Made by a program: the position numbers and the translations under genes. 64,000 nucleotides of DNA. Origin: a virus. Below, piece after piece: positions 1 to 64,000 of the stretch. Where the stretch lies: the IMG/VR virus record IMGVR_UViG_3300020122_000155, positions 41,066 through 105,065 of that record. One strand, written 5' to 3'. Position 1 is the stretch's first letter. The number at the start of each line of letters is the position of its first letter. The notes beneath the pieces were generated by a model. The model was not told the origin of the DNA and made no database searches. It saw nothing but the letters and a program-made list of their open reading frames with translations.

Positions 1-466
1 CCAGCAGTACATTTGCGCCCCCTGCCGTCCCCATATTCTGAAACGTCAGGTAGCTCATCGTCGGAGCGATTGCATGGAATACTCCCTCATCGCTGCCGGT
101 CATAATTAGAGTGCCGACCACCCCCAGCGTGTTTGATTGGCTCACTCTCCACTGCTCCCCGTCCGTGGTGGAGTTCATCTCGAACGAAAGCCCGTGCAGT
201 CCGCTGACAAGGATCTGAATGAATCCGAGCCCGCTGATCTCGTTGTCGGGGAAACCGTTCAGGCCGAGTCCCTGCTCATCGTTTCCGAGATCCTTGCCGT
301 ACAGCTTTTGCGGCGTGCTGACATTCGAGAATCCGTAGGCTGTTGTGAATCCGCCGTAGGACTGGCTTACGCCGAGCGTGCCGGTCGGGTTGTCGAAAAA
401 CAATGTAGTTGCGCTGGCCGTCATACTGATAGCCACCACTAAAAGTGCGAGTGTTATGTGCTTCAT
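1..466 (-). CDS. Secreted PEP-CTERM-like surface protein (3' end outside window)
   Basis: Hand translation MKHITLALLVVAISMTASATTLFFDNPTG...TAYGF...LYGK...DEQGLGL...DNEI...MNSTTDGEQW; signal peptide; GGAG RBS; open to window edge; the C-terminal sorting motif is not visible. Confidence 0.55.
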   Translation of the reverse strand, partial: MKHITLALLVVAISMTASATTLFFDNPTGTLGVSQSYGGFTTAYGFSNVSTPQKLYGKDLGNDEQGLGLNGFPDNEISGLGFIQILVSGLHGLSFEMNSTTDGEQWRVSQSNTLGVVGTLIMTGSDEGVFHAIAPTMSYLTFQNMGTAGGANVLL

Positions 467-480
467 ATTCATTCTCCGAA

Positions 481-675
481 TCATTTCAATCTGTCAATAC
501 GTCTGAAAACTTCGTCTACCCCAAGAAAGAGCCATGCACGGTCATGGTAGGCGTGAACCGCGAACTCGGCCTTAGCGTCATCAATCGTCTGCGCCTGTTG
601 TTTGCAGGCTGGCCAGAGGACATTCAAATCGATCTTTCGCAATCGTGCGTACCATAAACCGTAAAGCCAATTCAC
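481..675 (-). CDS. hypothetical protein
   Basis: ORF in tightly packed operon with overlapping start/stop. Confidence 0.6.
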   Translation of the reverse strand: MNWLYGLWYARLRKIDLNVLWPACKQQAQTIDDAKAEFAVHAYHDRAWLFLGVDEVFRRIDRLK

Positions 676-914
676 GAGGCGCTCCTGTCTCGGTTTATGA
701 TTGTATCAGGACCGATGAACCCCTTTAGCGAGTCGGCCAATGCCTGTTCGGTTTCCCCGTACATGATCATCAGGTCGATTTTGTAGGGGAGATTCAACTC
801 CTCCAAATGGAGATGGATTGGCTTCCCTTGCTGTAATCGCTCAACATTCCCGGCGCTGAGCCCTAGCCCGATCATCGTTCTCCCGTTTTCGCCGCTCGCC
901 GTGAACTTGATCAC
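672..914 (-). CDS. hypothetical protein
   Basis: AGGAG RBS before GTG; packed in operon. Confidence 0.7.
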   Translation of the reverse strand: MIKFTASGENGRTMIGLGLSAGNVERLQQGKPIHLHLEELNLPYKIDLMIMYGETEQALADSLKGFIGPDTIINRDRSAS

Positions 915-923
915 CCTACGCTC

Positions 924-1520
924 CTAATCCCAGTACTTGCTGGCGTCGCGCCACTCTGGATAGTGTTCATCCAGCCACGCCAAGGCTATTTTATCGTTAA
1001 CGTACTGCGCCGCCCAGCGCTCATTGTCGTTGGATACCGGCGTCTCTGGCGTCGAGAATATGACGGCCTTGCGGTCGCGGACATGAGCTACAGAGACTCC
1101 TCTCTTGCGAGCGTCTTCCCCATAGTCCGCCCCGTAGGAGTATCGGCGCGTTGCGTTAAGATGCGCGGAGCGATCATAAAACGCGGCCTTGTAGAACATT
1201 GCCGCCCGTTCACGCCCCTTGTCGTCCACTAGGTTAGACCACATCGAATGATCGGTTGGAATCTTCTTCCAGCCCTTCGGCAATTCGACGTAGGTGAACA
1301 TCGGATCGCCCTCGACGGCATCCATGAACTTAACGCCTGCCGCTTCTAGCTCCCGCTTGTCGTCATCGCCCATCCTAGATGGAAGAGTGTCGCTGCCAAC
1401 GAACGACCGCTGCCCTTGTGATTCTTGCCCCATGATTGCGCCGGATGCCCCGCGTGTCATCGCGTCCATAAGGAATCCGAGCGGATCATGTTCCGCCGCT
1501 GTGTTGATAGGTCGCTTCAT
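924..1520 (-). CDS. conserved phage hypothetical protein
   Basis: Start reassigned to MKRPIN; motif TDHSMWS..VDDKGRERAAMFYKAAFYDR. Confidence 0.7.
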   Translation of the reverse strand: MKRPINTAAEHDPLGFLMDAMTRGASGAIMGQESQGQRSFVGSDTLPSRMGDDDKRELEAAGVKFMDAVEGDPMFTYVELPKGWKKIPTDHSMWSNLVDDKGRERAAMFYKAAFYDRSAHLNATRRYSYGADYGEDARKRGVSVAHVRDRKAVIFSTPETPVSNDNERWAAQYVNDKIALAWLDEHYPEWRDASKYWD

Positions 1521-1522
1521 GT

Positions 1523-1762
1523 TCACGCCGCTTTCTTGGCTTTCTTCGGTTGCGCTCCACGTAGCTTCGCCCAGCGTGCCTTCTGTGCCCGCGATTGAGC
1601 CAACTTCTGCGCCGCCGTCCACTGCCTGCGCCCTGCCTTCTTGACTGGCGCTGTCGGCGTGCTGCTGAACGGACCGAACTCGAACACAGGTCCGCGCAAT
1701 AGCACGATGGCCTTGTCCAGCTTGTCTCGTTCCGCAATCAATAACTGAATAACATTGTTCAT
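1523..1762 (-). CDS. small basic putative nucleic-acid-binding protein (Acidobacteria-type)
   Basis: N-terminal coiled coil LIAERDKLDKAIVLL and basic tail AQKARWAK; GAAAGGA RBS. Confidence 0.7.
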   Translation of the reverse strand: MNNVIQLLIAERDKLDKAIVLLRGPVFEFGPFSSTPTAPVKKAGRRQWTAAQKLAQSRAQKARWAKLRGAQPKKAKKAA

Positions 1763-1786
1763 AAGTGTCCTTTCAAATCAAAATTC

Positions 1787-1899
1787 GAGAGCGCCGGTCG
1801 GAGGAGAACGACGCTCCCGCTCCGTCGTGGAAAATTCACCTGTGGGAGGCAAAACCACGACGGAGAAACTCTGCCCAGTTGCTTCCCCTGTACCGGGCT
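1787..1899 (-). ncRNA. candidate structured RNA with anti-SD (CCUCC) loops
   Basis: Intergenic; perfect 11-bp inverted repeat 1820-1830/1855-1865 plus two further hairpins. Confidence 0.35.
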
Positions 1900-1944
1900 A
1901 ACAGGTCAACGTCGCTAAACGGATGCCCTACAAATCACTTTGGT

Positions 1945-2115
1945 TCATCCGCCAGCCGGAACTTTCAGCGTATCCAGCATCATTTCGATCTCGTCCTTGA
2001 TTGATTTCAACGTAGCCTTCGTCGTTTCGCGGTCAACTGACGTGTCTGAAAACACATCATCGACAGCCGACTTCGCCGTCTCAAAGAGAATCTGGTGCTT
2101 GGACTTGCGGCCCAT
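1945..2115 (-). CDS. hypothetical protein
   Basis: Start reassigned to MGRKSK, directly after the upstream stop. Confidence 0.55.
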   Translation of the reverse strand: MGRKSKHQILFETAKSAVDDVFSDTSVDRETTKATLKSIKDEIEMMLDTLKVPAGG

Positions 2116-2116
2116 G

Positions 2117-2323
2117 TTACGCCGCCTGCTTCTTTTCGCGCGGTTTGCGCGGAGCCTTCCACCCAAGCTGGCGAAGCTCTGTGTTGATGGCCTCAATGCG
2201 CGTCTCGCAGTTCTGGCGCTCCGCAACCAATTCCACTTGCCGATTGACAAGAGCTTGCTCCGCCGCGTGCTTTTGCGCCAGCAATGCCGATGCCGTACTT
2301 CCTGCTTCGTTTTCTGTCTTCAT
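2117..2323 (-). CDS. coiled-coil hypothetical protein
   Basis: ATGA overlap with the upstream gene; heptad pattern. Confidence 0.6.
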   Translation of the reverse strand: MKTENEAGSTASALLAQKHAAEQALVNRQVELVAERQNCETRIEAINTELRQLGWKAPRKPREKKQAA

Positions 2324-3099
2324 AATCCGTTGCTCTCCATTTCTTTCAAAAATCTTGTGGCCTCTTCGCTGCGCTGATCGTCCACTCGACCCTCGCGCTG
2401 CGCGGCCAAAATCCTTTCTACATCCTCGTCAGTGATCGCGTCTTTATCGGCGACCACTTCGGGCTCTGGCGACAGCCGCGTGAATGGTCCGAACCGGCGC
2501 TCCAACTCTTCGCGCTTCGCCAGCATCACATCCACGAAGCTGCTTAACGCTGGACGCATCTTAGCGATCATCTCCTCGTCCCTGCGAACTCGGACTGCTG
2601 GCAGTGGCAACCGAGGATGGTAACTGAAAATGTCAATCCACTCTCGTTCATGGATCATCAGCCTGCCTTGAAGCTGTATCCGGTATTCGTCGTCAACCGT
2701 GTCGCCGAGCGCATAGGAAATTTGCGTGCTGAGTTTTGGAGCTTTCGCCTCCATGTCTCCGACCGTTCCAACAAGCCGATCAGGACTACATCCGAGCATC
2801 CCATCATCGGTCGTGAAAAATCCTCCGAGGGAAGTTTCCACATCGTTCAAGCATTCATACGCAGAAACGCACGCATCTTCCCACTCAATACCCCTCTCCA
2901 TCCACATAGACTGGTAATCATTTTCGTCGGGCTCTCCCGTTACCCATTCTCCGAGCAAGCGATACATCAACGCGGGAGCCTGCTTGGAAAGTTCGAGCTT
3001 TTTCGCGGTTATAATCCGGTGAAACTCCGAGCTACATGGTATTCCTAAACGGAGTTTTTTCCACTCTTCGCTTCGTGGCTCGACCGGATAGAAGATCAT
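2320..3099 (-). CDS. YqaJ/lambda-exonuclease-like recombination nuclease
   Basis: RSEEW..LRLG...SS, MERG..WE, GCSPDRLV, EAKAP, Y..QLQG motifs; start MIFYPVE at ATGA overlap. Confidence 0.9.
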   Translation of the reverse strand: MIFYPVEPRSEEWKKLRLGIPCSSEFHRIITAKKLELSKQAPALMYRLLGEWVTGEPDENDYQSMWMERGIEWEDACVSAYECLNDVETSLGGFFTTDDGMLGCSPDRLVGTVGDMEAKAPKLSTQISYALGDTVDDEYRIQLQGRLMIHEREWIDIFSYHPRLPLPAVRVRRDEEMIAKMRPALSSFVDVMLAKREELERRFGPFTRLSPEPEVVADKDAITDEDVERILAAQREGRVDDQRSEEATRFLKEMESNGL

Positions 3100-3698
3100 C
3101 TCGCCCTCTGCTGGAATCCCAGGACTTCTTCCAGCGGCCATCCGTAAGACAGCCTTGAAAAAATAGTTGCCCTTTTAACGCCCACCTTCCTCGACCATTG
3201 AGAAACTGTAAGCGTAGATCCCTCGAATGTAAGCCATCGATTAGCCCTAGTGTTATTGCTCTGCTCCTGCCGAGTCGCCCAACGAACATTCCCTGGCTGA
3301 TAGCCAAGGTTATTATCAATGCGATCCAGAGTCATTCCAGGGTTCGGCCTAACTCCTACGTCTGCTATGAAATTCTCATATTTCTTCCACCTATCGCATA
3401 CCTTTACGCCCCGCCCTCCATAGTAGGAGTAGCAAATATTTTTCGGGTTGGTGCATCGCTGCCACATCTCCCTCCATATGCCATTCTCCTTGTCCCTGTG
3501 TCCGCCATGCTTTATCCTGGATTCAATCTCCAGACACCCACACGATCTTGTTGACCCAGAACAAAGGTTTGACACCATGACAGAAGTGGTATTTCCGCAA
3601 TCGCACACGCATTCCCATTTGGTGTGCCCCTTTGCCCTACCAGCAAAGCGCACCAATACAAGCCGCCCGAATCTTTGTCCTGACCTATCCTTTATCAT
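3096..3698 (-). CDS. HNH homing endonuclease
   Basis: GQRFGRL, W.C.CDCG, SCGC, YGGRG.KVC.RW, TLDRIDN...Y.PGNVRWAT..EQ.NN. Confidence 0.9.
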   Translation of the reverse strand: MIKDRSGQRFGRLVLVRFAGRAKGHTKWECVCDCGNTTSVMVSNLCSGSTRSCGCLEIESRIKHGGHRDKENGIWREMWQRCTNPKNICYSYYGGRGVKVCDRWKKYENFIADVGVRPNPGMTLDRIDNNLGYQPGNVRWATRQEQSNNTRANRWLTFEGSTLTVSQWSRKVGVKRATIFSRLSYGWPLEEVLGFQQRAR

Positions 3699-4441
3699 GA
3701 CGGCCTTTTTCTCATCGCCTGCAATAAATTAACCGCCGCAGGAAACGCCGCACGGGGAATTTCCGCAAAACTCTTTGCGCCCATAGTCTCCAAAAACTTT
3801 GTAACTCGTTCTGGGGTCAAACTAATTTCATGAATAAGATCCTGGAGAGAGTCCAGTTGTTGCTGGGTCACGAAACTAACAATACTGTTGCCGTCCCGGT
3901 CGTCCGTGAATACTAAATTCCAGATCATCGCCTCCAGGTAGCGCCGCAGATAGCTAACCGACGATCCGAGCCCCTGAATGCCCGTCTTAGTCGCGCCACC
4001 CTTCGGCCCAGCAGTATCCAGTTCGCCGGTTAACTCATAGTCTTTTGAGAACCCGCCGACATGGAGCACCGTACAGCAGACCGTGGCGTACCCCTTGTCC
4101 GCTGGTTTGGAATTGAAGCTCAGCGCAAAGCCGTGCTTCGTATAGATCGGGCGGGCGATGGCGTCCACCGCTTCGAGGTCCGCAAATGTACTGTTGGTGC
4201 TCGGATTCTTGCGGTTCTTCCAAATAGGGGCCATTTCGCTCTGAGCAACACGCATCGCTTCGGAGAAAACCTTTTCAGCCTCGCGACGCTCCGCGCGCTC
4301 CTGAAGCTGCATGAATTGCGCGATGCGATCCGGGTCTACTGATGGATCACGGATTAAGCGCTCGATCATACTCAGCATGTCCGGCTGCTGGCGCTCCAGT
4401 GCGGCAGATTCGGCCAGCGTAAGTTGTTTTTCGTCGCTCAT
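3695..4441 (-). CDS. erf: ERF-family single-strand annealing protein
   Basis: NSTFADLE..D...RPI..KHGFALSF, GSSVSYLRRY motifs; next to exonuclease; start MSDEKQ. Confidence 0.85.
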   Translation of the reverse strand: MSDEKQLTLAESAALERQQPDMLSMIERLIRDPSVDPDRIAQFMQLQERAERREAEKVFSEAMRVAQSEMAPIWKNRKNPSTNSTFADLEAVDAIARPIYTKHGFALSFNSKPADKGYATVCCTVLHVGGFSKDYELTGELDTAGPKGGATKTGIQGLGSSVSYLRRYLEAMIWNLVFTDDRDGNSIVSFVTQQQLDSLQDLIHEISLTPERVTKFLETMGAKSFAEIPRAAFPAAVNLLQAMRKRPS

Positions 4442-4605
4442 TTTCCGTCCAGTCGCGAAAGTACGATGTCTTTCCACGTATCGAGAATCTCCTCGCGTAC
4501 TACGGAGTCGATCTCCTCCCACACATTTCCCAATCCGCTGCGGCCTTCGATGTCTTTCACGATGGCCTCAACGATCAGAGTGGCCTTGATTGCTTCTGCT
4601 GTCAT
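4438..4605 (-). CDS. hypothetical protein
   Basis: Start reassigned to MTAEAIK; overlaps neighbours at both ends. Confidence 0.6.
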   Translation of the reverse strand: MTAEAIKATLIVEAIVKDIEGRSGLGNVWEEIDSVVREEILDTWKDIVLSRLDGK

Positions 4606-5162
4606 CGACGGCCCCTTGCGCGATTCGCAATCACGCACCACGACTTCATCCAGCCGTCCTCTACGAGATACTTCTTGAACTTGCGGCTCAGCTTCGCGGC
4701 GTCCTTTGACGTGTCCGCGTTGAAGTGCCCCCAGATGTCGAAATAGATCGTGTCGTATCGAGCATCCTTCGGCGGATTCCACTCATAGATGTCCGCGTGG
4801 ATCACCTTTACCTGCGGGAAGTAAGGCCCAACCAGATCGATCACGTCCTTGTTTTTCTCGATGACCGTAACCGATTCGCTCTGCTCCATGATCGGATCTA
4901 GGATCAGGCCGATTCCCAATCCGGCGATCAGAACATGGCCGCAAGCCTCGCGGACAAAATCGGCGTTGGTCGCCCGTTCAAATTCGGCGTCCGTCATCAT
5001 GATCGAGCCGTTTACCAACAATCGCGCATACTTTTCTCGGTGGAGCGGCATACCGTGCAGCGCGCCCATCATGCGCTCTATTTTGCTCGGCTCATCGTGA
5101 ACCAATTCCGCCGTTCCGACCTTCCCCGGCTTCACGCGCTCGATAACATCCGTGTATTTCAC
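4602..5162 (-). CDS. class I SAM-dependent methyltransferase, spermidine-synthase-like
   Basis: VLIAGLGIG, VTVIEK..DVI, IHADI, YDTIYFDIW motifs; GTG start. Confidence 0.8.
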   Translation of the reverse strand: MKYTDVIERVKPGKVGTAELVHDEPSKIERMMGALHGMPLHREKYARLLVNGSIMMTDAEFERATNADFVREACGHVLIAGLGIGLILDPIMEQSESVTVIEKNKDVIDLVGPYFPQVKVIHADIYEWNPPKDARYDTIYFDIWGHFNADTSKDAAKLSRKFKKYLVEDGWMKSWCVIANRARGRR

Positions 5163-5323
5163 GCCTGTTTCCCTCTCCTGAAATCCCTCACCGCCGCCAG
5201 CCACGCCTCGTAACAAGTCACTCTCAACTTATTCCACAAATCCCCCATCTCCGTCCCGGCGCACTCTACTACTCGCCTGTCGGCAAGCAGGAAGCGTTCG
5301 CGGGCCTCTTGGAGTACGGTCAT
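5159..5323 (-). CDS. hypothetical protein
   Basis: Start MTVLQE; operon packing. Confidence 0.5.
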   Translation of the reverse strand: MTVLQEARERFLLADRRVVECAGTEMGDLWNKLRVTCYEAWLAAVRDFRRGKQA

Positions 5324-5544
5324 GCTGTTTTTCTCTGCGCCATCTCGCCCTCGATGAATTGCGCGATCTCCCGAAGACATCCGGCGTCAAAAACTGTTCC
5401 CTCTCCTGGCATAAAACAATAGCGACGCCACGAGTTGTACCACTTCACCCGACCGATTACGCAGCCATCGAGCGAGCAAACATCCCACAGGGAGGTTTTG
5501 CCGGTGATCGTCCCCTTGTTCTCGAACTTGAGGAAACTTTTCAT
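5320..5544 (-). CDS. conserved phage hypothetical protein
   Basis: Start MKSFLK; G.VKWY..WRRYCF.P..GTVFDAGCL motif. Confidence 0.65.
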   Translation of the reverse strand: MKSFLKFENKGTITGKTSLWDVCSLDGCVIGRVKWYNSWRRYCFMPGEGTVFDAGCLREIAQFIEGEMAQRKTA

Positions 5545-5882
5545 GCGGACCTCCGATCTCGCACGGGGAAGTAGTATACGTAATCGCGCCACGCCGATCT
5601 CTCTCGAAGTTGTGGCAAATTGGCAATGATCGCCTTCCGCGCGTCCTGGTACATGAACGGTGCGACTTCGAACGATACACGCTCTCCAAGAACCTCAGTC
5701 TGGAAGCTGATCCCGTTCACAGCCAAGCACTCCTTGATCGCCCGGTGCGCGTCCTGCGACTCGGTATGCACAACAACTACGGGCGCTTCGTCTTTCGCGC
5801 TGTGCGGATTGGCGCGGATTGCGGCTAGATCACGCTCGCAGCGCTCCTTGCTTTGATCTACAACAGTCAAAAATGGGCTCAT
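5541..5882 (-). CDS. hypothetical protein
   Basis: ATGA overlaps at both ends. Confidence 0.6.
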   Translation of the reverse strand: MSPFLTVVDQSKERCERDLAAIRANPHSAKDEAPVVVVHTESQDAHRAIKECLAVNGISFQTEVLGERVSFEVAPFMYQDARKAIIANLPQLRERSAWRDYVYYFPVRDRRSA

Positions 5883-6205
5883 GCGCCCTCCACTAGTTCG
5901 TGAAACTTGCGATCACCTTCGTCGGCTTCGCTGTACGCCTGCGGCTCCGGCATCAGGCCGAGCGTCATCAAAAGCTCGCACAACTCGTCGCGCGTTTCGC
6001 CTTTGCCCATCTCGACAAGGAACTCATAATCACATTCCCGCGTGCAGATCCACTTGCCCTTACTGAAAAAGACGGCGTAATAACCATCGGGCGTAAGGAA
6101 CACTTGATTGTCGTGCTCCTGCCACTTGAGAGAGAGCAGCGTTGAGCGAATGTTACCGTAGGATGCAGACGGCCAACCTTCGGGACAAATGGCAAGTGGG
6201 CTCAT
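5879..6205 (-). CDS. hypothetical protein
   Basis: ATGA overlap; GGAAGG RBS. Confidence 0.6.
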   Translation of the reverse strand: MSPLAICPEGWPSASYGNIRSTLLSLKWQEHDNQVFLTPDGYYAVFFSKGKWICTRECDYEFLVEMGKGETRDELCELLMTLGLMPEPQAYSEADEGDRKFHELVEGA

Positions 6206-6390
6206 GACACCTTCCTAACTGCGTCTATAATCTTGCGCCGCCTAGAAACATATCCCCGAAGGAATTTTTCAAGCGCATCAGAAATGGACATACCGTCAAT
6301 CGCAGCGATGCGCTTGGCGTCTAGCCATAATTGCTTGTCACGCAGGATAAACGTTCGATTGCCAAGCTGTTCCGCTGTTTTTCTCTTCAC
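6202..6390 (-). CDS. ribbon-helix-helix transcriptional regulator
   Basis: RTFILRDKQLWLDAKRIAAIDGMSISDALEKFLRGYV fits RHH; GTG lies 8 nt after the TACATT -10 box. Confidence 0.6.
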   Translation of the reverse strand: MKRKTAEQLGNRTFILRDKQLWLDAKRIAAIDGMSISDALEKFLRGYVSRRRKIIDAVRKVS

Positions 6391-6398
6391 GCATAAAA

Positions 6399-6450
6399 AA
6401 TGTACCACGTGAAGAAACTTATTGCAAGAGGAAAATTTTTATGTTTTACT
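6399..6450. promoter_or_regulatory. divergent promoters sharing a palindromic -35 (TTGCAA 6422-6427)
   Basis: Minus: TTGCAA-17-TACATT with TG extension. Plus: TTGCAA-17-TTTACT with TG extension. Sits at the strand switch. Confidence 0.6.
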
Positions 6451-6459
6451 GGTTCTTCC

Positions 6460-6684
6460 ATGAAGCGCTCACTCGGTCGCACGCTGCGAGAGATAAAAGA
6501 GCCCCGGCATAGTATGGTGCGCAATGAAGCATTTGAAATTCGCGTGGCACAAGCAATGCTTTTGCTCAAGGGTGGCGCAGATCCACGCGATTTGCGGGAT
6601 GAGCACGGTGGGGTTGTGGTGAATGATGCGCTGGAGCGCATAGCTGGGCGGAAAGAGGGTAGGTATGAGCGAGAACGGAAATAA
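6460..6684 (+). CDS. hypothetical protein
   Basis: First gene after the rightward promoter; start MKRSLG. Confidence 0.55.
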   Translation: MKRSLGRTLREIKEPRHSMVRNEAFEIRVAQAMLLLKGGADPRDLRDEHGGVVVNDALERIAGRKEGRYERERK

Positions 6685-7135
6685 TCACCTGACATTGCAG
6701 TTGACTGTACCGGCGCTGCTGAAGTTATTCGAAGGTGATCCCGATGTCGTCCTGCATATTCGCAAAGCGGCAGTCGCGGAGTTCACGCGGCGGAAAATCG
6801 GCACACTTCTGGATGCAGCATCCAAAGCGCTTGTGGAATCCGAAGTTGCAAAGCAGGTCGGTACCATCAAGGGCTATCCGGCAAAGATCACCTTGGCCGA
6901 GCCGATCTTGAATACGTTGAAGGAATCTTGTGCGACGGCGATGAAGGAGCACGAAAAGGCGATGTGGTCTTTGGTCCACAAGCAGATCGCCACGCAAATA
7001 GACGCGCACCTTGATTCTATCCAGGAGAAAGTTTCTGCCGAGGTTAAGCGCCGCATCGACTCTGAGATAACAGCGCGGATCAATACCGGGGTGCGTGAGC
7101 GTCTGGACGCAGTTATCAAGGCCGCGAAGGTATGA
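6665..7135 (+). CDS. helical/coiled-coil hypothetical protein
   Basis: RBS; operon packing. Confidence 0.7.
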   Translation: MSENGNNHLTLQLTVPALLKLFEGDPDVVLHIRKAAVAEFTRRKIGTLLDAASKALVESEVAKQVGTIKGYPAKITLAEPILNTLKESCATAMKEHEKAMWSLVHKQIATQIDAHLDSIQEKVSAEVKRRIDSEITARINTGVRERLDAVIKAAKV

Positions 7136-7320
7136 CGCCGACATCCCAATCTGAATCGCTCTACAACGTCGCAGAGCGCCTACGCGCCATCGCAGCCGAA
7201 GTGTGCGGATCGGTCCATATGCGGATTATTGATGAAGCGGCGACGGTCGAGAGGCTGGCAAAGGAACAGCGGCAGGCTCCTAGTCATGGGTTGCCGATGA
7301 AACCGAGGGGGAGAAAGTGA
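7132..7320 (+). CDS. hypothetical protein
   Basis: Overlaps neighbours at both ends. Confidence 0.55.
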   Translation: MTPTSQSESLYNVAERLRAIAAEVCGSVHMRIIDEAATVERLAKEQRQAPSHGLPMKPRGRK

Positions 7321-7712
7321 TTCAGCTTATCCTGCACCTTTTCGGAGATTACGTCACACAGTCCGATTGGATGGCGCAGAACAAAACCAAGAGCACGTGG
7401 GCCGCATTATGCCATGCGACGGTGTATTCCGCGCCGTTTTTATTTATCGGTAGCTGGAAGGCTCTGCTTGTGATCTGGTCCACGCATCTATTGATTGATC
7501 GCTTTCGTCTGGCACGCTATGTCGTGTTCGCCAAGAACTTCCTGATATTCGACGACTTCCACGCGAAGGGCTGGCCGCGTCCGAAGTGGAGCGATTGTAG
7601 CGCGACGGGTTATCCGAGCGCATCCCCTCCATGGCTGGCGGTGTGGCTGCTAATCGCCGCTGACAACACGATGCACTTGGCGATAAATTACGCCCCTCTT
7701 GGGTGGTTATGA
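7317..7712 (+). CDS. DUF3307-family membrane protein
   Basis: LHLFGDYVTQSDWMA..K, H..VY, THLLIDRF, ADNTMH. Confidence 0.8.
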   Translation: MIQLILHLFGDYVTQSDWMAQNKTKSTWAALCHATVYSAPFLFIGSWKALLVIWSTHLLIDRFRLARYVVFAKNFLIFDDFHAKGWPRPKWSDCSATGYPSASPPWLAVWLLIAADNTMHLAINYAPLGWL

Positions 7713-8200
7713 GCATTTATCGCTACACTCTTCGCCGCGAATGGAACGCGCAGAAGCGCGGCGTACTCAACTGGGTAATGTTAAATCCGAGCATGGCGGA
7801 CGACATTTTCGATGATCCGACAATTCGAAAGTGCATTGGCTTCACGAAACGATGGGGATTTTCCGGCTTGGTTGTGACGAATCTCTTCGCCTATCGCGCT
7901 ACGGACCCAAGAGACATGATCCGGGTAGCCCGAAAATCTTGGATGCTCGCCGAGGGTGAGGGGAATCGCGAGACGCTTTTGCGCGAAGCTGACGCCGCAG
8001 AGATGATCTGCTGCGCTTGGGGTAATAACGGCGGCATTAATGGGCGCGATTTGGAAGTTGTGTCGCTCCTCCATGAAACGCACGATCTTTACTGCATTCG
8101 GCGCACGAAGGAAGGCAATCCGGTGCATCCGGTGCGGGAATCATACACGGACGCGCCGGTCTTGTTCTATTCGTGCGTAGGAGAGCGGAAACATGCCTGA
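7709..8200 (+). CDS. DUF1643-family protein
   Basis: YRYTL.R.W, VMLNPS.AD...DDPTIRKC, NLFAYRATDP, AWG, G.P.HP. Confidence 0.85.
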   Translation: MSIYRYTLRREWNAQKRGVLNWVMLNPSMADDIFDDPTIRKCIGFTKRWGFSGLVVTNLFAYRATDPRDMIRVARKSWMLAEGEGNRETLLREADAAEMICCAWGNNGGINGRDLEVVSLLHETHDLYCIRRTKEGNPVHPVRESYTDAPVLFYSCVGERKHA

Positions 8201-8531
8201 CCGCCACGCATGGATAAAGCGAATCCGCAAGGGAGATGTGCTGGAGTCTCGCTCCGGTCGCTTGCGAATCGTTCGCTCTGTTTCGCACAGCGTAATCCCC
8301 GGATACGACATTCGGACGACCGTCATTTTCACGATCATGCGGTGCTCGTGGACGACTCGCTGCTACACGGTTTACACCGGCAACGATCTTGTCCAGATGG
8401 GATACAGGCCGGTCAAAGCCCGCGTCCGACTCGTAAAGCCGTTTGACAAGAAGATTGAGGCGGAGTTTAACCGCAAAGGGAATGCCAGCGAATGCGTGCT
8501 CCGCTGTTGCGACGTTGAAGGTATCGCGTGA
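8193..8531 (+). CDS. hypothetical protein
   Basis: GGAG RBS; operon packing. Confidence 0.6.
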   Translation: MPDRHAWIKRIRKGDVLESRSGRLRIVRSVSHSVIPGYDIRTTVIFTIMRCSWTTRCYTVYTGNDLVQMGYRPVKARVRLVKPFDKKIEAEFNRKGNASECVLRCCDVEGIA

Positions 8532-8764
8532 AACGCGGCGAGAGAATCTGGACCTGCGAGGTTTGCGGCAAAGAGGCTCCGTGGGGTGATGGATGGCAGT
8601 CCTATGGGTCAATTCGCAATGACGAGGGCGGCTTGCCTCCAATTGTGGTTTGCTCGCTGGCTTGCCGCGACGATCAGAAAACCAAGCAGTTGATCGAGGA
8701 GTACTGCGTTGTCGAAGCCGCGATGAAGAAGGAAGGCTATTTCCGTCGAGGACCGTGCCGATGA
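8528..8764 (+). CDS. small Cys-rich (zinc-binding) protein
   Basis: CEVCG...CSLAC. Confidence 0.6.
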   Translation: MKRGERIWTCEVCGKEAPWGDGWQSYGSIRNDEGGLPPIVVCSLACRDDQKTKQLIEEYCVVEAAMKKEGYFRRGPCR

Positions 8765-8773
8765 ACTTTTCTC

Positions 8774-8802
8774 TTGCAAAGCTCAAGGAAGAGGGTTAGA
8801 CT
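8774..8802 (+). promoter_or_regulatory. sigma70-like promoter, predicted leaderless start near 8810
   Basis: TTGCAA (8774-8779), 17 nt, TAGACT (8797-8802); ATG follows after 7 nt. Confidence 0.7.
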
Positions 8803-8809
8803 TTGAGGT

Positions 8810-9235
8810 ATGACGTAGGTGCAAGGTTCGCCAAACGAGCAGTACGTTTACATTTTTGTCCGCCAGGACATTTCCCTTCCTCAGCAGATCGTCCAATCCA
8901 ACCACGCAACGCTTTCCTTTTCTTCCCATCATGGCGTGGAGGGAATCCCAAACATTGTTCTTATCGGAGTCCCCAACGTTGCCGCACTGAAAGAGGCGTG
9001 CGCGTTGCTGTCGGCCAACCAGATTCCGCACTGGAGTTGGACTGAGCCGGATTTCAACCTGGGATTCACAGCCATTTGCACAGCCGCGATTAGCGGATCG
9101 GAGCGCCTATGTCTGGCGCACTACCGCACGTGGAAACCAGTTTTTCCCTCGTCAGCTAACTGCAAGCTGGCAGTCTCTAACACTGCTCATGCTGGGGCGG
9201 GTCCAGCCGAGGGAACCAATGCCGCTGTAGCTTAA
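8810..9235 (+). CDS. Pth2-fold (peptidyl-tRNA hydrolase II / PTRHD1-like) protein; in-frame TAG at codon 3 if started at ATG 8810, otherwise GTG 8819
   Basis: YIFVRQDI....QIVQS.HA, NIVLIGV, W.EPD....TAIC match the phage Pth2-like pattern; the last ~30 codons overlap the tRNA-like genes. Confidence 0.8.
9145..9218 (+). tRNA. non-canonical amber-suppressor-type tRNA (anticodon CUA)
   Basis: Acceptor TCCCTCG/CGAGGGA + A + CCA; D stem AGCT/AGCT; anticodon stem GCAGT/ACTGC with loop CT-CTA-AC; T stem GCTGG/CCAGC. Confidence 0.8.
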
Positions 9236-9290
9236 AGCAGAGCGCTCGCGCAAGCGATAGATGGAGGGTCGCGTCCTTCCAGCGGCACCA
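9221..9290 (+). ncRNA. tRNA-like RNA with a GCAA tetraloop in place of the anticodon loop
   Basis: Acceptor GCCGCTG/CAGCGGC + ACCA; D stem GCTT/GAGC; TCGC-GCAA-GCGA; T stem GGAGG/CCTTC. Confidence 0.75.
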
Positions 9291-9294
9291 GAAT

Positions 9295-9378
9295 GCTTCG
9301 GTAGCTTAAATGCTAGAGCGACCGGCGATCCTCACGGGTTGTCGGTAGATGGTGGTGAAAGGCCATCCCGGAGCACCA
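9295..9378 (+). ncRNA. tRNA-like RNA with an 11-bp anticodon-position arm and 4-nt loop
   Basis: Acceptor GCTTCGG/CCGGAGC + ACCA; D stem GCTT/GAGC; ACCGGCGATCC-TCAC-GGGTTGTCGGT; T stem GGTGG/CCATC; T-run follows. Confidence 0.75.
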
Positions 9379-9389
9379 TCATTTTTTTC

Positions 9390-9417
9390 TTGCAAATATT
9401 CTGGATCTGGTTATACT
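9390..9417 (+). promoter_or_regulatory. sigma70-like promoter of the Hfq-like/replication operon
   Basis: TTGCAA-16-TATACT. Confidence 0.6.
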
Positions 9418-9444
9418 TTTTACTATCCCGCAAGGATAATTTTA

Positions 9445-9498
9445 GCGATAGCCGCCAGCCTTGATCTGGCGGCATATCGCCAGCCTATCAAGGAGGCT
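9445..9498 (+). promoter_or_regulatory. 5' leader: two hairpins with complementary loops covering the RBS
   Basis: 14-bp stem with loop CCTTGAT; 5-bp stem with loop ATCAAGG; SD AAGGAGG lies inside hairpin 2. Confidence 0.6.
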
Positions 9499-9500
9499 TT

Positions 9501-9770
9501 TTGAACCAGCCGCTAAGAGCGCCTTTAGCATCTCCACCGCAGGCGCAACAAAAACCACCTGTCCCAATAAAGCCAAAGCCCAACGATCCCTTTCGAGAGC
9601 AGCTATCTCGTTTCAAGAAAAAGTTTGTTAGGGTCGTTACCACAGAGGGCAAATTTGAGGGTAAATTGATCTGCTTTGATTACGGATCTAAGGCCCTCGT
9701 GATCGAATCCGGCGACAGCCCGATACTGCTTTCCCACTACCATTCCATCGTGATAATCGATGGCCAATAA
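9501..9770 (+). CDS. Hfq/Sm-like RNA-binding protein
   Basis: DPFREQLSRFKKKFVRVVTTEGKFEGKLICFD parallels the Hfq helix plus Sm1 (DPFL..L.....V.....G.KL.G.I..FD); TTG start with AAGGAGG. Confidence 0.6.
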   Translation: MNQPLRAPLASPPQAQQKPPVPIKPKPNDPFREQLSRFKKKFVRVVTTEGKFEGKLICFDYGSKALVIESGDSPILLSHYHSIVIIDGQ

Positions 9771-10588
9771 TGAAGCGGCCCTGGATGCAATTGTACACTA
9801 GGGACTGGCTCGACAGCACGGAATTGAGGCGCTGTTCACCATTGGCTCGCTCCGTTTTAACGGACCTAATGTGCATCGCCCATGAGGGCGTCCCTTATGG
9901 GCATTTGACCGACAAAATCGGTCCATTAACGGACGAGTTTATGTCTTCGCGGTGCGTCGTACCGCTTCCGACATTCAGAAAAGCAATTCTGGAACTGCAA
10001 CAAGCAGAAAGACTTCACAAAGACGATAGCGGCGTCATGTTCATCAAGAGGATGGTCTTGGACGAGGACGTAAGGGTACGTAGGGCGGCTGGCGGCAAAG
10101 AAAGCATAGGCCACCCAAATACACACCCTCCAAAGACAAAAGAAGGGTACCCTTCTTTTGGAAATGACTCACGCGGGCGCGCGCCCGCTGACTCTGAATC
10201 TGTAAGTGAAGGTTTTATAAAATCAGAAAATCAGGAAGCGAAAACGGAACTCGTTTTGGCGAACGAGATCGATATGGTTTTGTTCGAGGAGTTGCTCGGT
10301 CTTTTTGTGGCGCTCGGTCGCGGGTTGACCATCGGCGACAAGATGCGATGCCAGAACGAGTGGTTCGCGCTGCAATCCGCCGAGCGGAAATTGGCACACA
10401 AATTCGCGATGCAGAACCTCGCCGACTGGCAAAGCCGGGAAACCAGCAAAATTGCCCAACCGTGGAACTATTTGCGCGAGCGCCATTGGGAGCGGGCGGC
10501 TCCGAGGATACTTGAGCGCACCCGACCGCCGACAAAAGCGCAGGAAGCGCACGAGCGGGCAGCTAGGGCATTCAGGGAGGGCACGTGA
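9770..10588 (+). CDS. phage replication initiator / replisome organizer
   Basis: KRPWMQLY.RDWL...LRRCS..AR....DLMC.AH...PYG.L and ..RMV.DE N-terminal domain. Confidence 0.75.
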   Translation: MKRPWMQLYTRDWLDSTELRRCSPLARSVLTDLMCIAHEGVPYGHLTDKIGPLTDEFMSSRCVVPLPTFRKAILELQQAERLHKDDSGVMFIKRMVLDEDVRVRRAAGGKESIGHPNTHPPKTKEGYPSFGNDSRGRAPADSESVSEGFIKSENQEAKTELVLANEIDMVLFEELLGLFVALGRGLTIGDKMRCQNEWFALQSAERKLAHKFAMQNLADWQSRETSKIAQPWNYLRERHWERAAPRILERTRPPTKAQEAHERAARAFREGT

Positions 10589-11103
10589 GAGACAAAATTA
10601 TCGATGGCGTCCGGGCGATGAGTTGTATCCCGTACTTCCCGCGCGATGAACATGCGCAGAGATCGATCATGGAGCAAGTTGCCCGGTTCGTGGATCGTCC
10701 AGAACGGATGGAATGGCTGACGGCGGCGGCGATTAGCGCTATGCGCGAGTGGAGCGGGGTCGCGGATTTGCGCGGCCTGTACTGTACGCGGTTCAAGCCA
10801 GCGGACGGGCATGAGGCTGACTGCCGATTGCCGGGATTCACCGCCGACGACAACGAAGCTGCGTACATCGAAGCGAAAAGCCGAGAAACCGAGCGGAAGA
10901 TGGTCGAATTTGGCGGCTTCGCGCACAGGCAAATCGAGGGGACCGTGATCGACGTTAGCGTGGCGATCAAGCCGATTGACCCTCCGCCGCGACCACGGAA
11001 AACCGTGAACCCGGTTACGATTCCGGCAACGCCAAAGCGCACGCCGGAGGAACATGAGGCCGAAGTGAAGCGGCTGGCGCAGGCGATAGGGATGGCGCTG
11101 TGA
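10585..11103 (+). CDS. hypothetical protein (possible helicase loader by position)
   Basis: GTGA overlap directly after the initiator; GGGAGG RBS. Confidence 0.6.
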   Translation: MRDKIIDGVRAMSCIPYFPRDEHAQRSIMEQVARFVDRPERMEWLTAAAISAMREWSGVADLRGLYCTRFKPADGHEADCRLPGFTADDNEAAYIEAKSRETERKMVEFGGFAHRQIEGTVIDVSVAIKPIDPPPRPRKTVNPVTIPATPKRTPEEHEAEVKRLAQAIGMAL

Positions 11104-11324
11104 AAAAGCTGGCGTGTTTGCTCGGATTCCACGACCACGAGATAACCAGAAAGTTCTTTTGGGGCAACGTTCATCGTGCGGAATTGCATTGCAAAAACTG
11201 TGGGAAACGGTTCGAGGGTATGGCCTGCGACGGGATCAACGTTGGCTATGTCGTTGCGGCTCCTTGCCCGTCCGATATTTGGCTGGCGTATGATCAGGGG
11301 CATTTTCGGGACGGTGGCGCATGA
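11100..11324 (+). CDS. small Cys/His protein (DUF1660-like)
   Basis: KKLACLLGFHD...CKNCG. Confidence 0.55.
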   Translation: MKKLACLLGFHDHEITRKFFWGNVHRAELHCKNCGKRFEGMACDGINVGYVVAAPCPSDIWLAYDQGHFRDGGA

Positions 11325-11626
11325 CGTTCACTGAAACCGCAGCCGCCATGCGCCGATTGGCAGACGGCATCGACAAAATCGTGAAGCAACAAGGACACGA
11401 CGCGGAAACAGGCAAGCCGAAGCCGATGCTCGACGGTGAAGCTGGAGTTGGCGGAGCGGCGCTGCTTTGCTACCTGCGGGATTGTGTGACGACGGCGGGA
11501 CGTGATTCGTGGGACCGGCCAACGTTGCTGGTTTTGCTGGAGACGATCAGCCGGGATGCGGAGATTTTTCCTTGTGGCGTTGGTGCAACGATGTGGGCGG
11601 CGGAGGACGAAGATGCCGAAGTTTAA
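11321..11626 (+). CDS. hypothetical protein
   Basis: ATGA overlap. Confidence 0.55.
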   Translation: MTFTETAAAMRRLADGIDKIVKQQGHDAETGKPKPMLDGEAGVGGAALLCYLRDCVTTAGRDSWDRPTLLVLLETISRDAEIFPCGVGATMWAAEDEDAEV

Positions 11627-11798
11627 GACTTGCAAAAACTGTGGATCGGCTGAGGATGTCGGAATCTTCGTTCGCAACTGTCCAGGATGCGGCGCGAAGT
11701 ATGAGCCGGATGAATGCACCTGTGGCCTTCACCTTGGAGAAAAACTAAAGCCGTATGTGGTGCCGACGATGGAAGAGATTCTGCGGGAGAAAAAGTGA
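11613..11798 (+). CDS. small zinc-ribbon protein
   Basis: CKNC...CPGC...CTC; GGAGG RBS. Confidence 0.55.
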   Translation: MPKFKTCKNCGSAEDVGIFVRNCPGCGAKYEPDECTCGLHLGEKLKPYVVPTMEEILREKK

Positions 11799-12772
11799 AC
11801 GAAGAACAAGAACTAGCCGGACTACTTGAGCAGCACAATAATCAGCCGCCGCGACCGAGCAACGTCGAGCTAGCGTCATCGCCGCCGATGCGAACCGGAA
11901 CCGATGTCGATTTCGCCCAGTGGCAGATTCTTTCGAACGGGAAGTATCGGCCAGGAGCAAAGACGCGAGAGAAGCTGCCTGCCGCCGTCTACCGCGCCGG
12001 TCAGGACGATTTCGGCCCGTTCCTGGAGCTAATCAGCCTTGTCTCTGACGACTTCGTAGAGCTTCCAGAACCGGCGCATATTCGCGTACTCGACGGCATT
12101 CGAAAGTTCTGGCGGTCGCGTGAGCGTTACGAAAAACATGGCCTGTTGTATAAGCGCGGCGTGCTTTTGTGGGGACCTCCAGGAGCCGGGAAAACGGTGT
12201 GCATTCACCTGCTGATGGCGGAGATCGTCAACAAGCATGACGGCATTGTTCTGCTGGCTGACAATCCCGATTTGACGGTGGCCGTCCTGCGATTCTTCCG
12301 CCGCATCGAGCCGACGCGCCCGTTGATTGTTGTGTTCGAGGACGTGGACGAAACCGTGAACCGATTCGGCGAACACTCCCTGCTTGCGGTACTCGATGGA
12401 GAACACCAAACGTCGAACATCGTCTATCTGGCGTCAACCAATTACCCGGAGCGCCTTGGTGCGCGGATCGTCAACCGTCCTTCGCGCTTCGATGAACGAA
12501 TCAAGATCGGTATGCCGTCGAGCGCAGCGCGGATGGGGTATCTCAAAAAAGCGATAGGGACCGGCGATGTGAATGTCGAAAAATGGTGCTTAGAGACGGA
12601 CGGAATGAGTATCGCGCATCTTCGCGAGCTTGTGGTTGCGGTGCTCTGCTTGGAGCAGGATTATGAGACTGTTCTTGCTCGGCTGAAGGCGATGGAAATC
12701 ATGCCAAAACCGGAGGATGGATTCAAACACGCGAAGTTTGGACTCGAAAACGCAATGCGTGGTTTACGATGA
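11795..12772 (+). CDS. AAA+ ATPase
   Basis: YKRGVLLWGPPGAGKT (Walker A), VVFEDVD (Walker B), STNYPE, RPSRFD; GTG start. Confidence 0.9.
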   Translation: MNEEQELAGLLEQHNNQPPRPSNVELASSPPMRTGTDVDFAQWQILSNGKYRPGAKTREKLPAAVYRAGQDDFGPFLELISLVSDDFVELPEPAHIRVLDGIRKFWRSRERYEKHGLLYKRGVLLWGPPGAGKTVCIHLLMAEIVNKHDGIVLLADNPDLTVAVLRFFRRIEPTRPLIVVFEDVDETVNRFGEHSLLAVLDGEHQTSNIVYLASTNYPERLGARIVNRPSRFDERIKIGMPSSAARMGYLKKAIGTGDVNVEKWCLETDGMSIAHLRELVVAVLCLEQDYETVLARLKAMEIMPKPEDGFKHAKFGLENAMRGLR

Positions 12773-13935
12773 ACGAAGCCGACTTGAAGATAATCGCCGA
12801 GCGCGAGGAGCGCGAAAAGACGCCGTGGATGTGGTGGCACTGGCAGAACCTCAACGACAAAAAGGGCGGCGGTCAAGGCTCTGGTTTGCGCCACGGTCGA
12901 TGCTGGTGGCACTTCCGCACGAAGAGTCGCAGGCCAGGGCCAACAATCCAGTTCTCTTGGAATCTGTGGTCGCATTTTTGCGGCATCGGAGTTGACTGGG
13001 ACGACGAGGATTTGACGTTCAGCGCCGCGTTCCCGCCGTTCGCGTTCTGGCTGTCGCTAAGCACAAATTTCGCGTGGATAGACAAGATCCTGCCGCACAA
13101 GGTTCTGTCGCCAAACTACCCGGACACCATCGTTGTCGATAAGCGCGAGATCGCGATAAAGATCCACAACGGCTGCGTCTGGATTCATCCATATTCGAAG
13201 TCGATGGAGTGGGTGAAGGCCGATCCGTGGTGGGTGCGTGGGGTCAGCTTCAGCATCAATCCGTTCGAAGCAAAACATCAGCGCCATGAAGTCCGGCGCG
13301 CCGATGGTTCTTGGGTGCCTTACGTCGGATCGTGGGAAGTTGGGCCGAGTCGCGGAGAGGGAATCGGCGGGCAGTTAGGTGGGAAGGAACCGGACGGACG
13401 CGAAGAGTTCAAGTATCCGTACACCTACGTTCGCAAAAACGGGGAGGTTCAGCAGCGAACGGCTACGGTGTTTGTTGACCGGCGTGCATGGCGTCCACGG
13501 TGCCTTCAGTGGACTTCGCTATTCGAGGATCAGCGCCAGTGCATCGACGTTTCCTTTGACGACGAAGTGGGCGAGCGCAGCGGATCGTGGAAGGGTGGCG
13601 CGGTCGGGTGCGGCTACGAGATGCTTCGCGGCGAGACGGCGGAAGAGTGCTTACGGCGCATGGAGCGCGAGAGGAAATTCTTGATGCGGTACATCGTAAT
13701 CTTTCAGCAGGTAGTCGGGAATTGGGAAATCTGCTACTCGTGGGACGGCGAGAAGTTCACGAACTACATCGATGCGAGGAGCCACGGATTTGAAACGCGC
13801 GGTTCGGATGATTTCAATATCGGAGTTTTGAAAAACGGACGCCTGATTTCATTTCGGTGGATGGATGAGGTTCTCGACTTTCCACTTTGCGAGATCGCGT
13901 TGCACATCGGACTGAAAGCGAACAAGGCAGCGTGA
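12769..13935 (+). CDS. Trp-rich phage hypothetical protein (possibly two fused genes)
   Basis: F..EVGERSGSWKGG motif; internal RBS and ATG at 13684. Confidence 0.7.
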   Translation: MNEADLKIIAEREEREKTPWMWWHWQNLNDKKGGGQGSGLRHGRCWWHFRTKSRRPGPTIQFSWNLWSHFCGIGVDWDDEDLTFSAAFPPFAFWLSLSTNFAWIDKILPHKVLSPNYPDTIVVDKREIAIKIHNGCVWIHPYSKSMEWVKADPWWVRGVSFSINPFEAKHQRHEVRRADGSWVPYVGSWEVGPSRGEGIGGQLGGKEPDGREEFKYPYTYVRKNGEVQQRTATVFVDRRAWRPRCLQWTSLFEDQRQCIDVSFDDEVGERSGSWKGGAVGCGYEMLRGETAEECLRRMERERKFLMRYIVIFQQVVGNWEICYSWDGEKFTNYIDARSHGFETRGSDDFNIGVLKNGRLISFRWMDEVLDFPLCEIALHIGLKANKAA

Positions 13936-14174
13936 GATTCTTCGCCGACAACGCGGACTACAGGAGGGCCTTAGCTATGGTCGATAGATCGCACTCATTC
14001 CCGCCAAAAGACGCTCCGACCTGCATTTTGTGCGGAGACATTGGGCTCAACGACCACGCGGGAACATGGAAGTTTTGTCTCTGTGAAGCCGGTCAGGAAC
14101 TACTCAAGGGCGATCCTGAAGCGGCGGCGCGCGCACAAGAGAAGTTAGACAGACTGGAGGGTTTGGTGAGATGA
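13932..14174 (+). CDS. hypothetical zinc-binding protein
   Basis: GTGA overlap; CILCGD.G...FCLC. Confidence 0.55.
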   Translation: MRFFADNADYRRALAMVDRSHSFPPKDAPTCILCGDIGLNDHAGTWKFCLCEAGQELLKGDPEAAARAQEKLDRLEGLVR

Positions 14175-14353
14175 CACAAGAAGCAGAAGTGGTTTTGATG
14201 ATTCGTGGATCGATTTCGACGCTCGACCCGGAGATGCAATCGCGCGTTCAGGACGCCTACAGCGCGATCATGCAATTGTCCGTGACGTATGGGCCTGAAG
14301 CGGCTGGCTTCGCAATCGCGCTGCGTGGCGCAGAAATGGCGGCAGCGGAATGA
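14171..14353 (+). CDS. hypothetical protein
   Basis: ATGA overlap; GGAGG upstream. Confidence 0.55.
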   Translation: MTQEAEVVLMIRGSISTLDPEMQSRVQDAYSAIMQLSVTYGPEAAGFAIALRGAEMAAAE

Positions 14354-14814
14354 AGTGTCAGGTTGCTTGGAAGTTCACGCGAGATGCCAATTGGGACGCA
14401 AAAATTCCCGTTGAGGGATGCGGACAAACCGCCACGCATCGGGCAATTTCAACGAACGGATCGGTGTTGAATATCGTGCAAGTCTGCGAGGAATGCGCGA
14501 TGCTGGCTGCGCCACTGAAGTATAAAACTGACCATTTTCAAGGCATGAAGGCCGGAGATCCGCTGTGGGCGATATTCCCGCCAATCCCTGATCCGACACG
14601 ATATAGCTGGCGACCAATCGCCGAAATGCATGAAGACTACGGGCCGTGCGTGGTGATCGACATTCGAGATCCCGGACGCCTAGCCATAGGCCACGTCTGC
14701 GACGTAGAGCGCGACTGGGAGGAGTGGGCGACCCATTTCACGCGAATAACGCCGCTCAGCAATGAAGAGGGCGAAGCGATGCTGGCCGAGCTAGAGAAGG
14801 AAACTCCGGCATGA
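14350..14814 (+). CDS. hypothetical protein
   Basis: Overlaps at both ends; WRPI.. motif. Confidence 0.6.
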   Translation: MKCQVAWKFTRDANWDAKIPVEGCGQTATHRAISTNGSVLNIVQVCEECAMLAAPLKYKTDHFQGMKAGDPLWAIFPPIPDPTRYSWRPIAEMHEDYGPCVVIDIRDPGRLAIGHVCDVERDWEEWATHFTRITPLSNEEGEAMLAELEKETPA

Positions 14815-15176
14815 ACGCCTTGCACGAATACACCACCACCGAAGTCTCCGCCGCGATTGGCCTTACTCCGCGCCAACTCCAATGGCTCGACGAAAGATCC
14901 ATCATCCAGCCGCGCCACATCGGGCACAAGCGCTACTACTCGACGCAGGAGGTCCGCGAAGCACGGTTAGTCGCAGAGCTTCGGAAGAAGGGCCTTTCGC
15001 TGCAAAAGTGTCGTGGCATCGTCAAACAGGTGCGGAATCGGTTGACGCACCCGGACATGTACGTCGTGACGGACGGCAAAAACGCCTTCGTTGACACGGA
15101 TTCAAAGCGCATTGTGAACATTTTCAAGGGCTCGAAGATCCCAATGCTGCTGGTTTTCTTGCCGGGGACCAAATGA
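14811..15176 (+). CDS. MerR-family HTH transcriptional regulator
   Basis: YTTTEV....GLTPRQLQWLDER.II.P...GHKRYYS..EV...ELRKKGLSLQ. Confidence 0.85.
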   Translation: MNALHEYTTTEVSAAIGLTPRQLQWLDERSIIQPRHIGHKRYYSTQEVREARLVAELRKKGLSLQKCRGIVKQVRNRLTHPDMYVVTDGKNAFVDTDSKRIVNIFKGSKIPMLLVFLPGTK

Positions 15177-15541
15177 CGCCAGAACAGAAGGAAATTCAAC
15201 GGCTGAGGAAGGGATGCCTAGCGGCCTATGTGCGCTCCGGGCATTTGGTGGGCACCGATGCAGAGTGGATGCTGGACAACTGGCTGGCGCTCGCGGAAGG
15301 GCGTATGCCGCCGCGTCCAGGTTGGCCCTTGGTAAGCCCCAAGGGTAGCATCCAGGCGCAAAATAACCTTTTGGACCGTCCGCGCCGAATCCCGAGCCGG
15401 GATGCTCGCGCGCGCCGCCGCCGCGAAATGCTGGAGAATAGCAGGTCAATCGTAAACAGAGACAATATGCGATCTTTTTGGGCGAGCTTATCGCCAGAGG
15501 ATCGGGCGAGGGAAGTAAATCGGAGAGTGGGCAGGGCATGA
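15173..15541 (+). CDS. hypothetical basic protein
   Basis: ATGA overlaps at both ends. Confidence 0.55.
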   Translation: MTPEQKEIQRLRKGCLAAYVRSGHLVGTDAEWMLDNWLALAEGRMPPRPGWPLVSPKGSIQAQNNLLDRPRRIPSRDARARRRREMLENSRSIVNRDNMRSFWASLSPEDRAREVNRRVGRA

Positions 15542-16251
15542 GCGAACCGCGCGAAAGGCCGATCCTTTTTTCTTCGCCGATGGTCCGCGCTATTCTATCC
15601 GGCGCTAAAGTTCAGACACGCCGGATCGTCAAGCCGCAGCCGGTGCGAGACCACGAATACCTTGGTGGGTGGGCGATCAAGACGAAGCGCAATGACGTGT
15701 CAGTCGCTAGTATCAACCAGGGCATCTATCCCGAAGCGTGCCCATACGGAAAAGTGGGAGATAAACTTTGGGTCCGAGAGGGGCTTCACCGGCCAGATGG
15801 AGATCCTTGGCTGTATCGCGCCGACGACTTGCCCGTGATGGTTGACAAGGCGGAAGAAACCGCGATGCTCGTTTGGGCGCACCACAAAGAGCAAGACTAT
15901 TGTCCCGGTATTCACGCGCCGCGTTGGGCCTCGCGCATCACGCTTGAAATAAGCGGCGTCCGCATCGAGCAATTGAATTGCATCACCGAAGCTGACGCAC
16001 TCGCCGAAGGCATCCATCGATTCAAATTGCCGAACGGAAATGTGTATGGATACGATCCGAATGGGACGCCAGGAAAGATGGTCATGGATTCGGCTACCGA
16101 CGCCTACGCCGCGCTCTGGGAGAAGATCAACGGAGCCGGTTCATGGAAGAACAACCCCTTTGTCTGGGTGGTTTCATTCAAACGAATTAAATGCTACGTC
16201 GAACCCGCGTTAAGCGCAAACGCACAAAGCCGCGCCGAGGGAGAATCGTAG
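15538..16251 (+). CDS. ASCH/PUA-like phage protein
   Basis: ERPILFS.PMVRAIL.G.K.QTRR, CPYG..GD.LWVRE, PRWASRITLEI..VR.E.L..I...DA.AEG, W..NP.VWVV.F. Confidence 0.8.
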   Translation: MSEPRERPILFSSPMVRAILSGAKVQTRRIVKPQPVRDHEYLGGWAIKTKRNDVSVASINQGIYPEACPYGKVGDKLWVREGLHRPDGDPWLYRADDLPVMVDKAEETAMLVWAHHKEQDYCPGIHAPRWASRITLEISGVRIEQLNCITEADALAEGIHRFKLPNGNVYGYDPNGTPGKMVMDSATDAYAALWEKINGAGSWKNNPFVWVVSFKRIKCYVEPALSANAQSRAEGES

Positions 16252-16526
16252 ACCGCGAACGCTTGGCGTGGACGGCGCTTCAGCCATGCTGGATAACCGG
16301 CGAGATTCCGGCGACTGTGCATCATGTACGTTTCTTCGGATCACCCAAAGACGATACGCGCACCATCCCCCTAGTCGCGCGGCTGCACATGCTCACGCAT
16401 GAAATCTCCGGTCAGTTTTGCATTGAACGAGGGAAACGAGTGTTCGAGGAATTTTGGGGCGTAAACATCGAGGACGGCGTTGCTAAGTATCAGCGGCTCT
16501 ACGCGGAGTTTTGCGGCAAAAATTAA
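16191..16526 (+). CDS. DUF968/Ref-like His-Cys nuclease-fold protein
   Basis: QPCWITG....HHVR....KDD..TIPL...H; second Cys positions degenerate. Confidence 0.55.
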   Translation: MLRRTRVKRKRTKPRRGRIVDRERLAWTALQPCWITGEIPATVHHVRFFGSPKDDTRTIPLVARLHMLTHEISGQFCIERGKRVFEEFWGVNIEDGVAKYQRLYAEFCGKN

Positions 16527-16530
16527 ATTA

Positions 16531-16558
16531 TTGACGAAGTGCAAAAATGGTGCATAAT
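16531..16558 (+). promoter_or_regulatory. sigma70-like promoter, leaderless
   Basis: TTGACG-16-CATAAT with AT-rich upstream tract; ATG 6 nt after the -10 box. Confidence 0.6.
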
Positions 16559-16564
16559 GAGTGC

Positions 16565-16756
16565 ATGGCAAAGCGCATCCCGGTATGGAGGAAAGATCAA
16601 AAGCTAGAGCGCTTGCATCCAAAGCCATTACGATCCCGCCTCAATCTTCACATTCCAGAATCGTTAAAAGATCGCCTGAGAATGCGAGCAGAGCGCGAAG
16701 GGGAGACCTTAACGGCGTGTGCTATTCGCCTACTCAAGGATGGCGTGCAAAGATGA
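16565..16756 (+). CDS. Arc-like ribbon-helix-helix regulator
   Basis: RLNLHIPESLKDRLRMRAEREGETLT....RLL. Confidence 0.75.
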   Translation: MAKRIPVWRKDQKLERLHPKPLRSRLNLHIPESLKDRLRMRAEREGETLTACAIRLLKDGVQR

Positions 16757-16765
16757 GGAGATTTT

Positions 16766-17056
16766 ATGAGCGAACAATGCGGGTGCCGGATCGAGACGAA
16801 CGGGGACAAAGAACGTGTATTCGGCAAGGAGTTAAAGATCGCCTACTGCCCCCTTCACCGAGCGGCAGATAAGCTGCTGGAAGCGTTGCGGAATTGTTTA
16901 TGCCAAACATGCGGTCATCGCTTTGGCTGGACGGAGCCGCATGGTCCAAGAGACTCGCAAAATATGAGAAGTGACTGGGCTAAGTGCTCGACTTGTAAAT
17001 TGCCACGCGCCGCCATCGCGCTTGCTGAAGGTGAGTCAGTGAAGGCGGGGAAATGA
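16766..17056 (+). CDS. Cys-rich hypothetical protein
   Basis: GAGGAG RBS; YCPLH.AA.KLLEAL...RAAIALAEG. Confidence 0.65.
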   Translation: MSEQCGCRIETNGDKERVFGKELKIAYCPLHRAADKLLEALRNCLCQTCGHRFGWTEPHGPRDSQNMRSDWAKCSTCKLPRAAIALAEGESVKAGK

Positions 17057-17655
17057 AATGGCGCATCGCAGGAATTGTGCTGGCGTGGCCTATTTCTACC
17101 GTCATTGTGTGGGGATTGCTTGCGATCACGGCACATTGTCAGGTCATGGCTACGATGGAGTTCATGTCGAGCGCGGGGACTGCGCCATTGATCGGGAGAG
17201 GTGTAGCGGCTGCGACGGTTAACATTCATGTCTGCCCCGTAGGGCCGCTTCCAGTGTCTTTCGACTGGCTGCGCTTCGAGTTCCCTGAGATTCGCTTGTA
17301 CAGCTTGGAGCAGCAATCAGCAATTCTTTCGCAGCGTGTGGCGGAATCTCTGCCTGCTAGAATCGCGAAGTGGGGCGGGCGCGCGGTCGAAGTAGGCGGC
17401 GTGGCGGTGCAAGCTGAGTCGGCACTGAAGAAATCTCCCTCGCAGGTGGGAACGGTGGCGACGGTTAGCGGGCTGGCGATCCAGCTTGCAGTGGCATGGG
17501 CGTCGAAGGATGTGCCGAAGTATGTGATTTCTAACCCAGTTCCGCAAACCCTGACGCTCAAGGATTGCGCGGATTACACCGCCTTAGCAGTTTATGGGAA
17601 AGCGCCTGCGGTGGTCGGCCCTAGGCGCGTGGACCCGATAGGAGTGAAGCCGTGA
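17053..17655 (+). CDS. membrane-anchored or secreted hypothetical protein
   Basis: Hydrophobic N-terminus; ATGA overlap. Confidence 0.6.
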   Translation: MKWRIAGIVLAWPISTVIVWGLLAITAHCQVMATMEFMSSAGTAPLIGRGVAAATVNIHVCPVGPLPVSFDWLRFEFPEIRLYSLEQQSAILSQRVAESLPARIAKWGGRAVEVGGVAVQAESALKKSPSQVGTVATVSGLAIQLAVAWASKDVPKYVISNPVPQTLTLKDCADYTALAVYGKAPAVVGPRRVDPIGVKP

Positions 17656-18188
17656 AATTCGCTTACGCAGACCCACCATATATCGGGCAGGCCAAACAGC
17701 ATTACTCACACGACCCGCTCTGTGCGGAAGTGGATCACCGTTTGTTGATAGACCGCTTGATGACGGACTTCCCTGATGGGTGGGCGCTGTCGGCCAGCAC
17801 GCCTTCTCTGTCTGTGATCCTGCCGATGTGTCCTCCAGGTTGGAGAATGGGCGCTTGGTGCAAATCGTTCTGCGCTTTCAAGCGCAACGTGCGGCCTGCC
17901 TATGCTTGGGAGCCTGTAATCTTCTACGGAGGCCGCAACCCGATGAATGGCCATCGGGCGGCTATTCCAGAGAAGAATGGCAAGCAGACGACCCCGAAAG
18001 ACTTCATTGTTGCGCCCATCACGCTTCAGAAGGGGTTAGTGGGAGCGAAGCCGATAACGGTTTGTCACTGGATTTTGGATCTCCTTAATTTCCAACAAGG
18101 CGACACGATGGAGGATCTTTATCCAGGAACGGGAGTGATGAGCATGGCTCTCGCCCAAAGAACAATAGTGGCCCTAGGATTAGCATGA
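17652..18188 (+). CDS. DNA amino-methyltransferase (N6-A/N4-C)
   Basis: YADPPY catalytic motif; K-P and DLYPGTG SAM-binding motif. Confidence 0.8.
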   Translation: MKFAYADPPYIGQAKQHYSHDPLCAEVDHRLLIDRLMTDFPDGWALSASTPSLSVILPMCPPGWRMGAWCKSFCAFKRNVRPAYAWEPVIFYGGRNPMNGHRAAIPEKNGKQTTPKDFIVAPITLQKGLVGAKPITVCHWILDLLNFQQGDTMEDLYPGTGVMSMALAQRTIVALGLA

Positions 18189-18379
18189 CAGCCAAGCGAA
18201 TTGCGGAGAGGGCGCTGGAACAAGGGCAAACGCAAGCCCTGCTTGGTAGAGAGGTGGGTAGCCTTTGTGTTCTGTTGGAGGCTTTTAATTTGATTGCGAA
18301 ATACGGAAATAATATTCCGCAGCGTTCATCCACCGAGCCCGCGAAGCCCGAAGCCACAAGGAACGAGGCCGGGAAATGA
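18185..18379 (+). CDS. hypothetical protein
   Basis: ATGA overlaps. Confidence 0.45.
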   Translation: MTAKRIAERALEQGQTQALLGREVGSLCVLLEAFNLIAKYGNNIPQRSSTEPAKPEATRNEAGK

Positions 18380-18627
18380 GCTGGAGCGCAGAATGCCTGC
18401 ATAGAATGTGTTCTGCCTGCAATTTTGAGGATTGTGAATGCAGGCATCATTTATTAGAGGCGATGGATGATGATGTGTCCACTGCGGATTATGTTGTAAC
18501 GGAGGTAAGTCAGGAAAGGGTTGTCTATGGCTACTGCATCTTGTGTGAAGCATTTGATGGATATAAGGCAGGCGTGATGCTGTGCGATGAATGTCAATCC
18601 GGCACATCCAGCGGCAAAGGGGAGTGA
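18376..18627 (+). CDS. Cys-rich hypothetical protein
   Basis: Several CxxC motifs; ATGA overlap. Confidence 0.5.
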   Translation: MSWSAECLHRMCSACNFEDCECRHHLLEAMDDDVSTADYVVTEVSQERVVYGYCILCEAFDGYKAGVMLCDECQSGTSSGKGE

Positions 18628-18628
18628 G

Positions 18629-18850
18629 ATGGCGGAAAATAGCAAGGTGCTGACGCGGGCGCAGTTGGATGTGATTAAGGACGAAGTTTGCTGCAACGAT
18701 GTTGTCATGTTACTTGCCTTCATCGAGGACCATCTCCTGCCAATATGCAAATTAGCAGGAAGCGATACAACGCATTATGCAGAAGGGGCTGGAGGGCTTG
18801 AGGATTTGCGTCGTAAAGCCAATCGCATTGTTCGCGAAGGGGGCTACTGA
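18629..18850 (+). CDS. hypothetical protein
   Basis: GGGGAG RBS; start MAENSK. Confidence 0.55.
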   Translation: MAENSKVLTRAQLDVIKDEVCCNDVVMLLAFIEDHLLPICKLAGSDTTHYAEGAGGLEDLRRKANRIVREGGY

Positions 18851-18851
18851 G

Positions 18852-19730
18852 ATGGCGGAACAAGCGGGAATGACGGAAGGGATGTCGGAGCGCGAGAAGT
18901 TTATTCGAGGGGCACAGTTCTGCATTCACGACGAAGATGCGGGAAATTATCTCATTGGTGTCATAGACGTAATCCGCGAGGATAGAAATCGCCTACGCTC
19001 CGAGAACGCGGCAAAGGACGAAGAGATTGCGCGGCTAGGATTCGCAGTACGGAACGTGATGGAAGCGACTGGCATCACATTGGATAATCCATCTGGAGAT
19101 CTGGCTGACGAACTAGCTAATGTCATGCAGGCGTTCATCATGGACAAATCGAACGACGTGAAAGCAGTCCAGGCGCAACTGGCCCAGGCCCGTAGGATTC
19201 CAGGATGCCCTGAAGGGATGCGGGTGGTAAAAATTGGTCCCTTGGTATTTTCAGATCGTGGGGATATTAGGCAGGCATGGCTGGAGCCCTCCGAAGAGGG
19301 CGCGGCCTCGCAATTTCACTACGACGTTTCGCGTGATGCGAGCGGCTCGATAAAGTTCCAAATCAACGAGTCGGATATTCCGCGAGCGTTTCATCCGCTG
19401 AATGCCGCTGAGAACAAGGGCTCCACTTCGCCCGTATCTGCTGAGGCCCCGGCCTGTACGGAATCCGAATCGGCCATCAAGTACAAACATCCCGGACCAG
19501 TGGGAACGAACTTCCTAGATGCAGAGCAAGCAGAGGCGATGGTTCGGCACATGATAGAAGGCCTACCATCCGTGCCAGCGGAGACGCCAAAGGTGAGCAT
19601 TGAATATCTCGGAGAAGTGTTCATGGAGACAGGGGGGTCTATTTATGGGAGCGATCAAGATCTTGATAATGGCATCCGTGCCGTAGCCCGCGCCTTGGGG
19701 TGCGAGGATCGAATCGAGGAGGAGAAATAA
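18852..19730 (+). CDS. mosaic hypothetical protein with coiled coil
   Basis: Start MAEQAG with GGGGG RBS; GTN.LDAEQAEAMVRHM.EGLP motif. Confidence 0.65.
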   Translation: MAEQAGMTEGMSEREKFIRGAQFCIHDEDAGNYLIGVIDVIREDRNRLRSENAAKDEEIARLGFAVRNVMEATGITLDNPSGDLADELANVMQAFIMDKSNDVKAVQAQLAQARRIPGCPEGMRVVKIGPLVFSDRGDIRQAWLEPSEEGAASQFHYDVSRDASGSIKFQINESDIPRAFHPLNAAENKGSTSPVSAEAPACTESESAIKYKHPGPVGTNFLDAEQAEAMVRHMIEGLPSVPAETPKVSIEYLGEVFMETGGSIYGSDQDLDNGIRAVARALGCEDRIEEEK

Positions 19731-19731
19731 G

Positions 19732-19914
19732 ATGCTCGGATTTCCGAACGCAGAACAGTTGAAGGCCATGGAGGTCGAAGGGATTCAGCAATTCCTAGAC
19801 GGCATCAGGGCGCAGATACCGCAGTTAGTCGCAGCGCTTGCGAAGCTGGGGGAGACGCATCGAGCACGGATTACCATGCCAGCGGACGGCAAGGGCGGGG
19901 TGATCGTGGAATAG
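19732..19914 (+). CDS. hypothetical protein
   Basis: GGAGGAG RBS. Confidence 0.55.
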   Translation: MLGFPNAEQLKAMEVEGIQQFLDGIRAQIPQLVAALAKLGETHRARITMPADGKGGVIVE

Positions 19915-19925
19915 GAGGAGAAGGC

Positions 19926-20231
19926 ATGAAATTCTTCGAGAACACTCAGAGGTTCGATCTAGCTGGCCGCTTTTCTGTGGAACAACGTCGCTTTGGATGG
20001 ATGCTAAGAAAGCACCCGAAGGCGAAGGGTATTTGTAGTAAGCGCGGGGCGCATTGGCAACTAATAGTTCATCATGACGGGTTATCTGATTTATCCGATG
20101 CTGACTTGGATGCCGTTCACGACGATGCCCTAGCGCGAGTGTGGTCGGTGATGCGGGCCATCGGAGAAGAGAAAAAGAGACGAGCAGAGCCCGTCCAAGA
20201 CGCAACGCTGACGGAGGCCGAAACGAAATGA
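19926..20231 (+). CDS. hypothetical protein
   Basis: GGAGGAG RBS. Confidence 0.6.
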   Translation: MKFFENTQRFDLAGRFSVEQRRFGWMLRKHPKAKGICSKRGAHWQLIVHHDGLSDLSDADLDAVHDDALARVWSVMRAIGEEKKRRAEPVQDATLTEAETK

Positions 20232-20557
20232 ACAACGCCGATAAATTGGCCTCAGGCAGCATCCCGGCTTCGCTCGAATCGGAGCAAGTTCGACAGCCGA
20301 CCAAGGTTGGCATCGCGGTTGAATGCGTGGTGTGCGGCCTTCGCAAGGTTCCGCGTGGAAGGTCAGCCCCGCTGGAAATGGCGAACTCGATGTGCGACTA
20401 CGAATGCCACGGCTATTATCAGAAGCCTTTCGTGGGCTGCTTATGGCCGGGAGAAACCGACGCGGATTTTGGTTATCCGTGCGGTGATGACGGAATAGTA
20501 GCTTTTGTGCCCTCCTCCTCAGTCAGCACCGAAGCGCAGAACGAGGCCATCAAATGA
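20228..20557 (+). CDS. Cys-rich hypothetical protein
   Basis: Start MNNADK; C.VC..RK.PRGRS.P...C...C.GY...LWPGE. Confidence 0.6.
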   Translation: MNNADKLASGSIPASLESEQVRQPTKVGIAVECVVCGLRKVPRGRSAPLEMANSMCDYECHGYYQKPFVGCLWPGETDADFGYPCGDDGIVAFVPSSSVSTEAQNEAIK

Positions 20558-20808
20558 GCGAATCGGCGTTAGGCGGTTGGGCAAATCATGGAGGCAAGGT
20601 AGCCGGATTATCGCAAGCCCTGGCGTGTCCGTTCTGCGGCGAACAGCCACTCATCGTTCCGTGGCATGGCGGCGGTCCGCGAAAGCGAAATGTGTTTTGC
20701 GCAAACGACACCTGCTTAGTGCAGCCGGGGGTTTGTGGGACTACTGAGAATCGTGCCCTTGAGAATTGGAACTATCGACCACCTAGGAAAAGGAGCGTAG
20801 CGGCATGA
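20554..20808 (+). CDS. Lar-family restriction alleviation-like protein
   Basis: LACPFCG...C...C...A...WN.R. Confidence 0.65.
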   Translation: MSESALGGWANHGGKVAGLSQALACPFCGEQPLIVPWHGGGPRKRNVFCANDTCLVQPGVCGTTENRALENWNYRPPRKRSVAA

Positions 20809-21008
20809 ATGACGAACAGCAATACGACTATGCCTTCTCCGTACCAATGGGAGAACCATCCGCAACACCCGGCGAAGAACGCATCGATGTAGATTACCGC
20901 ACTGCAGCATACGCAGAAGCGGGGCAGATAAACCCTGATCCAGAGGAGTGGTCTCTAGCCACTTCGGAACAGATCGCAGCCGTAAAAAAGGAGCATACTG
21001 AAGCATGA
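20805..21008 (+). CDS. acidic hypothetical protein
   Basis: AAGGAG RBS; ATGA overlap. Confidence 0.5.
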   Translation: MNDEQQYDYAFSVPMGEPSATPGEERIDVDYRTAAYAEAGQINPDPEEWSLATSEQIAAVKKEHTEA

Positions 21009-21352
21009 CAACATTCGCAGAGGCCGCAAAAGTGGCAAAGGAATGCGATGGCACGGCCAGTCCGCTGCCAGAGTATAGAAGCCACAAGCACGTTTACGCA
21101 CTTAAGATCAAGGAAGTTATTTCAGCGCCTAAGCCCACCATCGAAGAACTCGATGCAATTTTGAATGGCAACGGCCGCGAGGACATCGGGGGATTCATAG
21201 TCCCAGAAGATCGCTTTGCACCGATTGCAGTCAGTCGCGATTGGTTGTCGAAACATGAACCACAAGTTGGAGGCTATCTCGTATTTTACAAGGACGGCTA
21301 CCGCTCTTTTTCACCTGCTCAAGCATTCGAGGAAGGATACACACGAGTATGA
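21005..21352 (+). CDS. conserved phage hypothetical protein
   Basis: LP.Y.SHK.V.ALKI...P..GGY.V.Y.DGY.SFSPA.AFEEGY. Confidence 0.75.
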   Translation: MTTFAEAAKVAKECDGTASPLPEYRSHKHVYALKIKEVISAPKPTIEELDAILNGNGREDIGGFIVPEDRFAPIAVSRDWLSKHEPQVGGYLVFYKDGYRSFSPAQAFEEGYTRV

Positions 21353-22155
21353 GCACCATCCCCGGCACTTTTGCCCAACGACCGCCGACGCCCGCGACCT
21401 CGCCCTACGGCATGAGCGAGCTTTACCTATACGGCATCTTCACCCGAGCATCGGCCAAGGCTGCGGGACTGCCAGAGAGTTGCACGCCGCCGTTCAACCC
21501 GGCACTGCCCGTCAAGAACTGGGTGGCCCTCGATGTGGACGACACGGATGTGAACTCGTTCCTGACGCTCAAGACGGTCAAGATGGGCGATGTCAGCCAA
21601 GTTGTGCTCCCGGCCAAGTTCGTCCCGTTCCTGACGCAGGCGGGGCAGGCGAGCACGCTGAACCTGCCTGATGAAGCGGCGAGTTACCCGCCGTATGTGG
21701 TTGAGCCCACCGGAGCTTATGTGAACAACGGAGGGCCTATTAATCCTGAGTATTTGGCGACTCTGGAGCAGGCGCAGGAAATGCGTAAAGCGCTTGGCGC
21801 GGAGGGTGCGGCGATTGTGGCATGGCAACCGACCGGAGGGCCGGGAGGATTCCAGATCATCTATCCAGCAGATGAGCATCGCCGCTGGCTGCAATTCACG
21901 GACGGATTCGGCCAAGTCCAGACGGTGGGCGTGATGCTCCGCGCCATGAACCAGAACGGCGTAGGCGCTCCCGGTCAGTGGGTGAACGATGGCAAGACGT
22001 GGCAGTGGCTCCCGACGCACTCAGCGCCGTCTGACCCGCCGCACGGCCCGATCTTCCCGATGCCGATGGGCAGACTGCTGCCGGAAGAGAGCATTATCAC
22101 GGAGTTCTCAATCGGCCCGATGATTTCAAACTCGAAGTTGCCGCAAGGCGTGTAA
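21349..22155 (+). CDS. Pro-rich hypothetical protein
   Basis: Long ORF with high GC3; ATGA overlap. Confidence 0.75.
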   Translation: MSTIPGTFAQRPPTPATSPYGMSELYLYGIFTRASAKAAGLPESCTPPFNPALPVKNWVALDVDDTDVNSFLTLKTVKMGDVSQVVLPAKFVPFLTQAGQASTLNLPDEAASYPPYVVEPTGAYVNNGGPINPEYLATLEQAQEMRKALGAEGAAIVAWQPTGGPGGFQIIYPADEHRRWLQFTDGFGQVQTVGVMLRAMNQNGVGAPGQWVNDGKTWQWLPTHSAPSDPPHGPIFPMPMGRLLPEESIITEFSIGPMISNSKLPQGV

Positions 22156-22166
22156 GAATATTTTAT

Positions 22167-22319
22167 GCTGGCGTCAATCTTGATGATGAAGGATACGGGG
22201 CGTAGCGGTGAGGTTCCTTCGAAGTCCGACGCACGCCACAGGTAAGCAGCGTCAAAGAGACTGCAAGCACCTGATGGTGGAAACCTCAGCCGGGTTAGAA
22301 CCGGCACGCCAGCCAACCA
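22167..22319 (+). ncRNA. structured RNA with tRNA-like termini
   Basis: GCTGGCGT/ACGCCAGC closing stem; T-arm-like GCCGG-GTTAGAA-CCGGC; 3' CCAACCA; long internal helices. Confidence 0.55.
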
Positions 22320-22341
22320 ATTTTAGTAAAGAGGAGACCAA

Positions 22342-22578
22342 ATGTTAAAAACTGACCTGATCAAAGCAAAGCAGGACGTGGAGGCGGGGAATAGCGCCAT
22401 CCAAAACGCGATCAACCGCTACGGATCACTTCTCGCGGAAGATAAGCGGCAGCAGTTCTTTGATTTCCTGCGGCTATTACAGCCGGAGTCAATGGGTGGA
22501 ACGCACGGAAACGGTGTGCTAAACGAGTTCACGGCGGCGTTGCAGACGCTGATCGACTCGACGCCGGATGGGGAGTAG
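22342..22578 (+). CDS. hypothetical protein
   Basis: GAGGAG RBS. Confidence 0.65.
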   Translation: MLKTDLIKAKQDVEAGNSAIQNAINRYGSLLAEDKRQQFFDFLRLLQPESMGGTHGNGVLNEFTAALQTLIDSTPDGE

Positions 22579-22580
22579 CC

Positions 22581-22988
22581 ATGCGAGAACTTACAGACCA
22601 TATCGTGAGCGGCGATCAAGCTGTGCAGTTGAAGATCGAAGTTACTGACGAGCCGGGGGCTGGGGGCGCAAACCATCGATACGAAATAACGGGCTTCGAC
22701 ACCAAGCCTAATCCCTCCGCGAAGGATCGCGCTGGCTATATGTCCAGCTATTCGCGGGAGTTGGTGCTGTTTCAGAATGGCCCAATCAAAGAGGCTGGCG
22801 TAAACGGCATAACGCAAGAAGCGCTACTGGCTATTGTGATTGACCGCCTGCGGAGTTTCCAGGCTGGCCCGTTCGCTTGCCGCGAGAATGCAATCTCGTT
22901 GACCCATTGCGAGGAAGCGCTGATGTGGCTCCAGCGACGCACGGTCGCACGCATCAAGCGCGGCGTCGAAGGAACGAACGTAAAGTAG
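22581..22988 (+). CDS. tad1: Tad1-family immune-signal sponge (Thoeris anti-defence 1)
   Basis: G.GGA.H.Y, FQ.G, LL.IV.DRL.SFQAGPF..RENA..LTH.EEALMW..RR...R..R.V.GT closely matches Tad1. Confidence 0.85.
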   Translation: MRELTDHIVSGDQAVQLKIEVTDEPGAGGANHRYEITGFDTKPNPSAKDRAGYMSSYSRELVLFQNGPIKEAGVNGITQEALLAIVIDRLRSFQAGPFACRENAISLTHCEEALMWLQRRTVARIKRGVEGTNVK

Positions 22989-23003
22989 GAGTAGAATAAC
23001 CCC

Positions 23004-23135
23004 ATGCGAACCATTCTCTTAACCCTTCTCGCGGCCTTGCTGTTGAGCGCCGCGCCGATCCACTCCCAGCGGGACATCAACCCCTGCGGTAATAACTGGC
23101 CTCCGGTTTCGCCGTGTCCGGGGAGCGGGCAGTAG
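23004..23135 (+). CDS. small secreted peptide with two Cys
   Basis: Hand translation MRTILLTLLAALLLSAAPIHSQRDINPCGNNWPPVSPCPGSGQ-TAG; TAGAAT 6 nt upstream. Confidence 0.6.
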   Translation: MRTILLTLLAALLLSAAPIHSQRDINPCGNNWPPVSPCPGSGQ

Positions 23136-23141
23136 TCACCA

Positions 23142-23279
23142 ATGATTATAAAGGGAAAACACAAGGACTATCCAAAACTGTGGATTCTGCCACGTATTGA
23201 GTCAAACCCTTTTAGTATTGGTGTTGTGTGGCTTTGGTGGGGCATAATGCTGCTTAAGGATAGCAAGGAACACAAATGA
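23142..23279 (+). CDS. small protein with hydrophobic C-terminal segment
   Basis: MIIKGKHKDYPKLWILPRIESNPFSIGVVWLWWGIMLLKDSKEHK; ATGA overlap with the next ORF. Confidence 0.4.
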   Translation: MIIKGKHKDYPKLWILPRIESNPFSIGVVWLWWGIMLLKDSKEHK

Positions 23280-23431
23280 AATTCCATCCCTCATCCTCAA
23301 TAGGATGTGGTTGCGATCATCCGAAGACTGACCGCGATTCGGCTGAATGGATGGTATGTGCGGTCTGGCTTGCGCTCGCCTCTTTTGGGTGGGCGCAGGT
23401 CACCACAGTTCCACCCACTAGCGCAAAATGA
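23276..23431 (+). CDS. small membrane hypothetical protein
   Basis: AAGGA RBS; ATGA overlaps at both ends. Confidence 0.4.
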   Translation: MKFHPSSSIGCGCDHPKTDRDSAEWMVCAVWLALASFGWAQVTTVPPTSAK

Positions 23432-23691
23432 GACTGCATCGAGACAGCTATCACAGAGAGTTCGGCCAGCATTCCGGCATCCCGGAGTGCTGCATCGAGC
23501 ACTTCATCTCAGGAAACTACCTGGAGGGTTTCACCGAACACCTTGGCTACCGCCGATGCGATTCCTGTCGAGCCAGCGGGAGGATCGCGGAGATTCACAC
23601 TTGCTCGGAAGAATGCGCTCCGTTTTTGCGGAGCATCGGCATGAGCGAGGATGCGATTGAGGGGCACGTGTCGCGCTTGGTGTCCAAATGA
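23428..23691 (+). CDS. hypothetical protein
   Basis: G..SGIPECCI..F motif; ATGA overlaps. Confidence 0.55.
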   Translation: MRLHRDSYHREFGQHSGIPECCIEHFISGNYLEGFTEHLGYRRCDSCRASGRIAEIHTCSEECAPFLRSIGMSEDAIEGHVSRLVSK

Positions 23692-23963
23692 GACTCGCCC
23701 TGCTCGGCCTCTGGACCTCGGCGGCAATTTACGCTTGGTGGTTAATCTATCTTGAGGATGCTGACTCTGTACCTTCCTGGATTCAGCCAGTGATCGTGAT
23801 GTTAGCCGTGTCGGGAGTCGCAGCGCTCCCCTTGGTTTGGTTCTGTTTTCTTATGGACTCACTGGGAACTTCGCTTGATCCCCGCTCGCCAGCACCGCGT
23901 TCCCGCTCGTCAAGTACTGCGTCTGGAGGAGATAATCCCCTTGCCGCACATCCAGGCCGCTGA
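23688..23963 (+). CDS. small two-TM membrane protein
   Basis: ATGA overlap; 3' end overlaps the convergent late gene. Confidence 0.4.
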   Translation: MRLALLGLWTSAAIYAWWLIYLEDADSVPSWIQPVIVMLAVSGVAALPLVWFCFLMDSLGTSLDPRSPAPRSRSSSTASGGDNPLAAHPGR

Positions 23964-26900
23964 GCGAACAAGGACTGCTGGTGCAGGTGATCGTCGTCTG
24001 TGCCCCGTTGGGAGCCGTGAGGATCGCCCGGAACTTCGCCGCCCCGCTCACGCCCGATAACGAGAAGCTGATCGGATAGGTCTTCAGGTTCGCGGGCTGC
24101 ACCGGGCTCAAGCACGGGAAGCTCGCGCAAGTCCTAACCGCCTGATACGCGGGCTGCGTCGAGATTCCATCCATGAGCCCGTAATACTTTGGGCTGGCGA
24201 CGTTACCAGGAACGGTCGCGTAGGACCCCGTGGGCGGATTGTAATCCGGTAATCCTCCTGAGTTCGTCCATGCCGCCCCGAATAGCGCATCCCCGAGAGT
24301 CTTGAAGCCAGTCGTACCCGACAGTCTATACGCCCACGAGACGCCCCCGGCAGCTTCCTGCGCCGTCACACGTTCGCCGTAGGGCAAATTGCCGGAGTTA
24401 CAGGGATACGGATTGGCGGATGGCGGCGAGCAGTTCACAAACCCCGCGCCCTGCCACACCCCCTGAGTCGCCGGGTTGTAGCCCACATTCGCGATCCAGT
24501 TGGCATTGTCCGAAGCGTACCCGGCCAGCAATCCCGACACCGTGTTGCTGCAATTCGTGGGCACCCCCGGCGAGGTACAAGCGGTCGCCAAGGACGCGAT
24601 GGCAAAGCCTTCGGCCTCCAGCCCGCACATAAACGGCTGGCAGCCCCAACCGATATAGGGCACATCCGCGCCGCTGTTGAAGATCGCATATCCCTTGGCT
24701 CCTCCAGTCGTGCCTGAATAGTTCGCCGCGAGGTACAGATTCGAATTCCCGGCCTTGTTGGATGCGAACGTTGCGGTGAACGTGGAGCCGGTTACCCCGG
24801 ATGCTGTGACCAACTCGGTGTTGCTCCCATCCGCGTTCTGGCTGATGAGCGACACGCCGTTGGTGATCCCGGCCATGCTCGCGGGAGTGACTGTGCGAAT
24901 GCCAGCTGTGATCGAAGCTGAAATGGTCGTTGGCGTTCCCGTTCCGAGGATCAGGTGCGTCGCGTCCTTGAACACTGGGATGTAGAACGCGGAATCCCCG
25001 ACAGCATTGTTTGCCGGTCGCGTTCCGGGAGTTGGGAACATCCAAATCGTAGAAGTTGGTCCAAAGTTTCCGAAAGTTGTGCTTGTTCCCGTCACGTTAG
25101 GCGATCCGTTCACCACGCTCACCGAGGAGCCCGAGCCCCAGGAATTGCTGGTCCAGTAGAGAATCGGGAAATATGGGAATGCCCCATCCGCAGTATCTCT
25201 GGAGTTGGTAATGGCGTTATTCGTCACGTCCACCAACGCTTGTCGGCATGTATTCGCGTAGGAGTTCGGATCAAACAAGGCACACTGCGCGACCCGGATC
25301 ATGGCATAACCGAACTCTCTTTGATCGGTGTATAGATCGGCGATCTGAGTCAATCCCGCCTGGGTCAGCTTCGCGATGTCCGTTCCGAACACGTACTCCA
25401 ACCCGGTCCAATAGGAAGGCTGTCCATCGAGCGCGCGAAGAATCACGCCGGAGAGACCCAAAAGCCGCGAGGAGACCTGTCGCCCGGTCCCGTTTATCCC
25501 CGATGGATCGATTGTGGTTGTATACTCATCTCCGAGGTTGATAGCTGGTTGCCGGAACCATCGATCAGCGCGCGCTCTTGCTTGAGTAAGATCCGCCGCA
25601 AGACCGCTCTTAAAAGCCTTGTAATAGTCACCCAAAATGTTATCGTAGTAGTTCCCGTTGTTCTGAAAACTGTTGTAAGTGGGCCATGCTTGATTGTCGA
25701 GAGCGTACTGGACCCCGGACGAGGTTGGGTATCTCCATGCGAGTCCATTGGCCTGCTCGATCACCATGGAAGTATCCGAGTTGCAGCCCAGGATATTCAG
25801 TTGGTTCCGAATCGTCGGAAATGCCGTATTGGGCGCAGGCGTTGCGCTCCACGGCATGATGGTCATGTTGTTCTGAGCGATGTTCGCCGTCGTATAAGTT
25901 CCGATCACAAACCCAAGGAGCGCGTAGGCATTGTTCGCCACGGTTTGAATGGCGAGCGATCCGCTACCTCCGGTCGTAGCAGTCCTGATCTGAACCAATA
26001 AGCCGTTATAGGTTGGTGCGGCAATCCCAGTGCCGCCAATTGCGGTTTGAATATCTGCCCCTATCTGTGCCGGATTACGTGATCCGGTCGTTAGATTTAC
26101 AGTGATCGGAGAGCCACCGTCAAAGACCAATTTGAGAACGTTGTTACTGCCCGTCACGGTGTACGTGTCGGCTGTGTGGATTCCGGCAGATATAGATGCC
26201 ACGGCTCCTGCTTGCGCTGTCGGTTCTGTTGTTCCGCAAGCGCTTGTGAGGAATGTCGTTCCGCTCCCGACAAGGACGTATGAATTTTGAGTTGCCGTAA
26301 CCGTTCCGGCTTGTGCGTAATCAAAAAATGCGATTCCGTTCTGGAAGACCGATCCGCCATTTATCGAGGAAGTCTGAAAGTCCTGTGCCCGAAGACTCTG
26401 CTGGAGTCCGTGGAGCGTGTCGAATAACGGCCAATTAGCAACGGGACTCATCCACTTCTGGAGCGGCCCAAGCATGATGTCCGTGGCGGAGTTTGCGGGC
26501 AACGCCGCGCTGTTAATGGCGATATCGTTGGCATCGGTAGCCACCGTACCCATGTGCTGAGCAAGAACTCCAGTAGTTGGCGTCGCATCCGTAACGCTGA
26601 GTTGGAGGGTATAGTCCCCGGCAGTGAGCCCGTTCACCGTCGCACTTGCGGAGGTCCGCCCGGTTACAATCGGTGGCGCGATTGGATAAGAGAGAAATTG
26701 CCAGAACTGATTGGGTATCGACGAGCTAGCATCCGCCTGAGTGAACGAGGAGGATGAAGATACGGTCTGAGGGTTTCCTGCCCTCCATGTAGTCTGGGAA
26801 AGCGTAATTACCGGAATCGGATTTTGATAAAGCGTGGTGCAATAGCTCGTAGCGGTAGACCCACACGTCCCGGACGGCGTTGATGCGTCCGACATAACCG

Positions 26901-27531
26901 CTGTCCAACCGTTCCCCGAGGCATCAGTAAACGATCCATCGAATTTCCAGTGAACAAACCATGAGCCGGAGTTCAGCGGTCCAACATCTGCCGTTGCGGG
27001 CATCCTGGAATGCGGAGGAATCAGCGTGGTCCCGAAGCGGAAAAAATGGAACCGCTGAGTGGAAGTGTTTCCATTCTGAGCTAAGTAAATTCCGGCACTG
27101 TTCGATCCGGTAAAGCTAGTATATGCCTGTGCTTCAAAAAACTGCTCGACATTGTTTATGTCCCACGCCTCGCAGTAATCGGTCTTCGCCGTGCCAACCG
27201 AACCAGTATCATCGTGCATCAGGCGGACGTAGGCATACCCGTTCACAAAGGATGCTATCGGGATGTCGCACACTCCCGGCCCCACGTCGCGAAGAAACGC
27301 GATGCGAATGTACGCGCCGCTGGAATAGTCTAGTTCTATTCCTATAGCGTTCAATTCCGCAAGCGCACCGCTTCCTGGGCTAGTGATGTCCGATAGTTCA
27401 AACTCGGCGATGATCGCCTGGGAAGTCGTCTGCGCGGTGATGGAGCCGTTTTCCACGCGCACATTGGATAGCTTAATGCCCTGTCCGGCGAAGGCTAAGG
27501 CGGAAGCCAGTAGGCCGAGTATAGTCTTCAT
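23851..27531 (-). CDS. large secreted protein (LamG-like, PKD/Ig-like and helical domains)
   Basis: Signal peptide MKTILGLLASALAFAG; HWKFDG...DASGNG; GL..GDY.LQL.VTD; NYYD...AR.RAD.W. Confidence 0.85.
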   Translation of the reverse strand: MKTILGLLASALAFAGQGIKLSNVRVENGSITAQTTSQAIIAEFELSDITSPGSGALAELNAIGIELDYSSGAYIRIAFLRDVGPGVCDIPIASFVNGYAYVRLMHDDTGSVGTAKTDYCEAWDINNVEQFFEAQAYTSFTGSNSAGIYLAQNGNTSTQRFHFFRFGTTLIPPHSRMPATADVGPLNSGSWFVHWKFDGSFTDASGNGWTAVMSDASTPSGTCGSTATSYCTTLYQNPIPVITLSQTTWRAGNPQTVSSSSSFTQADASSSIPNQFWQFLSYPIAPPIVTGRTSASATVNGLTAGDYTLQLSVTDATPTTGVLAQHMGTVATDANDIAINSAALPANSATDIMLGPLQKWMSPVANWPLFDTLHGLQQSLRAQDFQTSSINGGSVFQNGIAFFDYAQAGTVTATQNSYVLVGSGTTFLTSACGTTEPTAQAGAVASISAGIHTADTYTVTGSNNVLKLVFDGGSPITVNLTTGSRNPAQIGADIQTAIGGTGIAAPTYNGLLVQIRTATTGGSGSLAIQTVANNAYALLGFVIGTYTTANIAQNNMTIMPWSATPAPNTAFPTIRNQLNILGCNSDTSMVIEQANGLAWRYPTSSGVQYALDNQAWPTYNSFQNNGNYYDNILGDYYKAFKSGLAADLTQARARADRWFRQPAINLGDEYTTTIDPSGINGTGRQVSSRLLGLSGVILRALDGQPSYWTGLEYVFGTDIAKLTQAGLTQIADLYTDQREFGYAMIRVAQCALFDPNSYANTCRQALVDVTNNAITNSRDTADGAFPYFPILYWTSNSWGSGSSVSVVNGSPNVTGTSTTFGNFGPTSTIWMFPTPGTRPANNAVGDSAFYIPVFKDATHLILGTGTPTTISASITAGIRTVTPASMAGITNGVSLISQNADGSNTELVTASGVTGSTFTATFASNKAGNSNLYLAANYSGTTGGAKGYAIFNSGADVPYIGWGCQPFMCGLEAEGFAIASLATACTSPGVPTNCSNTVSGLLAGYASDNANWIANVGYNPATQGVWQGAGFVNCSPPSANPYPCNSGNLPYGERVTAQEAAGGVSWAYRLSGTTGFKTLGDALFGAAWTNSGGLPDYNPPTGSYATVPGNVASPKYYGLMDGISTQPAYQAVRTCASFPCLSPVQPANLKTYPISFSLSGVSGAAKFRAILTAPNGAQTTITCTSSPCSLSGLDVRQGDYLLQTQYLTSGNAVLASGDQAKFPVSP

Positions 27532-28643
27532 AGTTGGGTCATCCTAAGATGACTGATGGGATTGTTCCCCGTCGATGAGTTGAAATCAATGCGAAATATC
27601 GTGGTAGCAAAATTGAAAGTTTGTGTCTGGTGCGATAGCGGCCAAAAGTTAACCCCGGCATTCGCAGACCATACCGAGCCCCAAGCATCTGCGAGACTAG
27701 CCGAGCCTATGGTTACTGAAATTGTGAAGAGCGCAGTGGTTGTGTCCTTTAGCGTGATGTTTGGAACTGACGGATTTGCAGGATCTCCAAAGGCTCCATC
27801 GATTTTCCAATATCCAGCGGCGGGTAAATCACAACGCCACGTTGCGGTAGTGCTGGCTGCAAGGTAACTCATACCTTGCAGCCGGTTGTCGCCACTGAGG
27901 TTATTGGCTCGATTTACAGAGGCTACCGATGCTCCGCCCGTTTCCCATCCGCATACCATCGACTGATTATTGGCATTTGTGAATATGTGAGGATAGGCCA
28001 TTGTTCCCAGGGTAGTTTGGTCTGTAGCATAGACCGCAAAGCCCTCTTCTCTAACAGTTCCTCCGGGTCCTCCTCCGAGGGTCGCGCTGGAACGGAAGTC
28101 GAACCCAAAGTCCAACTTTGTTCCACCCACGCTTCCATTGGAAGCCGCCGTGATCCGGCCTTTGGCGTCCACTGTCAGGTTGGTGCTGGTATAACTCCCT
28201 GGAGTAACAGCAGTGTTCGCCAGCGTAATCGCCTGCGATCCACTGCCGGGTCCTGCCGTAGCGTCTCCAGTAAGCTGAGTGATCCCGCTGCCACTCGTCT
28301 GCGGGTTTTGAAGCTGGAATTGAGTGCCATCTGGGATGACGCACATCCATGTACTCGCCTTGATATCATTAGCGACTAGCGCGACCGTTCCATTTTTAGT
28401 GATAGCAGTAGCCGTCAACGTCCCGTTTGGGGTCGTAATGGCCAAAGTTGGAGCCGCTCCCGTATTCGCTGCGCTTGCCTTCCAGCACACTTGCGGTTGG
28501 CCGGATGACAGCGAATAAGGCTGCGTGATGGTTACAGTCTGCGCTTGAGCGGTGCCGCCACCTGTGCCATAGAAAGAAATTAGGCCGGGAGTGGATTGTG
28601 CTAACGCCAACGACGAAGCGATCAAAAAGAGTATGGTCTTCAT
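27528..28643 (-). CDS. secreted fibre-like protein
   Basis: Signal peptide ...LALAQ; VTPGSYT..NLTVDAKGRITAASNG fibre motif. Confidence 0.85.
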   Translation of the reverse strand: MKTILFLIASSLALAQSTPGLISFYGTGGGTAQAQTVTITQPYSLSSGQPQVCWKASAANTGAAPTLAITTPNGTLTATAITKNGTVALVANDIKASTWMCVIPDGTQFQLQNPQTSGSGITQLTGDATAGPGSGSQAITLANTAVTPGSYTSTNLTVDAKGRITAASNGSVGGTKLDFGFDFRSSATLGGGPGGTVREEGFAVYATDQTTLGTMAYPHIFTNANNQSMVCGWETGGASVASVNRANNLSGDNRLQGMSYLAASTTATWRCDLPAAGYWKIDGAFGDPANPSVPNITLKDTTTALFTISVTIGSASLADAWGSVWSANAGVNFWPLSHQTQTFNFATTIFRIDFNSSTGNNPISHLRMTQL

Positions 28644-28646
28644 AAA

Positions 28647-31600
28647 TTATTTAGCGACGGCAGAACCTAGAACCTTTCCGCTTCCAAGGCGCACGCTTCC
28701 GCCGCCTGTCACCGAGCCAGATAATGGTGTAAACGCCGAACCATTCCATGCCCTTGCATAGAGTTGCTGAGTGCTGGAACCCCAGTCCTGTTCGTTAAAT
28801 GCAACCACTGGCTGAGAATTGTAGTAGGCAAGAGAAGCCCGCTGAACGGACCCGTAAAGAGCATCAGCGTTAAATGCAGTCCCCAGAAGCGCCCAGGAGG
28901 AAGTGAATTTCGCCACATATCCCTGAGCCCGTTCTTCTGAGGGCTCCCCGCTTACATAAGCATGAGGAGGTTGATATTCCACCCAAGCAACATATAGATT
29001 CGTACCGTCGCTTGCAATAGACGGATGAAAGGCCCAACCATTGCCGTTCGGGTCCTGGTTAATCGATCCGCTCCCGACCGTCGCCCACGCCCCGGCTGAT
29101 ACTTTTCGCACCCAAAGTTGGGCATTCCCGGCGAGCGTTCGTTCGGTAAAGGCTACATATGGCGTCCCGGAGACATAGATCAGCGACGGGTCGATGGCGT
29201 AGTTGTTTGCGTTTACATTTGCGATTCCTCCGCCCTGCACTGTCCATGCCGAACTGATATAGCAGGAAAGATGAACCTTGGCTTGCCCTGAGGTGATCAG
29301 ATCGCCATTATCGACCGTATAGTCGGCCCAAGTCACGCATGGGTGTGTTCCGTCGCTTGCAATTGCGTAATTCGGAGAGGCGGCGGTTCCGGTTGCATTT
29401 AGCGCTCCGCTGCCGACAAGCGTCCAGGCGCTTCCACTCCAGGAGTATACAAAAATTTGGTTGTGCGACGGCGGGGAGTTAGCTGTCGGAGTTTCAAACG
29501 TGGCCGCATAGGCCGTTCCACCAACGTCGGTAAATTGAATCCCTCCAGCACCTCCTGTCGAACTGGATTCGATCGCGAATGGTGCCGCGCAGTTCACACT
29601 AAAAGACGTACCGCTCGCTTGTGTCGCGAAGAGTAATCGGTTATTGCCCTGCGTTCCGTAGGTTCCCAGCCACCACACACCGCCAGCATAGGCAATTGTG
29701 GAATTATGCCACAGTCCGCCAGTCCCGCAGGAGCCGCTGAATGTAACCGTCCATGTTGTCCATGAAGATCCATTCCAAGAGTCAACATATGATGTGGGAA
29801 ACGGGGTTTGCGCGCCGACGTTAAATGGATCAGATAATTCGGAGCGGGATATATTGAGCAAGCTGTTGCCCGTCGAGGTCATAGGCTTCTGAGCCCAACC
29901 GTTCGTTGTAGTGGTTCGCGATCCCGTCTGCACTTCACTAACGAACGGATTGACGGCACTGACGATATTTCCTCCAACCGCTCCAGGAGAAGCGCCGAGG
30001 GTGATGCCAGGAGACGGTCCGGTGCCTCCGTAACGATAGAAATAGGTTGCTGCAAAATTCTGGCTGGCGGTAAAGGACGGCGAGTCGGCGTAGAACGCAC
30101 ACGACCCCGTGTTGCATGGAGGACTCACCAGGATGTGTATGTTGTGAACCGGATCATACGTCATGCCTTCCCACGGTGCGGCTGTATATACACTGGGCGT
30201 TGTCCCGCTGGGACTAAGCTGCGTCCACGCTGGAGAGGCGAGATTCATTGCCCAAAGATCCGTTACTATGCCGGTGCCACTGGATTCTCCGCAACTGCTT
30301 GCCTGACCTGCGCAGGCCCCACCGAATAAAAGCAGCACGTTATTGGTCGTGTCAATATCAATAGCTGCCCAACCGCGCCCGCTTGGAGGCGTGCCTGTTG
30401 GTTGAAGTTGTGTCCACGTCCAAGTGCTTGCCGAGTAGCACAGCTTGTATAACCCGTTTAAAAAATTCCCAGCGCCGGTAGTTCCGCCAAACAGATATCC
30501 ACATCCGTCGCCGGAATTGTAAGCGGTGGCCGTTGAGAATAGCAATCCAGGATCGGCATCGCAAGCACCGCCCCCAGCTTTGGTGCAGGCTGGAGATTGA
30601 GAAGTCCATGTATTTGACGTGATATTCCAGTTCCACACGCCACGACCGCCAGTCATCATCGTATAGGCTCCGTAACTGGGAATGAATTGAGACGATGGTT
30701 CAGCCGGGCGATCCGGGGATACGGTCGCTCCACTGGTCGAAAATGTTTGCTTCTCCAGACCTATTTGTGATCCGAGATCGTAAAGCCAAGTGCGGTAAAT
30801 CCCCTCAAATCCACTTGACCCGGAACCACAACACCAGCCCTCATGTGTATGGTTTGCGGTGTCGTAAGTTAACCAGAATCCGTCCTGGTGTCCGCTCTCC
30901 GGGAAGTGCTCATCGTGGTATGGCTCTGTACGTGCCATAAGCATCCAGTTGTTTAGTTCGTAATCATAGGCGAACACCGCATTGTTTGCTTCGCTATTCG
31001 CATCGTGATAGTTGCCCCAAAAGATGAGCTTGCTTAGATCTGGATTCCATGTTTGCTTGGTCCAGCCAGGATTTCCGATGGGGACGCCATGGGTTTGCAT
31101 CGTGTACCAAGTATTATTGGCGAGAGACGCCCACGCCTTGACCATGAAGTTCGCTGCGGTAAGATTTGTCTGTCCTCCGCAAGCGCTCGATGCTACGGTG
31201 ATGGTCTGCGTGGTGCCGCTGGGGGCCGGGAGGCCGGTTACTTCCGTAGCCGCCCACCAGTTCTGCTGTGTCGCGGGGTTTCCAATCCAGGTATTAGTGC
31301 CGGGGTCGAACCCGATGTTCTCGACCAAGGAAAGAGCGCTGGATGTAGCGCATTTCAGACGGTAAGCCGTGGCACCAGGGGGGACGTTAATGTTCACACT
31401 ATAGGTCGTGGTCCCGGTAACGCTTGTGATTTTGGCCAGCACGAGAGACTGTCCCGATGTGGCTGGTGCTGCCGTCCCGACGTTCGCGATCACATTTAGC
31501 ACCTGTGCGAACTGGTAATTGTTGAAGTCGTCAACGTTTCCGTCCGCCAAGACCCGTTGATAGGCCGTGAGAAACTTGTCCTTCCAGATCGAGACGGACC

Positions 31601-34316
31601 CATTGTAGAGGTTCTGGAAATAGTATCGATTCACGGTCGTTTCAATCCCGTTGTTCGGGGTCGGAGTGTAATAATCGAAGGTATTCCCGGTTGCAGCACA
31701 TCCGCGAGGGACATTGTTCGCAGCGTCAATTGCGAGATAGTAGCGGGCTCCTTGAGTAGCCCAGGACCCGGTTCCATCCTGATAATAGTCTTCGGTCAGT
31801 TCAAACTGGCTGGTCCCATAGATCAAGTCGAATGCCTCTGTGTAATATGTCCAACCGGACCCGAGTTCGTTTCTCAGTTCCCAAAGCCCCCCCTCAAGAA
31901 TGTCCTGCTGAAACGCACCCGCTATCCGGTACGGAGAGGCATTTGCGCAGATCGCCGAGCCTTCCGCTGTGGTGACGTTCTGATAAGTCCCTTGCTGCAT
32001 TCCACGGAGGCGGCTCACTCCCGCTTGATAGTTGTCCGCCGATCCGACGATGCAACCAGGAGGGTTCGTCCCTCCAGGAACAGCTACACAAAGATCCGGG
32101 TGGACTTGTTTCGTATAAACATTCTGGCCTTGCGTGGATACACCCGCCGCATCGGTAGAGTCACCCACTGAAGTCAGGAAGTTATGCGCTCGCGCTGCCC
32201 AGGAGGAGGCCACCCCGACTGAGCGCGGGTTGATATACCCGCCCTTATTCCCGTAGAGACCGGACCATGAACTGCTATAGAGATCAAGCGCCCCGGCTGA
32301 TGCCCCGACCGTGGACGTACCCACCGGAGAAATAGCATCATGAACATTCTCATCGCCAGTCAGGTAGTAGTAATCGAAGATCCCGTAAGCGTGGCAGTGC
32401 TCCTGCCCGCAGAAGTCCCACCGTCCCGACCAACCACCAGGATAGACTTGGGCTGCATTGGTCGGGGTGAACAGATTCGGATAGCCCCGCTGGTCAATAT
32501 CGCCAGTGTGCGATGACCATTGATCTCCGAGAAGGTAAGGGAAGCTAGTACACGCCACGAATCGATACCACTGCGCGGCGTTGATATAAGATCCGCCCCA
32601 TCCTCTACGGATGAAATTAAGCAGTTCAGACCAGTGAAACTCGATTTGATTCCCGCCTCCGCCGCCTTCCCATGAATAGTAAAGATACGCCAGAATCGGA
32701 TAGTTCGAGTTTCCGTCCGTGCCGAGATCGCGCCCAGTGAAGGATGCGCTAAAAGAGGGCTTCTGAGGGGCGAATGTAGCGAAGAAATTATCCTCCACGG
32801 ACGGCGCAACTAGCGCCCAATCGTTCTGGGTGGTGAGCGCGGCAGTTGTGTTGTACCACGTATACGCCGCGTGCCCGATCAAGGGAAGCTCGAAGGATAG
32901 GAAGTCATTAGCTGCAGACGATGGAAGAGAGGTGAAAAACTCCAGAAACGTATCGGACATTTTGCGTTCCTGCCATGCCTGATAGTAAAAACTCGTTCCT
33001 GTCCCTGGCCCTCCTGTTGGGTTTCCATTCTCACTGGCAAAAATACCAATCCGCACATCCGCCCCGCCGTTGTCGAACTCCAGAGAGCGAGGGCCATATG
33101 CCGCCATCTGATTCGAGCCGACAACCATGCCGACATTACTGGAGTTGTAAATCTCGCCCCATCCGGCAGGATAGGCAGACGTGCCGCCTGATGCTGTTGT
33201 ACTTCCTCCATTACGGACCAGATAGCCGGTGTCGGGGGTGTAGGCGGCGGGCAGCGCTACGGTGCCATTGGTCATGAAGTTGGACTGACCTTGGTACATG
33301 TACACGTTTGTCGTGCTGCTGACCGTCCCCGAGCACACGCCGGAAGTGCAAGCCGTGGGATCGGCTCCGAATTTCCAGTTCAACGTACCACTGATATTTG
33401 GGGTGATCTTCAGTTCATATGCGGCCATGCCCTTGAACGCGCTGGTGAGATTAGCGGTCGCGGAATACCCTCCATTTAGAATCGTGTTTGTAACCCGGAC
33501 CCACTGCTTGCCATAGTAGAAATAGAGTCGCACGACGAAAGTAGTATATGGATTCCCGCTCCCATCCTTCATCGTTCCGGTGATTCTGATAACCGCTTTC
33601 GCTGGACCGTTCTCCTCGATAGTTGCGGTGGAGGATGTGTCATTAGTCGAGGCGTAGACCGTCGTGCAGGTGCCACAGGCGCTGTTTCCCGCCGAGGGGC
33701 CGTGGAGCACGAGGCCTGCCGACGCGCCGGATGAAACAACCGTGGTGGAACCTATTTGCACCTGATGGATGATGTCAGTAGAGGCTTTGAGAATCGTGAA
33801 ACAGATCGCCGAGCCCGCGCCGCATGTCCCACCATTGGTTGAGACTGTAATCGTGGTTCCATTGTCAGTCGCTATCGTTCCCGATCCGCCAAAGTTTCCT
33901 GAGCCAGTATTGACGAGGGTATAGGACGTGTTGACCGCACCAGCGCTTACGCTTGCCTGAGTGTCTACCTCAACCCACTTGATATTGGTAGAGGCAGAAC
34001 ATGAAGTCGCAGGAGTGCCGGTCGGCGTTCCGCCGCCCCAGCAGGAAAGCACGCGGAACTGGCCAATCGATGCCCCGGTGATCCCGAGGCCAGAAGTAGA
34101 GTTGATGCCGTCTGCACCATTCGTAAGCGGAACGCCAAATGTCACCGGGTCATTTGTGCGAGCAATTCCCCCTCTCGTGGTGAAGGAGGGAGCGGTCGTG
34201 TTGGTAACCGTGCCGGTCGGATCTCCAGGATAGAGCGCTTCCTGGATGGTCAACTGTTGGCTGATCGTAGCAGCAAATAGAGGAAGTGCGAGCAGGAAGG
34301 AAAGTATTTTCTTCAT
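28647..34316 (-). CDS. very large secreted protein: PcRGLX/YetA-like lyase domains plus Kelch/beta-propellers
   Basis: Signal peptide; PVTFGVPL..QFRVL..W..IKWV.VD; EENGP.KAVIR; EH.H..G..DYYYLTGD; Kelch LFGG...WTQL.P.GTPPS repeats. Confidence 0.85.
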   Translation of the reverse strand: MKKILSFLLALPLFAATISQQLTIQEALYPGDPTGTVTNTTAPSFTTRGGIARTNDPVTFGVPLTNGADGINSTSGLGITGASIGQFRVLSCWGGGTPTGTPATSCSASTNIKWVEVDTQASVSAGAVNTSYTLVNTGSGNFGGSGTIATDNGTTITVSTNGGTCGAGSAICFTILKASTDIIHQVQIGSTTVVSSGASAGLVLHGPSAGNSACGTCTTVYASTNDTSSTATIEENGPAKAVIRITGTMKDGSGNPYTTFVVRLYFYYGKQWVRVTNTILNGGYSATANLTSAFKGMAAYELKITPNISGTLNWKFGADPTACTSGVCSGTVSSTTNVYMYQGQSNFMTNGTVALPAAYTPDTGYLVRNGGSTTASGGTSAYPAGWGEIYNSSNVGMVVGSNQMAAYGPRSLEFDNGGADVRIGIFASENGNPTGGPGTGTSFYYQAWQERKMSDTFLEFFTSLPSSAANDFLSFELPLIGHAAYTWYNTTAALTTQNDWALVAPSVEDNFFATFAPQKPSFSASFTGRDLGTDGNSNYPILAYLYYSWEGGGGGNQIEFHWSELLNFIRRGWGGSYINAAQWYRFVACTSFPYLLGDQWSSHTGDIDQRGYPNLFTPTNAAQVYPGGWSGRWDFCGQEHCHAYGIFDYYYLTGDENVHDAISPVGTSTVGASAGALDLYSSSWSGLYGNKGGYINPRSVGVASSWAARAHNFLTSVGDSTDAAGVSTQGQNVYTKQVHPDLCVAVPGGTNPPGCIVGSADNYQAGVSRLRGMQQGTYQNVTTAEGSAICANASPYRIAGAFQQDILEGGLWELRNELGSGWTYYTEAFDLIYGTSQFELTEDYYQDGTGSWATQGARYYLAIDAANNVPRGCAATGNTFDYYTPTPNNGIETTVNRYYFQNLYNGSVSIWKDKFLTAYQRVLADGNVDDFNNYQFAQVLNVIANVGTAAPATSGQSLVLAKITSVTGTTTYSVNINVPPGATAYRLKCATSSALSLVENIGFDPGTNTWIGNPATQQNWWAATEVTGLPAPSGTTQTITVASSACGGQTNLTAANFMVKAWASLANNTWYTMQTHGVPIGNPGWTKQTWNPDLSKLIFWGNYHDANSEANNAVFAYDYELNNWMLMARTEPYHDEHFPESGHQDGFWLTYDTANHTHEGWCCGSGSSGFEGIYRTWLYDLGSQIGLEKQTFSTSGATVSPDRPAEPSSQFIPSYGAYTMMTGGRGVWNWNITSNTWTSQSPACTKAGGGACDADPGLLFSTATAYNSGDGCGYLFGGTTGAGNFLNGLYKLCYSASTWTWTQLQPTGTPPSGRGWAAIDIDTTNNVLLLFGGACAGQASSCGESSGTGIVTDLWAMNLASPAWTQLSPSGTTPSVYTAAPWEGMTYDPVHNIHILVSPPCNTGSCAFYADSPSFTASQNFAATYFYRYGGTGPSPGITLGASPGAVGGNIVSAVNPFVSEVQTGSRTTTTNGWAQKPMTSTGNSLLNISRSELSDPFNVGAQTPFPTSYVDSWNGSSWTTWTVTFSGSCGTGGLWHNSTIAYAGGVWWLGTYGTQGNNRLLFATQASGTSFSVNCAAPFAIESSSTGGAGGIQFTDVGGTAYAATFETPTANSPPSHNQIFVYSWSGSAWTLVGSGALNATGTAASPNYAIASDGTHPCVTWADYTVDNGDLITSGQAKVHLSCYISSAWTVQGGGIANVNANNYAIDPSLIYVSGTPYVAFTERTLAGNAQLWVRKVSAGAWATVGSGSINQDPNGNGWAFHPSIASDGTNLYVAWVEYQPPHAYVSGEPSEERAQGYVAKFTSSWALLGTAFNADALYGSVQRASLAYYNSQPVVAFNEQDWGSSTQQLYARAWNGSAFTPLSGSVTGGGSVRLGSGKVLGSAVAK

Positions 34317-35092
34317 GGCTTGTAAGCGGCGATGACGCCATAGACAGAGGTATTACCTGTCGTCGTTCCGGCAGCGGTAAATGTTCCAGAACTGGTAGCA
34401 ATCTGGTGCCAAGTCACCATCTCATGAGCGCCACCATCAGTGACGGTATTATCTAGACCAAAAGGAGCTGTGACAGTGTAGGTATTAGAGAAGGCAAGCT
34501 GGTGTGAGAATCCAAGAACTAGATCATTAGAAACAGCAGCGGAATTGCTAGGGCCAATTGACCAGCCGAACGGACTACTACCGCTGACGGCCACGCCGAA
34601 GTCAAGTGCGGCCCCATCTGGTGCACAGTGATTGGTGCCGCAGGTATATTCGCCAACTTCAGCAACAGTATAGGTGGTGCCACCCGTAAACGTTATCGTG
34701 ATCGCATGGCTTGTTCCACCGCTGATATTGGAAGCTCGATAAATTGCTCCTGTTCCCTGTGCTCCTGCATTGCTGGCAGGGCCATAATCCGTTACCCAGG
34801 TATTACAGGGAGAAGCACACCCAGTATGCGTATCCGCAATCGACCAAGGGAGTTTCGCGCTTGGATCTGACGAGTTGTAGTAATCCACGATCTTAATGAT
34901 GATCGTATTCCCGGAGGTCGTAGAACTGCCGAATGTCAAAGTGATTGACGCTGCGGGGAAGGTGTTGCCAGTCTGAAGTTGCACCTGAGTAATGGACCCG
35001 CCGCCTCCACCCAATACATTCCCGCCCGGACCGGGAATGCGAACCTGTGCAAATACAGATAAACAGATGATCAATCCTAGGATAATCCTCAT
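34313..35092 (-). CDS. secreted beta-rich protein
   Basis: Signal peptide ...SVFAQ; G/T/S-rich. Confidence 0.8.
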   Translation of the reverse strand: MRIILGLIICLSVFAQVRIPGPGGNVLGGGGGSITQVQLQTGNTFPAASITLTFGSSTTSGNTIIIKIVDYYNSSDPSAKLPWSIADTHTGCASPCNTWVTDYGPASNAGAQGTGAIYRASNISGGTSHAITITFTGGTTYTVAEVGEYTCGTNHCAPDGAALDFGVAVSGSSPFGWSIGPSNSAAVSNDLVLGFSHQLAFSNTYTVTAPFGLDNTVTDGGAHEMVTWHQIATSSGTFTAAGTTTGNTSVYGVIAAYKP

Positions 35093-35094
35093 AG

Positions 35095-38000
35095 CTAGTT
35101 CACCGTGTAGACGACATGAACAACGAAAAACTTTGCCGTCCCGCCTGGAGTTCCGCTTACGAGTTCAAGATAGTCGCCTGCGTTAAGACCTGTATTTTGT
35201 AGTGTAGCGGAGCAGGTCGTCGCACCATTTATGCCTGTTGTTCCACCCGTATTGGAGCAGGCAATCCCGCCACTAGCCGCCGTTGCAAGGGCCGAGGAGA
35301 CGATGTTTACTATCGTACCGGCACGGTTTCTACCCACAATCACGTTGGGCGTCCCCGCGTCTGCGTTCACGTCCATCTCAACGATGGTCGCTGCGGCGGG
35401 GATAAAGCATACACGGGACTGGGGTCCCATCTGGCCGGAAGTGATTGCACTTCCCGATGTGTCATTGATTGGGATGTCGCAAACCCGGCGCGTATTGACC
35501 ACGGCCATTTTTGAAGAGGAGACGGCATTGGCCGCAATCGTTGTCGCAACGCTTCCGCTAGTCGTAACATCTCCTGTGAGATTTCCAACAGCTCCGGTTT
35601 GGGTGAAGACGCTCGTAACTGGCGCGCCTGGAATCCACGCCGCCACATTGGTACTCGTGATCGTCGGAGCGCCCGTCGTTGTACTCCATGTCGCTACCAC
35701 ATCGAGTGCCTGCGTTGCCGTCGTGTCGATGGTCCAGGTTGAACTGGTCTGCATCGCCGCTTCTCCCGGCGTCAGTGTGGAACCAGTCCCTTCAAAGATA
35801 CAGTTAGCAATCTGTGTTCCGCTTGCACCAGAGGTGCGTGTGGTTACCGCACAGCGAAGCCTCCAAACTCCGTTGGTGACAGAAGCGATCTGAACCACTG
35901 CGCCCGTCGTAATTCGCGGCGTTCCCCCGATGCTGAGGGCAATCGTCAGACTGGCCGGGGTCGCAGGAGTCGAGGAGAAGCCCTGCGCCACAAATTCAAG
36001 CACCTGCCCCGCCGTGAAGGTGTTCGCGGGAACCGTGGTCGAACCTGTTACGGTGCCGATCAGCGTGGTAGGGCTTGTGGCCGTTACGGTCGTGGAGTTC
36101 GTAGTCGAAAACAGGGTTGCGCCTGCCGTACCGCTTCCGCCCGATCCGCAAGCTGCTCCCGCTGTATCCAACTTGTAGTTTGACCCGCTCACAGTCCATT
36201 TCGCGCAATCGCCATTCCCAGGGGTGACTGTGAACTGGGGGATTTTTGCATCCGCGCTCGATTGTGCCGCGTGGAGCATGTTATTGGTCGAATCGTAACC
36301 GATCCCGCCGTTAACGGCAGTTGTCAATCCAGCACCTACTGGAATCTTGAGAGCGCTCGCTGCCGTGGACGCGCTCATGTCTAGAGTCATCGCAGCCGCG
36401 CCCGAGTTCGTGGTGTCTTTACGAACTACGTTCGATGCTAAGAATCCAGCATCAGCGGGAACGTTGGACGCCCCAAACGAGACGAGATCACCGTTTGTCC
36501 CGGAGAATGTTCCGCCGTTTAGCTTAGTGCAAGTCAACGTGAAGGAACTGCTTGCGCAATCACCACTGAGTTCTGCGGGGGTGGATTGCGTCTCTACGTT
36601 CGAGGAATTGGTAACACGGAAGAAACCCGTGCCTGCAACACCAGCTAGATCTAGCCTATAGGCCGTAACTGAGGTGGGGGCCTCGATAACAATGCTGTTC
36701 GCTCCCGGAGTGCTCGCAGTGCCCTGGTTGAATTGGGTTCCGCCAGCTACGCCAGAACCAGAACCCGTGGTCAAGGTTCCCGGAGTGGAGATGTTCCCGC
36801 TGCCGTCCATTGTGGCCGTCGCGGAGGGGGTCTGGATGGTCGTAGTTCCCCCGCCCGTCACAAGGGCCGTGCTGGTGAGTGAACCTGCGCCGACTACGGT
36901 GACAGTGCCAGAGCCAGTCGGAGTCGCGCACGCACCGTCTCCACGTAGGAAAGTGCTACTGGAGCAGGTCCCCGACCACAGCCCATAAACGTCTGACGCC
37001 GCCGCGTCCGAGATCGCTCCAGTGGTAGTAGTGTTCTTGACGATGCCGGTTCCGAGGGTGGCCCAATTTTGATTCGAACTCCCCAAAGTGAGCGTGGCGG
37101 TATTTGCAACTCCGGTGCCCCCTTGTCCGGGGGTGACAGCGGCATTCGTCGTCAATACCGTTGTCGATGCGTTGGGAAACGTATACGTCTTGGCCGAGGT
37201 AGCAGGTCCAGACACGGTGAAGAACGCATTTGCCGTTCCCCCATTGGCTGTCGGTAGGATGCCGGTCACCTTGGTCGTCAGATCAATAGTGGACGCGGCG
37301 ATGTCGGCGTTCACTACCGAACCAAAAGCGGGATTACCGGCTGCATTCCCATGCAGCAATGTAGTCGTAGTCCCCTGATTGGCGAATTGCGCTCCCGCAA
37401 GGGTGAGGGCAGTCCACGCAGCAGTTGTGGCGTTGCTCAGGAGCACGGTGTTGGCTGCGCCGATACCGAGCCGAGCGAGCGCCGGAGTTGCGTTGACCAG
37501 GAGGATGTCTCCTTGGGTAGTGAGAGGCGTATTAGCCAATGCCAGAGCGCCTGTGATTGTCGCTGCCGTGCCGGATGTGTTACCCGTCACATTGCCAGTC
37601 AGGTTTCCGCTGAAAGTGCCCGTGGTCGTTCCGGGGAGCGTGGGGCTGGTAGGAATTGATAGGGTGATTGCCCCGGTAGAAGCCGATGCTGTAATTTGAT
37701 TCGCTGTGCCAGTGATAGTAGTTGGAAGTGCCGTACAGGTTTCCGAGTTACCGGAAGCATCCACACCTAGGGGGAATTGACCAGCCGAACAATTCGTTCC
37801 ATTCGCCGCCAAAGCCGTCGCTGTCGTCGCCGCGATAGTACCGCTGCCCGACACTGCGAGGGATGCACCTGTACCTACGACCATTGCGGCTGTTGTATTA
37901 GTGGAGCCTGTAATGGCTGAGAAAGCATTTGATCCGCCGCCCGCACACGCAGATCCAGTGGCTAGACAGATTGCTCCCGAACCTGATACAGCCGTTCCTA

Positions 38001-39165
38001 GCGCCGTTGCTACGCCCGTCCCTAGCCCCGAGACTCCAGTGCTGATTGGCAATCCAGTGCCATTTGCCAGAGTAATCGTAGGTGCCGTTCCGAAGACCAA
38101 GGCCCCGGTTCCTGTTTCGTCCGTAACTGCCGCTGCTAGATTTGCGCTTGTCGGTGTCGCAAGGAAGGTACCTATCCCGGTTCCCATCCCTGATATGCCA
38201 CTAACCGGCACAGCCGTAGCCGTGATTGCTCCGCTGCCAGTAGCGGCAAGGGACGCCCCGGTTCCGACCACCATTGCCGCCGTGGTGTTCGTAGAACTGG
38301 TAAGCGCGGAAAACGCACCCCCCGAATACTGGGGGATATTCAGCGTGTTGGTGGCCTGGGTCCAGGTAGCTGCCCCACTAGAACCCGTTGTCGTCAGCGT
38401 AATTGGCAATTTTGTAAGATTAGAAGCATCTCCGCTTACTGGAGTTCCGAGCGCCGGAGCGATGAGGGTAGGCCCATTTGCAAAGACGAGTGCCCCCGTA
38501 CCAGTCTCACCGGTTACGCAGGCGGCAAGATTTGCGCTCGATGGGGTTATCAGCCACGTCACGCAGCCAGTTCCTATCCCGGACACTCCGGTACTGATCG
38601 GAAGCCCAGTAAGGAGTGCCGCATCTACGGCTGGTAGTTGCGCCGATCCATTTAGCTGAACCAGATTGTTCGCGCCTGTTCCGACCGTATACGAGGTTCC
38701 CCACGCGGCCCCGGTTGAATTGGCGATGCCAGAGCCAGGATAAACCGTGGGACCCGCTGGGCCGGTAGCTCCGGCTGGGCCAGTTGCGCCCGCCCCACCG
38801 TTGCTATTCACGTTGCAGTAGGCGTTCGAAACGCTGGATGCGAGCGTGACAGTCAGAGTCGCGATTGGTGTTGCCGCCGTGTAGGTATAGGAAGACACGC
38901 CCACCGATGTTTTGGTAGCGCCCGTCCCTGTGTAGCAGAGTATCTGCGCCGATGTGATCGTGGAAGCGGTAAGATTCAGCGTCGATAATGCTGGAGTCGC
39001 TGTTGCATCCACGACTACCGATGTGCCTGGACCGGCAACTGTGGCAGAAACCACATTGAGCGCCCCGACGCCGACTCCGCCGCCAGACGGAGGCGTAATT
39101 GTCTGCGCCCTTAGCGCGAAGGAAAAGGGGATAATCAATAGTAAGCGTTTTAGCATAATTGTCAT
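35095..39165 (-). CDS. long fibre-like protein with signal peptide and internal repeats
   Basis: ...FALRAQ; short collagen-like GATGPAGATGPAGP; repeated TPSSANLA..VT.ETGTGALVF, GLPISTGVSG and NTTAAMVVGTGASLA. Confidence 0.9.
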   Translation of the reverse strand: MTIMLKRLLLIIPFSFALRAQTITPPSGGGVGVGALNVVSATVAGPGTSVVVDATATPALSTLNLTASTITSAQILCYTGTGATKTSVGVSSYTYTAATPIATLTVTLASSVSNAYCNVNSNGGAGATGPAGATGPAGPTVYPGSGIANSTGAAWGTSYTVGTGANNLVQLNGSAQLPAVDAALLTGLPISTGVSGIGTGCVTWLITPSSANLAACVTGETGTGALVFANGPTLIAPALGTPVSGDASNLTKLPITLTTTGSSGAATWTQATNTLNIPQYSGGAFSALTSSTNTTAAMVVGTGASLAATGSGAITATAVPVSGISGMGTGIGTFLATPTSANLAAAVTDETGTGALVFGTAPTITLANGTGLPISTGVSGLGTGVATALGTAVSGSGAICLATGSACAGGGSNAFSAITGSTNTTAAMVVGTGASLAVSGSGTIAATTATALAANGTNCSAGQFPLGVDASGNSETCTALPTTITGTANQITASASTGAITLSIPTSPTLPGTTTGTFSGNLTGNVTGNTSGTAATITGALALANTPLTTQGDILLVNATPALARLGIGAANTVLLSNATTAAWTALTLAGAQFANQGTTTTLLHGNAAGNPAFGSVVNADIAASTIDLTTKVTGILPTANGGTANAFFTVSGPATSAKTYTFPNASTTVLTTNAAVTPGQGGTGVANTATLTLGSSNQNWATLGTGIVKNTTTTGAISDAAASDVYGLWSGTCSSSTFLRGDGACATPTGSGTVTVVGAGSLTSTALVTGGGTTTIQTPSATATMDGSGNISTPGTLTTGSGSGVAGGTQFNQGTASTPGANSIVIEAPTSVTAYRLDLAGVAGTGFFRVTNSSNVETQSTPAELSGDCASSSFTLTCTKLNGGTFSGTNGDLVSFGASNVPADAGFLASNVVRKDTTNSGAAAMTLDMSASTAASALKIPVGAGLTTAVNGGIGYDSTNNMLHAAQSSADAKIPQFTVTPGNGDCAKWTVSGSNYKLDTAGAACGSGGSGTAGATLFSTTNSTTVTATSPTTLIGTVTGSTTVPANTFTAGQVLEFVAQGFSSTPATPASLTIALSIGGTPRITTGAVVQIASVTNGVWRLRCAVTTRTSGASGTQIANCIFEGTGSTLTPGEAAMQTSSTWTIDTTATQALDVVATWSTTTGAPTITSTNVAAWIPGAPVTSVFTQTGAVGNLTGDVTTSGSVATTIAANAVSSSKMAVVNTRRVCDIPINDTSGSAITSGQMGPQSRVCFIPAAATIVEMDVNADAGTPNVIVGRNRAGTIVNIVSSALATAASGGIACSNTGGTTGINGATTCSATLQNTGLNAGDYLELVSGTPGGTAKFFVVHVVYTVN

Positions 39166-40712
39166 CGGGTTACACTCTTGCCACGAATTGTCACCTTCCC
39201 TCTAAGTTGTAGGTTTGCAGATGGAGGTAACGTCCACCCCGCGCCCCCATTCCAAAGCGTATCGCGATCAGCCGACGTAGCAGCAACGCTGGCAATCCCG
39301 TTTTCGTCGATAATACACAGGCATTGTTGCGCAGCGCCAACGCCATTCCCGCTGTGTTTGTTGGAACCTACCCAAAAAGGCAACGTAGAGGCGGCTGGGG
39401 TCAAGCCACTTAATACATGAGAACAAGATGCCGCTCCATGATCCAGATCGAGATGCAGAGTTTGGGCTGGCTGATCGAACCACACTATAACGAGATGGAA
39501 GCCTGTCGTATCAGTGAAAGGCACCGAGCAGTCTTGAAAACTGCCCGCATTGTTACCCATCAGGAAAAATAGATTACCTCCGGCGAGTTGCACCAGCCAA
39601 TCTATATTGGTATTGTTCTGATCGTAGAACCCCTCTATTGTCTGAGTGGGGCTCGTGTTCTGACTCTTTAACCAGAACCACGCAGTCTTAGAGTTGTTGC
39701 CAAACGTAAGATCTGAGGAATTGGGAGCCTGCACGCTCGAAACCGGCTGATTGTCCCAGGCTGCTACCCCATTATTGGCATATGGTCCCGGAGCCGCGAC
39801 GAACTGCGCCCCGTTCGCGATTTTAGCCGCGACCGCCCCCGGTTGCACATTTCGCGCGAAAGTAAAGCTAGTCCCATTGTTCACGGATGCGCTCATGATG
39901 GAGGTCGTCGCGTTGAACTGAGAGGCGATAAAGTACCACGTCCCCGTGCCGGGGGCCGTTCCAGCACCAATAGGCAATACGCCGTTTGCGTATAGCCCAT
40001 TGTCATTCCCGAGATCAATATTGAAGTTGTCGCTTGTCCCTTGGTAGTACAGAATTTCGCCCGTTCGAGGAGTGCCGGAAAGAGTAATCTGACCCCAGAT
40101 GATCGATTGCCCCCCGGATGGCTTCGTGTGCAAGTTGACCCAGCATCCGACGCTAAACGTGAAGTTCCCGCTCTGTAAATCAGCCGTGGGCGGATTGGCT
40201 TCAAGAAATGCGCCGGGTGTTAGCTGAGTGCCATTGCCGACCCCGAGCGGCCCAGTTACCTGCGTCGTAGTGCCGGATCGCGTGAGTGTGTTTCCCCGGC
40301 CCGTTGCATCGGCATACGTTGCAGAGTTGCTGGATTCGTTAAGCAGAAAATAAGCTACGGCATCCTGCAAACTGGTAGTGGTAGAGAATGGCCACTTTTC
40401 ACCCCCGGCGAGCGCTGCGAGTTCGGTTGGTGTGAACGCCCGATTCCACTTGCCACAATTGGCCAAGCTACCGTCGAGGTTTTGGGAGACGCCGCCCGAG
40501 TTGGCTCCAAGCCGGAAGGGAAGAGTGGAAGCAACCGCCCGCTGATCTGGATTCACCGTCAGCGTATGCCCGCGTCCCGTAGAGTCGGCATACGTATTCA
40601 GGACAGCTAGGCTTGCCGGAGCGGATTCATCATACTTCCAATAGGCGGTGATATTCGATGTAATTTGTGCAAACATCGGCACAGCCAATAGGAAGGTTAT
40701 TAGACGTTTCAT
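39162..40712 (-). CDS. secreted LamG/concanavalin-A-like protein
   Basis: ...PMFAQ; AYWKYDE..YADSTGRG.TLT repeated; FSVGCWV, WY.IA LamG motifs. Confidence 0.85.
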   Translation of the reverse strand: MKRLITFLLAVPMFAQITSNITAYWKYDESAPASLAVLNTYADSTGRGHTLTVNPDQRAVASTLPFRLGANSGGVSQNLDGSLANCGKWNRAFTPTELAALAGGEKWPFSTTTSLQDAVAYFLLNESSNSATYADATGRGNTLTRSGTTTQVTGPLGVGNGTQLTPGAFLEANPPTADLQSGNFTFSVGCWVNLHTKPSGGQSIIWGQITLSGTPRTGEILYYQGTSDNFNIDLGNDNGLYANGVLPIGAGTAPGTGTWYFIASQFNATTSIMSASVNNGTSFTFARNVQPGAVAAKIANGAQFVAAPGPYANNGVAAWDNQPVSSVQAPNSSDLTFGNNSKTAWFWLKSQNTSPTQTIEGFYDQNNTNIDWLVQLAGGNLFFLMGNNAGSFQDCSVPFTDTTGFHLVIVWFDQPAQTLHLDLDHGAASCSHVLSGLTPAASTLPFWVGSNKHSGNGVGAAQQCLCIIDENGIASVAATSADRDTLWNGGAGWTLPPSANLQLRGKVTIRGKSVTR

Positions 40713-40716
40713 TTGT

Positions 40717-42252
40717 TTATGGAGTTGAAGTTACTAGCAACATCCGATTTGAGACCGTTTCGGTGCCCGATGCGAACAAGCAATGTTGCACCTTGATGGT
40801 ATGGCTACCAGAGGCTAGGCTAGCCGCATACGTAGACTGACAAGCGGTAATGAAGTTGGCGTTGTTTTGGTCGCACTTTGTCAAAGTAGCCGAAACCAGG
40901 GAGCCATCCACGTTGAACTGGTTTTGCACTTCCGCGCCATTCTGATTTACCGAGAAAGAATAAAGGAATTGCGCCGCGATATTGGTAGTAGCTGAAAGCG
41001 TAAAGGTAACGCTATCTGGTGTGGTCAGGTCCACAAATGCCGTGCCACATAATGACGTGGTGGTCTGAGCCGTGGACACCCGTGAGACGCCGACCGGACC
41101 AAAGCCGCCGCCGCCGCCGCCCGTACCGGGATTGTTCACACTTGCAAAATAGTTTGTACCATCTGAAACCACGTAGGAATCCGAGGGAGCCGTAGCCGAC
41201 GCCGCGTTTAGGGTCAGGCTTGCGGTTCCCCCATTGATATTCTGCCCGCTTCGCGCGATGGTGACGACGCCGCTACCGTAATTAACAACTTTAATGCACT
41301 GCCCTGAAGCCGGTTGAGAACCGGACGCCACCAACGTAACCGTGAACGTCCCCGATGCTATGGTGATCGTTTTGCAACCAACAAAATCCGCCGCGAGTAC
41401 CTGATAAGTGCCCGTTTGGGCATTAGGGGCAAATAATACTACGGCACCGGTAGCCGTGTTCACGCTAGTAACAGGAGTTGCACCGCCAGAGACGGGCGTA
41501 CATGTAAGCACATGAGAAACGTAGGTTAGGGCATGAGCGCCATCACCCGCACATGCTGGAACCGCCTGCGTACCCGGAACCGCCGTTCCCGCCGTGAAGT
41601 TGCCAAAGATATTATCCGCCGAAATACTGGCCAAGCCACCAGCGGGCAACCCAGTGCCCAATGACAAATCAATCGTCGGAGCCGTGGCCCTCACCACATT
41701 TCCGGTACCCGTAAATCCCACTTGTGTAAGCGCCACGGTATTCCCCGTGGCTGTGCCCAATACGAATCCAGTAGCCGCCACGGATGGCCCTACCCACTGA
41801 AACGAAGTAGCAATGGAAGCATTCGCATAGATCGACCAAGCGTTTGCTGGGAACGTCCCCGGACCGGTGCCCTGAACCATATCTATTGCACCAGCCGCGC
41901 TACTTCCGACACCGCTACTAAGCGAACTAGGGCACGCGAATGCACCAGCCGTAAAAGTGCATCCCGTAAAGAAATTGGTCGTCGCCACACTCGAAGAGGC
42001 GTCACCGGGAGAAGGCGTAGGGGCCTTCAGCGTGGTCAACCCGGAAAGATCGATCAAGTTGAGACCTAAATTTACCACTGTATTAGCCACGCTTCCAATG
42101 GTGGTGCTCCCCGTATAGACGGCCAACTGTGTTACCGTTCCTGGCGAAACCGTACCACTCCCGCTTCCGCTCCCGCCAGATGGCGGCGTAATCCTCTGCG
42201 CGCGCAAGGCGACAACAAACACGAGCAGCGGTAAAAGTTTTAAGATTTTCAT
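40717..42252 (-). CDS. fibre-like protein with signal peptide
   Basis: ...ALRAQRITPPSGG, similar to the N-terminus of the 1356-aa protein; APTP..GD.S..VATT.F and VTSVN..TGAV fibre motifs. Confidence 0.85.
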   Translation of the reverse strand: MKILKLLPLLVFVVALRAQRITPPSGGSGSGSGTVSPGTVTQLAVYTGSTTIGSVANTVVNLGLNLIDLSGLTTLKAPTPSPGDASSSVATTNFFTGCTFTAGAFACPSSLSSGVGSSAAGAIDMVQGTGPGTFPANAWSIYANASIATSFQWVGPSVAATGFVLGTATGNTVALTQVGFTGTGNVVRATAPTIDLSLGTGLPAGGLASISADNIFGNFTAGTAVPGTQAVPACAGDGAHALTYVSHVLTCTPVSGGATPVTSVNTATGAVVLFAPNAQTGTYQVLAADFVGCKTITIASGTFTVTLVASGSQPASGQCIKVVNYGSGVVTIARSGQNINGGTASLTLNAASATAPSDSYVVSDGTNYFASVNNPGTGGGGGGFGPVGVSRVSTAQTTTSLCGTAFVDLTTPDSVTFTLSATTNIAAQFLYSFSVNQNGAEVQNQFNVDGSLVSATLTKCDQNNANFITACQSTYAASLASGSHTIKVQHCLFASGTETVSNRMLLVTSTP

Positions 42253-42254
42253 TA

Positions 42255-42731
42255 TTACTTGTCTTCGATCTTGACGGCCTCTGTTTTCGCCACGGCATCC
42301 GTTGGATGCTTGGGGGTCGCCGGTAGAATTTCCGTCGAAGTTGATGCGGATGCGGTCTTGCGCAACACAGCACCAGTTACTAGCGTTAAGAACGCTCCCT
42401 CCAGGTTGTTGATTAGACCATTCACAAACTGCAACTGCGTGGTATCGCCGCCGTGATGAAGGATATGCAGGTTATAGGACAGCAGCAACGCCCACACGAA
42501 GACCACCAAGTATTTGTCGGAACTATCGCGGAACCACATTCCCCAGAGCGGTTCACTCGGCTTGCTCACTATGACCGTGGAACTCGTTGGCGCTGCCGAT
42601 AAGGGCGATGCTGGCAGAGCCGGTGGAGTTTTTCGTCGAAAACAGATGATCCACCACGCCAAAAAAGCGACCAACAAAACCGCCTGTAGCCACTTAGCTA
42701 CCCATTCGTACTCTTTAAAAAAGTTCATCAT
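42255..42731 (-). CDS. membrane protein, holin candidate
   Basis: About 3 hydrophobic segments; lies downstream of the endolysin candidate. Confidence 0.55.
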   Translation of the reverse strand: MMNFFKEYEWVAKWLQAVLLVAFLAWWIICFRRKTPPALPASPLSAAPTSSTVIVSKPSEPLWGMWFRDSSDKYLVVFVWALLLSYNLHILHHGGDTTQLQFVNGLINNLEGAFLTLVTGAVLRKTASASTSTEILPATPKHPTDAVAKTEAVKIEDK

Positions 42732-42775
42732 AGAGTAATTAGCTCGCGCTCTCGGACGGTGCCATTGTTTTCATT

Positions 42776-42804
42776 TTGATTTTGGTCCCTTTCGTGCTTA
42801 CAAT
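42776..42804 (+). promoter_or_regulatory. promoter for the antisense membrane gene
   Basis: TTGATT-17-TACAAT; ATG 9 nt downstream. Confidence 0.55.
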
Positions 42805-42813
42805 CCTAGACAG

Positions 42814-43491
42814 ATGCCAACGCTTAGCCTGTCTGTTCTGCCGCTGATTTTTTCGCAGTTGACGATAGCGCTCCTGTTCCGCGCAATTCGTTGGAACATA
42901 CCAATAATCGGCTATCCCGCCTTTTTTGTTATGATTGCGTTCTTGGCGCTGCGATCCGTGGCATGGTTTGTCGCCCCATATTCGATCATCACCGATTTGT
43001 GGACGTGGTTCCCGATGGTGCAACTATTGGTAGTTCAGGAATCACTTTGGCAGACGGCTCCGTGGATTCTGGAGCTTGAAGCGCGCCCCTACATCTATAC
43101 TTTTTGCTGGGCGGTCGGTGCTTTTTTCTCGTTCCTTGTCGCGGACTATGGCTGGCACTGCCGGATCGAAATGGCGATGACCATGGCTCTCGTGGCGAGC
43201 TTGCTCTTGCTGCTTGTCACGGGAGGGCACCACCTTACGAGCGACCGTTTCATCTGGCACCAGACGTTTTTGATCATGTACACCGCCGCGTGCATGATGC
43301 CGAACCTCATTCCAAACTGGTTCGACAGCACGGCGCTAACGCAGATGATCCAGATCGTTAGCCTTGTCGGTTTCCACTGGAATCTCGAAGTTTTTGAACG
43401 ATCCGATCTTCGATGTCCTCTAACTCGTTTCGATGCTCCAGCCCGGAAATCCGTTGTCTTACCTGTTCGAGTTGCGACCCAACACGATTGA
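42814..43491 (+). CDS. multi-pass (6-7 TM) membrane protein, antisense to the late operon
   Basis: Hydrophobic throughout; own promoter; fills a gap in minus-strand coding. Confidence 0.65.
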   Translation: MPTLSLSVLPLIFSQLTIALLFRAIRWNIPIIGYPAFFVMIAFLALRSVAWFVAPYSIITDLWTWFPMVQLLVVQESLWQTAPWILELEARPYIYTFCWAVGAFFSFLVADYGWHCRIEMAMTMALVASLLLLLVTGGHHLTSDRFIWHQTFLIMYTAACMMPNLIPNWFDSTALTQMIQIVSLVGFHWNLEVFERSDLRCPLTRFDAPARKSVVLPVRVATQHD

Positions 43492-43693
43492 ATCCAGCTT
43501 TCGTTTCCTGAGAGTGCTTCTCTAGCGACTCCTGAATCTGCCGGAGTCGGCTCTTGCGGTAAAAGTTGAGTTTCAGGAAGCTGAGAATCGCAATGACGGC
43601 AGCGGATATCGCCCCAACTTTGTCAATATCCGGTGTCGTGTGGTTTGGATCTGGTGTCACCATTAGCGCATCAACTTCCTGTGGAGTCATCAA
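43358..43693 (-). CDS. single-TM coiled-coil protein (holin/spanin-like)
   Basis: AAGGAG RBS; TM segment followed by coiled coil. Confidence 0.6.
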   Translation of the reverse strand: MMTPQEVDALMVTPDPNHTTPDIDKVGAISAAVIAILSFLKLNFYRKSRLRQIQESLEKHSQETKAGFNRVGSQLEQVRQRISGLEHRNELEDIEDRIVQKLRDSSGNRQG

Positions 43694-43700
43694 TCTCCTT

Positions 43701-43871
43701 TCACTTCGCGAACAGCTTGTGACTGAGGACCGTCGCCACCAGCGTCTTGATGTCCGCTGGCGTCAATTGCATATTCGCCTCGTCAAGAAGTGCGAGGATG
43801 CCTTTCGTGATTCTTGCGGATGCTCCGTCTCCGCCTGGACCTCCAGGGGGGATCGGTGGGGGTGATGCCAT
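43701..43871 (-). CDS. small hypothetical protein
   Basis: MASPPPIPPGGPGGDG...KLFAK; AAGGAG RBS; TAATG overlap. Confidence 0.5.
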   Translation of the reverse strand: MASPPPIPPGGPGGDGASARITKGILALLDEANMQLTPADIKTLVATVLSHKLFAK

Positions 43872-44314
43872 TATGTATCTCCTTTTTTGTTGAAATCGGG
43901 CAGTACTGCGACTACGGTCATCTTCGTTTCGCCATCGGCGACGCGGCGACCGATGGCCGCGAGGTCAGCGTAAGACTTGAACGTTATGCAGCCATCCGAA
44001 CTTGCATTCGTGCCATCCGGTGCAACGTGATTTAGATTGCGAAGATGGAGAAAAAATCCGCCTCGTGGCGGCTCGCCCATATTGTTCGCAGGATCGGGTG
44101 TGAGCACGCATCCCAGGCTATGCACGGCGGGTTGCAGCTTGAGCGGACCAATTGTATAGACTCCTTGCGGCAAAGGCCCACGGTCGTGGATGAACTGGGA
44201 CGCCGGATTGTTCATATCCTCGCCGATAAGATTGTTCCCGGCGAGGCATCCAGTCACGAGAATAACCCCATTATCGTCCGTCCAGACGCCGGTTGGCTGT
44301 TCGTAAAACATCAT
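43871..44314 (-). CDS. Tlde1/DUF2778-like L,D-transpeptidase-fold peptidoglycan enzyme; endolysin candidate
   Basis: GPLP.G.YTIG, R.GFFLH...ASSDGCI (His...Cys). Confidence 0.75.
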   Translation of the reverse strand: MMFYEQPTGVWTDDNGVILVTGCLAGNNLIGEDMNNPASQFIHDRGPLPQGVYTIGPLKLQPAVHSLGCVLTPDPANNMGEPPRGGFFLHLRNLNHVAPDGTNASSDGCITFKSYADLAAIGRRVADGETKMTVVAVLPDFNKKGDT

Positions 44315-44517
44315 AGCTGCTTTTCTGTTTCTGCCCGCGCTAGCGCCGCAGCGACTTTCTCGCGATGCGTCTTCGACCGTAAATGCGAGAGCACCGACTG
44401 ATGACCAAGCGTTATGAATTTCGGCCCACCGCAGTCCTTACAGCGTAGAATGTCAGGGGCGACTCGTGTGAAGTGTGCGGCGACTAGCTCCGCGAAGTTG
44501 CGAACTAAGATTGCCAT
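44311..44517 (-). CDS. small C2H2 (U1-like) zinc-finger protein
   Basis: CKDC...HLRSKTH; TATAAT 7 nt upstream of ATG. Confidence 0.6.
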   Translation of the reverse strand: MAILVRNFAELVAAHFTRVAPDILRCKDCGGPKFITLGHQSVLSHLRSKTHREKVAAALARAETEKQL

Positions 44518-44531
44518 TCAAGGCATTATAG

Positions 44532-45680
44532 TCATACTTCTGTGTTCTGTGGAGAAGAAAATCCGAGACTTTTCAAATGCGTCGCTAATTCTGGTGGTAA
44601 ATTGTCATGATTCCCGAAATTCCGAGCGATAAGAGGAGCGTAATTAGCCCGTTTTGCTGGACTTGCCGCCGATGCCACCGCGAGAAGCTGGTCATTCGGC
44701 AGATCCTCAGCATCCTCCGGCTCTGGTAAAGATTTGTCTATGGCAGAACTTACCTCGTCGTGCGTTAAATGTCCGGCGTCCACTGCTTTTTGCGCAACAG
44801 CCTTAATTCTCCCGAAATTTCCGGGGTGGATCGTCTGAGCGTACTGGGCAATCTTGCCGAGCGCGTCTTGTGCCTGAGATCCTTTATCTGGGATATTGAA
44901 CGGCGTCGAGCCATGGCGGATTAGATAAACACCGGGAGCGAGTGGAGCTTTGTCGTCCAAATCGACATCAGAAATTTCCCATTCCCCTTGCTCATCGGGG
45001 AAAAGACGAGACACTGTTCCGGGAGCCTCGGATTTCTTGTCCATTTCTCCCGGCTTGATCGAAAAATCGTCCGGTGCCCCGTTAGCGAGCCACCCTTTCG
45101 TCAACTTAATTACTGAGGAGTGAATCGGAACACCAATTTTCGCGGTTGGATTTTCCGCTAGGCTCTGCATGACCCCGCGAATCGCCGGGAGCGCGCGCAT
45201 CCTATACTGATCGAATGATTCTCCTGGCCGCGTCGTGATTGCGCCCTGCCCTGGAATCACAGCACGGGGATTCTTTCGGATGAGGTCACGGATTTGCGCC
45301 TTTACCGCCTTCTCGGGTTGCCCCTCCAGGTTCCCCTGCGCCCAGGACTCTAGGCCCTGATCCGTGCTCACTGGCGGCGTTTTGGGATCGGCAGCAGCCA
45401 CTTCCTGCGCGGTTTGTGCAGTTCGAACGGACGGACTCGCTACGATCTTGTCTAAGCCGCCCTTCGCGGCGAGCTTTTGCCCGGTTTCCTGGACTTGCTC
45501 AACGCCTTCGGGAGAAAGGGCGTCTTCCGTGCTTGACCCCCGGTTTATGTCAATCCCCGATGCCGCCATCGCCGCCGTTTCTTGCGGTGTCGGCGGCGGA
45601 GCGTTGGGATCTACCTTGGGCGCAGTTTTCCTTGCGGCGCGCGCATTCTTGCGTTCAAATTTCGACCGTTTGATTGCCAT
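44532..45680 (-). CDS. histidine phosphatase superfamily protein, circularly permuted
   Basis: D.LSPEG.EQ, ASP..RT.QTA, G.LEG, GESF and IH motifs all precede VYLIRHGST.FN. Confidence 0.8.
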   Translation of the reverse strand: MAIKRSKFERKNARAARKTAPKVDPNAPPPTPQETAAMAASGIDINRGSSTEDALSPEGVEQVQETGQKLAAKGGLDKIVASPSVRTAQTAQEVAAADPKTPPVSTDQGLESWAQGNLEGQPEKAVKAQIRDLIRKNPRAVIPGQGAITTRPGESFDQYRMRALPAIRGVMQSLAENPTAKIGVPIHSSVIKLTKGWLANGAPDDFSIKPGEMDKKSEAPGTVSRLFPDEQGEWEISDVDLDDKAPLAPGVYLIRHGSTPFNIPDKGSQAQDALGKIAQYAQTIHPGNFGRIKAVAQKAVDAGHLTHDEVSSAIDKSLPEPEDAEDLPNDQLLAVASAASPAKRANYAPLIARNFGNHDNLPPELATHLKSLGFSSPQNTEV

Positions 45681-48600
45681 TATGGAGGCGGCATCCTTCC
45701 GCTGATTGGTTGTCCGAACACCGGCCTAGCTGGGGCAGGTGGTGCTGATTCTGCCGCCAACTTCGCAGCGTCACGCGCAGCCTTTTGCGTTTTTGCGTAC
45801 TCAAAAGCCTGCTCTAACGCCTCAGCGGGCGTCGGCGGTTCCGTTGGCCGAGCGAAAAGAGATGGTGGAGCGCTGTATTCGCGCGCGTCCTCAGCATATC
45901 GGGCTAGCGCCTCTGTCAATTCGCGTGTCGGGATCTGCTGGAAGCGCTTGGCCATCGTCACAACGTCGGGCGGGAACTCTTGCCCGAGCAATCCACCCTG
46001 CTTGAGATAGTTATCAATGCCCTTGTAGCCCTGTGCGCGCGTTTCCTCGATCAAATCCATTGCTTGATGGATTTTGGGCGTGATATTCCACTCTCCCGTT
46101 TCTGGATTGTCGATGCTGGCGAGATTTGCCGCTGATCGCTCGATTTTGTTCGTAATCTTGGGCGAAATCGTGTCGAGTTGCGCTGGATCGCGGAAGAACC
46201 GGCCCAATAGAAGCTTCGAAATGCGAGTCTGCCCATCTTTCGTGAGCACGTCATCCTTGGCATACGCCGCACGCTGCTGTGGCGTGATAACGCCGTCATC
46301 GATCAGCTTGTCCAGTACCTCTGTGCCGTTCTTCCCTTGGAGAAGTTGCGCCAGAGTCGTTCCCTCGCCAGCTTCATCGAGTCGCGCAGAGAGATCGTTG
46401 AGCGTACCGAGCGAAACCCGGCGCGAATCGGAGATTGCTTGCTCCGATGGCTTCAGCGCCGCCGTTCCGGTCTTGTTGAAATCCGTAATCGCGTGCCCCT
46501 TATTGACGATATCCTGATCGGAAATCTCGCGCACGAGCACCGGTTGCTTCATTTGCGCGATGGCTTGGGGGTCCTGTCCGTACTGCGCCGCCTTTTTCAT
46601 CAAAAGCGAGCGATATCCGAACGCATCCTTTGGGTCAGCGGCGTACACGCGATGGAGTTGCATCGTGCGCCCGTTTCCGCCGAGAGCGTTCCCTTGGCTG
46701 TCGATCAGGATTGGGCCATTGGCGGCATCCGGGTTGTCCGTGATGTGCAGGGACGGCTTGAAAAGCCCCTTGGTCGATTGAGAAGCGACTTTATTGCGGT
46801 CGCTGGAACTCGTATATGTGCGGTCGTTCTTGAGCGAGTACTTCGGATTCGGCTGGAACGTGTTCCCGTTGTGCGAAGCCTGGATGTCAACTAGTTCACG
46901 GACTTTGTACTGCGCTGGGAAGCTACGGCCTTCGCCGGGGATGAGGACTTCCGTAGTCGCTGGAGAGCTTGCGTCGAAGCTTGCTGGATTCGCGCCATTA
47001 TTCGCTTGCCCTTGTCCTCCGCCTTCAACTCCGGCAGCGGGTTGAGCGGCTTGGGCTCCGGCGCTTTCACCGGGGACTTGACCGATGGCGCTAGGGGTGC
47101 TCCCGGTGGCGGCATGTTCTGGCGAAACATTTGACGGATTCAGTATATCACCAGCGGCGGCTGGCGCAACCGGCTCCGCGTAAGCCAACGGCGCGTTGTC
47201 TTCTTGACGGACAATCGGACGAGCTTCTGGCTGTCGCACTTGCTGACCAGGAGCCTCGTCTAGATACATCGCCGGATTACCGTCTTCTTGTAGGGCAACG
47301 CGGCGACCGTTTAAAACCCCTTCGCGCATCGCTGGCGCTTCGGCTGGACGATTCGCCTTTGCGATTACCTGCCCAAAGTTTCTCGCCGCGCTTGGCGCAT
47401 CGGTCGTCCTGAAACGAGTTTGCGGCGTCTGCGACTCGCTCGAATAACTTACAATCTCGCCGGTCTCCGGGTCCACAATCGGCATCGCGTTCGTGACGCG
47501 CATTTGAGGCGCAGCGAGCGGATCGCCACCGACCGGCTGCATTTGTTGCGGGGGTGGAGGGAGGCTGCGGGCAGGCGGGAGTGTCCCAGGGCTTTGGCCC
47601 GGAGGGGCCGACTCGGTAGTGTAATATCCACCGCTGGGGGCAGTTGGATCAGTTACCCAGCGCGCCGTCGAAACATTGATCCCGCTGGGTTCTTCCATCG
47701 GCGAGACGGGCGGCGGCGGGGCTTCACCCGGCATCTTGATTGTGGGCGCTGGCAGTTGGCGCTCAGGCGGGATTCCCTCATTGCGAACACGCAGTCCTTG
47801 CGGAACAGTTGGCGGAATTGGACCGCTCGAATCGGGCGCGGCAGGCATTCTGACCGATCCTGGACCGAGCAAGCCAGCGGGAGGCGCGGCGGTCGGCATT
47901 GAAACCGGAGCGGGAGTAGGACCGCTGTAGTTATCAAACCCTTTCTTGATGAGCGCGTTGGTGGTTTGCTGTTCTTTGACGTATTTCGCCGCCGCGCGCG
48001 CGGCGAGGGCTCCGCCAATATCAACAGCAGCGCCAACTGGATTATGGGTTAAGCCTTTTATTAACCCTCTGCCCATTTGCAGACCAGCGCCGACCTTTCC
48101 GGCCTGTTCCATCAGGTTGTCGGGCTGCTGCCGTGCCGCGACGTTGCTTCTGCGTTGAAGCTGATCTTCGATGTTCATTAAAGCGCCGTAGCGACGCTTC
48201 AGTTCTGCCGGAGCCGCACCTTCCCCTTCGGGATCAATGGATTTGTAGATTGCATCGCGATATGCGCGAGCTTCTCCCTCTAATCCCGCGACGTATGGGT
48301 CTGAGGCGAGTGCAGCGCGTTGCGCAAGCGGGAACTTCGCATAGTAGGCGCGGAGTTCGGCATTTGTGGTCGCCAAGTAACTCTCAGCGGTTTCGAGCGG
48401 AACCTGCGTTCGGTACTTCGCCGCCGAATCGCGAATCGCCTGTGCCCCTTCGGGATTCTCAAACTCAAACTTGGGAGAAATCCCGGCAATGCGCGCTTCG
48501 GCAATCGGGCTTAGATCGACCTGAGTATTCCGCGCCTTCGCCGGACCCGCCGCCTGCTCGTACTGCTGCCAAATGTTGCGCTTTGCCTGTTGCGCCGCCG

Positions 48601-49471
48601 CAAGCGCGCTATCGACATCCTCGATTGGCCCCGTCTGCATCTCCGCAGCGACCTTCATCTCGGGGACTGCTAGGTGTAGATCGTCGGCGAAACGAAGGTT
48701 TGAGTTCCCCGGCTTAATGCCGCGCATCAGACTGTCGTGCCAATCAACCGGAAAGACCTTCTTGCTCGCCGCTGTTGCCATATCTCCGACAGCACTCTTG
48801 GCTTTGCCGACAACCTTCCCGACCGCCGTACCTTCCCCGGCACCAAGCGCAGCCCCAGCAGCGCCTACGACTGCTTTCCCGAGCGCACCAGCAACGTTCG
48901 GTGCGCGAGTTGGTCCGACTTGCCGAGGAGAAGCCGGTTCACCAACGGCAGTCTCAGCAATGTCCGCCGCCATTGGCCCAACTCCAGGAGTGAGTGCCGC
49001 AAGCCCATGCCCAGCAGCTTCGGAATAACGCCCCTGCTTCGCATAATCGACGGCCTGATTGAACTCATTGACATGTGATCCGATAACAGCATCGGCGACG
49101 CGCCCCTGCGGTCCCTTAACGGCATAGTTGGCCGCTCCGAGCGCAGCTTTCCCAAGGTTCCCCTGCATAACATCCGTTCCGATGTTCCCAAGTTCTTCCG
49201 TTCCAAGAGCACGCTTTGCTACCCCCGAGGCGGCATCCCAAACGCCGCCAAGAAAGCGACCGGCTGCGCTCCCCTGATCTTGCATGTATTGCGGATATTT
49301 TTGCTCAAGGGTAGACTTTGTGTCGGAAGCGGTCCCTGAAGGTGGCTGAAAGTGAGTAGATCGAACCTGATCCGCGAGAGCGGCATAGTCCACTGGAGAA
49401 GACGCAGAAGTAGCGGACTTCTGGCGAACTTGGTCCGCGATGGCGCTGTAATCAATAGCAGGGCTACTCAT
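45680..49471 (-). CDS. large internal virion/ejection protein with C-terminal DdrB-like ParB domain
   Basis: A/G/P-rich N-terminus with DY.A.ADQVR repeats; Y.V.EL.DI.ASH, NP.Y, GP.LI....ALGGNGR.M. Confidence 0.75.
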   Translation of the reverse strand: MSSPAIDYSAIADQVRQKSATSASSPVDYAALADQVRSTHFQPPSGTASDTKSTLEQKYPQYMQDQGSAAGRFLGGVWDAASGVAKRALGTEELGNIGTDVMQGNLGKAALGAANYAVKGPQGRVADAVIGSHVNEFNQAVDYAKQGRYSEAAGHGLAALTPGVGPMAADIAETAVGEPASPRQVGPTRAPNVAGALGKAVVGAAGAALGAGEGTAVGKVVGKAKSAVGDMATAASKKVFPVDWHDSLMRGIKPGNSNLRFADDLHLAVPEMKVAAEMQTGPIEDVDSALAAAQQAKRNIWQQYEQAAGPAKARNTQVDLSPIAEARIAGISPKFEFENPEGAQAIRDSAAKYRTQVPLETAESYLATTNAELRAYYAKFPLAQRAALASDPYVAGLEGEARAYRDAIYKSIDPEGEGAAPAELKRRYGALMNIEDQLQRRSNVAARQQPDNLMEQAGKVGAGLQMGRGLIKGLTHNPVGAAVDIGGALAARAAAKYVKEQQTTNALIKKGFDNYSGPTPAPVSMPTAAPPAGLLGPGSVRMPAAPDSSGPIPPTVPQGLRVRNEGIPPERQLPAPTIKMPGEAPPPPVSPMEEPSGINVSTARWVTDPTAPSGGYYTTESAPPGQSPGTLPPARSLPPPPQQMQPVGGDPLAAPQMRVTNAMPIVDPETGEIVSYSSESQTPQTRFRTTDAPSAARNFGQVIAKANRPAEAPAMREGVLNGRRVALQEDGNPAMYLDEAPGQQVRQPEARPIVRQEDNAPLAYAEPVAPAAAGDILNPSNVSPEHAATGSTPSAIGQVPGESAGAQAAQPAAGVEGGGQGQANNGANPASFDASSPATTEVLIPGEGRSFPAQYKVRELVDIQASHNGNTFQPNPKYSLKNDRTYTSSSDRNKVASQSTKGLFKPSLHITDNPDAANGPILIDSQGNALGGNGRTMQLHRVYAADPKDAFGYRSLLMKKAAQYGQDPQAIAQMKQPVLVREISDQDIVNKGHAITDFNKTGTAALKPSEQAISDSRRVSLGTLNDLSARLDEAGEGTTLAQLLQGKNGTEVLDKLIDDGVITPQQRAAYAKDDVLTKDGQTRISKLLLGRFFRDPAQLDTISPKITNKIERSAANLASIDNPETGEWNITPKIHQAMDLIEETRAQGYKGIDNYLKQGGLLGQEFPPDVVTMAKRFQQIPTRELTEALARYAEDAREYSAPPSLFARPTEPPTPAEALEQAFEYAKTQKAARDAAKLAAESAPPAPARPVFGQPISGRMPPP

Positions 49472-51543
49472 TTATGTTGTAGGGCGTTAATCTGGCGCTG
49501 AAATTCGTCGGCTTGAGCCTTAGTATCGAACGGATGTGTCGATCCATCGGGCGCTACTACCGTAAATTTTGATTTTGAAAGATCCGTCTTCCCCTGTGGA
49601 GCGTTCATCCCAGGAACGCCCTTCTCTAATCGACTGACCACCTGCTCGAATTTATTAAGCTGTTCCTGCATGTACTGCGTTGACGGACTCTTGCCGCTCG
49701 GGATCGTGTGGCGAATCGCATCGCGCATATCCATCGCGCCTTGGCCCATCCCGGCGAGACTTCTGATCGCCATCGCATTTTCGGACAATTGCGCAATCGC
49801 CTGGACCGCCTCTTGCTGTTGCGGCGTCATCGCTTGCGCTACTTCGCCCCTTAACCAAGTTTGAAGCGCGCTGTGGGGATCTGTGTCGCCCAGCGCGAGC
49901 GCCAACTGCGCGCGGGTGGTAGCATCCATTGTTCCGAGCCCCTGAATGGCCTTGCGCGCCGTCCCGATGTTGTAGTGCAAGTCTTGGAAGATCGCATTTT
50001 TGCTCATCGCGCGACTGCCAGCCCCAGCCGGAGCATAAAGGCCAGGATTGCGATTGATTTCCTCTGGATTCCTAAATTCTAATTCGCCAGTCTCTTTGTT
50101 AATGACCTGCTGTTCGCGACCACCGACAGAAACCTGCATCCGCTGAACTCCAGCCGTAGTTGTCGATGCCGGAGTCGGATTTGTAGCGAGATACCCGAGT
50201 GCCGCAGACTTTTCATCTGGGTCGAGATGTGTTGATCCTTGGATTGCGTGGTGCAGCGCGGTAATGTCGGTGTTCGCCTGTGCTGGGAGTTCTCCCGCCG
50301 CCGCTAGTTTGGATAGCGTCGATTGGAACGCCAATTTGGGACCTTCTGCTTTATTCTGTCCCTTTGCCCCTTCCTTTTGAATCTCTGTCAACGCCTTCGT
50401 CGCATTCTGGAACTCGCTGTGAGAGATCGGATCGCCCTCTTTCGCTCCGGGCAGGAACGGCAGAAGCGCAGCCGGTGCCGGACGCCATGCCGGAGGAACA
50501 ACAAAAACAAATCCTGGACGCTCAGGGTCGGGGATCGCTTCATATCCTGGTGGCCTTGGCTCGAAGGACTGCTGGTATGTGGCGTCAGCCTCACGACCCT
50601 TTAACCGGTCGGCAATAAACTTACGATTACGCTCGGACGTTTGAGCCTTGAGCCGATCCTCGATGGTAAGGCGCTGATTCTCACGCTTGTCCGCGTAGTC
50701 GGCAGCGAGCCCGCGTTTCTGCTCCGCCGTAGCCTCTTTTGCTTCGATGTTAGCAGCGGTGCTCGCAGCGGTATCCTCTTCCTTCTGCCGTTTCTCAAGA
50801 TCGGCTTGCTCCGCCAGATATGCAGCGTTCTGTGATGCCCACTTCGGATGAATAAGCTGATTCGCAATAGGACCAAACTTCGTCATCGACAATACGGCCA
50901 ATCCAAGACGCTGTGCCCAGTTGTTCGGTGCAGCGTCGGGACGTTTTAGCGCGGCCAATTTGTCGGCGGCGGACTGAGCTTCTGGCTTTGCAGCGGCGGG
51001 CGAGGTTGCTCCAGGAACTAGCGCCCCGGCTGGGAGAGTCTGCGTATTCGCTGAGGTCGCGGGACTCGCGGCAAACGCGCCCTGCGGAATTGCCTGACTT
51101 TCTGGCTGCACCGCTTCGGGATGATCGCGGAATGCTTCAGCCGCTCCAAGCGCGCCTGGGATTACGGTTGGGCTTCCATTCAGCGGCGGCAGCGCTACAT
51201 TGCTTGCGCCAACTTCGGCGTTCGTTGATCCACCGGGCGGCGGCATTCGGGCAGACTTGTCCTCTTTTGCGAGCGCACGCAGTCCGCGATAGCCTGTCTT
51301 CTCGGTGGGTAGGTCTACTCTTTGATTGTCGATTTGTCGTTGCTGCGAAGTGTCGTCAAGCGATAGCGGACGAATGTCATCGGGCTCCGGGGAAACTGGG
51401 TTTGGAGACTGTGCGGATGACTCCAAGGCATTAGGATTAAAAGCGTCGTCCTCGTTTAATTCTGGACTCAGTACGCCAGGAGACACGACCGGTTGCCGAC
51501 CGAATTGACTTCGATATCTTGACGGAAACGCCAATAATGCCAT
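49468..51543 (-). CDS. internal virion/ejection protein
   Basis: Low-complexity helical protein within the ejection gene cluster. Confidence 0.7.
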   Translation of the reverse strand: MALLAFPSRYRSQFGRQPVVSPGVLSPELNEDDAFNPNALESSAQSPNPVSPEPDDIRPLSLDDTSQQRQIDNQRVDLPTEKTGYRGLRALAKEDKSARMPPPGGSTNAEVGASNVALPPLNGSPTVIPGALGAAEAFRDHPEAVQPESQAIPQGAFAASPATSANTQTLPAGALVPGATSPAAAKPEAQSAADKLAALKRPDAAPNNWAQRLGLAVLSMTKFGPIANQLIHPKWASQNAAYLAEQADLEKRQKEEDTAASTAANIEAKEATAEQKRGLAADYADKRENQRLTIEDRLKAQTSERNRKFIADRLKGREADATYQQSFEPRPPGYEAIPDPERPGFVFVVPPAWRPAPAALLPFLPGAKEGDPISHSEFQNATKALTEIQKEGAKGQNKAEGPKLAFQSTLSKLAAAGELPAQANTDITALHHAIQGSTHLDPDEKSAALGYLATNPTPASTTTAGVQRMQVSVGGREQQVINKETGELEFRNPEEINRNPGLYAPAGAGSRAMSKNAIFQDLHYNIGTARKAIQGLGTMDATTRAQLALALGDTDPHSALQTWLRGEVAQAMTPQQQEAVQAIAQLSENAMAIRSLAGMGQGAMDMRDAIRHTIPSGKSPSTQYMQEQLNKFEQVVSRLEKGVPGMNAPQGKTDLSKSKFTVVAPDGSTHPFDTKAQADEFQRQINALQHK

Positions 51544-51560
51544 TTATTTTGTTTTCCCCA

Positions 51561-51593
51561 ATAAAAATGGCCGCGATATTACTCGCGACCATT
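51561..51593 (-). terminator. intrinsic terminator-like hairpin
   Basis: AATGGTCGCGA-GTAATA-TCGCGGCCATT followed by TTTATT on the minus strand. Confidence 0.55.
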
Positions 51594-51665
51594 ACCATGC
51601 CTATGGCTAACCACGGCTAACCCAAACTCACCAAGGCATCAACTCGCCTCAGCTTGGCTTGCCGC
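51594..51665. repeat. degenerate 5-bp periodic repeat tract
   Basis: Minus strand GGCAA GCCAA GCTGA GGCGA GTTGA T GCCTT GGTGA GTTTG GGTTA GCCGT GGTTA GCCAT. Confidence 0.5.
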
Positions 51666-51697
51666 CAACGTTAGCATGCCACACTTTGATCCAAAAG

Positions 51698-52282
51698 TTA
51701 CCGATTTACGCCGCTCGGTCTTAAAGGCACGTCGGCTCTTTCCGGCTTATATCTCGCTGAGGCATTCGGGCCGCTTGGCCTTCTCCATCTAGTTTTCATG
51801 CCGAGTCCTTGACCAAGCATCTCGCTACTAACTTTTTGTCCCGGCTGTGACAACAAAGGAAGCACCATCTCGGGCTGATGTTCTCCTACTAATGCGATTG
51901 TTGGCCGCGTCACGACGGCTCCGCTGCCCATCGCCTGAATTCCGTCCATGGACCCGCTGAATTGATCGCCCGCATCGAACGCAGCAGCACCCTGACCGCC
52001 GTAAGTATTGCTCTGCTGTTGCGGATCGCCGCCGACCTCATCCGCATAGCCGATTGGCTGTTGCATTCCTTCATCTTGTCCGGGCGGAGTTAGGGCCGGG
52101 TTCGCTTCCGCGACGGGGCTTCGGTCCATGTGAGTCGCAGGACTTGGATTCGCTGCTTGCTGTTGGGCCTGTCTGTAGCGATTTACGCCGCCTTGAATCG
52201 CCCTGCCGATTCCGCTGCGTTCGAGGCGATGCTGCGCGTAATTCTGCGCCGCCGCTCCGAGCCCTGAAAAGAATGCTCCCAT
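51698..52282 (-). CDS. putative internal virion protein
   Basis: G.VVTRPTIALVGE..PE.V.P motif. Confidence 0.65.
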   Translation of the reverse strand: MGAFFSGLGAAAQNYAQHRLERSGIGRAIQGGVNRYRQAQQQAANPSPATHMDRSPVAEANPALTPPGQDEGMQQPIGYADEVGGDPQQQSNTYGGQGAAAFDAGDQFSGSMDGIQAMGSGAVVTRPTIALVGEHQPEMVLPLLSQPGQKVSSEMLGQGLGMKTRWRRPSGPNASARYKPERADVPLRPSGVNR

Positions 52283-54118
52283 TTATGCGGCCTCCGAGTA
52301 TTGGAATGCTGGATCACCATCTTGCGGCTGCTGTTTTCTCTTATTGTAAGGAGTCCCAACAGGGCCGACCCACTCCGGTCCCTTTTCCGCAATTAAATGG
52401 ACTTCCGGTTCCGTCACCACGTCGCCTTTGGCTGACAAGAACGCGCCAGCCATGCTCGTGATGTCCTTGATCACGCTAGGCTGATTGGTCTTCATATTAC
52501 CGGCTGCGGCAGTCGAGGCATTCAGCCCACCCGTCTGCGTTCCGTAAGCAGATTGCTGTGCGCCCATCGCCTGTTGTCCGCCTTGCTGATTGTACTGCTG
52601 CTGACCGGCGACGCCTGCACGATAAGCATTCTGCCCAGCGATCTGCTGATTGCCAACCGCCTGCGCGCCGCCTGAAGTGAGTTGAGCGCTTCCGGTTCCC
52701 TGATTGTACTGAGTCTGGTTGACATTCGCCTGCGTCGCCTGACGATTTCCAGCGAGTTGCGCCGCGCGCGCCGCCGCCAACTGTTCGGCGGTTGCCTGCG
52801 CTCCGTACTGCTGATTCGTCATCGTGTCTTGCTGATTGATCGCGGTCTGTCCATACTGATTCGCGGCGTTGATTCCCGCTTGCCCGTAGGTGTTCGCCGC
52901 ATTGATCCCAGCCTGCCCTACGTTCTCCGCAGCACCAATGCCCTGAACGCCTGCGAGTTCGGCGGCACTCAAACCCTGCGTACCGGCCAAAGCCGCCGCC
53001 GCCTGCGCCTGCGATTGTTCGGTCGTCGCCGCGCCAGCCCGAAGTCCGGTTGCCGTCTGAACTGCGCCCTCGCGCTGAGCCTCGATCTGCGCTGCGCGGG
53101 TCTGCTGCGCCTGTTTCGCGGCGATCTCCGCGTTCGTTTCCGCTTCCCCTTGCTGAGAGGCTTCCTGCGTCTGCAATCGCGCATTGGCCGCTGCAATCGC
53201 TAGCGGAGACGTATTCCCAGCAGCAGCCGCATTCCGCTGAAGCTGATCCTCTGCCGTCCGGTAAGAATTTCCGACAGTCGTCCCGGCTGCGGTCTCCATC
53301 TCCTGAACGTCGGCATCGGTCAACTGCCGTTCGGTGTTGTTCGGATCGAAGGCCAATCCTGGATTGTTGACAGCCGTGTCGAGCTTCGAAAAGCCGGACT
53401 GCGCACCCTGCAAACCAGAGGCAAGTTTCCCGACCGCCGCACCGGTCCCCGTATTCAGAGTGTCGAGCGCTCCCTTGGTGTAGTTGGAATAATTCCCGAC
53501 TTGCCCAGACAGATTCTCTCCGTAAGCGCCGACTTGCGCACCGAGATTGGCTCCGTAGGAATTAAGCTGATCACCCTCGTTCTGAGTGCCTGTGTACGCC
53601 GCCTGAAGCGGCCTGTTAGGATCTCCCGCGATGCCTCCCTGCTCGCCTTGCGTCAGGAATTGCGAATTGAGCGCCCCCGGCGTCGTGTTGTACTGACTGT
53701 AATCGACGTTGATTTGGCCAGCCTGTCCAGGCGTGTAACCAGGATTCTGCTGTAGCTGTTTGAGAGCTTGAGCTTGCGCCTGATCGTATGTCGCCTGTTG
53801 AGGTCCATAGTAAGCGAGTTCTCCCTGCGCTTCCTGATTCAGTTGTTGGCCCTGTTGATTGATGTACTGCTGGTTGTTGTATGCCTGTTGAAGAATGTCG
53901 TTCTCGTCGTTGCCGGTGCCGCCCTGCCCGACATTGCTCCAAGTAGGATTCGCAACGGATGTAGGATTTGGCGCATTGCCGTAAACGCCGCCATAGGGCG
54001 AATTCGGCGGATTCAGAATCGAGTTCGGCGGAGTCAGAGCGGAGTCCTGCATCGCCTGCGGATTCTGCGATGCCAAGAATTGAAGATAGCTCGAATACGG
54101 GGTTGCGGCTGCGGCCAT
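52283..54118 (-). CDS. Q/A/G-rich ejection (pilot-like) protein
   Basis: Composition and position typical of podoviral ejection proteins; AAGGAG RBS. Confidence 0.75.
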   Translation of the reverse strand: MAAAATPYSSYLQFLASQNPQAMQDSALTPPNSILNPPNSPYGGVYGNAPNPTSVANPTWSNVGQGGTGNDENDILQQAYNNQQYINQQGQQLNQEAQGELAYYGPQQATYDQAQAQALKQLQQNPGYTPGQAGQINVDYSQYNTTPGALNSQFLTQGEQGGIAGDPNRPLQAAYTGTQNEGDQLNSYGANLGAQVGAYGENLSGQVGNYSNYTKGALDTLNTGTGAAVGKLASGLQGAQSGFSKLDTAVNNPGLAFDPNNTERQLTDADVQEMETAAGTTVGNSYRTAEDQLQRNAAAAGNTSPLAIAAANARLQTQEASQQGEAETNAEIAAKQAQQTRAAQIEAQREGAVQTATGLRAGAATTEQSQAQAAAALAGTQGLSAAELAGVQGIGAAENVGQAGINAANTYGQAGINAANQYGQTAINQQDTMTNQQYGAQATAEQLAAARAAQLAGNRQATQANVNQTQYNQGTGSAQLTSGGAQAVGNQQIAGQNAYRAGVAGQQQYNQQGGQQAMGAQQSAYGTQTGGLNASTAAAGNMKTNQPSVIKDITSMAGAFLSAKGDVVTEPEVHLIAEKGPEWVGPVGTPYNKRKQQPQDGDPAFQYSEAA

Positions 54119-54146
54119 TTTTGGAAGACTCCTTTTTAACGAACGC

Positions 54147-54719
54147 TTACACGAGTGGATTAGATTTCTTAGCGGGGACCTCGGGCCTGCCCGGAGCTTG
54201 CTGATCGTTCATCGGCGAACCCGGAGGGGTCATTCGAGGCCGAGCCTGCTCATTCTGCGGACCTTGAGGGGATTTTGGAGGTTCAGGAGCGCCCCATCGC
54301 TGTTCCCCGGATGGCCCACCCGGTTTGTAATTGTTGAAGCCGAGATTTGCTTGGCCGATTTGTTGATCGCCACCCTGTTGCAGCGGCGGGCGATCTGGCA
54401 TAACCTGATTCCCGCCCATCGGCGGTCCCATTTGCGGTCGCGGCGGCGGCATCATGTTCGGCCTGCCCATTGCGGCACCCTGAGCTATCCCTGGAGTTGC
54501 CGGAGCGCCCGGTTGACTCATCGCCATAACCGGGCGCGGCGGCAAGGATGGCATCCCTGTCATCGGCGGAGCGCTCGACGGCATCCCCGGTGTATCCGGC
54601 ATGGCAGGTTGCGCCGTAGTGATCGGAGGTTGCCCGACTTGATTCGGCATACCCATTTGCGGCGTCGGCGCGGGCATACGGCTATCGCGGCGCGGCGGGA
54701 TCTGTCCTTGAGGCGGCAT
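54147..54719 (-). CDS. Pro/Met/Gln-rich disordered protein
   Basis: Start reassigned to MPPQGQ; fills a gap in the operon. Confidence 0.55.
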   Translation of the reverse strand: MPPQGQIPPRRDSRMPAPTPQMGMPNQVGQPPITTAQPAMPDTPGMPSSAPPMTGMPSLPPRPVMAMSQPGAPATPGIAQGAAMGRPNMMPPPRPQMGPPMGGNQVMPDRPPLQQGGDQQIGQANLGFNNYKPGGPSGEQRWGAPEPPKSPQGPQNEQARPRMTPPGSPMNDQQAPGRPEVPAKKSNPLV

Positions 54720-54727
54720 TGCTGGAT

Positions 54728-55036
54728 TCACTGTGGGCCTGCTTTCTTTTTGTCGGTCGGTTGAGTTGGCGGATCGGGGATACGAGATACCGTCATTGTG
54801 TCCGGGTTGATCTTGCACTTTTCCAGAGCAAGTTTTTGCGCGTCGCAGATTGTCTTGACGAGAGCGTGTTCCTCGACGCCGAGCGCGTTAAGTTTCAACT
54901 GATTAATCTCCGATTGAAGGGCGAACACCTGCTTCTTTAGGATGAGAATTTGAATGTCCTTCTCCTGATCCGGTGCGATCTTCGTGTCTTGTGCCGATGC
55001 GATGGCGATACCGAGTAATAGAAAAAGGTTTTTCAT
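54728..55036 (-). CDS. small secreted coiled-coil protein
   Basis: Signal peptide MKNLFLLLGIAIASAQ. Confidence 0.65.
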   Translation of the reverse strand: MKNLFLLLGIAIASAQDTKIAPDQEKDIQILILKKQVFALQSEINQLKLNALGVEEHALVKTICDAQKLALEKCKINPDTMTVSRIPDPPTQPTDKKKAGPQ

Positions 55037-55377
55037 GGGGTTTTAAATTCTGCTCCTGTGAACTTCATGGGCATCACCTTAGCTCCGTCAATGCTTGTCG
55101 CGTCTACCAAAAACACCGAGACAGTGTTAGTGCCGCTGGACGTAGAGAACTGCGTTGCACTATGTTGCAGCCCGTCCGCCGTGCGGTAAGAGAGCGTTAT
55201 AGAGTAGGCGTCGCTGCCAGATTGATCGTAAATCCACACCTGCACCATCGGAGGCGTATTGCCAAAGGGCATAATCTGCCGGATTGGAGACTGCGACCCC
55301 AGATTGAAAGTTGAAACGTTGCCGGGTTGCGCGAAGGCAAGGCCAGCAAAAAGGAAAAGAGCGCTAAGTTGTTTCAT
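55033..55377 (-). CDS. small secreted protein
   Basis: Start reassigned to MKQLSALFLFAGLAFAQ. Confidence 0.65.
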   Translation of the reverse strand: MKQLSALFLFAGLAFAQPGNVSTFNLGSQSPIRQIMPFGNTPPMVQVWIYDQSGSDAYSITLSYRTADGLQHSATQFSTSSGTNTVSVFLVDATSIDGAKVMPMKFTGAEFKTP

Positions 55378-58015
55378 ATCTAAATTGCCCTTCAAAGGTA
55401 TAGGCATGTCCGCTAAGAGCGTTGGTATAGCTGGTACAAGTTGATCCGCTGATGGTAAAATACCAAATACCGTTAAAACTTCCGCCATCCAAAGCTACAA
55501 GGGTGATAACTTGATCCGTGCTTACCGTTGCAGCCGGGAGCGTAAACGTAGCAGGTGCAGCCGCCCCGGTTCCGGTGAACTTGATGCGTACATCGACCCA
55601 TTTCCCGGCCTGCTGTTGAAATGCAGAGGAAACAGAAGTTGAGGTTAACCCGCCAATCGTGGGGCTGTAGGAAGATGATGCCCCCGGTTCTGTCAGGGTA
55701 AGCGTCACTGCTCCCGTTGAAGGACCAGCGGGGCTCAATTGCGGGCCACCTGTTCCGCTGTTGGTTACCGAAAGACTGCTAACCCCGCTGGTCGAAAGAT
55801 TCGTCCATCCAGTGTTTCCGCTGCCGGTAGCCTTGTACCAGAGATTTCCCGCAATATCCAAATAAATCGACCCCGGTTGCGCTGAAACGACGGTGTTGGG
55901 AGAACCATTCCCCGAGTAGATCCCCGACCCGACTACGGTTCCGCTGGCGAAGTTGGAGAAGTTGGAAAATATAATGTTCCCGGTATCGAGACGCACCGTG
56001 AACACGTCGTTCCACGCACCGCCGCTATTGGTGCTGAATTGCAAGGTAAGCGCGTCCTGACCGGTCAGTCCATGTTGCCAGCGAGCGCGATTAACACCAA
56101 GATTGTTCCCGAATCCCAGCGCCCCAAGATTGCTAGTGGTATCGAAATATAACCGTGGAGTCAAAATGCCCGCGATGTCATCCCGCACCAGCAGGTAAGA
56201 GGTCGCTGGATTTGTTCCATTCGCATTGGTCGCAGCGCCGATCATCACTTCCAACGCTGCTGCCGCCAGCCTCAGAAACATCGCCTTCGTTGAAGCCGCC
56301 GTGCTCGTCTTTATCCAGTTTGGGAATGTCGCGCTTCGACTGTTGACGGCTAAGAATCCACCTTGGGTATCTGCGCCGAAATTGATCGGGTCTAAGGTTA
56401 TGATGTTCGGGCCACCACTCGGGAAGCTCTGATTGATCTGGAGCGCCCCCGCCATCACTTCAACGGCATTTCCAGGAACGCATACATACCGACTAATGAG
56501 TGACTGCGTAAGAGTGTTGAATTGAATGTTGTCTAGGATGGCGGTCTGCCCCTGAGAGAACACATTCCCGATGACAACGGGATTACCCGCGTCGATTTGT
56601 ACTGCCTTCTGAACAGTAACTTGAGTATCTACGCTTTGTAGATCCCCCGAACTTCCGGTATTGAAGTGAACCCCTATGCCAGCCGACTCAATGTGAATTT
56701 GCCCGACGCAATGGAGCGCCCCGTTGCTGAAATCGATTGCAGCCCCATACCCACAAATGAATCCTCCCTGGCCGTAGACCGTGCCGCGAATAATAGTTGT
56801 CGCCAATGCATCGAATCCGACGATCCCGCGCACTGTGTTATCGATGAACGCGGAGTTGGACGGGAAGATCCAGGGATTCTCGACAATCCAATTGACGCAA
56901 CCAAATGGATCTCCTGCGCTCGATGCCTGCACTCCGTATTTCAGCCAGTTCACTACAGTAACGCGAGTGAGTCCACTGTTTTCCTGAAGAGCATCGCAGA
57001 AAATACCAATGGAACCAGCGACGTGACAGCAGTCAATCCGCACATCCTCCAATCGCGTGAAGAATGCAATCGCAGAGTCGGACGCGAAGGTTCCCGTCAT
57101 TCGCCAAGCCGCAGTGCTCGATGGAAACGCAACCGCATCGAGATAGAAAATTGTTCCTCCACCGTGCATTCCCTTCAACGTGACACACTTCTTATGGTTG
57201 ATAGCCGCGCTGATGAGATAGCGCCCACTCGGAGCCCACAGATTATACCCACCATCAGAGCTTGCAGATGGCACCACCATCGCACTCGCAGTATCGATAG
57301 CCGCCTGCACCGCCGCCGTGTCATCGGTACCAAAATACCCCGGCGCGGCGACCGTGGTTGCGCCAGCATTCACATTTAACGTAACTTGGCCGCTATTTAC
57401 ATAGGTGGCAATCGTTGCCCCGAGAGGGTATGCCCACACCGTAGCCGTCCCAAAAAACACTCCCACCGGAGCGCCGGTATTGACTATTTTGATGCGATAG
57501 TAGCGATAAGTAGGTGGCGTCTCAATATAGGAATCGGATGCCGCCAAAGGCGTAAGCCCAACGGGTCCATGAACGCTTACCTCGCCCGCGAAAACCGCTG
57601 AGTTTGACCCAAATACCTGCCACGTGATGCCATTTGCGGAGCAGTTCCCGGCAAATCCTACCTTGGTTCCAACTCCCTGAGTGTCAATGGTGAGCGCCAC
57701 CGCCGCCGATCCGGTTCCGGCGAAAGATCCAACGGTTTCACTAACGAAATGAATCGCAGTACCGCTTGACGCAGCCCCGTAAATGATAATCCGCTTCCCG
57801 ATGTCGCCATTAGTGGCAGGAATAGCTGGCGTCGTTGGGGTTCCGGGAACCGCAGCCTGCGGAGGAGTAAAGGGCGGACCGGAAACAAGGTTGACAATCG
57901 GCGATCCAGCAGTTGTGGAAAGGATCGTCGCCTGCGTATCCCCCATTGCCCCGAACATTCTAAGGGAAAGATGATCGCCACGTAGATTGTCTAGTGATTG
58001 CTGAGAATACGCCAT
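55364..58015 (-). CDS. tailspike / depolymerase with pectin-lyase-like beta-helix
   Basis: FGA.GD...(insert)...TDDTAAVQAAID, P.GRYLIS; G.GSP...V.A.PGSIY...LW.K..G.GNTGW. Confidence 0.8.
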   Translation of the reverse strand: MAYSQQSLDNLRGDHLSLRMFGAMGDTQATILSTTAGSPIVNLVSGPPFTPPQAAVPGTPTTPAIPATNGDIGKRIIIYGAASSGTAIHFVSETVGSFAGTGSAAVALTIDTQGVGTKVGFAGNCSANGITWQVFGSNSAVFAGEVSVHGPVGLTPLAASDSYIETPPTYRYYRIKIVNTGAPVGVFFGTATVWAYPLGATIATYVNSGQVTLNVNAGATTVAAPGYFGTDDTAAVQAAIDTASAMVVPSASSDGGYNLWAPSGRYLISAAINHKKCVTLKGMHGGGTIFYLDAVAFPSSTAAWRMTGTFASDSAIAFFTRLEDVRIDCCHVAGSIGIFCDALQENSGLTRVTVVNWLKYGVQASSAGDPFGCVNWIVENPWIFPSNSAFIDNTVRGIVGFDALATTIIRGTVYGQGGFICGYGAAIDFSNGALHCVGQIHIESAGIGVHFNTGSSGDLQSVDTQVTVQKAVQIDAGNPVVIGNVFSQGQTAILDNIQFNTLTQSLISRYVCVPGNAVEVMAGALQINQSFPSGGPNIITLDPINFGADTQGGFLAVNSRSATFPNWIKTSTAASTKAMFLRLAAAALEVMIGAATNANGTNPATSYLLVRDDIAGILTPRLYFDTTSNLGALGFGNNLGVNRARWQHGLTGQDALTLQFSTNSGGAWNDVFTVRLDTGNIIFSNFSNFASGTVVGSGIYSGNGSPNTVVSAQPGSIYLDIAGNLWYKATGSGNTGWTNLSTSGVSSLSVTNSGTGGPQLSPAGPSTGAVTLTLTEPGASSSYSPTIGGLTSTSVSSAFQQQAGKWVDVRIKFTGTGAAAPATFTLPAATVSTDQVITLVALDGGSFNGIWYFTISGSTCTSYTNALSGHAYTFEGQFRYETT

Positions 58016-58297
58016 TTAATAAGTAACTGGAACGCCGTTAATCGTCACGAAGTTGTCGGTGGAACTGCCGGTATTGATCACTAGGCTTGCATTGTTATTG
58101 ACCGCTGTTGCAAGTTCGTTAATTGATCGCTGCAATGCATTAAGCTGATTCTGTACATTGTTGAGCGCCTCAGCCACCATGTTGAGCGCTTGCTCCGAAT
58201 CTAAGCCCTTCGAAAAGGCGGCAATCTGCGCAACCTTGTTTTTGATCGCGCCAGCCGACGATTGTGAGATATTTACTGTGACCGGTGAGGTTCCCAT
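58016..58297 (-). CDS. small coiled-coil tail protein
   Basis: Lies between the nozzle-like and tailspike genes. Confidence 0.65.
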   Translation of the reverse strand: MGTSPVTVNISQSSAGAIKNKVAQIAAFSKGLDSEQALNMVAEALNNVQNQLNALQRSINELATAVNNNASLVINTGSSTDNFVTINGVPVTY

Positions 58298-60484
58298 TTA
58301 GCGCATCGCGAATGTTTCTGTGTAGTACGCTCGGATCAGGCTCATCTCAGCCCACTGATCGACGGCGTTGGTAGAAAAGCGAATAGACTGTTGCTCGCTC
58401 ATCAAAAACCACTGGACTAAAAATTCTTGACCTGGAGTCTGCGAGACCGTGAGTGGTGACTGCGCTGGAACAATTGAAGGCGAACCATCGAGCCCATTTG
58501 CAAGGAAAGATAATCCGCCTACCCCAAACGCTCTGAAGTGCATCCCATGGAAAAAATGCATCGTCTGCGTCTGGTCTGCCAGACCGGGCGTCAGATTAGT
58601 TTCGTAAATTAAGTTGATGGCAGTGGGTGTCACTCCATCCATGGTCACGTCGCGATAAGGAAGCAGTTCCGTACCATCATTCTGCCGAATGAAGGCTCCG
58701 CCAAAGGACTCGTTGTAGGGCGCATACCAGACTTCCTGCAATGCCTTAGGAAGATTTTGAACAACCGCAACCGCGCCCGGAGAATATCCGAACCCAGTCG
58801 CCTGAGAACTGCCCATGGAATTGAGCGAGTACTTGATCGTTTCCGGCGTGTCCCCTTCCGTGTAGTCCCATGTCAACTGATGCGTCGAACTCTGCGGACG
58901 GATAGTCGCTCCGACCACCGGCTGCGATACGGAAGCGAAGAGAAAGGTGTTTGGACCGGTGACGGCAATCACTCCTGGACCCAACTCATTTATCATTACG
59001 GCTATCGACTGCGGATACAGGTGAGGCTTGTCAGTCGTGGTGATCGTCCAGATATTCACCCCCGCAGAAACGGCTGAGGCAACTTGGGTATTCAGCGGAG
59101 CAATTACGATGAACCGCTTATTCAGTTGATCATCGACCACCTGAACCTGCGTTGGAATCATCCAATTGATGCGGCCCCAATCCGGTTGCTGATAATAACT
59201 CAGCGGCAGCGCCGGGAAAATCCCGCCTTGGAAAATGTAGAACCCACGATCAGCCGCGATTGCTGCATACCCGAGAGAGGGATTGACCGTGATACAGGTC
59301 GGAGAAAGAACGCCAATCGATCCATCGACCTTCTGTGCGGGAGTCCACTTTACCGGGACATCTCCGCTGTCCTCTATGCTGTAAAATGCGGTCTGCGTTC
59401 CGAGATAACAAACGCCGCGAAGGGAAAATCCAACAATCGCCTGCGCGTTCCCTTCCAGGTAAATGCCGTGCTGATCCGCCGTGATGTACTGAAACGCATT
59501 CTGCTCACTGAAGTACGTTACCGGGAACCCGGCCCCGTCAATCGTCACATAAGCCATGCGGCTTGAATACGTGAAGATGTTGCTCGGAAAGAACGGTGGC
59601 GTCCCGCCAACAGATGAAGCCAGCAAGTTTTGATTCTGAGAAAGATCAGTGCCGGTCGCGGCAAGATCAAAGTCGCTGATCGAGATCGTAATGACCGTTG
59701 GATTCGCGCAATTCCCAACTGCTCCGGGAACCGCATAATACGTGTTCGGATTGGCGACCGTCGCCATCACGATCTGAAACGTCGCTGGAGATCCGAGATA
59801 GCCCGCTCCCGGTAGCGCCCCCGAGATCGTCAGTTGGATGTTTTTACCGCCCGTCGAAGTAAACGTGATCGGAGTAAACTTGCCGCCGCTATCGACCGGG
59901 CAAAGCTTTCCTGTGTATCCGTTTCTCGTGGTGAAGATGTATCCGATCCGATGCGCGCCAGCCGTGCAAAGCCCCGCTCCAGTCTCAGCCGCAGCGATAG
60001 TGTTCTGGATCGGAGCCGCGAAAAGATTGTCGAGCCCAACGTTGTATCCATACACCTGCCCGCTGTGCGAACTCAGTTTCCCGCCCGCGTCGTAAAACGC
60101 TGCGTAGAGGCGTAGTCCTGTACCGACGCAACTTGCACCAGCCGCTCCTGTCGTCGGAAGCGAGAACGAAGTGAAGCCCGGAGTCGGATATTGTTCCCAG
60201 CCAAGTAGCCCCGTTGACGGAGCATAGTACATCAAGAGTGAAAGTTGCTGCGCCGGAGATCCCGCCAGTACAAATGCCCAGTTATAAAGTGACGTTACTG
60301 CGCCGTGCGATGAGTCCGTGAAAACTACCGAGTGGCCCAGCCGAGTTCCCACGCTACCGTGAATGAATGTGGCATTGCATGAAAGCAGCGCATTCCCATC
60401 GGGAACGGCGTAGTCATCCAACCTCAAGTTACTACCGTTCCATACGTTAATTATTTTTTGGGCGACCCCAGGGAATAGTGCCAT
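58298..60484 (-). CDS. tail nozzle / stabilisation protein (tubular protein B / P22 gp10-like)
   Basis: Size, beta-rich composition and position; IG..SP..I and RG.YIF.G motifs. Confidence 0.65.
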   Translation of the reverse strand: MALFPGVAQKIINVWNGSNLRLDDYAVPDGNALLSCNATFIHGSVGTRLGHSVVFTDSSHGAVTSLYNWAFVLAGSPAQQLSLLMYYAPSTGLLGWEQYPTPGFTSFSLPTTGAAGASCVGTGLRLYAAFYDAGGKLSSHSGQVYGYNVGLDNLFAAPIQNTIAAAETGAGLCTAGAHRIGYIFTTRNGYTGKLCPVDSGGKFTPITFTSTGGKNIQLTISGALPGAGYLGSPATFQIVMATVANPNTYYAVPGAVGNCANPTVITISISDFDLAATGTDLSQNQNLLASSVGGTPPFFPSNIFTYSSRMAYVTIDGAGFPVTYFSEQNAFQYITADQHGIYLEGNAQAIVGFSLRGVCYLGTQTAFYSIEDSGDVPVKWTPAQKVDGSIGVLSPTCITVNPSLGYAAIAADRGFYIFQGGIFPALPLSYYQQPDWGRINWMIPTQVQVVDDQLNKRFIVIAPLNTQVASAVSAGVNIWTITTTDKPHLYPQSIAVMINELGPGVIAVTGPNTFLFASVSQPVVGATIRPQSSTHQLTWDYTEGDTPETIKYSLNSMGSSQATGFGYSPGAVAVVQNLPKALQEVWYAPYNESFGGAFIRQNDGTELLPYRDVTMDGVTPTAINLIYETNLTPGLADQTQTMHFFHGMHFRAFGVGGLSFLANGLDGSPSIVPAQSPLTVSQTPGQEFLVQWFLMSEQQSIRFSTNAVDQWAEMSLIRAYYTETFAMR

Positions 60485-60558
60485 GTTATAATTAAAAAAG
60501 GTCGCGCAGCGCTTGGAACGCCGCAGCGACCGACCAAAAAGACCCGTTAGGAGGGGTC
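60484..60558 (+). promoter_or_regulatory. extended -10 promoter and two-hairpin leader of the HNH gene
   Basis: TG-T-TATAAT (60484-60492); hairpin GGTCGC...GCGACC; hairpin GACCC-GTTAGGAG-GGGTC containing the SD. Confidence 0.5.
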
Positions 60559-60561
60559 GAA

Positions 60562-61182
60562 ATGGCTACTCTAATATTACTCCATAAGCGAAAGCTTCAG
60601 AAACTTTTGACGGAGATAAAGCGTCGCTGCAACAATCCTCGTCACCCCGCCTTCGCCGATTACGGCGGGCGCGGAATAAAAGTGTGCCAGGAGTGGAGTC
60701 GTGGAAGTGCTGCATTTGTTAAATGGGCCAACGGCAATGGATATATCCCCGGCCTGTCGATAGACAGATACCCGGACAAAAACGGGGATTATTCTCCATC
60801 GAATTGCCGATTCGCTACAAGCGTTGAGCAAAACAGAAATACGAGATCCAACTTATCAATTTCGGCTTTTGGGGAAACGAAGTTGGCCTGCGAGTGGGGC
60901 GAAGATAGACGATGCGTTGTTACATACCGCACTTTTTTGAAACGTTTCCATGCTGGGTGGGCACCGGAGCCCGCCATGATTACACCATCTCATCATGTGC
61001 CCCAAAATGTGGCCCTTGAGATTTACAAAATGCTGAAGAGGGGAAGCGACAGCGGCATTGAAGTAGCTGATAAATTCGGGGTGTCAAAAACCGTGGTATA
61101 CCGAATTGCGGCTGGCGTCTACCACAAAGCTATCGGAATGAAGCCGCTGGCATTTGATGGATACCGATGGAGAAAGCGTTAA
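60562..61182 (+). CDS. HNH homing endonuclease with C-terminal HTH, antisense insertion
   Basis: RC.NP....YGGRGIKVC.EW, LSIDR..D.NG.YSP.NCR.AT..EQ.RN; EVADKFGVSKT.V.RI. Confidence 0.85.
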   Translation: MATLILLHKRKLQKLLTEIKRRCNNPRHPAFADYGGRGIKVCQEWSRGSAAFVKWANGNGYIPGLSIDRYPDKNGDYSPSNCRFATSVEQNRNTRSNLSISAFGETKLACEWGEDRRCVVTYRTFLKRFHAGWAPEPAMITPSHHVPQNVALEIYKMLKRGSDSGIEVADKFGVSKTVVYRIAAGVYHKAIGMKPLAFDGYRWRKR

Positions 61183-61227
61183 GGCGGAGGATGGCAAGGA
61201 CGACCACCCTCCGCTGCGGCGGGAGAA

Positions 61228-62556
61228 CTACTCAGAGAGACATTGGAACACGGTGCCATCATAGATCAAACTCATGATGGAACCGGAGGCGTGAACGACA
61301 GCGAGATCATTTGCAGGGTTGCTGGACTTCTTGATACTCTTTACGCCAGCGGCATTCAAGTTGAGCGTGTTCGCTCCGGCTTGAGTCGTGTGAGCGATCT
61401 TGAGGTAGATCAGCAGTCCAGCGGCCAACGGTACAGCCGCTCCGGTCGAATCGAGCAAAGCGGCCACCAACGCGTTGTTCGCACCGGTTTCCGTGCCGAT
61501 ATAGTTCGATGCGATGTAGTTAGTGGTAGGCCCGGTCGTCGTGCTTGCGCCGGTCGTGTTGACCGTTGGAGCGGTGGAGGAATCGCCAGCGAGCCCTGTG
61601 TCTGTGAAGGTCTGCGTACCAGACGTTGCCGCCAAGGTACCAATGAGTCCCGTGGTGGATGGCGTTCCTCCTGCGGCAGTTCTGTAGATTTTATAGCTGG
61701 CCGCTCCAACAACTGAGTTCCACGTAACCTTAACGCTGTTGACGCTCGTGAGAGTGGCATTGGCGGTGGTCGTGGTTCCAGCGGATGACGCAGCGGTTAC
61801 GCCACCTGCCGAGTTTACGGCTACTATCTTGTAAGAAATAGTTGTGGCCCCAGCGGTTCCCTGTGGCGTGGCAACGACATTCACTGGAGTCAATAGCGGC
61901 GTAGAAAAATTTCCCGTCGCGATAAGTCCGCTCGTATTTACGGTCGGCGCGGTCGTCCCGTCACCGGCCAGTGCCGTGTCATTGAGGCTGTAGGTAGCAG
62001 GCTGAAGTCCGGTCGTTACAACGGTCGTCGATGCTACCGTCCCGATTAGACCTGTCGTGCTCGGCGTGGTTCCGGCTACCGTTCGATACACGTCATAGAA
62101 TGCAGCGCCGCTCACGCTCGCCCAAGTGATGACGTTGTAATTCGCAGAGGTCAGCGTCGCGTTGCCGGTAGTGGTCGATCCAGCCGCCGATGCAGGACTG
62201 GTTCCAAGCGTCGCGCCAACTCCGTTTCGCGCCACAACAACATATGTCCACGTTACTGCGCCAGCCGTCCCGACATTGGTGATCGTCGGAGCCGCAGGAG
62301 TCGCCAGTTGGACCAGTTGCAGATCAAATGCCAAAACCCCGTTCGGGTTGCGCAAATATGTCTGGTTGTTAGTGTCAACACCGATCAGATAGTGAATCTT
62401 CCCAGTTCCGGCTGCGTTGTCTTCGAACTCAAGCCAGTTGTTCGGCTTCGAGTCATCGATCATGTAACGGTCGGTGGGTGCGATAACGCCGCCCTTTACG
62501 AGCCAAGGCAGGCGGGCCGCAGAGTTTGCGTTCGGTATTCCGTTGTTGTATCCCAT
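61228..62556 (-). CDS. virion structural protein with two FN3-like repeats
   Basis: Duplicated GTAGA.T..Y.VVA.N..G...TT.NATLTS.N...TW..V.GA..Y..YRT..G.TPSTTGLIGT. Confidence 0.8.
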   Translation of the reverse strand: MGYNNGIPNANSAARLPWLVKGGVIAPTDRYMIDDSKPNNWLEFEDNAAGTGKIHYLIGVDTNNQTYLRNPNGVLAFDLQLVQLATPAAPTITNVGTAGAVTWTYVVVARNGVGATLGTSPASAAGSTTTGNATLTSANYNVITWASVSGAAFYDVYRTVAGTTPSTTGLIGTVASTTVVTTGLQPATYSLNDTALAGDGTTAPTVNTSGLIATGNFSTPLLTPVNVVATPQGTAGATTISYKIVAVNSAGGVTAASSAGTTTTANATLTSVNSVKVTWNSVVGAASYKIYRTAAGGTPSTTGLIGTLAATSGTQTFTDTGLAGDSSTAPTVNTTGASTTTGPTTNYIASNYIGTETGANNALVAALLDSTGAAVPLAAGLLIYLKIAHTTQAGANTLNLNAAGVKSIKKSSNPANDLAVVHASGSIMSLIYDGTVFQCLSE

Positions 62557-62624
62557 TGTGACTTATCAATCCTTTGTGTCCAAAATGTTATTGATCGGAG
62601 CTTCGAGATCGCTCGAAACTATTT

Positions 62625-62942
62625 CTACTTCATTACGCCCTGAGTTATAAACCCGTGCCAGCCACAGCCTCCCGTGGCTTTGCCGTCCTTTTCGGAGATG
62701 CAGTTGATGGATGGCGTGATCGTTGGCCGCTCCATGTTGCCATCCCATTGCCAGACACAAAGAGCATCTGGGTTTGGTCGATCAATAAACTTTGGCCCGA
62801 GAAGAACGGCGCATCGCTTCCCGTTTGGGCAGACGAACAAAATGTGAGCCGTGTTTTGGTATCCCTCCGTCGTGCCGAGGTCGATATCAAACGAACCGAT
62901 AGGTTCGTCATCCGGCCATTCGTCCCGGCTGTCGCGCTGCAT
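62625..62942 (-). CDS. DUF6527-like small protein
   Basis: F.CP, W.WDGN.ERPT.TPSIN...C.WHGFI..G; start MQRDSR. Confidence 0.65.
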   Translation of the reverse strand: MQRDSRDEWPDDEPIGSFDIDLGTTEGYQNTAHILFVCPNGKRCAVLLGPKFIDRPNPDALCVWQWDGNMERPTITPSINCISEKDGKATGGCGWHGFITQGVMK

Positions 62943-62958
62943 CTGTCCGGGCTCTGGA

Positions 62959-63909
62959 TTAGCCAAGAATTGCGTCTCCAAACCTTGTCCGCTTGTCGCG
63001 GAAGGGAAGTCTGCGCCGCTGTGGTCCGCGCTGCATCGTTGCGACTTGAATGCGGATGAAGTCCCCGAGCAGTCCACCGGTACACGATTCCCCACCGGTT
63101 CCATAAGCCTTCGCGTAAAGTTCATCCCCGCGCGCAGGCCACGCATTCGAATAGGCTGCGTTTGCCGCCGTCGCTACGGAAAGGAAGTCGATGCAGTTGT
63201 CTATGTTAATGTTTTGGTTGGTTATCGTCGGTGGAGTTCCTGAAGCCCAGTATGTGATCCGAAGTTGCTGAATCCCGGTCGTCCCGCGAAACTGCATTGT
63301 CTCGTCGATCCAAAGATATTGCTCAAGGTACTGCGTTGGGATTCCATCAAGTCCTTGAGCGGTGAGGTCAATCGGAACTACCTCGGTAAACCTCGATGTG
63401 CTCTGGATCGTTGCAATGCCGCCCGTCCCGACCACGCCGTCGTTCATCGACCCGTTCAAGGAGAAGTGATCTGCATCGATAATCGTGAAAAACCAGTTTC
63501 CCCATGGCTGCGTTGTTCCCAAAACGCCGCTGATTTGACCGCCAACGGTCTGCCCTGCTGTTCCGAATCCATGCCCAACGGCGTGAACCACAATAGGCGT
63601 CGCGGCACTCGTGTCCGTGATCGTAACCGCAGCCTGCGCCGGACGCTCCTCAACCATCTCCGGCTCCGCCATATCGGTGATTCCGAAATTGGCCGGATTG
63701 AGCACGGTCGTCCTCGCCGGAAGGTTCACGTAAACAACGCGCTGGACCCTCTTGCTAGATCCCATCAAACAGTTGAACAATTTCCTGTAACTCTCTGCAA
63801 ACAATGGCTGTAACGCCGTATTCGTCCAAACTGCGCCGCCCGTGACTTGCGTATCATGCAGCCAGAACCGCGAAGCGTCGAACACTTGTTGTAGGGTGTT
63901 TACAGCCAT
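62959..63909 (-). CDS. head-tail adaptor-like structural protein
   Basis: Position; TL..V....R..L.D N-terminus; inserted beta module. Confidence 0.6.
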   Translation of the reverse strand: MAVNTLQQVFDASRFWLHDTQVTGGAVWTNTALQPLFAESYRKLFNCLMGSSKRVQRVVYVNLPARTTVLNPANFGITDMAEPEMVEERPAQAAVTITDTSAATPIVVHAVGHGFGTAGQTVGGQISGVLGTTQPWGNWFFTIIDADHFSLNGSMNDGVVGTGGIATIQSTSRFTEVVPIDLTAQGLDGIPTQYLEQYLWIDETMQFRGTTGIQQLRITYWASGTPPTITNQNINIDNCIDFLSVATAANAAYSNAWPARGDELYAKAYGTGGESCTGGLLGDFIRIQVATMQRGPQRRRLPFRDKRTRFGDAILG

Positions 63910-63925
63910 TGCTTAGATCGTCCTT

Positions 63926-64000
63926 TTAGCCAGCGACCGGCTGAGGCTTGTGCGGCTGTTGCGCCGCCGCGAGCACCGCCGCTGGATTTACGCGGTTGCC
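63926..64000 (-). CDS. 3' end of an upstream late gene (truncated by window)
   Basis: ...GNRVNPAAVLAAAQQPHKPQPVAG-TAA. Confidence 0.4.
   Translation of the reverse strand, partial: GNRVNPAAVLAAAQQPHKPQPVAG

Follow-up and report, generated by a model that had tools for sequence, protein, structure and literature searches.

The window analysed here, a stretch of 64,000 nt, corresponds to bases 41066–105065 of a virus record that is complete at 105,065 bp and carries direct terminal repeats, and has a GC content of ~55%. The source is a soil phage with a normal genetic code. A Pfam scan of 131 ORFs revealed a large terminase, ERF- and YqaJ-type recombination genes, many HNH endonucleases, an IS1595 transposase, and two anti-defence-type domains, Acb3 (12769–13932) and the Acb2/Tad1 hairpin (22581–22985). 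No aminoacyl-tRNA synthetase, release factor, or tRNA-processing enzyme was found in the Pfam scan of these ORFs and of the gene described below, or in a PHROGs search of the 11 ORFs near the tRNA.

The locus under study belongs to a plus-strand early block that is headed by a predicted σ70-like promoter at 6204–6231 (11 of 12 hexamer matches in a consensus scan, plus strand) and ends with a tRNA array. The elements at the end of the block, all on the plus strand, are an ATG ACG TAG sequence at 8810–8818, referred to here as the amber gate; a PTH2-like gene in frame with it at 8819–9235; a tRNA with a CUA anticodon and a non-canonical elbow at 9145–9218; and two further tRNA-like elements at 9221–9290 and 9295–9378. 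A promoter-like site on the same strand (TTGCAA-16-TATACT, 9390–9417, 9 of 12 matches) is predicted to start the next transcription unit. With the DNA of 8700–9500 as a query, no match was obtained among the phages in GenBank (distant mode) or in E. coli genomes.

The amber codon terminates ordinary genes in this phage, as had been claimed in the original prediction. In a whole-genome set of 132 ORFs, greedily chosen rather than produced by a trained gene finder, 21 ended with TAG, 43 with TAA, and 68 with TGA; TAG was the rarest stop, and the ends at 924, 22578, 35095, and 61228 that the prediction had listed were among the 21. Coding density was 0.907 with TAG as a stop, 0.916 with TAG read through, and 0.922 with TGA removed. 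The median read-through extension was 15 codons for TAG, 22 for TAA, and 19.5 for TGA, and extensions were coding-like only where the next gene shared the frame. The view that the code is not globally reassigned was thus borne out: density barely changed with TAG as sense, extensions past TAG were not longer than those past other stops, no genome-wide in-frame TAGs were seen, and genome-wide TAG recoding (code 15) was rejected.

The PTH2-like gene and its proposed amber gate

The gene (P0001; 8810–9235 with the gate) was delimited by its translation and by 52 homologues. Its conserved core ends near 9133–9142 and, in the alignment, the homologue core terminates at a YRLWK motif, beyond which many of the tails are translated tRNA, read in different frames. 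P0001 itself had no Pfam match. A match to PF01981 at E ≤ 0.1 was obtained for 14 of 33 family members, and the homologues from cultured phages passed the Pfam cut-off. The best Foldseek matches to an AlphaFold model of the P0001 core (pLDDT 76.6) were the PTH2 structures 1rlk, 1q7s, 2zv3, and 3erj (probability 0.93–0.98, TM 0.56–0.60, E about 0.04–0.08), and a PDB profile search matched a peptidyl-tRNA hydrolase at only E = 0.057. Judged from the modelled fold and the Pfam matches of its homologues, the gene is PTH2-like (peptidyl-tRNA-hydrolase fold) and a putative enzyme. Homologues in XacN1 and Xoo-sp13 are fused forms, and a guess that their N-terminal domain is an HD phosphohydrolase was dropped, having found no support in Pfam at E ≤ 0.01.

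Scans of IMG/VR, JGI metagenomes, and GTDB contigs yielded 44 loci; the metagenome and genome scans used a smaller alignment (A3), alignment A1 being too diverse. Removal of exact or near duplicates (L029, L038, L043, L017, L018, L027, L028, L032, and L036), a truncated locus (L042), and a weak one (L045) left 34 non-redundant loci, including the window.

The window reads ATG ACG TAG GTG at 8810–8821, with the UAG as codon 3 of the gated frame. TAG was the nearest in-frame upstream stop in 33 of the 34 loci; 30 had the form ATG-NNN-TAG, and the middle codon was ACN in 25. The exception, L013, has a TAA 38 codons upstream and a UCU tRNA in the usual place of the CUA tRNA. The gate was unchanged in soil variants 95–99% identical to the window that covered 8800 onwards. 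Genome-wide, an ATG-NNN-stop followed by at least 80 open codons occurs three times with TAG, twice with TAA, and three times with TGA; apart from the PTH2-like gene, no gene of the window phage shows a convincing ATG-NNN-TAG gate. Our literature search found no published description of such a gate or of a gate–tRNA module.

A CUA tRNA was present in the fetched flank downstream of the PTH2-like gene in 27 of the 34 loci. Gate and CUA tRNA also occur together in five cultured phages, Acinetobacter phage ME3, Salmonella phage Arash, Ralstonia phage RsoM2USA, Yersinia phage fHe-Yen9-03, and Pectobacterium phage CBB, while Klebsiella phage RaK2 has no gate, and no CUA tRNA among the six tRNAs seen.

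In 24 of 34 loci, no ATG, GTG, or TTG lies between the TAG and the conserved core, such that read-through would be obligatory there for want of a conventional start. The window is not one of these loci, for a canonical start directly follows the TAG in six: GTG at 8819 in the window, and ATG in L002, L005, L030, L034, and L039. Where a clear Shine–Dalgarno sequence could be discerned (L019, L021, L030, L034, and L039), it was located 4–11 nt before the first ATG and not before the post-TAG codon. In the window, a GAGG is found 10 nt upstream of GTG 8819 but only 1 nt upstream of the gate ATG. Since GTG follows the TAG, and the spacing of the GAGG suits this GTG better than the ATG, the gate of the window phage may be leaky and can probably be bypassed.

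These features invite another explanation, in which ATG-ACN-TAG is a two-codon mini-ORF, and termination followed by re-initiation on the adjacent AUY, AUG, or GUG, or else peptidyl-tRNA drop-off, controls the hydrolase. The CUA tRNA would then have some other job, for example, low-level read-through or counter-defence. In nearly all loci, the TAG is indeed followed by a start or near-start codon (ATT in 14, ATC in 9, ATG in 5, GTG and CTG in one each; the remainder are GTA in two, and GTC and AGC in one each), and the window GTG with its GAGG could initiate alone, with no suppressor needed. The product, moreover, is a look-alike of peptidyl-tRNA hydrolases, the enzyme class that clears minigene products. 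The bar minigenes of phage lambda are comparable: they are two-codon ORFs (AUG, a sense codon, and a stop) that are tied to peptidyl-tRNA hydrolase and act on the host Pth. The likeness lies in the two-codon ORF linked to such an enzyme; the bar minigenes, however, are not known to share a reading frame with a hydrolase gene, whereas the ORFs of the PTH2-like loci do, with TAG as the stop in all but one. Any stop would allow re-initiation, yet the rarest stop of the genome is used almost invariably. In addition, the gate travels with a CUA tRNA in both the metagenomic loci and the cultured phages, and an A after UAG favours amber suppression. We regard the mini-ORF explanation as possible but unlikely.

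The CUA tRNA and its elbow

Both reading of the sequence and ARAGORN identified 9145–9218 as a 74-nt cloverleaf with the anticodon at 9177–9179 (C9177, T9178, and A9179) and an encoded CCA at 9216–9218. The acceptor stem, TCCCTCG/CGAGGGA, has seven Watson–Crick pairs, including U1–A72, and is separated from the D stem by two bases, TC. The D arm consists of an AGCT/AGCT stem and a 7-nt loop, AACTGCA, lacking GG; the anticodon arm of a GCAGT/ACTGC stem and a 7-nt loop, CTCTAAC, with U33 and A37; and the T arm of a GCTGG/CCAGC stem and a GGCGGGT loop lacking TTC. The discriminator is A73. The sequence is therefore exactly as the original prediction had described it, with perfect stems, a CU-CUA-AC loop, D and T loops without GG and UUC, U1–A72, and A73. 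All 21 stem pairs are Watson–Crick, and the 7/4/5/5-bp stems, the 7-nt anticodon loop, U33, and the purine at 37 are features of an elongator tRNA; the elbow nucleotides G18, G19, T54, ψ55, and C56 are absent.

The minimum-free-energy fold of the segment is the cloverleaf (−30.7 kcal/mol, z = −2.14), but with 7 of 200 shuffles equalling it, the fold energy taken alone is weak support. ARAGORN and Rfam, whose scoring the original prediction had proposed, gave opposite answers: ARAGORN detected the tRNA, as tRNA-Pyl(CUA) and as its sole tRNA in the complete 105-kb genome, while the Rfam tRNA model RF00005 (gathering threshold 29 bits) gave no match at 9145–9218 even at E ≤ 10. A covariance model, R2, built from the CUA tRNAs of 29 relatives with the window tRNA left out, scored the latter at 49.8 bits (E 1.7e-11, search space 108 kb). 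In the alignment of these 29 tRNAs, C34, U35, and A36 are invariant and A37 is nearly so; 98% of pair cells are standard and compensatory changes are found at 19 of 21 pairs, values reached in none of 500 shuffles. The relatives-based model and the covariation, rather than the fold alone, indicate that 9145–9218 is a genuine tRNA-type gene, beyond chance. An anticodon not conserved in relatives, which the original prediction had listed as part of its refutation, was not what we saw: CUA is kept in 30 unique tRNAs of relatives.

When the window tRNA was used as a query, only chance-level matches were obtained in phage DNA. When IMG/VR was scanned for exact matches to the D-arm pattern of the window type, none emerged, so the tRNA has no alignable close relative there at the DNA level; close relatives were seen only as protein tails (P0002, P0003, P0009, and P0010).

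Of the 30 unique CUA tRNAs, the D-loop GG and T-loop TTC are both retained in 16 and both missing in 11, with three mixed; the window tRNA belongs with the elbow-less tRNAs, a form that recurs in the family. That the motifs of these two interacting loops tend to be lost together, as judged from these sequences, argues for an alternative working elbow rather than random decay. The tRNA abuts the gene in 7 of the 11 elbow-less cases and in 5 of the other 19, which, with Fisher p = 0.06 and related loci, is only a trend. The discriminator base is G in 13, U in 11, A in five, and C in one; therefore, no single charging enzyme is implied. The canonical copy in L002 most resembles E. coli tRNA-Lys (79.7% over 69 nt, E 2e-7), and L002 has 19 ARAGORN tRNAs versus one in the window phage. 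The window anticodon loop, CUCUAAC, is identical to that of the canonical-elbow copies in L002 and L004. The window tRNA has neither G18G19 nor T54–C56 and is not matched by RF00005; it may work inefficiently on the ribosome. L049 contains another tRNA-like piece (17614–17682), in which the acceptor stem is broken.

The gene and the tRNA are fused. The P0001 frame has no stop of its own; it runs through the whole tRNA and stops at the TAA at 9233–9235, inside the next element. Where a tRNA-like element is found no more than 400 nt away, the hydrolase frame enters the element without a prior stop in 29 of 33 loci, or in 25 of 29 with duplicates removed, and the gap between the core and the first tRNA base is between −1 and 12 nt in 17 of 29. 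If RNase P cut at 9144/9145, the upstream mRNA would be left without a stop, with inferred consequences that are taken up below. Completion of a stop by polyadenylation, as in the mitochondrial punctuation model, was rejected, since in the window, L004, and L011 the bases that excision of the tRNA would leave at the mRNA end do not yield UAA.

The two elements that follow are cloverleaves ending in ACCA. In element 2 (9221–9290), the anticodon loop gives way to a 4-bp stem with a GCAA tetraloop; its 9221–9287 part scored 41.8 bits with RF00005 under permissive filters (gathering threshold 29), and R2 gave 44.8 bits. In element 3 (9295–9378), the anticodon arm is replaced by an 11-bp hairpin with a UCAC loop, and a T run follows; its fold z is −2.66, and R2 gave 47.6/47.2 bits.

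Soil-metagenome contigs 95–99% identical to the window allowed a comparison of variants, in which runs X2–X4 share changes and count as one lineage, and parts of 8800–9450 are without contig cover in single runs. No substitutions were found in the 74 nt of the tRNA, compared to 14 in the gene (8893–9107). One substitution was seen at 9220 and one deletion at 9291. Element 2 had five substitutions: 9240 G>A and 9258 T>G make for better pairing in the stems, and the other three are in the T loop; the four in element 3 (9298, 9307, 9323, and 9340) are all pair-keeping G–U/G–C switches. Since the tRNA had no changes and the upstream gene 14, purifying selection appears to act on the tRNA in the window lineage.

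The comparison of variants bears on the idea that the window tRNA is a decaying relic of a larger array, which no longer decodes and is kept as a structured RNA, for instance to signal processing, to stabilise the hydrolase mRNA at its 3′ end, or to form part of a terminator. Such a history would account for the lost elbow nucleotides, the missing Rfam match, the solitary ARAGORN tRNA as opposed to the array of L002, the two following elements without anticodon loops, and the broken-acceptor piece in L049; the GTG after the TAG could, in addition, make the tRNA dispensable. A relic, however, sits poorly with 21 Watson–Crick stem pairs, with an anticodon loop shared with the canonical L002 and L004 copies, and with 74 nt that stayed free of substitutions while the flanks diverged. 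The GG and TTC motifs were also lost in a coupled manner, as a working alternative elbow would predict. We therefore consider decay quite improbable.

We find it extremely improbable that 9145–9218 is a tRNA-Pyl, or another tRNA with a dedicated synthetase, inserting a non-standard residue. The window tRNA does resemble tRNA-Pyl in its CUA anticodon and in the absence of G18G19 and TψC, and ARAGORN both labels it so and draws a sixth, G–U pair on the anticodon stem with a 3-nt variable loop. That geometry is possible only if G26–U44 is counted as a pair, and ARAGORN calls every CUA anticodon Pyl. The hallmarks of tRNA-Pyl are acceptor and D stems set apart by a single base, a 5-nt D loop, G73, G1–C72, a 6-bp anticodon stem, and a 3-nt variable loop; the window tRNA has two bases there, a 7-nt D loop, A73, and U1–A72. 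The same-position tRNAs of relatives look ordinary, the L002 copy being nearest to a lysine tRNA. The PylS C-terminal domain (TIGR02367) was missing from the complete 105-kb genome, in accord with the earlier statement that pylS is absent, and the Pfam scans of 131 ORFs gave no synthetase of any kind. The tRNA-Pyl reading is thus largely refuted, and the analogy drawn in the original prediction does not hold, given the differing spacing, D loop, A73, and U1–A72, and with no PylS found in the phage genome. The likelihood of a chance cloverleaf in the 3′ end of a protein-coding ORF is practically negligible: ORF 8819–9235 does read through the tRNA and the fold z is only −2.14, yet the homologue core ends before the tRNA, the tails are tRNAs translated in different frames, and the R2 score and strong covariation refute it.

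A candidate target for phage suppressor tRNAs

We consider it fairly likely that the CUA tRNA is a phage suppressor with a conserved target, the UAG gate of the adjoining PTH2-like gene, and that hydrolase output follows the activity of the tRNA. This interpretation starts from the gene structure, its conservation, the covariation of the tRNAs, the co-occurrence of gate and tRNA, and the standard use of TAG elsewhere in the genome; from these we infer that the tRNA is charged and reads the UAG at codon 3. The regulatory suppressor originally predicted fits in that the amber-anticodon tRNA is real, TAG still acts as a stop, and the role appears regulatory rather than code-changing. The conserved target, the UAG at codon 3 of the abutting gene, was not part of that prediction.

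The proposed module of large standard-code phages would have three parts: a PTH2-like gene opening with ATG-NNN-TAG, a tRNA(CUA), and, in the soil clade, their fusion, the hydrolase frame lacking its own stop and the first tRNA base lying no more than 12 nt from where the core ends. The early operon would be transcribed, and the tRNA(CUA) cut out and charged. The amino acid it carries is probably immaterial, because codon 3 lies in the unconserved N-terminus. The charged tRNA would compete with release factor 1 at the codon-3 UAG, so that hydrolase would be made in proportion to the phage's own suppressor activity; elsewhere, there would merely be leaky read-through of the 21 TAG-terminated ORFs. 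The coupling could serve dosage control, feedback on the suppressor, or counter-defence, the last being considered because Acb3-like and Acb2/Tad1-like genes neighbour the module.

In standard-code phages, suppressor tRNAs without a known target have been reported several times, among others in two cultured jumbo phages. Xanthomonas phage XacN1 carries two CUA tRNAs, and in silico read-through of 18 amber stops gave nothing there, leaving a suppressor without a target (PMC5852040); the suppressor tRNA of RsoM2USA was likewise reported without an identified target (PMC8504454). Both phages resemble the present one in having a CUA tRNA, TAG kept as a stop, and a PTH2-like homologue; the window phage differs in the fusion of its tRNA with the hydrolase gene and in having no canonical elbow. 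In RsoM2USA, ATG TTG TAG ATT precedes an unannotated PTH2-like homologue, and in XacN1, ATG AAG TAG is located four codons before the annotated ATG of ORF364, a fused ORF. The target proposed here is thus upstream of annotated starts, where, as far as the two studies describe their searches, they did not look. A phage-encoded tRNA(CUA) that controls which phage genes are translatable is also found in recoded crAss-like and Lak phages, in which TAG is reportedly read as Gln (code 15) with suppressor tRNAs (PMC7886860, PMC10879173). There, a late-gene set is recoded, whereas the window phage has one gated gene and no genome-wide in-frame TAGs.

Control of a gene through an early in-frame stop is known from prfB, which encodes release factor 2 and autoregulates via an in-frame UGA, a +1 frameshift, and its own product. 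As in prfB, the stop would come early in a gene that belongs to the termination or peptidyl-tRNA branch of translation, and output would depend on how the stop is read; unlike in prfB, a separate, co-encoded tRNA would read the stop of the PTH2-like gene. Feedback by the hydrolase on the tRNA(CUA) is only a conjecture.

A more elaborate reading, which strikes us as very doubtful, is that the tRNA(CUA) and the PTH2-like enzyme constitute a self-regulating, release-factor-1-independent means of UAG handling. The elbow-less tRNA would take the nascent chain at a UAG and be prone to leave the ribosome, and the dedicated hydrolase would free the peptide or deacylate the tRNA, thus recycling it. The codon-3 UAG would provide prfB-like feedback, holding suppressor activity at a set point, and the stop-less mRNA left after excision of the tRNA would be a second coupling, that of tRNA processing with enzyme synthesis.

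With suppression of the codon-3 UAG as the favoured explanation, the orphan suppressor tRNAs of standard-code phages, such as those of XacN1 and RsoM2USA, gain a concrete and testable candidate target, which is conserved in uncultured soil phages and cultured jumbo phages alike. Annotated starts lie downstream of this target, and for that reason several GenBank records lack the hydrolase gene or give a shortened version of it. Should the module be confirmed, it would be a virus-encoded translational switch, made of a tRNA and a stop codon, acting on a tRNA-metabolism enzyme. The family also presents a decoding-type tRNA that appears to have lost the universal D-loop/T-loop elbow coordinately, which bears on the need for the elbow.

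Tandem tRNA-like elements downstream of the amber-reading tRNA

The amber-reading (CUA) tRNA at window positions 9145–9218 (+) is followed on its 3′ side by two cloverleaf RNAs arranged in tandem, both ending in ACCA. The first (9221–9290) carries a GCAA tetraloop in place of the anticodon loop, and in the second (9295–9378), the anticodon loop is replaced by an 11-bp hairpin; neither element is therefore able to decode. In near-identical soil variants, substitutions keep or improve the stems of both elements.

Another tRNA-like piece was found outside the window, on the minus strand of the phage genome at 36614–36682 (positions 17614–17682 of genome stretch L049). Its D and T arms are canonical and its loop is CUUGAAA. 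Only three pairs are possible in the acceptor stem, and no tRNA was called there by ARAGORN. The piece may be a decayed tRNA.

Small RNAs and UCU tRNAs in related loci

Several related phage loci contain RNAs of ~50 nt in which a 7-bp acceptor-like stem encloses one or two hairpins and the sequence finishes in NCCA. These RNAs, which have short motifs in common, are tRNA-minihelix-like genes. Two are present in L002 (3400–3452 and 3528–3580), while in L011, L012, L004, L009, and L010 they lie immediately 3′ of the first tRNA. "Long" CUA tRNAs, in which a ~30-nt insertion forming an additional hairpin separates the anticodon arm from the T arm, were observed at L009:1946–2051, L011:1934–2037, L034:2360–2466, L010:2036–2135, and L040:2002–2099.

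Arrays with CUA tRNAs are also shared by tRNAs with the loop UUUCUAA or UAUCUAA, assigned as Arg UCU by ARAGORN (L013:1874–1948, L035:1055–1136, L030:1945–2019, and L023:1174–1256). L013 is the sole locus that lacks the TAG gate (TAG as the closest in-frame stop 5′ of the PTH2-like gene), and the abutting position is held there by a UCU-type tRNA.

Gene content of the phage

An ORF matching Acb3, a CBASS inhibitor (window 12769–13932, +; Pfam, E = 1.1e-36), and one with an Acb2/Tad1 hairpin domain match (22581–22985, +; Pfam, E = 1.6e-05, short of the cut-off) belong to a common plus-strand early block with the tRNA module. The phage genome (stretches L048 and L049) also contains at least six HNH endonuclease ORFs and, inside it, an IS1595-family transposase (L049:3784–4734).

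The PTH2-like gene and its run-in to the tRNA

In the GenBank records of cultured phages RsoM2USA, ME3, fHe-Yen9-03, CBB, and Arash, the gated hydrolase gene is not annotated, is split, or has its start placed within the conserved core. The Arash tRNA at L046:2810–2881 is annotated as tRNA-Phe, whereas ARAGORN reads it as CUA. In jumbo phages XacN1, Xoo-sp13, CM1, and Hallingskeid, the PTH2-like domain forms the C-terminal part of a ~240–280-aa protein, whose N-terminal domain had no Pfam match at E ≤ 0.01.

At window positions 9133–9235, the PTH2-like frame, lacking its own stop codon, continues into the abutting tRNA-like element. Such a run-in is the arrangement at 29 of the 33 loci, and at 25 of 29 when only non-redundant loci are counted. 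Once the tRNA is excised from the PTH2-like transcript, a non-stop mRNA would be the expected remainder.
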